From: Pelomyxa schiedti
Lineage: Eukaryota; Protista; Evosea
Reading direction: 5' to 3'
NCBI GenBank assembly: GCA_020536535.1
Contig: JAHLWZ010000192.1
Location: 1 to 63,413, forward strand
Length of the DNA: 63,413 bases
This document shows positions 1 to 63,413 of this stretch, piece after piece. Below the pieces are notes generated by a model that made no database searches, was not told where the DNA came from, and saw only the letters and a program-made list of their open reading frames with translations. Positions within the stretch are counted from its first letter, which is position 1, and every line of letters starts with the position of its first letter. Made by a program: the position numbers and the translations under genes.

Positions 1-238
1 TACCTCGATGCTACCATAATTGTGCGGAGGTCGTGAAGAGGCGTGTGGAGAATTCTCTTTTATTATGTTCGGTCTGTGGCCTTAAAAGGACCCACAATTA
101 GTCACCATCACCTCAGCACACTGGGTCTTGGTTTCTCCTTAGATTTTCTCCACTGGGTGAGAAGAATCGGTGATCGACTTGTGTGTGCTGGTGGTTGTTG
201 TTGTGTCTGACTGTTTACCTTTTCGTCAGTTACCTTCA

Positions 239-2438
239 ATGAGTGGTGCTACACCCCCGGCGGTGGCGGTTGGAGAGTCGTCCGCGACCACGAAGCCCGT
301 AGCGAGTCGTTCTGAATGCTTTCAAATACACACCGCTTTAGGCCACCATAGTAATGGGTCTTGAAATATGACAGCTGGCTGTCAGAGTCTTCAATGAGGG
401 GATTAGGTTTGAGGTCCAGGCGAGGTGAGTCAACATGGGAAGCAATGATGTTGAAACCACGCTCTGAGAGCATTTTTAGGAGTTCAACCAGCCGCACAGG
501 AATGAAGAAAGAAAGTAATAACAACCAACTCCCTCGGTGCCAATAACGGCAAGCATAAGGTTCTTGCCCCTGAACGGAATGATAACCTTGTCACCAGGGT
601 GTAAGGCCGTGATATCATTTGACAATATCCTAAACCCTGCAGCTTCAGCCATTTTCGTAGCTGTTTTATTTGTTAGCATTAGTGACAACCCGGATCGATG
701 GCTAAATAGAGAATGTATAGAAAGAAAAAGAAAAAAGGAAAAGGAAGAAACAAACATAAAAACAGTTACCCTGCGTAATTGCAGACCTCTCAGTCTTCGC
801 AATGGACAAGAATTCCATGTACTTTGTGGCAACTGACTTTGCCTGCGCCCTGTCCACAGAATTCCACGCGGACCTCATGTCCCGCGTAAGTGTCTTCTCC
901 ATCGCGCCCAAACCACTTCCTCAATCGTCAGTCACACTGCAAAGATATCAATGGGTGCAAACACCTTTGGCTCTTGTTGGAGTTGTTGCTCTTAAGTCAG
1001 GGGAAGTCAAAGAAATCAGTTGACATTCGACCAAGTGTTGCTTTCCATGTAACTATTTACAAGGTGTCGGCCTTAAACCAGAAGATCCTGTTTTTGTCAT
1101 CCCTGATCTACTTCCACACTTGGCAACTAGACTCCAGGTGCACCTTTCTTAAGTGTTTGGAAATACTTACTCCTATTCTCCTGAAGTCAACAGCCACTAT
1201 GGGTGATATAATCAAAGGCGAACAAATGAATGTACTTTGCGGGTCAATACCTGTGGATGATGAAGGTGTCAAGGCAAAAATTAAGTTTACTGTCCTCGAG
1301 ACACTGAATAGAGAATACGGAGTTACTGAAGCCGATTTTGTATGTAAAATGGCTGCAATTTCCTTCACCTATGTTTTTTTTTTTTTTTTAGCTCTCTGCC
1401 GAGTTGGAATTGGTTCCTGCATTTCCACCGCGGTTTGTTGGATTTGACTGTGGTCTTATTGCTAGCTATGGGTAAAAATATCTTTTCACCACTTATCTAT
1501 TTATTTTCTTTGCAGCCAAGACGACAGAATATGTGCCTTTTCTAATATATCCGCAATAACCACTTTGACTTCTATTCCGTCGAGAACGGCGGTTGCTTTT
1601 CTAGTGGATAAAGAGGAAGTGGGAAATCAAGGTTCCACAGGTTTGTTGTTAGTCGATTTACATCTTTTATTGAGATTTCCAGGGATGGATTCTATGACAC
1701 TTTATCACCTACTGAGCAAGCTTGTTTATTTAACTGACAACACTGGCCGTACCACTGAGGTATGAGTCCATGCACTCACAATCAACTAAAGGCAAAAGTT
1801 AAGGGTCCGAGAAATTCTTTCAAGATCGTCTGCACTTAGCACTGACGTTACTGCTGGAGTAGATCCCAACTTCCGCGAGGTATATTACCGTGTATTCCTT
1901 TTGCTTTTCACTCTCAATCAGGTTCACGAAATGAAAAATGCAGCCAAATTAGGTTTTGGGCCGTGCTTCATGAAATATGCCGGTGCACGTGGCAAATCAG
2001 GCACAAACGACGCAGATGCAGAATATATAGCAATGCTTCGTGCCCTTTTTGATACACATAACGTTGTCTTTTCCTAAAGGTTCTTTTTACTGCTAAGTAA
2101 TAACCCGTTATTAGGTCTCTTGGCAAATGGCAGAGCTAGGAAGGGTATGTCCATAAACAACAAGCAACCCAAAAAAAAAAAAAAACCCTCAAACCAAACT
2201 GATTCTAACACAAAAAGGTCGATGAAGGAGGAGGTGGAACAATAGCACCACGCCTGGCTTCGTACATGATCAATACCATTGACCTCGGCCCTCCTCTGAT
2301 TGGAATGCATGCTCCCTATGAACTATCTAGTGTTGCAGACGTGTGTATCCAGCAAACAACAGCAATCTTCTCACGTATCCACAGCTCTACCTTATGGTCA
2401 AAGGCTGCTCTGTATTCCTGCAGCATTTTAATCCCTAA
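239..2438 (+). pseudogene. M18 family aminopeptidase (bacterial ApeA/aminopeptidase-1 type), disrupted as assembled by an internal inversion of 308-914
   Basis: The + strand starts MSGATPPAVAVGESSATTKPVAS (239-307). Within 308-914 the - strand encodes YMEFLSIAKTER...GFNIIASHVDSPRLDLKPNPLIED...FKTHYYGGLK. From about 946 the + strand resumes with YQWVQTPLALVGVV, DPVFVIPDLLPHLA, LSAELELVPA, YGQDDRICAF, VDKEEVG, KYAGARGKSGTNDADAEY, GGGGTIA and GMHAPYE, ending at TAA 2436-2438. These are M18 metal-ligand motifs. Confidence 0.9.
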
Positions 2439-2527
2439 TGAAAGCCGGCCTGTTTTCTTCCACACATGAATTAAACACAATAAAAAAGTAAAGCCTAGGC
2501 TTTTTCTTTACTTTTTGTATCAACTTA

Positions 2528-5118
2528 TCAAAACCCCAGTCCCCTTCTTCCAATAGGCATAGAAGGAAGTACAGGGGCAGTGGTTCCGTGCTCATCAGCA
2601 CCAAGGCCTTGACCCTCCTTCCACCCCATGCCACTCAGCATCCTGTATCCTTTGTTGTCACTGGTGAGAGCGGCACCTTGATCCGTGGTGGGGGGTGTTG
2701 ACCCATCCTCACCATAGAGGGTTCTTCTCTTGGGGTATGAGCCGGGTTGCTGTTGCTGTTGCTGTTGTTGAGCCGGAGTTGCTCCATCATCCTCAGTGGA
2801 ACCAAGTTCTCTACGAGCCTGGAGTTGTGTGTAGGTCTCTTTGGGGTACAATCTTCTTCTCTTGGCGGCCCTGTCTTCATACTTCTCCTTGCGGTTGACT
2901 GTCAGCTTTAGTTCGGTACGGGTGAGGGTCTTGACATTCTTTTTCAGTACTTCCACCCATTCGGAGGAAGATACTTGAACACCTCCGAGGTTGTATGTGG
3001 GATGAGAAGATGATGTGCAATTAGAAGTTGACTCTGCGGGAGTCGGGTTGGCGTCTGGCTTTTTTTCCGGGTGTTCGAAAGTGATGTCAAACTTGCCAAT
3101 GTGAATGACGTCACCTGAAAATCGTTACAGTTGACACATATTTACAGGGCAGTATACCGGGATACAACCTCAGCTGATTTTCAGCTGGGGAGGACTTGTT
3201 GTACGTCAATTTAATGTCATTGACATAAGTGCCGTTCCTGCTACCAACATCAGATCTATGAAGCAGCTTGGTGTAAGTTTACTGAATTCAAAAATTAAGT
3301 CTTGTCAAACTGGAGAACTTAAAATAATAAATAACTAAAATGGAAGGCTCTCAGATACATCCGGAAGTAGTATTCCCAGAATAAGCTCTCATAAGTCATG
3401 GATGCATGATGCTTGCTTACTTCAACATCACGTAGAACCACATCGCATGAAGAAGAACGACCAAGTTTTATTGTGCAAGGGTGCCCTTCCTGGTTTCCAA
3501 CAGATACTTTCTGGTCAGGCAACTTCCCAGTTGTATCATGCACAATCAGCTCCATCACTGGTCCGCTTTCATCACCATCATCACTTGCATTTTCGCATTC
3601 CTCCTTAGTACTTGGTATTCTAGATCTTCTAACACCATAATCAAAATCGTCGTTGCATACAACAACTGCCGCTGCAGGCAACACCATTGCATACTGCCCA
3701 GAAGCTGGATTCCAGTGGTAGGCAACTGGCGGAGAACACGAAAAGTTTGCATGAAGACCACTCTTTGGGTCCCAATGAAGCTGGGTCTCAGTATCGTAAT
3801 AAATTCCTCTCCCCCAGTCAAACACCATTCGCGCAGAGTAGGCTTGTTGTTGGGATGGAGATTGAGGTAATGGAGGTGGTGGTGCTGGAGATGCTAGAAG
3901 GCGCACACGAGAACCATCCCTTTGGAGTTGTGTTAGTTCATAGTGATTAGTGTTGAGTACTGGCATCATTTCCCCAGTTTGAGGATTCCAGTGAAAACTC
4001 AGAGTTGTTTTTTTGTGAAACCAGTATAAGTTGGTGCTGTCGTCGTAGTCAAGTGTACAAGGTGATGCAGGAATGCAATTTACATGTGATACAGGCAAGA
4101 ATACATGAGTTGTGGGGTGAAGGTGATAGGAAAATTTGGTACTGGTGGCATGAAAATAGAGATTTGATTCTTTGTGGAGCTCATATTCCGGTTGTGCTTT
4201 AGCTGAAGAACTGGTGTTATCTTCAGAATGGGTACTTTGAGGTTCACTTGCTGCTTGAGTGTAATTATTTTTTCCTTCTTGTGTTTGTCCATGTTGTTGC
4301 GGTGGCTGTTGTTCTTGCTGTTGAGTGCTGGGTTGTGATTGCGCTGTTTGTTCTTTTTGGGGCTGTTGTGGTTGGGGTTCCGTAAGTTGTGCCTCTTTCT
4401 TTGGGCATGCGTGGCTACTAGACTGAGGTTCGTGTGGAGGCACCACAGCCAAAATTTCAACAGAATCTGAAGAGTCCGTTTCCGTTGGAGAAGTCTCCTG
4501 GTTCTCAGGTGGGTTTTTTGGCAGGTCAGATTGTGTAAGTTGGCTTGGATTTGGGGAGCCCGGAATAGAAGTGGTAGAGATTTCTTCCGGAGGTTTCAGT
4601 TTGTCAGGGGGTTTATGAGTGTTCGGAGGTTCTTCCTTAGGGCTAAGGGGGGATTGTTCAGGAACTGTTTTGGGTCTTGTGCCCAACGGAGGTTTTTCAG
4701 TGGAAGCCTTCATACGGGGCACAATGGGCATGAATAAAGTCCTTGATGGGTTCCAGTGATACCAGCAACAAGTGCCCACGTGGAAATACAAGTCAGAACA
4801 GGAATCGTAAGAGAATGCCACAATTTCGACGGTCTTACTGCGAGAACCGGAATTGGTCGTAGGGCAGGTACAACAACATGCCGCCGAAGACGATGTCGTT
4901 GTTGGAGCACCATTATTCAGGCGAGGGTTTTGGGAGTAAACTTTTCTATGAATCGCAACAGTAGATGAACTATAAGACGCGGAATTGTGGCACACGCAGG
5001 GACACATCGTGGTGCTCCCTGGAGGAGGTGTGAGTGCAGCCGTGACCAGAGTCATGTTTTGTGGTTGTCCTTCCCCGCCGGCGGTACTTCCACACGAACC
5101 ACTCTCTCTAGTCGCCAT
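2528..5118 (-). CDS. AGGF1-like protein: OCRE-like aromatic repeats, FHA domain and C-terminal G-patch
   Basis: FHA motif IKLGRSSSCDVVLRDVEVSKHHA...DVGSRNGTYVN; KYEDRAAKRR followed by G-patch NKGYRMLSGMGWKEGQGLG...GRRGLGF; OCRE-like YYDTETQLHWDPKSG. Confidence 0.85.
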
Positions 5119-5288
5119 TGTTGTTGCTTGCTTTAAAACACACTCCCCACCCTTACGGTGTCCAACACCACCACTTCTACGTGGTTTGATTTTTTTGAAA
5201 AATGATTTCTTTCGGGGCTTGTTTGGCGATTTGTAGTGCAGGCAAGTGCTGTCAAGGTGTCAAACGGTAGACAACAACAGTAAAAATA

Positions 5289-6670
5289 ATGAGTGCAAAG
5301 GCTCCCGTCAAGCGACAAACAAAAAAAAAGCCGAGGAAACCTCTCGTGGTCCACATCTCGCTCGACGGGTGCGTGTCTGTTTCCAAGATTAACAAGGACG
5401 GCGGTGCTGTGGTGGAAGGCGAGAAAAACGACACGCAACGGCAGTGCCCAGATCTAGGCGCGACTGCCACTGCCGAAGTTGAAACACTGAGTACCACTTT
5501 GGCGGCGCTGGACGTTGGGGGCGATGTTACTACGCCGTGCTCAGAGAAAAAAGAAGTCAGTCCGGAAGTAAGTGCACCGTGTGCTCTTCCAACATCAGAG
5601 CGAGATTTCGGTGGTGCCACAGACGAAAATTATTCTACTGGTGCTAATCCAAACAAATCTGTACATGATGGAGATGAACAGTCGAGTGTGGCCATATCTT
5701 GTGCATCAAGCGAAGGTCTTTCCATGATACCCCAGGCAGTGCAACCCCAAGTTTCTCCCTCGAAAGCTGTCCTGCACGAAAGCGAACAACCGGCAACATC
5801 CGACTCTTGGGAAGATATTACAGATTTTTCCCGGCTACAGAAACCAAGCACCAGTACAAATTCTATCTCCAACACTGGGAGTGGTGTAAGAAAGAATGCT
5901 GCATCCTCAAACAAACCATCAAGTAGCATCCTTAGCTTTACAACCAACCCTCAACTTTTTTTCCAAAGGAAAAATCAATACTCAGGGACAAGTAAATCTT
6001 GACCCTGGATTGGCGTATGATTCAATGTCTCCAGTAGCACAAGCAGCTCTGAAGTCCAACGGTATGCTTCTTCACTTTACTGCTGGAATATTTCAATACA
6101 ATAGTTCTGCATCTTTCCTAAAACGATCTTTTTGAAGCCCCTGTAAATCTGCAACATATACTATCACTGTATGATATTTCACCCAGTACAACACACGCGG
6201 CCATTGATGAAGTCCTGGCACCTTATAAAAATTTTGGATACAGGATAAAGTGGGTAGATGACAATCACGCGGCTCTTTATTTCCGAGCACCAGCATTTGG
6301 TTTTTTTCTACTTTTTTTTGTCGCCAACTTATATTTCCACAAGCTGACCATGCGCTGAAGAACCTGGAAGGAAATGGGGTATTCAAACTGCGGAGGATTA
6401 GCGAAGCTGATGAAAAAACACTCAGCACGATTGACACAGGTATCTTCCATGACATCAAAACATAAAACCCACTGGTTAGTTCCTAGGTACTTGACTGGTG
6501 AGAAGCCCCGTCCCTTTGCCACAAACACCTCCGTCGCCAAACGCTTGATTGGTGCATCCCTGCACCGACCAGATATCTACAAATCTCGTTCCACCCTGGA
6601 TTCTACCTCCACCAGCCGTGCAACTCCGCAGCACGATTCTTGGGGAGAGGATGAAACAGAAGAACACTAA
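5289..6670 (+). CDS. R3HCC1/R3HCC1L-like protein with a C-terminal RRM-like domain
   Basis: Spliced C-terminus HILSLYDI...GYRIKWVDDNHAALYF...RPFATNTSVAKRLIGASL matches the R3HCC1 family (IKWVDDTHAL; RPETSxxLARRLVIGAL). The N-terminus is low complexity. Confidence 0.75.
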
Positions 6671-6931
6671 CTGAAAGCAAAGGTGTTTCCCAGTCAAAAA
6701 AAAGAAGCTCATGGTTAATTGAATTCTATTTTAAATATTCCCGATAAGCATGACAAGGTTGGCTTTCTTCCCTGATTTGAAGATAAATAGGTAGGTTCAA
6801 AGTGACAATTCCAAGCCTTGGCTTCCTGAAAAAAAAAGAGGCTGTACTGTCTCTCTGGGGGCTGCCTGTCTTGTAGTCTATTCATGTGTGTGTGATATGG
6901 TTGTTCCCATATCCTTGTCAATGCAGTGTAG

Positions 6932-8634
6932 TTAGGATGTGAATATAAACAGGTTGTTGTGGCATGTGACTGCCATGAGGTTGAGGCTTGGGTGGTATGT
7001 GAGGTGCATCACTTTGCGTGCCAGGTCGAGTGAGTCAGCGTTGATTGTTGGCGGCTGTACTCGTTTGGGAGTGGGCTTGGGTTGAACCCGGTTGGCGTGG
7101 AGCAGTGTGTCATTGCTTCCATTTATCTCAAATGACCGGAACAGTCTCCCGTAGCTTCCGGTCATCATTTGGCTGTATTGTGGTGATGATTGGGTGGGTG
7201 GTTGGTTGGAGGGGCATGGGTGGAGGTATGGCTCACCTGGAATCCCCGTTGATTGCGCAGTCGAATTTGTCAAAGATGCTCTCTGATTCGTACAACTCAG
7301 CAAGCTTCGCTTTGAGGTAGTCGTGGACATGAACAACTTTGACAGGATGACTCTCCATGTTGATATCCCAGAGCTGTAGCAATAAAGAGTTATCGAGGAA
7401 TGATGTTTTTGCTTTTAACTACCTTCAGGGTCATAAAATCACGTGACACCATATACCGTCCATCCAAGCTAAATTTGAGGTCGCTTATTGACACCGTTAT
7501 ATCAGCAAAGAAGCTGCGGTTGCCCGTCTCAACTTGCTCAAATACTGTATAGTTTCATTAAGCAAAGACTGATGGAGATCATTCTCTGACAACCTTTGGA
7601 GGTACCAGGGTCACATAGAGATGACTGACGCAAGTCACCCAGCCGTATTACACCCTTTGAAGTGCTGTATGCAAAAAGAGAACATTGGGATGGGTGGAAC
7701 TCCGCACAAGTGATTACTTCAGAGAGCTCTTCAAGGTTTGAGGGTTTAATATCAACAATATCTGTTTCTTGTCAGTTTCATTCAAGTAGATGATAAGGGA
7801 TACTGAATGTTTGATCACTGTGGGTCAAATTCCATAAATTTATTCGCAGGTCATCTGCTGAAAGAAAGGTCTCTTGGTCACTGCAAGAAAAGTTAATTTT
7901 GCACCATTGTGTGGATCGACGTCACCTATTCACGGAAATGGAATGTACGTGGAAGTTGTGTGCATTACTATAGATACTACGGGCTGTAGCCATCTTGACG
8001 GTCTCCCCGGTTGGAACAGGGTGCGGTACTTGAACACACCCAGGAGCACCAGGCTTTTTCTAGTACCAGGGTTTAAAAAAAGAGGGAGTTCATCTAGAGC
8101 TTACCACAAAGTTTTTCGGTTTTCTTTCAAAAACTTTCCACAATTTTATGGTTTTGTCTGTTTGATAAAGTGTAGTGACATATTTAAACAAAAAATATGG
8201 AAACCATTTGTTGTCAGTAAGTGATGTGCTTCAGACCTTCGATGCAAGAATCGAATTTTGTTTATCTTTTCTTCAATGTCCATACTTTTGAGATAATCAA
8301 ATTCTAACACATGGCTTTGAAACTCTTGGCAAAATTTAAATTCAACTTTGCATCCAGGATCAGAGCGATTCCTGCTCTTATCCTAGGGAAGAGTTATGAA
8401 AAAATGCCAGCACATTCTACAAGGAAAGAAAAAAAAAAGCTCCAGGCTTTTACTTTGGTGTCATCTCTTTTGAACATAACAATACGTCCACCCTTGTCAC
8501 CAGCAGCAAGGTACTCTCCTGTACAGTCGAACTGCACAGCGCTCACAATATCCGCTGTTTTGTAAAAAATGGAATGTAAGTTGAAAAAAAGGGTTCCACA
8601 TAACAAACATAATTTGGTGTTTGATTCCAGAAGC

Positions 8635-8678
<44 letters not shown>

Positions 8679-8929
8679 GAACACAAAGACAAACACACCA
8701 CACCTTCTGGTATTGGCTCGTTCGGGTTTTCTATCCCACCAAAGACTTGATTGAGCCGCCATTCCATAATGGCCTTTGCGGGGGTCGATCCCCCGCTCCC
8801 TCCCGTTGTAGTCTTGCTCCCACCGCTGCTACTAGCCGCGCTCGGCGTCGACGAAGACGGCGGCGTCACAGATGGTGGCGTACCCACTGTGGGTGACGCC
8901 GAAGTCGATCTCTTGGATGTATCGGCCAT
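6932..8929 (-). CDS. PPP2R2: Protein phosphatase 2A regulatory subunit B55 (WD40)
   Basis: [116 protein letters not shown]...NNLFIF. Confidence 0.97.
8635..8677. repeat. (AAT)n microsatellite in the first intron of the B55 gene
   Basis: About 14 consecutive AAT units. Confidence 0.95.
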
Positions 8930-9309
8930 TTGTTCTTCCTTTTTTGTGTTAACAGTTTGGTGGGTAACTAGTTACATGGCTTTTTTTTTTTTCGCACCCT
9001 TTTGTGTCTCTTAACCACCACGGACTTATGGTCGTCGCTTCAGGGCGGGATTGTATTTATTTTATTTTTTTTTCTTTACGCTTGGTGTTCCGTCCCTTTG
9101 TGTTGCGAAAAAAAGTCACAGCGTTTTTGTGAGTTTGATTTTTTGATTTGATTTGGTGATGGAGTGTCTGGCGTGGAGGGATTTCTTCCCGTCCCTCTTT
9201 TACCAAAGTGCATGTGTGATTTGATGGGGGGGGGGTTGAGTTTCTTTCCTGAAGGCTCTTTGGCGTCTAGTTGGGACGAAGAGCATTGTTGTTGCGGTGG
9301 TGTTTGTTG

Positions 9310-10440
9310 TTAGGAAGACATGGGTGTGGTTCCTGAATGTTTCTTGCCTTTGGACTTGGTTTTGGATTTGCTTTTCGGGGGTGTGCTTGTTGTTGTAGTG
9401 GTTGTGGTTGAAGATGTTGCAGAGGTGGTAGTTGATGCAGCTGCTGTTTCTTTCTTCTCCAAGGTATAGTCTACAAAGTCATCAAACATGATTGGCCCTG
9501 TAAGTTTTCCCACAATGGTTAGAGGGTGAAAGGTGCATGATATGACAACTCACATGCTTCATTTTTGTTGTAGTCATCCATACTCTTGATTTGACGAGAA
9601 AATTCCCAGAAGCACAGCCACTGGTCACGTGATATGAACTTGATGTTTGAGTCCTTGTAATTTGGTTAAGCCACTAGGAGCAAATGTATATCACAAGGGG
9701 GAAAATTACCTTGACGAACTGTGCAAAGGACGCGACATAAGGTGACTGTGGAAGAACAAGCATCAACATTTGTGTAGCTGTCTCGGCATCGACATGCTTC
9801 TTAGCTTCGCCTTCAGCACAAAACGGAAATGCCCATCTATACAGTGCGAAGTGCTGCTCCGGGTCCTGTTGAATCTCACGCCACATATTTTCTAAGGCCT
9901 TCTTAAGAGCCGGTCCCGTTGATACACTGCGATTATGTATTAAAAACAAGCAAAACAAAGCAGCACTTACTCAAGTTTCATGAGGCCATTGACAAATTGG
10001 TCCCTTGTAATCAAGCCCATTGTGCCAGCCTCAAGTTTCCAGGACAGAATAAGGCCCTCTACCTTTGATTTGGGTTTGTAAGAGAGAAGGTACCAACTTG
10101 CACGGTACCTTTGCTGGGTCTATTTTCGCGGCTTCACAAAAAGATTGGATTGCAGAAGGCCCCATTGAATCTGTCAAGGGGTCTCTGTATTTCTCAAACC
10201 AAGCAGTGACAGCGACTTCCAGCTTAGGGGGTACAGTTCTTCTCGATTTATTACTTCTATCATCCAAATCAACCTAGACACCAGAAAGATGGCAGGGGAA
10301 AAAAAATTTTAATAAACAAATAATAGTGCCTTCATAAGAAGTGAGAAGGGGAGTACAGTTTTATTAGCGGACTGACGTTTCCGGGAGGACGTCGAAGCAG
10401 CAGTCGTAGATGTCGTTGCTTTTCCCTTCTGCTTCTTCAT
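9310..10440 (-). CDS. DCN1-like neddylation cofactor (UBA-less, DCUN1D4/5 type)
   Basis: WFEKYRDP...MGPSAIQSFCE, LYRWAFPFCAEGEAKKHVDAETATQMLMLVL, ISRDQWLCFWEFS, (A)WPIMFDDFVDY of the PONY/cullin-binding domain. The ATG is at 10440. Confidence 0.9.
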
Positions 10441-10712
10441 TGGTACCAACGCAAACACCGCACACACCACCAGGCGTAACGAAGATGGAAAAAAGAAAAA
10501 GCGCTGTCAGATCTCGAATTTTTATTAAATCTCTTAAAAGCAAGTTATTTCTCGTCGTTTCGACAGGAGAAATTTCGGCTTCTGGCACACGCTTTCCCCG
10601 GATCATATGCTCGAGCAGAATTAATTGGTTCCTCAGGCCCAACGGATCCTCTCAGTCCCGGTTTTCAGTCACGTTCGTACTTCTGCCAAAACCAAGCCCG
10701 ATCTTGATCAAA

Positions 10713-12319
10713 ATGTCGGCGTCTACGTGGTGCACAGTCGAGTCTGACCCTGGTGAGTCTGTTTGATCAATTGAATGCACTGCGTCTGCGCAATTGAGTG
10801 AATTTAACAAAAAGGGGTGTTTACTGAATTGATCAGTGCCATGGGGGCGAGGGATATTCAAGTGGAAGAACTTTACTCTTTGGAGGAAGGAGGTAATTAT
10901 GGGACTGGGGTGAACCACATTTGGAACAAAACACAACAAATAAACAGTATGGGATTCTATGAGGCCAGTCTATGGGCTGATATTTTTGTTCAAATGGAGG
11001 GATGAAGGGACAACACAATCATTGCCCTCTTATATGGATGACTTTGCTTTTATGACGCCAAATGTCTTTTTTGCCAATCAGGTTGATTTCATTTATGCTC
11101 ATAATGTTTCTTACACTTACTTTTCTCCTGTAAAAGGTTGTGAACAATGCTTGTGCTACTCAAGCCATTCTGTCTGTTCTGTTAAATTGCCCTGATTCCG
11201 TGGACGTAGGTGACGAACTTAGGAAATTTAAGGACTTCACGAAGGAATTTCCCCCAGGTACTGTCATTTTGGTCACTTCACTTCTTAGAAATGACTACAC
11301 AGAGGCCAAGGGTTTGTCAATTACAAACTCAGATGTAATTCGTAATGCTCACAATAGTTTTGCTAGGTTGTTTTTGCTTTCGAGTGTAGACGGTTAACAT
11401 TGCCATAGGCCGGAGCAATTTGTATTCAGCAAAAAGAAGAAGCATGAAGATGACGATGATGATGTGTACCACTTCATCGCCTATGTTCCAATCGAGGGAG
11501 TATTATATGAGCTGGATGGGTTGAAACCTGGTCCCATTGCCTTAGGTATCAAATATGTAAATATTCATTTTATCTAAGCTTGAGTTAAAGGACCATGTGC
11601 GGACCGAGACTGGCTCGAATTGGTCAGGCCAGTAATTCAGAAAAGAATAGACCGATACGCATCTAATGAAATACACTTCAATCTTATGGCAGTTATTAAG
11701 AGTAGAAAAGTTGTTTTTGCTGAGGTTAATTACAAGTCCCCTGCCTCTAAATGCAATCTAAACTTTTTTATAGGAAATTGCAAGACTTCAAGCAGAGAGA
11801 GCTCGACTTGTAGAAGAAATTGGTGCAGGTTTGTTCACCCTTTTTTCCATCAAAAATAACCGGCACTGCAAATCCTTTCTTCAGGCCAGATTATGCAAGA
11901 CACACCATCATCGGCAAGTGCTACACCACAGGCTGGCCAGTTACAACAAATAGATACTGAGATTACCAGTTACAACCTTAGAATTGCAGAGCAAGATGAA
12001 AAAATGCGGCTGTGGGAGGTGATTCCCACCACCCAAACAAAACACACAACAAAAAACCAAACAAACAAACAAAAAAAAAAAAATCCACTTTTTAACCAAA
12101 AACACCCAACAGGCTGAAAACAGGAGAAGGAAGTTCAACTACGTGCCATTTATAGTCAACATGCTGAAATGTTTGGCTGATTCAGGACAATTAGAAGGCC
12201 TGCTCAATGACGCCCTGGCTAAGGAGGAACAAGAGAGGGCCGCCAAAAAGAGGCGGAAAGAGCAATCACAATCTCAAACACAAGCTACTACAAGCACAAC
12301 AACGCCTCACCTACCTTGA
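10713..12319 (+). CDS. UCHL5: Ubiquitin C-terminal hydrolase UCH37/UCHL5
   Basis: [44 protein letters not shown] (catalytic Cys), [10 protein letters not shown] (His), YELDGL (Asp), [23 protein letters not shown] (ULD). Confidence 0.96.
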
Positions 12320-12442
12320 CTCTTACATTTCTCCAATTGAGTTTTTCATTTTTCATGTTCGCACTTCGAGTCTCTACAAAGTGGAAATGGAAACCTCTGT
12401 TTGTTTGAGGTTTTTTTTTTTTGATAAAAAAAAAACATGTAC

Positions 12443-14119
12443 TCAGGGGAGGGTTACAAGAAAAGGACCCCGTCGTACTACGGCATCGTGTATTTGTGGC
12501 AGGGAGAAAGAAGGAATAAGTCCAAGGGCTGAGGATATTGTCCCTGATTGCCTTTTGTCCAGGCCATCACTCAGTCTGTCTGTTGTGGTGTTTAGAGTCA
12601 ATAAATAGATATAGAGGATAGATGGACAAATCTCGGGCTAGCATACGGTGAAAGCGACCATGTTGGGTGGGGAAAAGAGACCACACAGGCTCAAATAGAA
12701 ATGACAGGGTTCCCCCCTTGAGATGTAACAAATGAGCTTCGGGTGGGTCCAGCTGAAGTTTGTTTGTTTGTTTGGAGTTATGGGTTGGTCAGAATAATTG
12801 CGGGCAGGACTCCTCCTACCTGAAGCGAATTGTGGGTTGTCAGCCAGTGGCCTTGCGGGGCCAGGCATTTCAGAATTGTGGGAGTGGGTGTGGGTGTTGC
12901 CAACAAGTCCAATACATAATCAACCCCTAATTGGCCTGTGCAGGCATTTACAGTGTCAAAAAGGGGTTTTCCGCTGCTCAAATCGAGTATAGATTCTGAG
13001 GTGAAGAATTAAGAAATGAGTACACAGTTCAAAGAGTTGGGGTGATTTACCAGTGTTGATATTAATATTTCCCAAAACCTGTAATTCTGTGGTGTTATTT
13101 ACAGTTGCTATAATGTGTAGGCCGATTTGTGAAGCCACTTGAATTGCTATATAGCCAATATCCTAGGATAATCTTAGAGCCTCAGAATATCATGAGAAAA
13201 AAAGTACAGTAGCTGCACCAAGAATCAAGATGTATTCTCCTGGCTTTGCATTACACCTTGAATATAAGGCAGTATAGGTGGTTATCAACCCACAAACAGA
13301 GGCAGTTGCGTCTTGGTGGCTTATTCCAGGTGGTTTGTGAACTAGAGTGAATAAGACAAGAACCCACTTTGATGAAATTACCAAGACAAAACCAAGGAAC
13401 TGTGATGTATTCTGCCAATGCACCACCACTTGAAAGAGAGACGCATCCTATTACTTCATCTCCCGTCTGGAAGCTAAGCGGAAGGAGTGCAGGGTACGAA
13501 GTCATTTCCCCTGAGTGTGGCTGTTCAAAGTTGCACAAAGAGTACTTAGATTAATGTCGTTTAAAATTATGTTAAAGTTTTGAGGTCTATAATAAATACT
13601 ATACCGTAAAAATTGAATCAACCACACCAGAAAAATGGCATCCAGGACAGTAGCCTGCACCCTCTAAATCAGCTTCTCCAACAACCTCTTTGAATTCACC
13701 TAAATAATGTAAGGAAGAAATGGAAATGCAAATGCAAATGTAATTTCCAACCTCTCATGAGTGCAATGTCTTCCCGTGTTATCACACAGCAGAAAACCTT
13801 AACCCTAACCATCATAATCCCACCTTCCTGCAATAAAAAGTGTCCAGTTGGCATTTATACATTACATGGGAGATAGATGAAATGAAGGGGAGAGGGGAAA
13901 AAAAAAAACCTCAGGTTGAGGGGCTCCAGGCACAGCAGCGTCCATCACCAAGCTCAAGCCCTGTTGTTGTGACGGTGTCCTGGGTTGCTCAGCAGGCAGC
14001 AGTGCCTCCACCCCACCAGAGACCAACTTGGTGCCCGGCACGCTCGCCAGCGTCGTGGTCGTCGTCGCCGCCGCTGCGTCGCTCTCCCTTATGAAACGAC
14101 GCAGCCGAACGGACTTCAT
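12443..14119 (-). CDS. CRYZL1: Quinone oxidoreductase-like protein 1 (zeta-crystallin-like, MDR family)
   Basis: PGCHFSGVV, FQTGDEVIG, KPPGISHQDATASVCGLITTYTALY, LGVDYVLD, CLAPQGHWLTTHNSLQLDPPEAHLLHLKGGTLSFLFEPVW. The LQLDPP..L.LKG motif is typical of CRYZL1. Confidence 0.8.
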
Positions 14120-14265
14120 CACGCCGATAAAAATCTAGTAGTTTTTTGATTTTCGTGTGTTTGTTGTGTGCAATGGGGAAATGGCGATAGCTTCTCCTCA
14201 CGGACAGGAAAAAAAATGACAATGCAGATGGTTGGGGTTGTGTGTTGTGAACTGGGCACGGTGTA

Positions 14266-16833
14266 CTAGTCCGACTGTGAGGAGTAGGACTTGCGGCGGG
14301 ACGCTGTGGACGTGGAGCTGTCACTGTATGCGCCGCTGTGTATCTCGTCCTCAGAGTCGCTGTCACTATCGCTGTCGCTGGCGTGATGGTGCTTGTGCTT
14401 GCGCACCACGCCCGCGGTGCTGGTGGCTGTGGGGCTGTGGTACGTGCGCGAGTGGCGGACCGGGAGCGATGACACGGCCCGCCGGGCGGGGTTGTTGTAC
14501 ACTGGGGTGACTATGGTGCTGGTGGGTGGTGGGTGGCCGCTGGTCTCGTCAAGAGTGTCTTGGCTCATGGGCGAGGCCAAGTGTGAGTGTGGGCCTGAGG
14601 ATAGGATGCCAATGGGCTGGGATCCGTAATGACGTTTCATTCTCTCGAGATCCCATAGGGCTTTTCCATTGGCCATGGCCTCTTCTGGTGTTTCTGCCTG
14701 TAGATTCGTGGTTAAATTTAAAAAAAAAAGGTACAGTGTGGCTTTACTCTAAGAAGGTATTCTATGGCAATGATGCTATCTCTACGACCAGTAAGCTTGA
14801 TCAACTTCTCTGTTCGTACAGTTTCGGAACTAGAGGAGTTACCCATTATGTTGATGTGGACCAAGCACACATTTGTGTAGGCCGATCCCCATAGGTCCGT
14901 TTGATGTGCTCTGCATTCCATAATTTGGCAGCATTTTTTCTTGCTTGTTCAGGTGTCTCGGCCTAGGAAATGAGGAGGTGGGAAAAATATGTTGAAAAAC
15001 CAACATCGAGTAAAGCAGATATCTGCTCCAATGAACTTCTCCGGCCAGTGATTTTCGTCAACTTATCGCGTTTCTTCTGTTTATCGATATTGGCGTCTTT
15101 ATGGTGGGATTTGTGATGTCCCTCCACGCCTGTTTTCTCTCGTGCCACACCATCAGCCCCAATAACATACCCACTACTCGTGCTGCTTACACTGCTATTT
15201 GAACTGTCAATATCTCCACTGCTCCCACCACCACTACTCGTAGCGATAGAGCTGCCTTCGATATTGGGAACCATCATTATACTGGCAGCACTCCCCCCTG
15301 TGGTATCTCTGTTTTGAAAACTTGTGGGGATCAGTGTAATACTTGGTGCTCCAAGGGTAGCGTGTGCTACTGGGGGTGTTGATGGCGTTGTTGTTAAGGG
15401 AATAAGTGTTGACACTGATGGTGCTGTTGAGACTGATGCTGACGTTGATGCTGCCGTAAATGCCGGTGTCGCAGTTGGTGCTGGTGCTGGCGTTGGAATT
15501 AGCGTTGGGGCTGGTGTTGAAATTGGTGCCGATGTTGATGCTGAAGCAGATGTCGATGCTGATGTTGATGTCGAAGGTGCCATCGGTGTTGGGGAGGATA
15601 CAAAAATGGATGTCAAGGTGGGTGGGTGTGTGGGTGGTGATGCAGAAGAATTAGTTGTACAGGTGTGTGCAAAAATCTGGGGTTGGGTGGGGGAAGTTGA
15701 TGACATTGCCTGTGTTTGATTTGAAGCAGGAGCAGTTTTAATACACCCAGGTCCTCTACTTCTACGCCAGGTATGAGGTTCCTCTCCACCACTAGGCTCA
15801 ACAGGTGTCTGTTCTGCGATACTAGTTGGTGGGAGGGTGTGTTGGCTGATTGCCTGTATATTCTGTAAAGAAGGAATTGTTGGAAGTTGTGGACCAGATG
15901 TGGAAGGGGGAGGAGAAGGAAAACTAGTGTGATGACCTGTTGGCGGAGTGGGTGGGGATGCTGTTGATGCAGTTGCTTGTGGAAAAGGGGTGTTTGAAGA
16001 AGATAAGGGTGATGTGGATGGAGATGAATTTGGGGAGACCTGGTTAGGTGCACGTGAAGGAACCATTCGTGGAGTTGTTATTGCAGTATTCTGAGGCGGA
16101 GTAGAAGGGGGTGTGCTGGATGAGGAATGTTGAGGGGATATTGGTTGTGTGTGAGAAGATGCAGAAAAGTGATGGGGAATAATACTGAAAATAGAATGCA
16201 TGTGGGGTGTTGATATGGTGTGTGCATGCGGTCGTGCCATTGGATTTGTACTAGCTGTACCAATCAAAAGTGGAGGTACTCCAGATGTAAAACCTGTTGT
16301 ACCAGGGGTAATGGAAGACAATTGTAAAGGCGGTGGAGCGTTAGATGCGTCCTTGCTAGAATTTCGCCTGTGTTTGGCAAGTGGAGGGCTGCTCATTGGT
16401 ACAATTTTGCGGTCCCCTGCACCAAAACTGGCCGTTCTGCCATCAATTCCAAAAGGCGGTGGGATACTCCCTGAACTAGCACTGAGAGGTACTGAAGGAA
16501 ACTGACTGGGTGCTGTTGTCATTGCTATGCTTGAAGCAGTGGCACCAAACGGTACCTTATCGAGGCCATCACTTTTTCCGAGGCTTTCGAACTCTACGAG
16601 AGGAGACTGGGTTTAAATGGCAGGGGTAAGCCTGCAGTCTCTCCATTATATACAATGTAACGGCGAGGGAGATGGGGGAAAAAAAAGCAAGGACATACAA
16701 TTCCCCCGTAGTAATTCTGATGGGAAAAAACCCTGGATATCAGATTCTCAAGGTACCTTATCCTATTGTCTTTTTCCTCCAACAGCCCCTCGTAGTGCTG
16801 CATCACGAGCCTCAGATCTTCTCTAGTCACCAT
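14266..16833 (-). CDS. Hypothetical protein: short N-terminal coiled coil, long P/S/T-rich region, then two tandem ~58-aa repeats
   Basis: MVTREDLRLVMQHYEGLLEEKDNRIRYLENL start; a 519-aa low-complexity exon; spliced repeats KLTKITGRR...AETPEQA...LW...KRTYG and KLIKLTGRR...AETPEEA...LW...KRHYG. Confidence 0.7.
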
Positions 16834-17170
16834 GTCGCCCCCGTCGCTTTTTACACGCGACGTATCGCTTGCATTACCCCCGCCGCTCGCCGCCGTTTTT
16901 TTTTTTTTTTAATTTATGGTTGGTTTTGCATTGCAGTACGCGAACTGAGTTGATGACAAAACTGAAGGGATTCCCCGGATCTCCTGTCAATCCGGCAATT
17001 CGATTTATGCTGGTCGTTCTGCTTGTCACTTTGTTGGATCTTTTCTTGTCACTAGAGGTGCTGCCCCGTCAGTAAAGTATTAGGCGAAACACGCTGGATT
17101 TCAGAAGGAAGGGCGAGCAGGAGCAGACCAACAACAAAATTAAAGAAAAAGCACCCGGGAGGCGGCTGCG

Positions 17171-20100
17171 ATGGCGGACGCAATCAACGTGTGTGTCGTG
17201 TGTAGATTTAGGCCTCAGAATAAGCGGGAGTCTCTGTTGGACCAGCCCCCTCCCGAGTTCCACATCAACCAGCCCGACGACTACACCATCCAGATCTACA
17301 ACCCCGCAAAACGCGGTGACGACGTGTACTCGTTTGATCACATTTTCGGCCCTCAGTCGCCGGTGACGCAGGAGCAGATCTACAACGTGACGGGGTTCCC
17401 GGCAATCAAGTTCGTTCCCAATATTTTGTTCTACTAGCACGTAACATGTCTTCCCTTTTAGACATTGTTTCGAAGGACACAATGGATGCATTTTCGCTTA
17501 TGGTATTTTTGTGCACTTTTATTCTTATTCTTCCCTGTTAATACAAACAGGGCAAACGGGCTCTGGCAAAACTTTCACAATGTTTGGAGGGGCTGCTGAA
17601 GGCAATGACGACTGGACTATTGCTGGTGTAATCCCGCGAATTGGCAGGTAAAAAGTTGAATTGTATAAGAGCCTCAAAAAAAATTCAGGGAGATGTTTGT
17701 CCTAGCTAGTGGAGCGAAAGGTGTAAAGCACGTTGGGATAACCTGCACTTTCCTGGAAATTTACATGGAAAAACTCAAGTTCGCACTGAATTCTTTCTTG
17801 GGTGTTACTCAATCTGTTCAGGGATCTCCTTAATCCAAAATGTGAAGTACAACTCACTGTCCGACAGTCAGCTGAAAAAGGCATTCATGTACCAGGGCTC
17901 TCCGACTCAGATGTAAGATCAATTATCCTTTTGGGCTATTTAAGGCTACCTTCATCTTTCTTAATCCAGCATTTGGAATCAGATCGTGATCTTTTAGATC
18001 TTATTGCCTATGGAAACAGGTTTCGCACTTTCAGGCAAACAGGCATGAATGTACACAGCTCACGTAGTCACACGTGTGTTATTGTAGTTTTTGTCAAGCT
18101 GAGAGCTCACATCCCTTCTTTAATAGTGTCCTCACAATCAACATCACACAGACTATGGACAATGACGAAATTCTAAGAGCAAGATTGAATTTAATTGATT
18201 TAGCTGGTTCAGAAAGACTTTCACAGACTGGCCTGGCAGATGTTGGTGCTGAAGAGGTTGGCAGCCCATCCATGTTCCAACCTAATGTTGTTGGGTAGGG
18301 CATAAAAATTAACTTATCGTTGACAACACTGAGTTCTTGCATAAAAGCTTTAGGAACTGGTAAAGGTAGACCTCCTTTCAGAGATTCAGTGCTCACAAGA
18401 CTGCTACAGGTGGATACCCTTGTATTATAGAAATCCTCACTTCATAATCTAGGAGTCTTTGACAGGCAACTCTCGCACAGTTCTAGTCATTTGTGCCAGT
18501 CCTCATCACTCCAATGTTGCTGACACCCTTAGTACCATGAGATTTGGGCAACGAGCCAAAGAGATCAAGACTAAAGTTAGAGCAAATGTCCAACGGAGTG
18601 CTGAGCAACTTGAAGTTGCTATAGCAGAAGTATAACTTCCAACACCCCTGTATTTTGCCTTAGTAGACATTCAGGTAGAGAAACAAATCAAACTGCTTAA
18701 AGAGGAAAATCTGCAATTAGAAAAGGCCGTTGTGTCAGCCAAAGACCCAAGCTGGGTCCCTGGTTCTTTTGTATTTATAGTGCCTGTTGCCACTCCAGCT
18801 CCAGCTCCAGCTCCAACTCCCACGCCAGCAAAATCGGCAACACCATCTGCAACTGGAGCAACACCCTCTTCAAGTCCGACCCCTGGGTCGGCATCAACAC
18901 CTGCATCGACATCGACACCTGCATCAACAGCAAACTTGTCACGGTCTGCGCCACCTTCACACACACAATCAACCCCTGAAAAACCAGGAACTGGGTCCTC
19001 TGGTACCCCAAGCACAACAGGCACAAGAACCGTCTGTCCCAGTTTTTTTTCTTTTACTCCTTACTGGAAGTCAGGTTACTTCTCAGGCACCTAGCTGTCT
19101 GCCAGGAATTGGCTTTTCCCTTACTGAGGTATCTAGAATCTGAACACAATAACCCTTTTGTTCAACTTCTCTTTAGATTAATAAAGACATAGCCACCTTC
19201 AAGGAAACAAGTTCACAACAACTTAAAGCTTTACAAGGGAAGATTGACCAAGTAAGCGAGATACCTTATCTTTCTTATTCAATAATTCCACTAGCTCACA
19301 GCCAGCGATGAAGCCATCCAACAAACTCTGAAGCAGCTAGAAAATGACGAGCAGCAGGCAAAAGAACAAGCAGAAGACATTAAAAAGAAGTTAAATATTG
19401 AGTCTGAAAATATGGCTGCCTCCATGAAATATCATGATGAAGAAGTGAATGATGTTCTGAAAGAGGTTAAAGAAACAAAACAAAAAACCTCCCTTTGTTG
19501 GTTTAACTAACCCAAAACCACACTCTATAGACGGCTGATTTGCAATCTCAGATTGGAGAAATGAAAGCCCAAGCAAAAGAGTTGGAAAATGTCTTAGCGT
19601 CAGGGGTTGAATCCATGTCGTTGCTAACACGTGATAATGAAAAAGTATATGGTCTAACAGGAAGTTGCATACCTTTTAACCAGTGTCCACAGATAACACT
19701 GGAGAGAAATCTACTCGCTCAGCAGCTACAGCAGTGCAAGGAAACAGCCGTGAAGGCCCAACAGCAACTCAAACTTGTCCAAGAACATGGTGTTGTTCTG
19801 TTATTGTGGGTTTCTGTACCCTAACAAACCTAGTCGTGACCCAACTTAAAATTGTTGCTGAGCACGACAAACAACTGGAGGATTTGAGAGGTCAAGTCTC
19901 CAAGGCTGCAAGCTATATGGAAAAAGCTGTAAGTGCTCTTAATAAGTACCAACAAGAAATAGCGTCAATGAATGCTTCTTTCACAGCCTTGGTTTCAGCC
20001 CTCCCAAAAAAACCTACAAAATTCACTCTACATCCAGCAACAGAAACTGAAAGAGGAGGAGAGTTCCATCCAGGCTTTCTCTGCCTCCCTTGGGGAGGTT

Positions 20101-21840
20101 CAAACTTTCATTCAAGCCACACAAACTCTCAATGAGCGTTCTATTGCTGCACTCACTGCACAGCACGAGAGACGCAGATTGACTCTGGTTCAGGTATAAG
20201 CCCTCCATTTCCGCACAGCGTCAAACATAAGCGTGCAGTCGTTGGAACGGTCTCTATCTACCGTACTCTATTTAAAGCAGCACAACTCTACTTGGACAGA
20301 GCTCCCTGCTGCAGAGCAACTATTAAGGACAATGCTTTTGGAGGCAAACCCCGGTATCAACTAAGGGAAAAGCAACCAAGGTCTTTTTGACCAAATGTAA
20401 GGTTTCGACTTCAGTTCCTTAACGCCGAAGTCCGCACCGGCAATGAAAGAAGCTCTTGTGTCGGTTCTCACACAATACAAGGTTTCAATGACATTTTCTC
20501 CCCAGTTTTCCTCCAACTTCTGGCAAAGGATACAATGGTTGATGAAATTCAACTCCAAAATCAAATTCAGTGCCAATCCATAAATGACCTTGCTCAAATG
20601 GCAACAATCCGAGACGCCAGAGTTCAACAACTCCGAGCACAAAAGGTGGAATTGGACAATACAAATACCGACATGTCAAAGCAGGTATGTTAATTAGCAT
20701 TACTACTTGCCCACATAAATCTGTACCCAGCTTCCTGAACTGCAAGCCAAGGCAGCAACAGCTGTGAAACCCACTAAAAAGACCAAAGGTGGCCCGTCTT
20801 CGGCAGCGGGCGGCCAGGATCTAAGTGCCACACTGGAGGTTCTGCATTCTACTTACCCTTTCAGTTTGTAAATTTTACTTTTCTCACAGGCAGAAAAACG
20901 TAAGATAGAGCAATTGCGTTCTACAATCACCACACTCTCCAAACAAAAGCAAGAAGTGGGTTTTACAAACGATGCACTAGAAACAAAGTTTAATGGTATT
21001 GCTTGAATTAATTATCATTACTGATACAAAGTAACACAAAACAAGAATTAATTGTCAAGGAAAAATTGGAGGCAACCAATCTTGAGAAAATTACTTCTCT
21101 TCTTCAGCAAGAAACCCAGCGCGCGGTAAGTCAATCACAGTCAGCCAAAATGGTTCTGGCAAATGTTTCTAAGGGAAATGAAATGTATGTTGAAGCTAAT
21201 AATGGGTTTGCATTCATGGCTTTAGATTGCAAGAAGCTAAGCAACGACACACAAAGCTTGAACAGGAAATTGCTGCTATGACTAAAGCCAAAGAAGAACT
21301 CATTCAGCTGAAAGAAACTCTTGAAGTGCGCCAAATTGAGGAGGAGAAACTCCTTGCTCAGGTAGCACTCATTTTTAAACAAGCCCCAACTCACAGGAAA
21401 CAGGCAATAGAGGAACTTCAAAAACAGCAACAGCTCAGACTTGAACAAATTCAAAAAAGAGCAAGAATTTTCAAGCCAGTCAGAAGGTACCGCCAGATAT
21501 TTCGTTGTGAATATGAAATCCTTCTTACTCCAAATAGAGAAGTCCGGATTGACCTAGCGCAAGTCAAAAAAGGACTAAGAGCAACAAACTCCCCCCACCT
21601 TGAAGGTATGGTACTTCCTATATCTGATAACCTCAACCGTTTTCTTCTTACTAAATAATCACTCCAGCCGCTAAAAAGCTGGCAGAAGGTTACACAGTCC
21701 CAACCACAACACCTACTCCATCCACACCAACACAGCCAGCACACAAAGCAGTACCAACGCTATCTTCGGTTCCCAAACCAACAACCAGAGATACTTCAGT
21801 CAGCCCCAGGAACCCAACCAACCCACCAAGGAAATTGTAA
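17171..21840 (+). CDS. Kinesin-1 family heavy chain
   Basis: [14 protein letters not shown]-loop YGQTGSGKT, switch [10 protein letters not shown], switch [22 protein letters not shown], neck [16 protein letters not shown], a long coiled-coil stalk and the IAK-like tail RIFKPVRR. Confidence 0.93.
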
Positions 21841-22035
21841 AAAAAAACCATTTCTCCAAGATAACGAAAAATACACTATTGAGTATTTTAATCAGCCACA
21901 GCTGATGGTCTGAAAAATAATCACCACCGAAAACTTTCGTGGGAGCTGGGGGCAACTAAAATTTTTGGTCAACGGAGGTGTCTCAACAAATGGTAAACAT
22001 TCTCAAAATAGTACACAGCTTCTCTGGGAGTTGTT

Positions 22036-22069
22036 CCACCCAAATGCAGTCTAGACTGCATTTGGGTGG
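22036..22069. repeat. Perfect 34-bp palindrome with no spacer
   Basis: CCACCCAAATGCAGTCT|AGACTGCATTTGGGTGG is identical to its own reverse complement. Confidence 0.97.
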
Positions 22070-22578
22070 TTGCCCACTTATGCATCCCTCTCCTCAAGAG
22101 ACCCAAGCAAGTCAACAAGGTGTGGGGCAGGAAGGTAATTGGCGTGTGGAGAACTTGCAGTTTGTGCAAGGTGATGTGTGCCAACACACCTCTTTGTGCT
22201 GGTGTGGTGTGTGAGAAGAGAGCAAGGGGAGTTTAGAGAAGAAGTGCAATTGGCATGCATCACCTCCCAACCACAAAACCCACACCCAACCTTTCTTCCA
22301 CCCCCACAACCTTTTGCCCACTTATGCATCCCTCTCCTCAAGAGACCCAAGCAAGTCAACAAGGTGTGGGGCAGGAAGGTAATTGGCGTGTGGAGAACTT
22401 GCAGTTTGTGCAAGGTGATGTGTGCCAACACACCNNNNNNNNNNNNNNNNNNNNNNNNNNNNNNNNNNNNNNNNNNNNNNNNNNNNNNNNNNNNNNNNNN
22501 NNNNNNNNNNNNNNNNNNNNNNNNNNNNNNNNNNTCTTTGTGCTGGTGTGGTGTGTGAGAAGAGAGCAAGGGGAGTTT
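22070..22578. repeat. Direct repeat of about 165 bp (period 244 bp); the second copy is split by a 100-N gap
   Basis: 22070-22234 recurs at 22314-22434 plus 22535-22578. The two gap flanks (ccaacacacc / tctttgtgct) are contiguous in the first copy. Confidence 0.9.
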
Positions 22579-22816
22579 GTTTTGCTGACTTATGCATTCC
22601 ATATCGCATTGTATAGCTTATGTCTCTTGATTGCAGTGTACGTTTGAGTTGAAATTCAGAATAACTATGTTAACTTCAGTGGAAGTACGCGGTACAGCTT
22701 CTGTGTTATGTGAATTACATGCCCCCGATTTATTAGTTGTGTTGTATTTTTTGGACTTTACTTGGTTGCCAAACCCCCCTCTATTTGTATTTACAGAATA
22801 AAGATGCACACAGAAT

Positions 22817-23030
22817 ACGCCGCACCCTAGCAAGCAACCACGCCACACCGCACTGCGCCGCGCCGCACCACCACGCCTCCACCGCGCCACGCCGCGCCGC
22901 ACCGCACAAGACCGCGCCGCACCGCGCCGCACCAGACCGCGCCGCACCACACCGCACCGACGACGCCCCTGAAGCTGCCGCGCCGCACAGTCTCTACGAA
23001 CTACAGTCCCCGCACCAAGCGCCGCCGCCT
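22817..23030. repeat. GC-rich degenerate (CCGCA/CCGCG)n pentamer repeat
   Basis: Runs such as ccgcgccgcaccgcgccgcaccagaccgcgccgcaccacaccgcacc. Confidence 0.8.
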
Positions 23031-23199
23031 CGCTCGTCCAACGCCACACTCACGACTACCTTGGAATCGCTCGCGTGCGGCACCGTTTGCAGCTGCCTGT
23101 CGGTGTTGCGAAACCGGCACCGCCGGTCGTGTGTTTGTGTTTTTTTTTTCTTTTTACGTTTTTTAAAAACCCACACACAATGCATTCCGAAGGCTAGTC

Positions 23200-24450
23200 G
23201 AGCAGTTGTATCTTTGGAACAGAAAATTCGGGAAGCACACATTCATGCAACTGCAAATGGGATGGCAACTGTTTGTACGGGTCGTACCTCGAGAATCAGA
23301 TAGTACTTCCGTTTGGTTGTTGCCATCTGTGGCTTGTCAGGGGTTTCATACCACATGATTTGCTGAGATTGATGTTGGCAGCCCATCTCAAATACTCAAG
23401 CACAATTGGGTAAGAGCTTGCACAAGAGCACGCATTTGCAGAACAGAAGTGGAAGTTGATGAATTCGCCTGTATTGGCTCATCCAGACTGGAACAAGGTG
23501 TTTATCATTGAGTCTCCTGCTTATTAAAGCTCAGTTGCAAAGATGCAGAAACACAGCCCACTACCTGGCATGTCAATTTGAGGCTTTTGGGCAGGAACTT
23601 TACTCTGATTGCTGATGCAACTGCAATTGAGAAGGAAAATGGAGTTGGCCATTATTAGCATTGCGGGAATGTGCACGGTGGTACATATAGATCAGTGAGA
23701 GTTGAATCCTGTAAATGATGCCTTGAGTCGTTGAAGATCAAGCAAGAAGACCGCGATACAGTTAACGTCAAACATTGTAAAAAGAACATTTGGGTCATTG
23801 CACCAGTCCAACTGAAACAATTATATGGATTCCTTTATTGCTTCGTGTTGGTAAAAAAACAGAGGAGCACACCACTTGAACCAGCAATTCCAGCTGTGCC
23901 TCTGGTATCCAAAGAAAAGAAAGAGTTGCTATACCAGAGCATAAATAAAAGTGGTGATGTGCCTGACAGGTCACACATGCCCTCCAAACATTCCTTTTCA
24001 AATCCCTTGAGTAGTGTAAGTTTTTGTTGTGTAGGGGTGTTCTCACGGAATGGTTAAGACATAAAGCGTAAACAAAGTCATAGTATCTGATCTGCCATAG
24101 GAATAAAACCTGTTCCTTTGTAATAAGAATAACAAAAGGCACACCCAGTTAAATGCCTCCAACTCAGCAATTGAATTAATAGGAAAAAGGGAGCTCCTTT
24201 CAGAATCAACAAGAGTTCGTTTGAGAGATCATTTAATTAGATTTTCTCCATCAAGGTGCTTGGAACTTGTGCTGAGTCGACATGGCCGCCTGGAATCTTC
24301 TCAAAGTAGCAATGAACGTTGTAGCATTGTCAACAGCCTCATAGATCTAGAATCCCTTGCAGTTGGTACATGTACAGTCCAACATCGTATTCCCATATCT
24401 CGGCAAGATGTTCCAGAGATGTGCTGTAAATCCAGAAATTGCAGCTCCCA
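23200..24450 (+). mobile_element. Decayed Ty3/gypsy-type LTR retrotransposon pol remnant (RT thumb, RNase H, probable integrase)
   Basis: Frameshifted fragments in gypsy order: RLVVAICGL/RGFIPH/FAEI, QEHAFAEQKWKLMNSPVLAHPDWNKVFIIE (23423-23512), HYLACQFEA, LLGRNFTLIAD (23584-23616), then a weak PNIPFQI. Many stops. The outer boundaries are uncertain. Confidence 0.75.
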
Positions 24451-25049
24451 GAGAATGCCAAGCACTACAAGTATAAGAAGAATAGCCAGGTATAACAGGG
24501 GTTTACCTCTTTTCATATCTGTGATTTTGCAAACTCGATTCAGATACTGGACTCTTTTTTAAAAAAGGCCAAAAAACAAGGGTGTTTGCAAGTACATCAA
24601 TTGAAGTCAGCCAACCATGAGCAAAGACAATCAAAGACTGCGATGCGCAGTAACCTCAAACACCATTAGGAATCTGCTGGCCGATAAAATCTGCATTCAT
24701 CTCCTTGAACCTCGTGCTATGTCCATTGTGGGATATGTGTCGCACCCATAACCTCTCTCGACACAAACCGCCATCCTTTTTCGGGAGTGCCTGCGGGAGC
24801 CGACTGCATACACGAGTCCTACACCAACACCAGGTGGCCAAGGTGCGATGCTGGTACTTCCTCAATCAGAGGGAAGAAACAGGCGGTGATGAATTCAAAG
24901 AAAATGAAAAGCGCTCACCGCGGGGACGGGTGCATGAAAACATCTGCGCATGAGGGACCAGAACTCAAAGAAAAGAAAAAATAGAGTTTGTTGTTGTACA
25001 ATCAAATGCAATGATTCTTAATTGGCAGAGGTATGGTATGCGTGAGTTA

Positions 25050-30562
<5,513 letters not shown>

Positions 30563-30977
30563 TTTTGTTTGTTTACTGAAGTTCTAAAATACGGAAGCAC
30601 CACTCCTGTTTATCCGCCCAATTTCCAAAACAAAATAAAAAAAAAAAAAAAAGGTTAAAATGCGGCGTCGCGCAGTCCATGTTGCGTGTCTACATGTAGA
30701 AGGAGAAAAAAAGGAACGAACTGGGAGGTAAGACGCACCCGTTGTTGTAAACTACGATCTTTCGGTGTTGTGTATCAGGTCGGCGTTACCCTTCCTTTTT
30801 TTAATTCCAATTCTGTATTCCGGTAAAACTCGATTTGAAGCTCTGGCCTGAGTTGATGTTTCCATCCTTTTTTTTTTTCTTGATAAAGCAACGGTGAACC
30901 GACGCCCGCAGTTTGCATTTAAAAAAAAAATAAAGGGTAGTATGTTATGGTTTTAACTAGCAATCTACAACTATGTG

Positions 30978-32965
30978 TCATGACAGTTTCTTTCGGCACA
31001 TTGCGCAAGTGCAAGCCTGTGTGCACAAGGGGCAACCAGTATTCGGGATCACGAGTGTATTGTGGTGCCGCTCCAGGCAAACAACGCAAAACTAGGGGAT
31101 GATCAGATAGAGTTACAAACAGAAGATAGTGATGTTATAGACTGGGCAAATATGTACCTTGTGCTTTTCGTTAATCGGGCAGACAAGGCACTATTGGTTT
31201 TGTTAGATTTAATCACGGGTGATGAGTGGAGAGGTACCTGAGGTTTACGCGTTTTGCATCTGTGGCAACTCGTATTTGGTGCTGTCTTGCGAGTTGTGTC
31301 TGCAATGTCCATCATACTATACTCAAATACAGTCAACCGCCGAGGCTTCTTTGGCGACGGGTAGTTTGGTTCCAGAGAGCTATTGTCACTGTCAGAATCC
31401 CTGTGAGTTTCAGGGGTGTCTGAATGCGATTCCTTTCCTCTTTTTCTTGATTCCTCCGCCTCTTTCATTCCGGTGTTATGTTCACCTTCACTAATATCAG
31501 AAGCGTGTCTAACACTTTCTGTATCTCTGTGCTGATGATGCCGGTGCTTGTGCTCCCCTCTGTGTTGCATTTGGTTGCATTCACCAACGCGAGGGAAGCA
31601 GCTGAGTAAGGAAATTTCTGTTTGTGGAGGCAGTGTATGTGCTTGAATTGGATTGGTAGTTTGAATGTGTGTGGGTGTGACGGCCGAGTGCATATTGAGT
31701 GATTGTAACGAAGGCGTTTCGGAATGATTTGGTTGAAGAGTAAGCTCTTCCAGTGATGGTGAATAGAGGTCAAAGTGGGGAGGATTTGGTGGACAAAATC
31801 CCATATGGTGAAGCGACTGTGGAGGAGAGTGGATGACAGGGTGTGTAACTAAAGGTGAACTAGACGGTGGCACTGGGCTTTTGGAGAACTCATTTTCTGA
31901 GACAAGTTCAAGAAATGAGTCGCCACTATTTAAACAGTCAAAACACGCAAGAATGGAAGAGGAGTCGTACTCTATATAGTTGAGCAACGGACTATCCAAG
32001 AATTCGGCCGAACCAGAATCACTAGCATCTATGACGAATCCAGGGATGGATATTTGAGGGGCAAAGGACACAATATCAGGTTGGGAATGTGCCAGTTTCA
32101 GTCGCAAGAGAGCTTGTATTTTCGAAATGAATTCTCTAACGGTGGTAAGAGAACTCACTGGCACATCACATTGCAATCCCTCAAAGGTTTCACTACATTT
32201 GAAGTGCACAGTTGTTTGACCTGGTGTGCTGGGTGTGTTGATGACCATGTGTCTACGAGCAGTGGGGGGAGGGGGGTGTGTATTTTCCCGAGGTGAAGAA
32301 TTAGGGGAAGGGGTAGGTGTCACTGAAGGGGACTGAGACGGCGATGCGACAACCTTACGAGGATCAATAAGGCCGTTAGAATATATAGCAGGCATTTGTG
32401 GGAAACGTGGGGAGTTTCTTCTCAAAGCACCCATATCAGTGGTTTTACGGGATTCCTCCCCAAAATGTAAGAGTGGGACTTGGCTTGTATAAGGAACCTT
32501 CTCATCCAGTCCCTTGAAGATTGGGAGTTTATTCAGTGTGTGGCACATGGATTCTTGCATAGGGTCACCACAACATTGATACGGTAACAAGCCTTGCTTC
32601 ATCGAGGAAGACAATGCCACTGCTACGTCAACAACGGTAGTAGTACTTTGACCACTTGTGTCATATCGTGAGAGAGGTGCAATTTGACAAAGAAATCGAT
32701 TCGAACTTGCTGACGAGCAGGCACGCCGCCAAGTTTTAGATCTCGGGGACGAAATTGGAGGGGAAACTCTAGGCGACGGAGAAGACGCCGGAGAAACGAG
32801 TGGAGATGTCGTTGGGCTCGGTGTGTGCTGCATTTGGTGTTGTCGAGCAGCGGAGTATAGTGAGTTCCTCCCAACAACAACCCCGAAGTTACGCTCGTCC
32901 TGGATCTCCGCATACAAATGAGAAGGAGATCTAGCCCTTCCCGCCGCCACCTCTGCGCCGTCCAT
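30978..32965 (-). CDS. Large low-complexity protein with a C-terminal zf-4CXXC_R1-like (CDCA7/JMJD-type) zinc finger
   Basis: Spliced C-terminus SCHRCKTRKPQCLVCPINEKHKFCVVCLERHHNTLVIPNTGCPLCTQACTCAMCRKKLS*; NLS-like PKKPRR. Confidence 0.75.
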
Positions 32966-33554
32966 TTGCTTGCCTTACTTTTTGTTGTTTTTTTCAAATT
33001 TGTTTGAGAGGAGTTTTGACAACGACATGTCCAGAAAATGGAGCAACAGAATTGCCCGAGAGGGTGTTTTCCAAGCAGGGGAAAAAGTTCCAGTTGGCCC
33101 ACATCAACGACTTGGCTTCTCTAAATGAGATGATCCAAATCGATTTCCTCTAACCAAGGAATGATCTACAATCCGGAGTATCGGAAATCCAACTAAGAGG
33201 CAGTTCCTTGGTCCTTATATGGTAAAATGCTAGGGTCAAGTGATGTCGACTGCTTTATGGGAGAATTGGCCACGTGGAAGTTCCTGTAAACGCCGGAGAT
33301 CACAACAACGAAGACGAACGGACCTTCTCATTTCATCTACTAGGCAAGGGAATTCTCCCAGTGAAAAAACGACACTCACAGTCTCCAGTCAACAACCTCG
33401 GATAAGAGCTTCTGTGACCGTTGGTCTGAGAAAGGGGGTGCAACCCAGCTCTTGTGGTGCCCCCGAGAATACTCCCTCAATGGGGAATGCATGGCCAATC
33501 TGTTGACAGTTTAATTGGTTTTCGGAAACACAAACAACAAACAAATCCGAGGTG

Positions 33555-35624
<2,070 letters not shown>

Positions 35625-35703
35625 TCCAGTGCTGGTCACTATCAACATTAAAACGTTGGAAGAACAAGAATAAAGTATTGGTTGGAGCTCACTCAACTTT
35701 TTT

Positions 35704-36599
35704 TTATTTCTTTTCTGTTGTGTGTATACAACGAGGAGGGAGGTTAAAAATGGAGGTGTCTGTCTCCTTGTGGTAGTTTACAAAGGACATTTGGGATGTG
35801 CCTTGCTCGTATGGGGGGTTGTTTGTTGACAAAATGGATACGGGAATACAATCGAGTGTGGTTATGTACTCTGAAGATAGAGTATTGCTTGTGGGATATA
35901 TATGTAGCATAAGTTTTAGGTTTAGGTAGATTTTTATCTGGGGATACGTTTGATTTGTCCATATCCCACACGGAGCGGAGCCGATGGTGACCTGACCGAT
36001 GTACGTTGCCTGGGGTGGAACCAATGAACTCCAGGGAAGTGCAGTATCCCTTTTTCGCTACTTCAGCGAACCAAGTCAGTTATTGAAAACTACATGCAGT
36101 AGCATATGGAATTCTCGAATTGTGTGCAGAGGGTTGCAGAGTAATCATCCTTCCAAAAGCTCCAAATGGTGGCGCTTTGATTCATTGCTGGCTTTTTTTT
36201 TTAACAAAAATGTGTCTTAGAGTATAAACTGAATGTGGGGTACAGAATCTACATCATATAGCTGTTGCGTCATGTCATATCTCTGAGACATGTTTGTGGA
36301 GTCCACATAAATTATGCCGGTCTCCAGGCCTGTTGTATAGGAACAAGATTCCCCATTCGAGTCACACGACAACAGATAATTTGCATACACCAACCTGTAC
36401 TCGGCCTAACCACCCCGCATCCCATCCCATAACCCATATTTGTCAGTTTCACCCACAGCCACCAACCAAACAAACAACCTCCCCATAATTCGCACACAGA
36501 ATAGAATGGGTCCAAAGAGGCAGTGCATTCCGGAGCGCCCCAACTGCTGCCCACACAACTCGCAACAAAGATCAACAACACACCGCAGCGAGGAAGCAT
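35704..36599 (-). CDS. Ependymin-related secreted/lysosomal protein (EPDR)
   Basis: Signal peptide MLPRCGVLLIFVASCVGSSWG; PPQATYIGQVTIGSAPCGIW, YITTLDCIPV, FVNYHKETDTSIFNLPPRC match the ependymin C-terminal pattern. Confidence 0.7.
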
Positions 36600-36710
36600 T
36601 ACACTCCTCTAGACTCGTTAATCAAAACTTGCGAAAATTTTGTTGTGCAACACAAGGAGTTGTTTACAAAAAAAAAGAAAAAAGTTGTGGAAGTGGGAAG
36701 AATGACTCAC

Positions 36711-39398
36711 TCAGGGGATTAGCAGTCTGTTCTGGATTGGAGCACGGCAATGTGGGCACCTCTTCACAATCCCCCCACACTGTGTGTACTGTTTTGTGAG
36801 TTTTTTTTTTGTGATAGCAACAGCAAGAAGAGTGGGAAGAAAGAGAAAAAGAAGAAATACCTCAGAACAGCAGACACAGTGGCCACAAGGGTGAAACTGG
36901 GTGTCTGGTGGCCTCTCCTCACACACCAAGCACAAGACGGTCCCCCCTCCCGTTCCTGCAGTGCTGCCCCTGATGCTTGTCCCTGCTTGTTGTGTCTCCT
37001 GGGCTTGTTGGTTGTCGTGACCAACTGAATGGCGTTGTTGTGCAGTAACAACAGAGGAGGCAGTGCACCCTGGCTGTGTCAATGTCGCTGTTGCAGTTAT
37101 GCCATGTGTGGTTGATGATGTGCACTTGGCAACCATGATATCCATTACCGCCTGCTGTGCATGAGGGAGCAACTCAGAGAGCTGAGACCACACGTCGGGG
37201 TGTGCCATGAGCTGCTCGTCACCCTCAAGCCCACGCATCACCATGTACTTGCGCTTGTGTGCCTCGTTGAGACCATGGCATGTTGAAAGGAGCTCCTCAA
37301 TTTCCTTGTGGAGCCTCTGACCCAGTGCTGCCTGTGTGTTGCACTCCTTGTGTAAAACCGTGTGCTGTTCAATGACCTTGAGGCAGTGGTCGAAGTTGTT
37401 TCCTCCTTGAGTCGGTAGTAACACTGTGTCAGTGATCTCTCGCAACAGCAAACTGAAAGGGCCAGATGTAGTGGAGGGTGGAGGTTCCAGAGATTTCAGA
37501 AGCAACCAAGGTTTTAGAGTCATCAACTTTTTTATGTCTGTGTGGAGAATTGTTAAGGAAAATACATTGCTGACATTTACCTTTGGGTGAACCTGATAGT
37601 CTTCCTTGTTGTTCTTCATTGTTGCCTGATGATGGCAATGGTGGTAATGGCTTGATTCCCAGAAGCTTCTTCATCAATGACGAGATGTTCCTGGAGCACT
37701 GCTGTATCTCTGACTCACTGCTCTCCACTGTAAGTGTTTCCCCAAGAACTTGCTTGCATCTCGCGTCAGAGTCCTCAACTGCCTTTGCTAATGCCTCCCG
37801 GAGAGTTGACAGGTCCATCAAGTGAACGTCAAGTGATTGGTTCCTTTCTGTGACACTTACAAGGAACTGCTTCAGTTCCGAAGCTGACGCCTCAAGTGAG
37901 ACCAACAGTGGTGCTGCTTTTTTCAACTGTGATCGAAAATTGGTGGCCACCTTGAATGCTGTAGACAGCTCAGACAGTGCCTCTGATGGCATTTGTTGTT
38001 TTTGTCCATTGTGAACTGCAAGCATTCCCTCACATTCCTCCTCTTCATTTTGTTTGGTTTGGAGTTCCTTTTTGTTGTTGTTGTGAGGTTAATGTTATGA
38101 CAAGGGCTAACAAACATGCCTTTATCTTGTTTTCTGCCTTTTTCAACAGGTTTTGAAGTTGTGCTCTCTCTGTGTCCCATTGCTTTCTTTCAATCTCCCT
38201 CTCTCGTGTATGTTCCTCCAGTTTCTGTGTTTCTCTCTGTTTGGAGGAAAAGCACCTTCATGAGTTGGCTGTGACCCAACTGTGGCAGTGACGATCCCAT
38301 CACATGCAAAGCACCACCATCAGCTCTGTGGAATGTGTTGCCTCTCAGACTTCCCTTCAATTGGTTGCTCTCACTCCAAGCCATCGAACTGTTTCCATCA
38401 TTGGAGGACAGTGATGAGAGTGCCAGGACACCCTCTCCAAGGTATCTCCTCATTCCACCACCTCGTGGTTGTTCAGCAACTTGTTCTTCTGTGAATGTGC
38501 CAGTGAACTTGTCCCCGTTTGGCCACTCCATTGTGCCCTTCACAGGGACACCCCTTGCCCACACACCAGTGAACGATGATCCATCCCTGGCCCACCTCTT
38601 CGTCCCAATCCCGTGCTCCTTGTCGTTCTCCCAGGACCCCTGGTACCTGTCACCATTCGACCACACCCCCACGCCCTCCCCATGGAACTTGTCGTTCTCC
38701 CTCGCGCCCACGTAGCTCCCTCCTGGGTCCCTGTAGCGACTCTGGTCGCCAATGAGCATCCTCCCTTTCCCGGTCATCGCGCCGTGGTCCCACTCACCAC
38801 ACCAGATTGTGCCCGTGTCTGGTGCCCTCCCCGTTCCGTTCCCGTGCCTCTTGTCGTTGCTCCACTCGCCCTCATACACCGTCACCACCATCGCCGCCGC
38901 GGCGCCGCCCTGCACGTCACCAGGACCACCGCCAGGCTGGGCCGTGGTGTCGGTGTATCTCCCGTCGTCGCCCTTGACCATCCTCCTCCTCCACACGCCC
39001 CACCCCTGCAGCTGGTACCCCTGGGTTGGTACGTCCCACACCCACTCGGCGTCCCACACATCGGCGCCACCTGGGTCGTGCCACCTCCCCCTGGCCCAGC
39101 CGTCGCCGCGCCACAGCCCCTCGAACCAGCCGCCGTCTGGCCGGCGCTTGGTGCCCCACCCGTCTGCGTGCCCGTCCTTCCACTCCCCGTCGTACGAGGC
39201 GCCGTCTGGCCACGTGCGCACCCCACGCCCGTTCCTCAGCCCCTCGGACCAGTCGCCTTCGTAGGTGTGTTCGCCGTCGTCCTCGTGCCACGTCAGCTTG
39301 CCCCTGCCGTCTCGCTTGTTGTCGACAAGACGCCCCGTGTACACACCGTCGGGTTGCTTCATGTTTTCAACAAATACGACACGCACCCAAGCGAACAT
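36711..39398 (-). CDS. MORN-repeat, coiled-coil and C-terminal RING (C3HC4_3) protein, putative E3 ligase
   Basis: Many YEGDWSEGLRNGRGV-type MORN repeats; CLVCEERPPDTQFHPCGHCVCCSE-CGGIVKRCPHCRAPI. Confidence 0.9.
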
Positions 39399-39727
39399 GG
39401 GGGGAAAGTACTAAGCGTGCAAGAAAAATCACTTGGTTTGTGTAGACACTTTTTCCAAGGAAAAGTGACGTTCTTTTTGAAAGAATAAAAAAAAAAAATA
39501 CTCCAAGTTGGGACAGCCCCTGTGCAGAAAGCAATGGTGAACTTGACAAAGCACTCGTGGAATATGAGAAAGCAAGGATTATGAATACAATGTGTGAATC
39601 TACCTCCAAACGGAACTCGCCGAGTCAGTTCAAGATCAAAACACCCGGAAAAAGGGAAAAAAAAAGAAAAGTCAGGTGCCGAGGGCGTGCCACCATCGTA
39701 CTTTTTATTTGTTGTGCAACTTAAAGA

Positions 39728-40468
39728 TGAAGGCGAACTTGGTTGAGATCTACAAGTTAGGCTACAATGCGTTGCAGTTGGTTGGTTGGCTGTCCGTACT
39801 GTTGTTGGCTTGTTCCGGGATATCATCCGCATCGTCAATTTTTGTCGACGGCGGAAGTGCGGTGACGTTCGCTAGCGGCGCGGTTTTGTTCTGGATACAG
39901 TGGACCGCCGTTTTGGAAGTTCTGAACGCTGTTTGGAAAATTGTACCTGCTCCGTTCTTCACCACGGCGTTGCAGGTTCTTTCGCGTGTTACCTTGGTCT
40001 CTGTGCTGCGATTAATTCCAGAAACCAGGTTTCTTCCTTGTTATTTGTTGTTTTTTCCCCTTAATATTTTTCACACCGGGGCTTTGCGCAAATGCTAACG
40101 ATACATTTGATGCTGTTAACAGGGCTTCCTTCGGCGTTGTTCTTCTTACCTTCGCATGGTCCATCACCGAAGTTCTCCGCTCTTCTTACTACATATCATC
40201 CCTTCTTGAAAATACCCCCGCCGCTCTCCTCTGGCTCCGCTACTCCCTGTTCGTTGTTCTGTACCCAACCGGCGTCACAGGTGAGCTCCTGGTGCTCTAC
40301 TCTGCATTCCACGCACTCAAGCACGGCGGCCACCTCTTTGGGATCGGCTGGGTCATTCCACTGGCCGGCATGGCCTTATACCCCCCTGGATTCTACAAGC
40401 TGTTCATGCACATGATATCCCAGCGCAGCAAAAAACTCAGCCTGCAACCCAAAACCCACGGTCATTGA
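39728..40468 (+). CDS. HACD: Very-long-chain 3-hydroxyacyl-CoA dehydratase (PTPLA/PHS1)
   Basis: YNALQLVGW, QWTAVLEV, TTALQVLSR, AWSITEVLRSSYY, WLRYSLFVVLYPTGVTGE (catalytic Tyr/Glu), HMISQRSKKL. Confidence 0.93.
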
Positions 40469-40624
40469 AAACCATACAATGCCAACACCACCTCTTTTCT
40501 TACTTCGTCGACTTTTTTTTTGTGTGGGGTGTTTCTTCGAATCCGCTAGATGAGAAAAAAACAACTTCGATCACCACGAACAAAACAACACAACAAAAAA
40601 ACAAAAAAAAAACCGAATTGTGAA

Positions 40625-41795
40625 ATGGACGACGACTACGATTACCTCTGTAAAAGTATGACGCCTTCTTGTTTTTGAGTTTTCGACTCTAATTGTGTTG
40701 CACAACTATTTTTTTTTCCCCTCTTTGCTCGTGTGCCTTCGGGTGGCTTGGGAAAAACCAAGTTGTTTTGATTGGAGACAGTGGCGTGGGAAAAAGTAAC
40801 CTTCTGGCAAGATTTGCTAGGTCAGTTGATAGACAGCAACGTTATTTTTTTACGAATTCAAAACGCAACACAGCATAAATTAATTACCGCAACAAAATTC
40901 AGCACCCTCACAAACACGAACATGCAGAAAGGTTAGACTTTATTTTTAGAGTATTCATTCCTCTTCCAGAAACGAGTTCCAACTTGAAACCAAAAGTACA
41001 ATTGGCGTTGAATTTGCTACCAAGAATGTTCCTTGTGAGGGCAAAGTTGTAAAGGCCCAGATTTGGGATACTGGTATGTTCTTACAGCATACACCAAATT
41101 TTGTTTTTAAGCTTATTATCACGTATACATACAGCCGGTCAAGAAAGATACCGTGTAATTACTGCAGCATACTATAGAGGCGCTGTTGGAGCTGTGTTGG
41201 GTATTTCTACATGTCTAATCTACAAGAACATTGAATTAATTTAGAAAGTCTACGACATAACAAAGGCGGACTCTTTCCGAAATATTGGTAGCTGGTTGAC
41301 TGAATTACGGTAGGAAACAAATTCTTTCATTTACTCGAAGCGTTAACGTGCTTGGTACAGTGAAAAGGCCGAGAAAAACATAGTTGTAATGCTTGTGGGA
41401 AATAAAGCCGATTTGCACCGTTCACGTGAAGTTCCAACTGAGGAAGCTAAGGCATTTGCCGAAAAGAATTCCCTATCTTTCATTGAGACCTCTGGTATGT
41501 ACCTCCACCTTTTCCCTCGTAGTAAATGATCGTTTTTTTTCACTAGCACTCGAGGCCACAAACGTGGAATTGGCCTTCCAAACTGTCATAGGAGGTTCGC
41601 CTATTCACCTTCACAAAGCTTCTTGTCATAACACGCTTATTTTTAGAAATTTTCCATGTGTTCTGTCAGCCAAATATTTGCCCAGATGGTACCATTCAAC
41701 CAGTAACCAGAACTGATGATGGGACAATCACACTCACTGACACAGACTCGACCACAACAACAACAACAACAACGTCCGAGGGTGGTTGTTGTTAA
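40625..41795 (+). CDS. RAB11: Rab11-family GTPase, copy A
   Basis: [74 protein letters not shown]-terminal GGCC. Confidence 0.95.
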
Positions 41796-41994
41796 TAAAA
41801 AGATAAAAAAGAAAACCAGTAACACACCAACAAACCAAATACCACGTTGGAAGATTGCGATAAATACGAAAAACGAACCGATCACGATTTCGTCTTCCCG
41901 GAAAAAACAACGCTTTGAAAAAAGGGAAAAACAACCAAGAAACACCAAATAAAATAAAAAAACCCCTGCAGGGTTTTTGGTTTGTTGAGCTAAA

Positions 41995-43141
<1,147 letters not shown>

Positions 43142-43228
43142 GTCTCTACAAGAGTTTTATCTGGGGCTATGTACTAGGTTAAAAAAAATTGAAGCACCAA
43201 CATTAAAAAGCATGTAGTAGTGTTACTA

Positions 43229-45476
43229 TTAGTTGTTTTTATGCAGTGAATGGTGTTCTAAAGGCATTGGGGGCGGTGGTGGTAGTGCTTGGTTGTAAAG
43301 GGGTTGTTGTTCATCATACTGGGCAAAGGTTTGGTACTCTGGTTGTTGGGGGCAGTAGTACTGTAGTAACTGTGGTGACTCCGCTGACATCTGTTCAAGG
43401 TTTTGCTGTTGCTGTTGTAGTAGTAGGGCTTGTGACTCTGGGTCAATCATGAGCATGGGAATGCCCGTTTGGTGTGAAATCACGGCGGTTGTGGGCCGTT
43501 TGGAGTAATACCCGTCACTTGGGGTGTAGTGCCTGGGGCGTTTCCGGACAGACTCGTTTGTATAGTCAGACAAACCAACGAGTTGCTGGGCTGCCACTTC
43601 TTCATTTTGTTGTGCCGGAACAACTAAGTCCCATGAGTTGAACAACGCTAAAGTAGAATGACAGCATACGTTGATATGGATTTGAACTGTAGTAGACTGG
43701 ACTGGGAATCATAGTCATAGGCATTCTCATGGGTGTATGTTGGGGTGCCAAGTTGTGACTGGGAGGCATAACTACGAGTTGTAAAGACAGCTAGAGAAAA
43801 GGGGGGAGGTCTACCCATGTGGCTTGGCTGGTGTGCCACATACATTTGCTGGTTCACTTGTTGTGTTCGATGGTGTGGAATCTTGGTTACTTGAGCTGGA
43901 GTTATTGACGGATGGATAGAAGGGACAAATGATGTCATGCACTGCCGACTACAGTAGAACTTCTTCTTAGCTCCCACTGTTTGCTCTTGAAATTTCTTTT
44001 GTGGTGTGGCGTACTCCTTGCAGCATTCACATTGAATTAAGGGAAACGCTGTGGAAACTTATAAGGTGCTTTTGGTAGGGTCTGTACATACTAACTTCGA
44101 TGGTTTCCCCTTTCCAATTTTCGTCAAGCTTAACCAAGTTAGCCTAGTACATGACTTAGGAGATGCAGACCAAAATCATGCTGCTTTGGGGTTGATAGTA
44201 ATACCAGGCGTCATTAATGAAATACACCTCAGGCCACAGGTTAATATCGTCCTCGGAGTCGTGCGTACTTCGCCTGGAGAGAATCTTTTGGTGTGATACT
44301 TGTCCTTTGAAAGAGGTTGTAGTGCGAATCTGCAGTGTTGGTTAGGGGTACGTTAATGAAACTAAAGATTTAACTTACGTATCGGAAACTACTTGGGGGT
44401 ACAGGTTGCATAGGTGGCGTTGAAATCCCCTGGTTCATGAGTGTTGAAGGATCTGGAATAGACACTTCTCTTGCAGGTCGTATCAACTTCAATCTTCTTA
44501 CATCTCTATACTCGTGCCATATAGCGCCAGTCCAAAAGAGAACCTATTTGTTGGGTAGTGCAAATCGACAGCAGCAACAAATAAAACCTTTTGGTGTCTT
44601 AGTCTAAGGGTGAACATCTCCTGGTCTTCATTGGGAGGGACTGAACAATAACCCATACCAGTTCCAGCATGAAGCCCTAGAGCTACATTGGGGGAGACTT
44701 GATGCATGAACTGCGGTCTTCCCAATGCTGCCCCCTGGTCGATCTGTGTGAAGGAGGGGATTGCTGAGTTCTCCACTGATCCTGACAAGGCCACCAGTGG
44801 GGTCGAAGACTGCTTTGAACTAACTTAGATAAGGCTGAAAGTGAAAGCATATTACAGTCGAGTTAGGGATAGGTTCTGCGCCAGAGTCTTGAGTAGTACC
44901 ACTTTCTTGTTGAGCTCCTGACTGTTCGGGTTGAGTTATTTGGACTTCCTGTAATGGTGGGAATTGGGGATATGACTGCTGAGTAGTTTGAGTATGTGCA
45001 TCCGATGCTGGAAGGAGTGGAGAGCAACTCCCAGTAACAGGCTGTGAGGATGGTGTCTGCATGATCACTTGTTGTGGGGTTTGGAGGAGGGTGTGAGATT
45101 CAAGCAGGCGTGGCTGAAATGATGGGATTTGTTCCTGGTCGCTCGATTCCGGCCTCTGTGCATCACAGCAGCCTGGTCCCACACTGAGATTGGAATCTGC
45201 CAGGGGTGGTATCTGCTGAATCACTGAATCTTTGTTGCCACATAGAGGAGCATCCTCCTTCCGCTGCGCCGCGCACTCCGACGAAGTTTGGCCACTGGCA
45301 GTTTCTTGGTCTTCTCGCTGCAGCGCAGGTGAAATCATCCTCATGGGCGGTAAAAGCGGAAGAGCTTCGCAACTGTCACCCAACTGCAATGTCGACGATT
45401 CCGCGTCCTTACTCCGATCGTACTCATTGTCTATACGTGATTCCGTAGATCGCGATGACGTCGCATCGGTAGACAT
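43229..45476 (-). CDS. Hypothetical protein with Q/P-rich termini and a Cys motif (CECC...YCSRQC)
   Basis: A chain of same-strand ORF fragments separated by GT-AG introns; FPLIQCECCKEY...KKKFYCSRQC resembles a TRASH/zf-FCS finger; basic RKRPR; Q-rich C-terminus. Confidence 0.6.
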
Positions 45477-45978
45477 ATCTCCAACTGAAAGTGGGGAAAA
45501 AGGAAAAAAAAATGACCCGTTCAGTAAAAGGGGATGGGAGAAAACGATGACCGCGACAACAACAGATCAGCACACCAACACAGACAACTGTCGCAATTCC
45601 GCAACCGAGACCAACCACATGGAGCAAGGGGGGAAGGAAATTATAATTTAATGTTGTTGCGAACGAACGAAAGAAACCTTGAAAGAAAAAAATTGCAGGT
45701 GCGCAGCTGCTCAGCGCTTTTGTTTTTTTGTCTTCAAATCAAAATATTTTGGACAAACACTGTCCACTAAGAACATGTCCCTGAGGCAAAGTAGAAATCG
45801 GATCTGCAGTTTCGAATGGCGTACTGTGTGCAGTAATGTGGAGTCCCATGTCAGGCCCCAATGAACAGTGGATCTTGTTTGAACTTCATGTGAGCTGCGA
45901 ACTGCGAAACTGCGAACCGCTCGAACACAGATTAAGGAAAAAAAGGTCCAGGCAAACCTAAAACAAAAACAAAAACAA

Positions 45979-47709
45979 ATGTTGCAAGGTCTCAAAGTAG
46001 TGGACTTCAGCCGGCTCCTCCCTGGCCCATTTTGTACCATGTTCGTGGTCGACTTGTTTCTGTGTACTTTGTTTTTTTTTTTTTTTCTTTTTTGTGTGTG
46101 TTTTTTTTTTTTGTTTTTATGTTGGATGTTAATTCAGTGCTCAATATCGTAAGGTTACTGGCGGACATGGGAGCTGATGTATTGAAAGTCGAAGAACCAG
46201 GTAAAGGTGACTATATACGGGACTGGGCGCCATTGCTGGGTGGAACAAGTGGATTTCATGTTGTCCTCAATAGAAACAAGCGTTCCATGACCGCCAATTT
46301 GAGTATGTGCCATTCCATCCTGATACAAAAATGACGTATATAAATCGCTGACGCGTACGAACAGAGAACCCTAGAATAAAGGATATTGTAAAGAGATTGA
46401 TGGTGGAGGCTGATGTCGTAGTCGAGGGCTTTAGACCAGGTATTCCCACTTTTGTATTCAAGGGTGCGGGATTGGGAACATATCCGTAACTGCCCTCGTT
46501 CTAGGTGTTATGCAGTCCCTTGGGTTAGACTACAACGCCATTTCAGCAGTGAACCCAAGAGTGGTTTACTGCTCTATTTCAACATACGGCAGCACTGGGC
46601 CAATGAAAAGTACAGTTGGTCACGACATAAACACGCTTGCTCTTACGGGGCTTCTTTCATTCAACGGGAGCAGGGGCGAGGAGCCTTCTGTTCCTGCTGT
46701 ACAGGTTTGGTTGAGATCTGAGAGAAATTTTCTCACATTGAAAGATTGCTGATTGTGCCAGTGGAATGATGGCAACAACTTGTATTCTTGCCGCTCTTTA
46801 TGCAAGGGATCGGACAAACCAAGTCCGTACAGTTTGTGTTGTATTAGTCTAACAGAGTGACAGGGCAAATTTGTTGACATCTCAATGGCCGATTGTGCAG
46901 CCATGTTTACCTGCTTAAGATGGGGGAAATTAATTGCGGATGGAGTAGAGCCAGTTCCAGCCGATGATATGCTCAATGGCGGCTTTGCTTGCTACAACTT
47001 ATGTAAGAGCCCACCCTTTGCACACTGAAATATGGTCAAACGCTGACAAATGGCAGACCAAACACGGGATAGACGCTGGATGAGTGTGGGGGCTCTAGAA
47101 CCACAATTTTGGAAGAAAGTATCTGACGCGCTGGGGCACCCAGAGTGGATGAACAGGTACTTTGAGCCTGGGCCACACCAAGTAAGTTGATTGCGTTGCC
47201 ATTGTACTGGATATAACTTGTGTTTGTCCGCACTGTGAACATCACCAAATTCACCACACTTTCACCACACTTTACAGGCTGAAATGATAAATGCAGTTGC
47301 AGCCGAATTCAAAAAGAAAGACATGAACGAATGGGCCGCAGTTTTTGCCCCTCTCAACTGTTGCGTTGCTCCTGTTCTCACGCTATCTGAGGCACAAAAA
47401 AGCGAACTTCTCAGGCAAAGAAACATGGTGGCCGAAACTATCCACACCACGTGCGTTCTCTTTTTCTTTTTTGACACTTTCAAATCAAAAGAAACCGAAA
47501 CAACAAAACCCCAAAACCAAAGGATCTTAACTCTCGTTCTCATAACCAGATACGGGGCATACAAACAACTGGGGGTGGCCATGGGGCCAGATTTGGAGCC
47601 AATGAGAATGCACGCGCCTACCCTTGGCCAACACACTGAGGAAGTGCTTCTCAATTGTGGGCTCAGGGCAGAGGAGATCCAAGCCCTAAAAGGCGAAGGG
47701 GCCCTATAA
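45979..47709 (+). CDS. Family III CoA-transferase fold enzyme (CaiB/BaiF; AMACR/MCR-like)
   Basis: [99 protein letters not shown]. Confidence 0.95.
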
Positions 47710-47873
47710 AATGCAAAATAACCGCAGAGAGCCGTCTGTTTTGTGTAATAACCTTGAGCGTTCCTTCGTCTTTTGATGAGCCGTAGGGTTCTTTGAGTTT
47801 GATGATTGGTCCCAAGTTGATTCCAATAACTGGGAATAAAAAAGAGAATTGCACCCGTATTGTGCGTCCGGTG

Positions 47874-49349
47874 ATGTTGAACCGTAACAAGGGCAGAGGG
47901 ATCAGTGCGTCGAGAAATGGTGCTAGGAGTAGCATTGGTGCGTAATACGAGCACACTGCTCGAGATCTCGGTCCGCCGCGCACCCTAACGGAGAGATCTA
48001 CTAGGTGGCCAGAACGTTGTTGGCGTTTCCGACGGCGAATGGGACAAAGAGTGCGCTGCGTGCCATTCATGTGTACGGCGGTTTTTTTTTCCCGTTTTAT
48101 CTTGTTGCTTATTTGTGGAATAGGAATTTGTAAATCGAAATATACAATTTATGGTCAGCAACGTGTGCAACCACGTATTGTAGGGATCCAAGTACAAAAA
48201 ACAACAATCAACAATGCTAGCAACAACCGAGATAAAGTTATTATAGGAACATAGTGTAACCTTCCCTGCACAGATGTATGGAATGCTGGCAAAGAAATAA
48301 AGGTATCACAAGATGCCCAAAATGTAATTTAGAATCAGTACATTATTCACAAATGGTTTGCAATGCTCGTGAGGAATACTCTTAATTGTTTTTTCCCCTT
48401 GTTAGGACCAAGCACAAGAGATTTCAAAAGAAAATGCCACGAGAAGAACTATGTCCAAGATGTGCGTAAAAATCTTTTCCAGCACAATAGGTTTTTTTTA
48501 AACAAAAGCAAAAAAACCCAGTTTTTGCAAAACCCGGGCAGAGTTTCCATCACTTCTTGAGTACAACAACTATCTCGAGGAATCTGAAGATATTAGTAAT
48601 TTGTAGTGCACTATTTGTACTGTCCAAGACACAATTAGTATATAACATGGTGCACGAGATTAATTTGGATGATGCCCGTGGGCGAGTGAATGCATATAAA
48701 GTATCAGTTGCGCAGTCTAATGTTAGTGCTGGTGCTAGTAGTAGCCAAAAGCCGTCAAGGGCGGTAAGTCTTCACTGCTTTTGTGGCAGCATCTCATACA
48801 TTATTACAGGTTGAAGTTCCAATGCAGTTGAATTCTCAGATCTCATCGGAGCTCCAAGAGGCATAGACACTTACTCAGCCAACACCACTAACTAGATTTT
48901 AGATGGAGGAAAGGAAAAGACAGTCAGGAGAAGAACCAGTGGTTTTCTCTTCCAACCCGGAGTTATGCACTGACTCACAATAGGCTCCCTCAAAAAGAGC
49001 ACCTGGTGCACTTCCATCCACCGGTGGTGACCAGAAGAAATACAGAGTCGATCCCTATCCCAGCACCCCAGCTGTACAAGCACCCCCGCGGCCCGCTAGC
49101 ACGCCAATGCCACGTATACAAAACATCGTCCCTTCATATGTGTCATCTACTCCCATGCCAACCATGGTTGTGATTGACCGCAGGAGAGAGCTCTCACAGG
49201 AAGAACAAATGTATCATAGACTCCTATTCTCGGGCTAACTGAAGTAACACAGGCAAATTCAAGAAAGAGCTGGAGGGTACACACCACAATATGCCCTGAA
49301 ACGGGACATTGAAGAAGCATTTCAAGCCCTGTGGCTTGTGGGTTGGTGA
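47874..49349 (+). CDS. MNAT1: CDK-activating kinase assembly factor MAT1 (TFIIH)
   Basis: RING start CAACHSCEFVNRNIQFMVSNVCNH; FCKTRAEFPSLLEYNNYLEESEDIVYNMVHEINLDDARGRVNAYK; C-terminal RAGGYTPQ...IEEAFQAL. Confidence 0.85.
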
Positions 49350-49430
49350 ACAGGATAACAACAAAAAGAAAAGAAAAACAGAAATAGGTTTTTTTGAAAA
49401 AAAACGGAAATTGGGTGGTGCTTGTTTTTT

Positions 49431-50389
49431 TTAACTATGAATTATACCAGCAGAATCCAGGGCAGCAAAGACAGCCACTACTTTCTCTTTATCAAACACC
49501 CTTTGACTAAATTCATCCCCAACATTCTGTCCAAGCACAGCATTGCTGGTACTGACACTGAGGCCTCGTGAAGTTGCAGCTTCTTCAATGGATTTTGAGC
49601 AAGGTCCACGAACCCACTTGCAGGCAGACAGGTGCACCGAATGTACGCCGCTGGATGCAACTGCAACCACGTTGGAGGAATTGATCCCGCCACAGGCCAT
49701 GATTTCGATTCTGCCCCTGGATTGCTGGACCAGGTGGGCCAGCTGTGCCACACCAGAGGAAGCGTTTTTGGCAGAGCCGGTTGTGAGGATCCTGTCAAAT
49801 CCAAGAGAAACCAGATCCTCCAGAGCCTGGTCCTGGTCCACAACGAAGTCTGAGTGTTTGTGTGTGGTGGTTTTCAAAGGTGTTGTGGGGGAATGAAAAG
49901 AACAAAAGGCAAATCCAGGGCGAGAGAAGACTCACCAAAAGCGCGGTGGAACGTGACGCTCGCAGTCTGCCTCGGGCGACGCCGCCGCGCCTCCGCGACC
50001 AACTTGGCGCAGGCGTCGGCGTCGACGCGGCCGTCGGGGGTGAGCGCGCCCACGACCACGCCGTCGGCGCCGGCGTCGAGGCACCGCGCGGCGTCGTCGG
50101 CCATCTCGTCGACCTCGGCGGCGTCGTAGCAGAAGTCGCCGGTCCGCGGCCGCAGCAGCACGTGGACCGCGGGGGTTGCGCCGCGCCGGGGGTTATGGGA
50201 CTGCGCGCAGTGGCGGACGACGCGGGAGACCAGGGACAGGGAGGGGGTGGAGCCGCCGGTGAGGGCCACGTCGCCGCCGCTCAGCTCCACGCGGTCGATG
50301 CCCCCGAGCTGGCACGCGGCCGTGGCGGCGCCTCCGTTGTCCACGCACACTTCCACCCCAAGACCCGCACGGTGTGCATGCAAAAGCAT
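49431..50389 (-). CDS. CUTC: CutC family protein
   Basis: EVCVD, GIDRVEL, GGSTPS, VHVLLRPRTGDFCY, GADGVVVGALTPDGRVD, VTFHRAFD, GFDRILTTG, IMACGGI, VHLS. The start codon is uncertain. Confidence 0.95.
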
Positions 50390-50507
50390 TTGGCACAATA
50401 AGATAAACACCTACGTACAGTTACAGTCCCGCCTTTGCGCACTGTAACAAAGCAAGAAGTCCGGGAAAAGAGAAAAATTTTCATTTCGGGTATTGCATTT
50501 GCCTTTC

Positions 50508-50942
50508 CATGTTGTTGAAGATGATTTACTTATAAACTGAGGCTGAAATCGGGCAGAGGCAGAAGAAGAGTACTCTCGTGGCGGCTGTGGGTTCTTGCCT
50601 ATTAACTCGTGGTTAGCACAAACTGCATAAAGTGAGAGAAAATGCATATCTTGGATTCGCGAGGTCCACTGCTTGAAATCGAAATCCCGCGATCTCGAGG
50701 AGAGTACTCTGGTTGGTTGGTGACTTGGGGGTTGTTGTTGGGGTTGGGGTTGAAGTTGAAGATGATTTACTTATAAACTGAACATGTTGTTGAAGATGAT
50801 TTACTTATAATGATTTACTTATAAACTGAACATGTTGTTGAAGATGATTTACTTATAAACTGAGGCTGAGGCTGAAATCGGGCAGAGGCAGAAGAAGAGT
50901 ACTCTCGTGGCGGCTGTGGGTTCTTGCCTATTAACTCGTGGT
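50508..50942. repeat. Nested direct repeats upstream of CutC
   Basis: A ~105-bp block at 50508-50613 recurs at 50831-50942. The core atgatttacttataa occurs five times. The palindrome AGAGTACTCT occurs three times. Confidence 0.9.
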
Positions 50943-51674
50943 AAAAACGAAAAGAAAAACAGGGTTGCTGTGTAACGTTTGTGGCGATGATACAACAAAA
51001 AACCGTCCTTGCGTTTTAGTAGATCTCATTTATCTGCTAATTTTTTTTCTGTTATCACTTTTTAGGGTTTTGTAATTGGGAAGATCCCAGAGATCCCAGA
51101 TCCCAGAGATCCTGGTCGGAATAACCTTCCTGACGTCGCTCTATCGTTTAGTGGGCTGACACCAATTCCTTAGGAGGGTTTAGGTGGTACAACTCTCGTA
51201 GTGGTACGACGGTTTTTTTTATTTTGTGGTATTGGCCTGACGATTCAAGTTCAGCAGAGGGTGTTGGGTTTGAAAGCCAGTTTCTCTGAAATCTGTCCGT
51301 TTTTGGTTGTTGAAACCTTTTTGGGGTTTTCTCCCTTAGAAAAGAACGAATCTGTCCCTCTACAGGCTCCCAGCGCCCCACACTTCCAGGACCCTGCAGA
51401 GGATGTTACCGCAGCTGTGGCAGTCCTCTGAATGTTCGCACATCCACTTGGCCAAGACCCCTGAATTAACGGGAAAACAATCAGTTGCCCGAACAAGAAA
51501 AAAAAAACACATCCCGATGACGAGGTGGCCCGGTGTCGTGACCAAAACAAACAACACACAGACGGGGGCCGGTGGCGGAAAGCGTACGGATCACATATGA
51601 AGACATACAGAGCAAACTCACGCCTACAGCAGGTTGTCGTCTGCTTTTTATAAAAAAACTCTATATTATTCGCG

Positions 51675-51679
51675 TTTTG

Positions 51680-51737
<58 letters not shown>

Positions 51738-51883
51738 GTTTTGTTTTGTTTTGTTTTGTTTTGTTTTGTTTTGTTTTGTTTTGTTTTGTTTTGTTTTGTT
51801 TTGTTTCGTTTCGTTTCGTTTCGTTTCGTTTCGTTTCGTTTTGTTTTGTTTCGTTTTGTTTCGTGTTGTTTCGTTTTGTTTGT
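51675..51883. repeat. (TTTTG)n/(TTTCG)n pentanucleotide microsatellite near a scaffold gap
   Basis: About 40 pentamer units visible directly. Confidence 0.95.
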
Positions 51884-52077
51884 CTTGTATCGTTCTTCCT
51901 TAGTCTTGTGTTAAACTTACTGTTGTGTTCCATTTCCTCACGGCAACATAGGGCTGATTCCCTGCGGCACTCAGTCANNNNNNNNNNNNNNNNNNNNNNN
52001 NNNNNNNNNNNNNNNNNNNNNNNNNNNNNNNNNNNNNNNNNNNNNNNNNNNNNNNNNNNNNNNNNNNNNNNNNNNNN

Positions 52078-52348
52078 ATGTATAGAAAGAAAAAGAAAAA
52101 AGGAAAAGGAAGAAACAAACATAAAAACAGTTACCCTGCGTAATTGCAGACCTCTCAGTCTTCGCAATGGACAAGAATTCCATGTACTTTGTGGCAACCG
52201 ACTTTGCCTGCGCCCTGTCCACAGAATTCCACGCGGACCTCATGTCCCGCGTAAGTGTCTTCTCCATCGCGCCCAAACCACTCGCTACGGGCTTCGTGGT
52301 CGCGGACGACTCTCCAACCGCCACCGCCGGGGGTGTAGCACCACTCAT
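52078..52348 (-). CDS. Second copy of the M18 aminopeptidase: 5' exon in the uninverted configuration, truncated by a gap
   Basis: Reads MSGATPPAVAVGESSATTKPVASGLGAMEKTLTRDMRSAWNSVDRAQAKSVATKYMEFLSIAKTERSAITQ continuously. 52078-52282 matches 713-917, and 52280-52470 matches the reverse complement of 118-307. Confidence 0.9.
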
Positions 52349-52624
52349 TGAATCTAATCGACGAAAAGGTGAACAGTCAGACACAACAACAACCACCAGC
52401 ACACACAAGTCGATCACCGATTCTTCTCACCCAGTGGAGAAAATCATAAGGAGAAACCAAGACCCAGTGTTGGTCGGGAAGAAGAACTGCATTTTTGGAC
52501 TTGAACCATTCGGAGAAAACCTCATCATCATCAGTTCCCAGCTTGAACGGGTTTCTGAGATGAAAGTTTTCTTTCTAAACGTTGAAAACTTCAAGTTCTT
52601 GCTTTTGCAAAACAACAAGAAAGC

Positions 52625-54000
52625 ATGGCGTGCAGCCGGGTGAGAGATGTAACGGTAGTTGCGGGGCTGGTGTTGGTGGCCGCTGTGTCCTTGTCGCTGT
52701 GCGACAACGATGTGTTTGTTGTCACGCGAGATCTGGTTTCCGCAGTCAACAACGACCCCCGCGCCACATGGCGTGCGTCACTCGACACCCCAACGTCTCG
52801 CCTCACACGTGGCGAGGCCAGAAAACGGCTCGGCGGTGTGGATCTTACTAACGCGGCGAGCGCCAGCGAGCAAGGATTGAATGCCGCTGTGGACCTGCCA
52901 GAGTCGTTTGATGCACGGCAAGCGTGGCCCCAGTGCGAGACAATAAGACAAATCAGGGATCAGAGTGATTGTGGGAGCTGGTATATAGTCCCTTCTTTTC
53001 CTGCACTTTAACGGGCAATCATTCATCCCAACCAACATGAAAATTTCTTTTTTTTCAGCTGGGCTTTTGGCTCCACAGAAGTGTTCTCTGATCGAGAATG
53101 CATTTGGGGTGGAAAAACTGTACTGTTTCCTCTTTTGATATTGCATATCTGTTATGATAACATCTCACAGAACCTGCCCCTATCAGTAACTGATGTTCTA
53201 TCCTGCAGCGATTGCGGGACATGTGAGGGTGGCTCTCCTTGGTGCGCATTCGAATACTGGGCAACCCCTGGTGTTATTAGTGAGGCCTGTGTGCCTTACC
53301 CTCTTCCAGGTGAATTCCTTCTTTTTTTTTTTTTTTTGTTTGCCAACACGAGCTGACTTAGAATTGTAGGGTGTGACCACCACGTCAATGACTCTTCAAA
53401 TCTGTGCCCTACAGATTATATGTATGATACTCCAGAATGTAGCACCAACTGTACCGTTGAGGGTGAACAGTGGATAAAATACCAAGCAGATTCTAAAAGT
53501 CTTGTAAATGTAAAAGGGGAACAAGGTATTACGTGTGCAACCATTATTCTACACTAACGCATATCGAAGCAATTATGACCGAAATTTATAACAATGGCCC
53601 CTGCACTGGAGGTATCAAGAATTGTGCTTTCTTAACACTTATGTTTTTGCAGACCTCTCAGTTTACGATGACTTCCTTGCCTACACTGGTGGTGTATATC
53701 AACATCTGTATGGGGAATATGATGGGGAACACATTATAAAATTTGTTGGCTGGGGCGTTGAAAACGACGTCAAGTAATGGCTTCTCAATTGTTCACGTAC
53801 TCATTTTTAACAAACTAAACAGATACTGGATTGTGGCCAACTCGTGGAATAGGTAAATGACTCCAATCCTTTTCGAATCTAATCCGTCTAATCCTTGTAA
53901 TGTAGTAATTGGGGAGAGGAAGGGTTTTTCCGAATTCTTCGTGGAACAAATGAATGTGGTATTGACAACTTTTGCTATGGTGCTAAACCACTCTGAGTAA
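52625..54000 (+). CDS. CTSB: Cathepsin B-like cysteine protease
   Basis: Signal peptide; [27 protein letters not shown] (catalytic Cys), CEGG, occluding loop [17 protein letters not shown] (His), YWIVANSWN (Asn), [14 protein letters not shown]. Confidence 0.96.
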
Positions 54001-54178
54001 CATCCCGTTTGTGAACAATTGATTATTATAAAGAAAACGAACATGTCTTCTTTAACACTCACACAAACGGAGGTTAAGGGAGTAATGCCAAATAAGTGGC
54101 TGGGAAATTTTTTTTTCCCCCCATAGAGTTTGGTTTGTATACAAAAAACAATAAAGGAAAACTTCCATCAGCGTGATG

Positions 54179-56005
54179 TTAGCAGGATGGAGGAGGTGGT
54201 GTTGGCTCCAATACCTTGTCCAGACTTGTTACTACATCTGCAATCTCCTTTGTTCAGTGGTCAGTGTGTTTGTTTTGTGTTACAACGAAACTGCAACCTT
54301 CAAGGATTTTGCATTTTTCGCTAGTTCCATAAGATGAGTCCCAGCAGTAACCAACACAGAGTTTAGATTCTCAGCAACAGCCCTATGGAATCAAGCAATT
54401 AATTATAATAATCATAAAAGTAGTGACTGGGGTGGATACCTTCCCCTCTCGCGGGCGGCCTGCAGTTGTTGTGTTTGTTGTTCCATGTGAGCACATACAG
54501 CTTCCCAGTTTGACCACGACTGGTACTTGGCGAGTTCCGCTTTGCATTTCGCAACTTCAGTTTCTAGGGTTTCAACTGTTTGTTCCGCCTTTGTTAGATT
54601 AGGTGTCAAATATCGAAATGGGAGTAGACTTTTTGTGCACGAATTGCAGTCTGCTTCAAGTTCTCTTCAACTTGTTGCATAACCTTCTCCATTGCCTAAG
54701 TTTTATAAGGGTGGAAGTTATAGAAATGCCCAGCCCTTGTGCGAGAGTACTTTGGTTTCTGTGGCTTCTTTTTGGACTCGATCAGCCAATTTTTGTTCAG
54801 AGACAGAAAGACGCTTTTGGTTTTCTGCCAGTAATTCCTCTAGTTGAGCTTCTCTCTAGTAAAGAGTGAGAGGCATGAAAAAGGAAAGGGAAAAAGGAAA
54901 AACCTTGCCTCTTTTCTCTTTCGGAGTTGTTGATTGGCTTGCACTTTAATCTCAGCGTTTTCTGCCTGTGCTTTAGCAAGCTGCTCTTTGTAATAGTTGA
55001 CCCTTTCATTCAACTCGGCAATCTGCTCCGAGTCACGTGACGAGCTCTGTTTAATACTAAGAAGTGGAGGAAAAGCTTGCAGAGACTCAAACCTTTGTGC
55101 TAGTAGTTTTTGCCCCTAAAAATCCCCCATTCATTGGCTGGCAGTCCTCTAAATCGTCATCGTCATCGTCGTCATCCTCCTCATCACTGAAAAGGCTTTG
55201 GGGTTGGGGCACTGAAGTTGTTCGAGAGGTACTTGATGGAGGGTTTGGTGTGGTTGGAGTGCTCATTGGGGGTGGTGTAACACTAGGAAGGGAGGAAAAA
55301 TAAGAATCATCACTTTCCTCACTATCAGTAGCGCCATAAGAAAACAAAAAAAAGAAAAACAAAAAAAAAAAGAAAAAAAAAAAAAAAAAAAGAGGAGAGG
55401 AATGACAGGATGGACTTACTTTAGGAACAGTGGCTGGTTTGCAGGTACTCTTTTCTGTGCAGGAGGTGGAGGAGGAGGAAATGACGATGAAGGAGGGGGT
55501 TGTGGAGGTGGTGGCTGTGGTGGTGATGTTACCTGCGCGTGTACAGGAGGTGGTACTGCCGCTGCCTTGACAGTGGCTGATCGCCTTGCTGCTGACTTTG
55601 CAGGGCCGCTGGGTACTTGTGCAGTTTCAGAGCCGGCTCCAGCCCCTCCAAAGAAAGAAAAAGGGTTATCATCCTAATAAGAACAAAGAAGGGCAAATGC
55701 AGAAAAGCTCAAGTTAGCTTCTGTTCACACACGAACACAAGGACACTTGAAAGTTGAGAAATTTTGTTTGGGCAGTGCTATACTCCAAAACACAAATGAC
55801 AAGTTTAAAGTGACATAACTTGTACCACCCACCATACCTTCACGCGTTTCGATTTCGATGTAGTTTGGGTCGTAGTAGACGATGTGCTCGCCGACGAAGA
55901 AGGAGTGGACAGTGATGGATTGAGGCTCCCGTCCAACGACGAATCCTGCAGGAAGGGGAACAGGTCCTCCTGTCTCTTTCCTTTCTTCCGTGTGTTGCTG
56001 GCCAT
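54179..56005 (-). CDS. Hypothetical protein with a P/S/D-rich N-terminus and coiled-coil C-terminus
   Basis: MASNTRKKGKRQEDLFPFLQD start; same-strand exons with GT-AG introns; heptad segments such as AEQTVETLETEVAKCKAELAKY. Confidence 0.6.
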
Positions 56006-56280
56006 ATTTCCAAGCGTCCTTGTGTGGCCGCTCTTTTCAGAACGAGATTGTTTCTCGTTTTGATGGGACGAAACCCCAGGAAGCGAGGAATAAGCAAAAA
56101 AAAAAATCAAAAAGCTGGCAGGGGTTTTGAAACTGAAGCAGCCACTTTGGTGCTGCCGAACACGGTTTGGGGGACCTCATTGATCATCTGGAATTGGGAG
56201 GCACCCCAAGAATCGTTCAAGATCCGGAAATTGGGCTTCATTTCATTTCAGAAACTAATTTCTGCTCAAGCACACGCGAG

Positions 56281-58014
56281 ATGAGTTCGCACGGCGGGAG
56301 AGTGGCACAGCAGCGCGCGGCGTCTGGCGACGAGGCTCCGGGACCTCAAGAGATCGAGATCGGCGAGATCATTTCCGTCGCGCCACCGACGAACGTTGCC
56401 AGGCTGACATGCGTCACTTGCCGCGTTTTTTTCACCAACATCGCTGAGCACAGATCGCATTTTAGTTCTTCGGATTGGCACAGGTTCGTTCGTTGCACGA
56501 TGACCATTTTTCTGTTCCTCCTGGTGCATTTTGTTGTATCAATCAATATATATCTTCGTGTCTTCCTCCTCGTTGAGTTGTAGACCTTATAACTTACATG
56601 AGTGGCATTTGTGCGTAGATACAACTTGAAAAGAAAAGCTGAGGCTCTACCGCCTGTTCCCGAAGCCGAGTTTAATGAAAAAATGAATGGTGTGCTAGCC
56701 CGTCATCCTTAAGTTGTCTCATGTATTCAGTGATGCAAGCTCATGTTGCCCACGTTGAAAAAGCTCACACAGTTTACACGTGCCACGTGTGTGGGTATTT
56801 TACGTGTATTGGTTTTCTCCATTTATTCCCGTCATATAGGAAAACATTCCGGCAGCCTTCTCGGTTGGATTCACATATGGAGGCCACTGGTCATATGCCG
56901 GAGGAAGACCTTGATGCTACAGACGAAACGGAAGAAAACGAGGAAGCCGAGGATACCGAAGAAACCGAAAGTAGTAACACCGCTACAACTGAAATCCCTG
57001 ATGAAACTGAACGTGTATGAAAAGTTTCTCTGGTTCCTACCATGTTGATTCTTTCACAAGATTTTCACGGACAGAGAATTGCAAAACAGAATACCTCCCC
57101 GTCAATGCCTATTTTGCAACAATTTATCTACCTCTATCGACAGGTAATGACATCGGCCACCTTGTCTTCTAACGCTCCTAGAAATTTGGAGCACATGATG
57201 CGAGCCCACAATTTCTTCATCCCATTCCTTGAATATGTTGTTGACTTAACAGGGTTACTTGTGTGAATAATATGTGCCTTTAAAGCGCTTACTGTGCAAC
57301 AGGACTACCTTGGTATAAAAATTGGAGTAGCACACTGCTGCATTACATGCCCAGCGAGAAAGGAAGCCTTTTCATCAGTACGAGGTGTTCAGTCTCATAT
57401 GGTGAGCCCACCCCCAATTAATCAGAGTCTTTCTCACCAGAAATACGTTTGTTTTTATAAACTATCACAGCTTTCATTGTGCCATTGCAGATTTGAGTAT
57501 GAAGGAAATGAAGACGAATACTCAAGTTTCTATGACTTTACCAAGTCATATGAAGGTATACCAGGAGGAGATGAAGACATGCCGGAAAGGTTGATAACTG
57601 CTGCAAAATAAATGGCTGATCTCCCCATAGTGCCGCCTTCATTGGCCCTACAGGCTACGAACTGCTGTTCACAGATGGAAAGGTTGCTGGCCATAGAGCC
57701 TTAGCCTTATATTACAGACAAAATGCACAGTACTCCACGGAAAGCAAAAATCAACTCTAAAGCTTTACATAGGCCACCAGCCCCCGACAGTGTAGTGGTT
57801 AGCAGACAAGAAGTAGAAGCCAGGATGAGCCGGAAACCGCGGAAAAACAAGAAGGTTGCCAAGCGTCTTACACAGGCCGCACAGTCACATCACGAACTGC
57901 ACGAAAAGGTAACGCATCCCCATTTGTTAGCAATACCCCTTCCCCACCACACATCAGAATGCAAGGCTTGGAGTACAACAGAACAAACTCCTTATTCTTG
58001 GTGCCCGCAGATAG
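56281..58014 (+). CDS. ZNF622: Pre-60S maturation factor REI1/ZNF622
   Basis: CVTCRVFF...HRSHF..DWHRYNLKRK..LPPV, CLFC, NLEHMMRAHNFFIPFLEYVVDLTGL, VQSHM..HCRFEY, FYDFTKSY, GHRALALYYRQ. Confidence 0.93.
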
Positions 58015-58250
58015 CACCACTGACAGCCCAAGCCGGAACGTTTTAATTCCAATTTAAAAAATCCAGCACTATTGCCTTTGTGCATTCTTCAAAACCCGTG
58101 AAGAACACACAAATAAACATCACAAATCTACAGTTCTCCGAAGACGTTCGGCGTACCGAAAAAGAAAGGGAAGAACAAAAAAAAAAAACCAAGAAAAAGC
58201 GGGTACCCGAAAAGAACCGAAGTCGCGCCGCGGGGGAACCAGCCAACGCA

Positions 58251-61200
58251 ATGGACAACAAAACCACATCCTCCCCAAATGACGGCAATAGAGTACATGC
58301 CACCAGCCCGCCGATTTCCGTCCCATCATTGTCTCTCAGCAGCGACGCGGTGAAGCAGCAGCCGAACTTGCTTACGGTACTGCCGCATTCCGCGCGGCAC
58401 CGTCGGCACCGATCGCGCGACTCGCCCACGACGTCGTCGTCCTTGTCGGAGACGGGGTCGTCGCTGTGCTCGCAGTCGTCGTCGCCGCCGACGCACGCGG
58501 CGCTGGAGCCCGCGACGCAGGGCAACTTGCCCCCGTCGTCGCTGTCTTCGGCGACGACCAGGTCGCTGCCCCTGCAGTTGCACCACGGCCCGGCCACCGG
58601 GGGGACCGCGGTGACGTCACTGGTCCCGGCCCAGGGGTGGACCCTAGGCCCAGAGCTCTCGGCCGCCGTCGTCTCGTCGTCTTCGGCGTCCACGCCCTCG
58701 GCGCCGCTGTCGAAGCTGCCGTCGGCGGACCTGTATTATGGGTTGCGGAACGCCTCGCCGACCACAGGGACTGACAGGCCAAAGTCCCTGATGATACAGT
58801 CCACCAAAGTTGTAAGGGCACTTCTCGTGCAGCCCGGTTCCACCGGCGGCACAATGACCAGGACTGGAGTATGTGTCACATCAGATATCCGCACGAGGTC
58901 AGGCTCTGGCTCCGGCTCACCTTCGCCCTCACCCCCGTCTCCATCCCCGCCTCCCCCTCCTCCTCCTCTTCCTGGCCAGCCATTGGACTTGCAGACTCAT
59001 TTCCCTGCTGCTTCTTCTTCTGGGGTGCTGGATTCTTCTTCTTCGGACGGGAGAAGCTCGCCTTCCTTCAGGTCCCCTTCGCATACCCCCCAGACCCTCT
59101 CGCCGGCAACGTCCCCCGTCCTCGTGCCCAGCATCAACCCGGAGCAGCTCCGCCACCACGAGCACCGGCACAGCGACCACCGCCACGACCGCGAGCACCG
59201 GCGGGACCACCACGGGAGATCGCAGCACGAGAGGCACCACTCGGAGCACTATTCCCTGGAGAGCCACACCCCCGACCCGCCACCGACACCTGCACAGCAT
59301 GTGTATATATCTGCTGACAAGGACAGGTCCAGGAGACGGTCGGGGAGCCCGGATGGCAAGGACCCGCAGGACCACCCGCGCAACAAGTCGCACGAGCGGA
59401 AAAAGAGCAACTCTAGGCACGGCCACCAGGACTCCCCTCCCCTCTCGGAAAAGGACCCCAGTGGGCGAGTCGACTCGCCTTCCTCAGAAACTTCACCACC
59501 TCCCCCACCCACACCCAATGAAGATACAACGTCACCTCTGGAGACAGCACACGCAACCCAGTTCAAATCCGCATCACCCTCCAATCTCATCAGAACGAAC
59601 AAATCTGAACCTATTGACACACCAGGGGCTAAAAATGGACCTGCACACAGTCTCCCAATTGGCCCACTGAGCTCTTCTTTGCCAATAATTATGCCTCCAA
59701 GTCCTTCCTTCCCCCAAAACTTATTAGCCAGCAGTGCCAATTCAGTAGTGACCCATCAACCCACTCCCACCCCACGATGGGGGCCTAAAACTCCACGAGT
59801 TGGTCTTCGGCCGTCATCAGGTAGTTCTGACTCCATTCAAAGGCACAATAGAGCACTAGCAAGAAACACTATTCAACGACTGACATTCTCCCTAACCGTG
59901 TACAAGACAAGCTTATTAACGATTAAATGTAGCTATCTTCCTCTAACTTCAAACTCCTATCTCAATTTCTATAGTTATTTCTGGGATCAATATCAGAGGA
60001 CCAAAAGGAAAGCTTGTAAATGCTTTCTGTGTTGTCTCTGCAGTTGACCCGCAGGCCCCCTCCCCACCTCCCAGTGGCAAAAAAAATACGAATAAGACTG
60101 ATTGCCTTTCTGAAGATAACACATGGTATTTTCCACCTCTATGGCGCTTTCCCAATTTTTACCAACGATTTTTCTAGGGATGAGGAAATATCTTTGTATG
60201 GTTTGTCATAAGTGACTCTATCATTAAGTTTGAATCTGCAGGGAAATTCCACCAGCAGCGGAAACTGTGAAAATAGAGGTTAAAGGCCACCGTAAATTAC
60301 AGAAAGATGAACTAGTTGGTATAGTTGACATCCCAGTGTATCGACTGCATGACTTCCCGTATGAGAATATACTTTTAGTTATTAGTAATATTGTTTAGTA
60401 CACCTACTGTCATTCCTATACAACCTTGCAAAGATTCTAAAGCATCCGGAGAAATTGAGATTATCTGTAACTTTGTGACAGCTCTTGAACGCAATGAAGA
60501 TCTGCGGATAACGCGGCAGAATTATGATGCATTACATTCTGTAGGTTAAAATAAAGTGATGTTTTTTCTTACACAGCCAGATTTTGATAGATCCCAACCT
60601 TCTCATGATTACTCGACTCTGCACAGCACTTCAGAAAAAGTGCGATGATTCTATGGGAATTGCTATTGTTAGGCTATTCAATAAAGACAATCTAGCTTTA
60701 CCTCTTGTTGTTAACATGATTTCCGACGAAATTACTCGGAATGTTCACTGTACGGTGTAGCCTTCTCGTACCCTCCTCATTCCTTTTGCAGGTTCCAGCA
60801 CACTTCTACGAGGCGATACAGTTTCAACACGCCTCTGTGCATTTTATTGCAAATATATTGGCTACCAATACTTGATGAATACTATTGTACCGCATATCAA
60901 TTCTATTTTAGACGAGACCAATTGTTATGAAGTTGATCCTGCTCTTGCTAGGTATTGATACAGCTTGTGTTACTGTGCTAACATTTTTCCCCAGTCCTGA
61001 GGATAATTTGCAAGAAAACGCACTACACTTAGTTTCACTCTGTAGTGATATCGTCAATTCGATAATTTCTTCCGTGTCTGCCATTCCAAGGTTCAGAACT
61101 GCCCATACGATTACCTAACCAGTAACAGGAATATTAAAGTTGTCCTGTGCCAGCTTAGAAATTTTATGGAAGAAATTTCCCATCCAGAGTTGGCACCTGT

Positions 61201-61948
61201 TGTGACTGTAGCAATTTTTTTCCTCCGTTATATCACTCCCGCAAGTAAAATATCCCCTTCTCTTCTTAATCTAAATTTACTGTTGGTAGTTCTATTTCCT
61301 GAACAGAATTCCCTCACCGATCGTATTATTCTATAACTTTTGAATCACATTTATAAGTTATGTTTCAGGAGAGGTATCACCCGAAGCTCGGCGCATGCTG
61401 ATGCTGGTTACAAAAGTGATACAAGGCCTTGCAAATCCTTCCAGGCAGCAGTATGATAAAGTTAAGTGAAACCAAGCTTACACTTTAAGGGAGGAGGCAC
61501 ATGAACCAGCCATGGAACTCATTCTGCCACAAATAAAACATCTGCGACCAGCAATGGAGCAACTAATAACTGAATTAAGTGTAATATCCATCCCTACATC
61601 AGTTGCCTCTTGCACCTTACAGAACCCACATAGGCCTCTTCTTCCAGTGGTGGTCCGGATGAGCCTCATTCACACATCAGTGACGAGGACTACCCACTGT
61701 TCATGTCAATTGTATTAAGAAAAATCGCTGATAACAGAAAAGATTTAGAAACAGCCATCACCACACCACCGTTTCAAGATGAAACGGTAGCAGCCAAAAT
61801 AATGGTATAGTGCCCTTCTTCTCAATGGAAATAACCCCCACCAAGAAAGACTACGGAATTTTAAATTCTATTATCCTGGAGCAACAAAAGGTATGATCTT
61901 CTGCTGCTCGGCCTTATTCTTCCTTACAAATTGCAGATGTACTCCTAG
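58251..61948 (+). CDS. C2 domain plus RasGAP protein with a long disordered N-terminus
   Basis: C2-like YFWDQYQRTK...VGIVDIPV...SGEIEI; arginine finger TLLRGDTVSTRL, YEVDP, FFLRYITPA, RRMLMLVTKVIQGLAN, KEEAH. Confidence 0.9.
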
Positions 61949-62775
61949 AGCTCCCTAACACCACATACCACGTGTTGAATATTATAATACATTACAGTCT
62001 ATCATTTTCTTTTTTCATCTTGTCCTTCAGACCAAGAAAGATAATCTTGATTTGTCAATCACATAGAACAGAGGTTGCCCTGTTATTATACCATTGAGTT
62101 CCAGAGAGTGGAGCGAACGTGCAGTCACACGTGTCCTAAGTCTGGGGCTTTTGCAGCCTTTTTGCCTTAAGGCAATAAGGAACATTCGGTCTTTGGAACC
62201 AAACCTCTGCCCCTCCACATTAGGAACCCGCCCCAATGGTACCAATTTTTTGTTTACCTTGTTGGTTAAAACCCAAAACCAAACTGGTGACACACACCCA
62301 AGCACGAGAGAAAACAAGTTTCGTACAGGCTCAATCAAGGTAAGGAGGAAGAGCGGAGGGGTTTAACATTGATCCCACAATACAGGATTAGAGGCATGGT
62401 ATCGTGGGGAACAGCAGGCGCGGGGGTTGGGTCCTCTCTTGGTGTCTGGCATTGCTGATTCTATGCTGCTTGATATTCTGCTGTGCTGGTCACCGTGAGT
62501 CTGATGACCCACCTGATGGGTCCCCAGAAGATCCAGCTGTGCCTATGGGCCTTGCTTGAGGAATTTTGTACTCATTAGATACAGGAATTCCTTGAGAAAA
62601 TGGATTGTCTTTTGATTGTAGGTTGGTGCATCTATGAAGTCGTAGTCTAGACAGCCAAAAAAGTAACACTCAAACAGGAAAAATTCTCTGGGACTGGATT
62701 CGTAATTTGGGAAGTGTGGGCACAATAACAAAATACCTTTTGGAAAAGTACTAAATAAGTAGTGACTAAGCAGCA

Positions 62776-63413
62776 ATGGTGCTGGAGTATCAGAGGCACT
62801 TGGGTTTGGCATCCCCTCTGGCACTTGTTTCCTTTGGACTGGCTTCAGTTATGATCAGCGCGGCCAATGCGGAAATAATCAACAGGCAAACATCAGCAAG
62901 CTTCGTGATAGCATCCTCACTGTTCCTTGGCGGATTCAGCCAGTTGGTGGCTTCAGTGATGGAATTTGTCAAAGGAAACACACACAATGCGGTCACATTT
63001 GGAGTATTTGCTGGATTCTGGTTTGTCATTGGTGGGTTCCCTCTGATAGTGGCTGGTAAGGCTGTTTCTGAGGCTGTTGGTCCTGGAACAATGGCACTGT
63101 TCTTCTTGTGGTGGGCCATTCTCGCTGGTGGGCTTTATTTGGGGGTTGTCAGGCACAGTGTGGAGAAAAACTTTCTATGGCTGAGTATTGTAATTACATT
63201 CATTCTGCTGGCTGTCGCCTATCTGCTTTTCCAGATAAGGTACTGCCTCTCTCTTCTGCAAACCAATCCAAGTTTGACAATACAAAAGCTCAGTGAAAGC
63301 AGGAAGCGCTGTGCTTCAAGTGGCAGGGTACTTTGGTATTGTCTCAGGTTTATCTGCAATTTATGTTGGCTTTGCAGAAGTGAATGGGTGGCCTCAGCTT
63401 CAATGGTGGCCAA
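62776..63413 (+). CDS. GPR1/FUN34/YaaH (Ady2/SatP) acetate transporter family; runs off the window, upstream exons unresolved
   Basis: LGLASPLALVSFGLASVMIS...LFLGGFSQLVASVMEFVKGNTHNAVTFGVFAGFW matches the family pattern NPAPLGL..F / GG..Q..G..EF..GNTF..T.F..YG.FW. The ORF is absent from the track. Confidence 0.85.
   Translation, partial: MVLEYQRHLGLASPLALVSFGLASVMISAANAEIINRQTSASFVIASSLFLGGFSQLVASVMEFVKGNTHNAVTFGVFAGFWFVIGGFPLIVAGKAVSEAVGPGTMALFFLWWAILAGGLYLGVVRHSVEKNFLWLSIVITFILLAVAYLLFQIRYCLSLLQTNPSLTIQKLSESRKRCASSGRVLWYCLRFICNLCWLCRSEWVASASMVA

Follow-up and report, generated by a model that had tools for sequence, protein, structure and literature searches.

In one of two near-identical copies of an M18-family aminopeptidase gene of the multinucleate amoeba Pelomyxa schiedti, a piece of 607-613 bp lies in place but in the reverse orientation, and we judge it probable, at roughly two chances in three, that this is a real, fixed and balanced one-off inversion that nulls one allele or recent paralog. 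The gene belongs to the window, the 63,413-nucleotide stretch analysed here, which is the whole of scaffold C192 in an assembly of 52.4 Mb and 5337 scaffolds. An earlier note on this DNA had claimed an inversion of about 607 bp inside the gene, with 239-307 on the + strand, 308-914 on the - strand and the remainder on the + strand again. The sequence, the exon phases and the splice borders confirm the inversion, and the strand pattern is borne out by the sequence and by a Pfam match that is split across the two strands. The features of the rearranged copy (copy 1), and of the fragment of a second copy (copy 2) farther along the window, are as follows.

1-120, + strand: dispersed repeat of ~100 bp (core about 18-120), in the place of copy 2's unique upstream sequence
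118-238, + strand: proximal upstream sequence and 5' UTR in copy 1, shown by alignment to be homologous to those in copy 2
239-307, + strand: start of exon 1, 23 codons, MSGATPPAVAVGESSATTKPVAS
305-307, + strand: left half of the microhomology, AGT
308-914, - strand: inverted block (sequence, Pfam PF02127, alignment to 2GLF)
770-914 (914->770), - strand: exon 1b
661-769 (769->661), - strand: intron 1
526-660 (660->526), - strand: exon 2
464-525 (525->464), - strand: intron 2
334-463 (463->334), - strand: exon 3, holding the metal-site motif SHVDSPRLD
308-333 (333->308), - strand: first 26 nt of intron 3
915-917, + strand: right half of the microhomology, ACT
915-944, + strand: 3' 30 nt of intron 3
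945-1018, 1064-1137, 1187-1339, 1392-1471, 1516-1640 and 1683-1759, + strand: downstream exons
1799-1879, 1922-2062, 2115-2144, 2218-2340 and 2385-2438 (stop TAA), + strand: downstream exons, continued
51978-52077, no strand: 100-N scaffolding gap that ends copy 2
52078-52470, - strand: fragment of copy 2 in which the left junction is uninverted, by alignment to copy 1

The reading frame opens with the ATG at 239, and after codon 23 it is continued not by the letters that follow but by the reverse complement of 308-914, which begins GLGAMEKTLTRD and is in the same frame as codons 1-23. The gene returns to the + strand at 915, where AG at 943-944 closes the 3' part of intron 3 and exon 4 follows from 945 (R/YQWVQTPL). 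That a flip would restore both junctions, as had been proposed, is what we found: with the block flipped in silico, 239-307 is joined to 770-914 as exon 1, and the gene consists of 14 in-phase exons with GT..AG introns and 1491 nt, equal to 496 codons and a stop, each exon being checked in its own phase. The restored intron 3 measures 56 nt, and the introns of this gene in the RNA contigs measure 39-73 nt. Eight introns between 1340 and 2384 are confirmed by spliced RNA contigs, and a check of phase and stops over 915-2438 was clean, in agreement with the claim that no further lesion lies downstream. The left breakpoint falls within exon 1 at codon 23/24 and the right one 26 nt into intron 3. 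The trinucleotides AGT and ACT that had been named as the breakpoints are both present and form a 3-bp inverted microhomology; the size of 607 bp holds as a minimum, as the breakpoints are ambiguous within the microhomology and the flipped piece may reach 613 bp. The two reciprocal junctions fit exactly, without loss, gain or duplication of a base, which is what two breaks and a flip would produce directly. As assembled, the copy-1 frame runs into antisense sequence, such that MSGATPPAVAVGESSATTKPVAS is followed by 18 antisense-derived residues and a stop at 362-364, giving 41 residues. No exact product of either of the two ORFs running across an inverted junction was on record, and the 185-aa junction ORF, used in a word search, yielded no relatives.

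The assignment to the M18 family was made with the exons searched singly, never joined into one protein. In an exon-by-exon search with Peptidase_M18 (PF02127), two exons score above the curated cut-off of 24 bits: exon 3 on the - strand (profile positions 64-100, 31.4 bits) and 2218-2340 on the + strand (positions 380-420, 29.1 bits). Lower-scoring matches on the + strand are 1066-1137 (positions 134-152, 15 bits) and 1517-1639 (positions 234-277, 21.7 bits). A whole-genome Pfam search similarly splits the gene, with M18 positions 61-100 matched at 342-467 on the - strand and positions 371-424 at 2191-2352 on the + strand; the two scores are 28.8 and 31.8 bits. The + strand pieces downstream of the block are collinear among themselves. 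As assembled, the profile as a whole is not collinear on one strand (61-100 on -, 134-424 on +), and becomes so only after the in-silico flip of 308-914. Its nearest solved structures are bacterial proteins named 'M18-family aminopeptidase 1' (2GLF, 2GLJ and 1Y7E). Exon 3 aligns to residues 84-123 of 2GLF (E 2e-14), an alignment that covers the HxDSPRLD and THYYGG motifs and sets SHVDSPRLD of exon 3 against AHIDSPRLD of 2GLF, and residues 395-435 are matched by the C-terminal exon. We take the histidine of the HxDSP motif to be a zinc ligand, as in the M18 family generally. The Pelomyxa gene thus shares the HxDSPRLD and THYYGG motifs of the bacterial-type M18 aminopeptidase 1 (ApeA), but unlike it has 13 spliceosomal introns, and in copy 1 its first three exons are scrambled. 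A second, distinct M18 gene, collinear and apparently intact, is located elsewhere in the assembly (C288:1023-2476, - strand).

The native order of the left junction is present in copy 2, which contains the 5' UTR and an uninterrupted exon 1 (...KPVASGLGAMEK...ITQ), continues into intron 1 and ends at the 100-N gap at the point equivalent to 713. Across the 121-nt UTR it differs from copy 1 by five substitutions and one indel (at about 142, 216, 228, 229, 233 and 234), and across exon 1 by one synonymous difference at 834; by these counts, the UTR is richer in differences than the sequence downstream. The copy-1 letters at the differing sites are T216, AG228-229, CC233-234 and A834 (gene strand). 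The copies bear no relation to each other upstream of 118, where copy 1 has the dispersed repeat, 120 bp before its ATG, and copy 2 has unique sequence. As the native junction comes with its own differences and with a different upstream sequence, orientation is tied to the copy or haplotype. Copy 1 in native order was found nowhere in the assembly, in which 312-712 and 918-2500 each occur once. The region upstream of copy 2 likewise occurs once; had a haplotype with a repeat insertion been assembled separately, a second version of this region should be present, and there is none. Upstream of copy 2 is a divergently oriented gene for a papain-family (cathepsin B-like) cysteine protease (52625-53310, +), in which one exon has a weak Peptidase_C1 match of 18.7 bits and CGS/WAFGS motifs can be recognized by eye.

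The DNA behind the Pelomyxa schiedti SKADARSKE assembly came from seven single cells amplified with phi29 (GenomiPhi), and was assembled as a SPAdes --sc hybrid co-assembly with Nanopore reads, followed by P_RNA_scaffolder on RNA-seq pairs (PMC8887013). This scaffolder links contigs by RNA-seq pairs and inserts 100 Ns between them, with the implied introns allowed to reach a set maximum that was 100 kb here (PMC8887013). The two gaps in the window (22435-22534 and 51978-52077) are each exactly 100 N, the filler of this program. Pairs from a native transcript would match exon 1 on contig C, which holds copy 2 (- strand), and exons 2-3 in the inverted block of contig A (- strand), and so would yield the observed order and orientation. 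M18 transcript pairs matching the inverted block therefore probably account for the join before 52078, in which case the order of the contigs may not be physical, and the 52-kb distance between the copies would be uninformative on their physical linkage. No M18 exons are present at the right end of the middle contig, contig B (49.5-52.0 kb), so the gap is not an obvious hiding place for the remainder of copy 2. This end closes, just before the gap, with a long (TTTTG)n/(TTTCG)n microsatellite (51660-51880).

The assembly contains at least 25 matches to the repeat at the scaffold start, many of which lie at contig ends, and all aligned copies stop at 120 (...CAGCACA) and then diverge. It is sometimes paired, with 407-428 bp between the members (e.g. 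L005:1094-1215 and 1518-1639; also in L006 and L004). Its words are very deep in both DNA runs described below, and it is also found in RNA contigs, joined to differing downstream sequences. An Rfam search of the repeat at two other loci gave no match, which sets it apart from known small-RNA genes. Candidate roles are a promoter/5'UTR module and the short terminal repeat of some small mobile element.

Evidence on the individual runs was drawn from contigs, rather than raw reads, of four public runs, two of DNA (X1, X2) and two of RNA (X3, X4). X1 and X2 carry one common sample code and are probably the data behind the assembly, and their independence we only infer. In X1, a single 4232-bp contig is collinear with 92-3000 at 0 mismatches; it crosses both junctions, is unbranched and shows no strand-change joint. 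In X2, a 5071-bp contig over 305-3000 crosses the right junction and starts 3 letters before 305, i.e. within 3 nt of the left breakpoint, leaving 201-300 and the start of exon 1 uncovered, so that 201-300 is covered only in X1. Both contigs bear the copy-1 letters. The depth of the repeat relative to that of the gene is 821 vs 18.3 in X1 and 758 vs 46 in X2, ratios that differ about 2.7-fold, and this difference, together with the unequal cover of the start of exon 1, suggests that the two runs represent two different amplification products. The spliced RNA contigs of X3 and X4 cover only about 1262-2476 and do not reach the block. At 1990 the letter is C in both RNA runs but T in both DNA runs and in the window, a synonymous difference (CGT->CGC); the expressed copy thus seems not to be the assembled one, which fits expression from the other copy.

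These contigs bear directly on how the inverted order could have arisen without any inversion in the cell. That the published co-assembly simply erred here, in assembly or in scaffolding, is most improbable. Such an error might be suspected in a hybrid single-cell co-assembly scaffolded by RNA pairs, the more so for a gene at the very start of a scaffold and adjoining a repeat, but the single-run contigs, made by another assembler, give the same order base for base; since separate contigs cross the junctions, the inverted order is in the reads and was not made by the SPAdes co-assembly or the scaffolder. Furthermore, a 3-bp inverted match is too short to confuse a k-mer graph, and the block is interior to a contig, away from any N gap. 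Of the chimera that the earlier note had offered as one option, the co-assembly or scaffolding form is thus contradicted by the per-run contigs, and the amplification form stays as a rival, given phi29-amplified DNA and one sample code. This second form would be a phi29 MDA double template switch at AGT/ACT, out and back at the same sites, that was amplified early and became locally dominant, the genome's own copy 1 being native. We regard it as unlikely, but as the most serious of the rivals. Among MDA rearrangements, inversions make up more than 85%, and more than 70% carry 2-21 nt of complementarity (Lasken and Stockwell 2007, PMC1855051), a range that takes in the 3 nt found here, and the Pelomyxa block resembles these chimeras in that it is inverted, spans a short distance of about 600 bp, has a short microhomology and comes from DNA amplified in this way, by GenomiPhi from single cells. 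The X2 contig also ends at the left breakpoint, and as the RNA contigs stop short of the block, neither junction is viewed free of amplification. MDA inverted chimeras are, however, minority molecules with a single inverted junction and a deletion of the intervening sequence (PMC1855051), whereas here both reciprocal junctions are present with nothing lost, in keeping with the earlier remark that a two-breakpoint event is less typical of a simple single-junction chimera. A random chimera should also be a minority, yet the inverted path is sole and unbranched at full local depth in X1, and its right junction is crossed in X2. Orientation is, in addition, linked to copy-specific letters on either side of the left junction, and the native copy-1 haplotype that an amplification product would leave in the genome is absent from the assembly.

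It had also been suggested that the block is a reversible ON/OFF switch, and the corresponding reading, that two states of one locus alternate or that orientation differs among the nuclei of one cell, has very little probability in our estimate. In its favor, the left junction occurs in both orientations in the assembly and an exact flip gives back a perfect gene. The two orientations are, however, on different flanks (six differences in the UTR and one in exon 1, and repeat vs unique sequence upstream), so that no mixed orientation is seen on one haplotype, and the unbranched X1 contig has a single orientation only. There are no flanking inverted repeats beyond 3 bp: a search of 100-1200 for longer repeats revealed none that pairs the breakpoints among the 25 longest of 33 pairs found, which agrees with the earlier statement that inverted homology is limited to 3 bp. 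Breakpoints within a codon and within an intron are, moreover, an undesigned arrangement. The switch is for these reasons not upheld. Hin/Gin/Cin invertases and the FimB/FimE fimS switch are alike in having a segment that occurs either way round and yields an intact gene in one of the two orientations; the Pelomyxa block differs from these bacterial and phage switches in its lack of flanking inverted repeats, in its breakpoints within a codon and an intron, in having its orientations on different haplotypes or paralogs, and in its eukaryotic host. The broader notion, that small in-place inversions are habitual in Pelomyxa genes and that this one is a heritable two-state element turning a housekeeping peptidase gene of a eukaryote on and off, we likewise hold to be barely credible. 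Twin priming of a retro-copy was also considered, and is ruled out by the retained introns and the internal position of the inverted piece.

A one-off inversion that nulled an allele or recent paralog, one of the options first put forward as a recently inverted duplicate or null allele, gives the best fit to a native second copy, an orientation linked to copy-specific differences and a gene that is otherwise undamaged. Under such an inversion, two breaks would have been made, one in exon 1 and one in intron 3, and the ends rejoined with the piece flipped, probably in vivo and through the 3-bp microhomology by either end joining or a replicative template switch; about 5% of random blunt joins should show microhomology of at least 3 bp, so it is weak evidence. 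The flipped copy would make a 41-residue product at most, lacking the exon with the predicted first metal-binding histidine, and this limit and the loss of the metal-site exon indicate that copy 1 is null. The event would be recent, as the rest of the gene is intact, and the inverted state is presumably fixed and does not flip. The other copy would be native in order and is probably the one expressed.

Small balanced inversions that give null alleles or pseudogenes, through two-break end joining or a microhomology-mediated template switch, are alike in their exact reciprocal junctions and 3 bp of microhomology, and they likewise lack recombination sites and leave one copy disabled and another intact. 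The Pelomyxa case shows no essential difference from this class; its unusual feature is its source, the amplified single cells of a multinucleate amoeba. Even if confirmed, the inversion would not be a system of a new kind. It is probably the scaffolder, and not physical linkage, that put the partial copy 52 kb away. The main value of the finding is as a caution in the reading of a phi29-amplified single-cell assembly that was scaffolded by RNA pairs, in which gene models at such places will be truncated.
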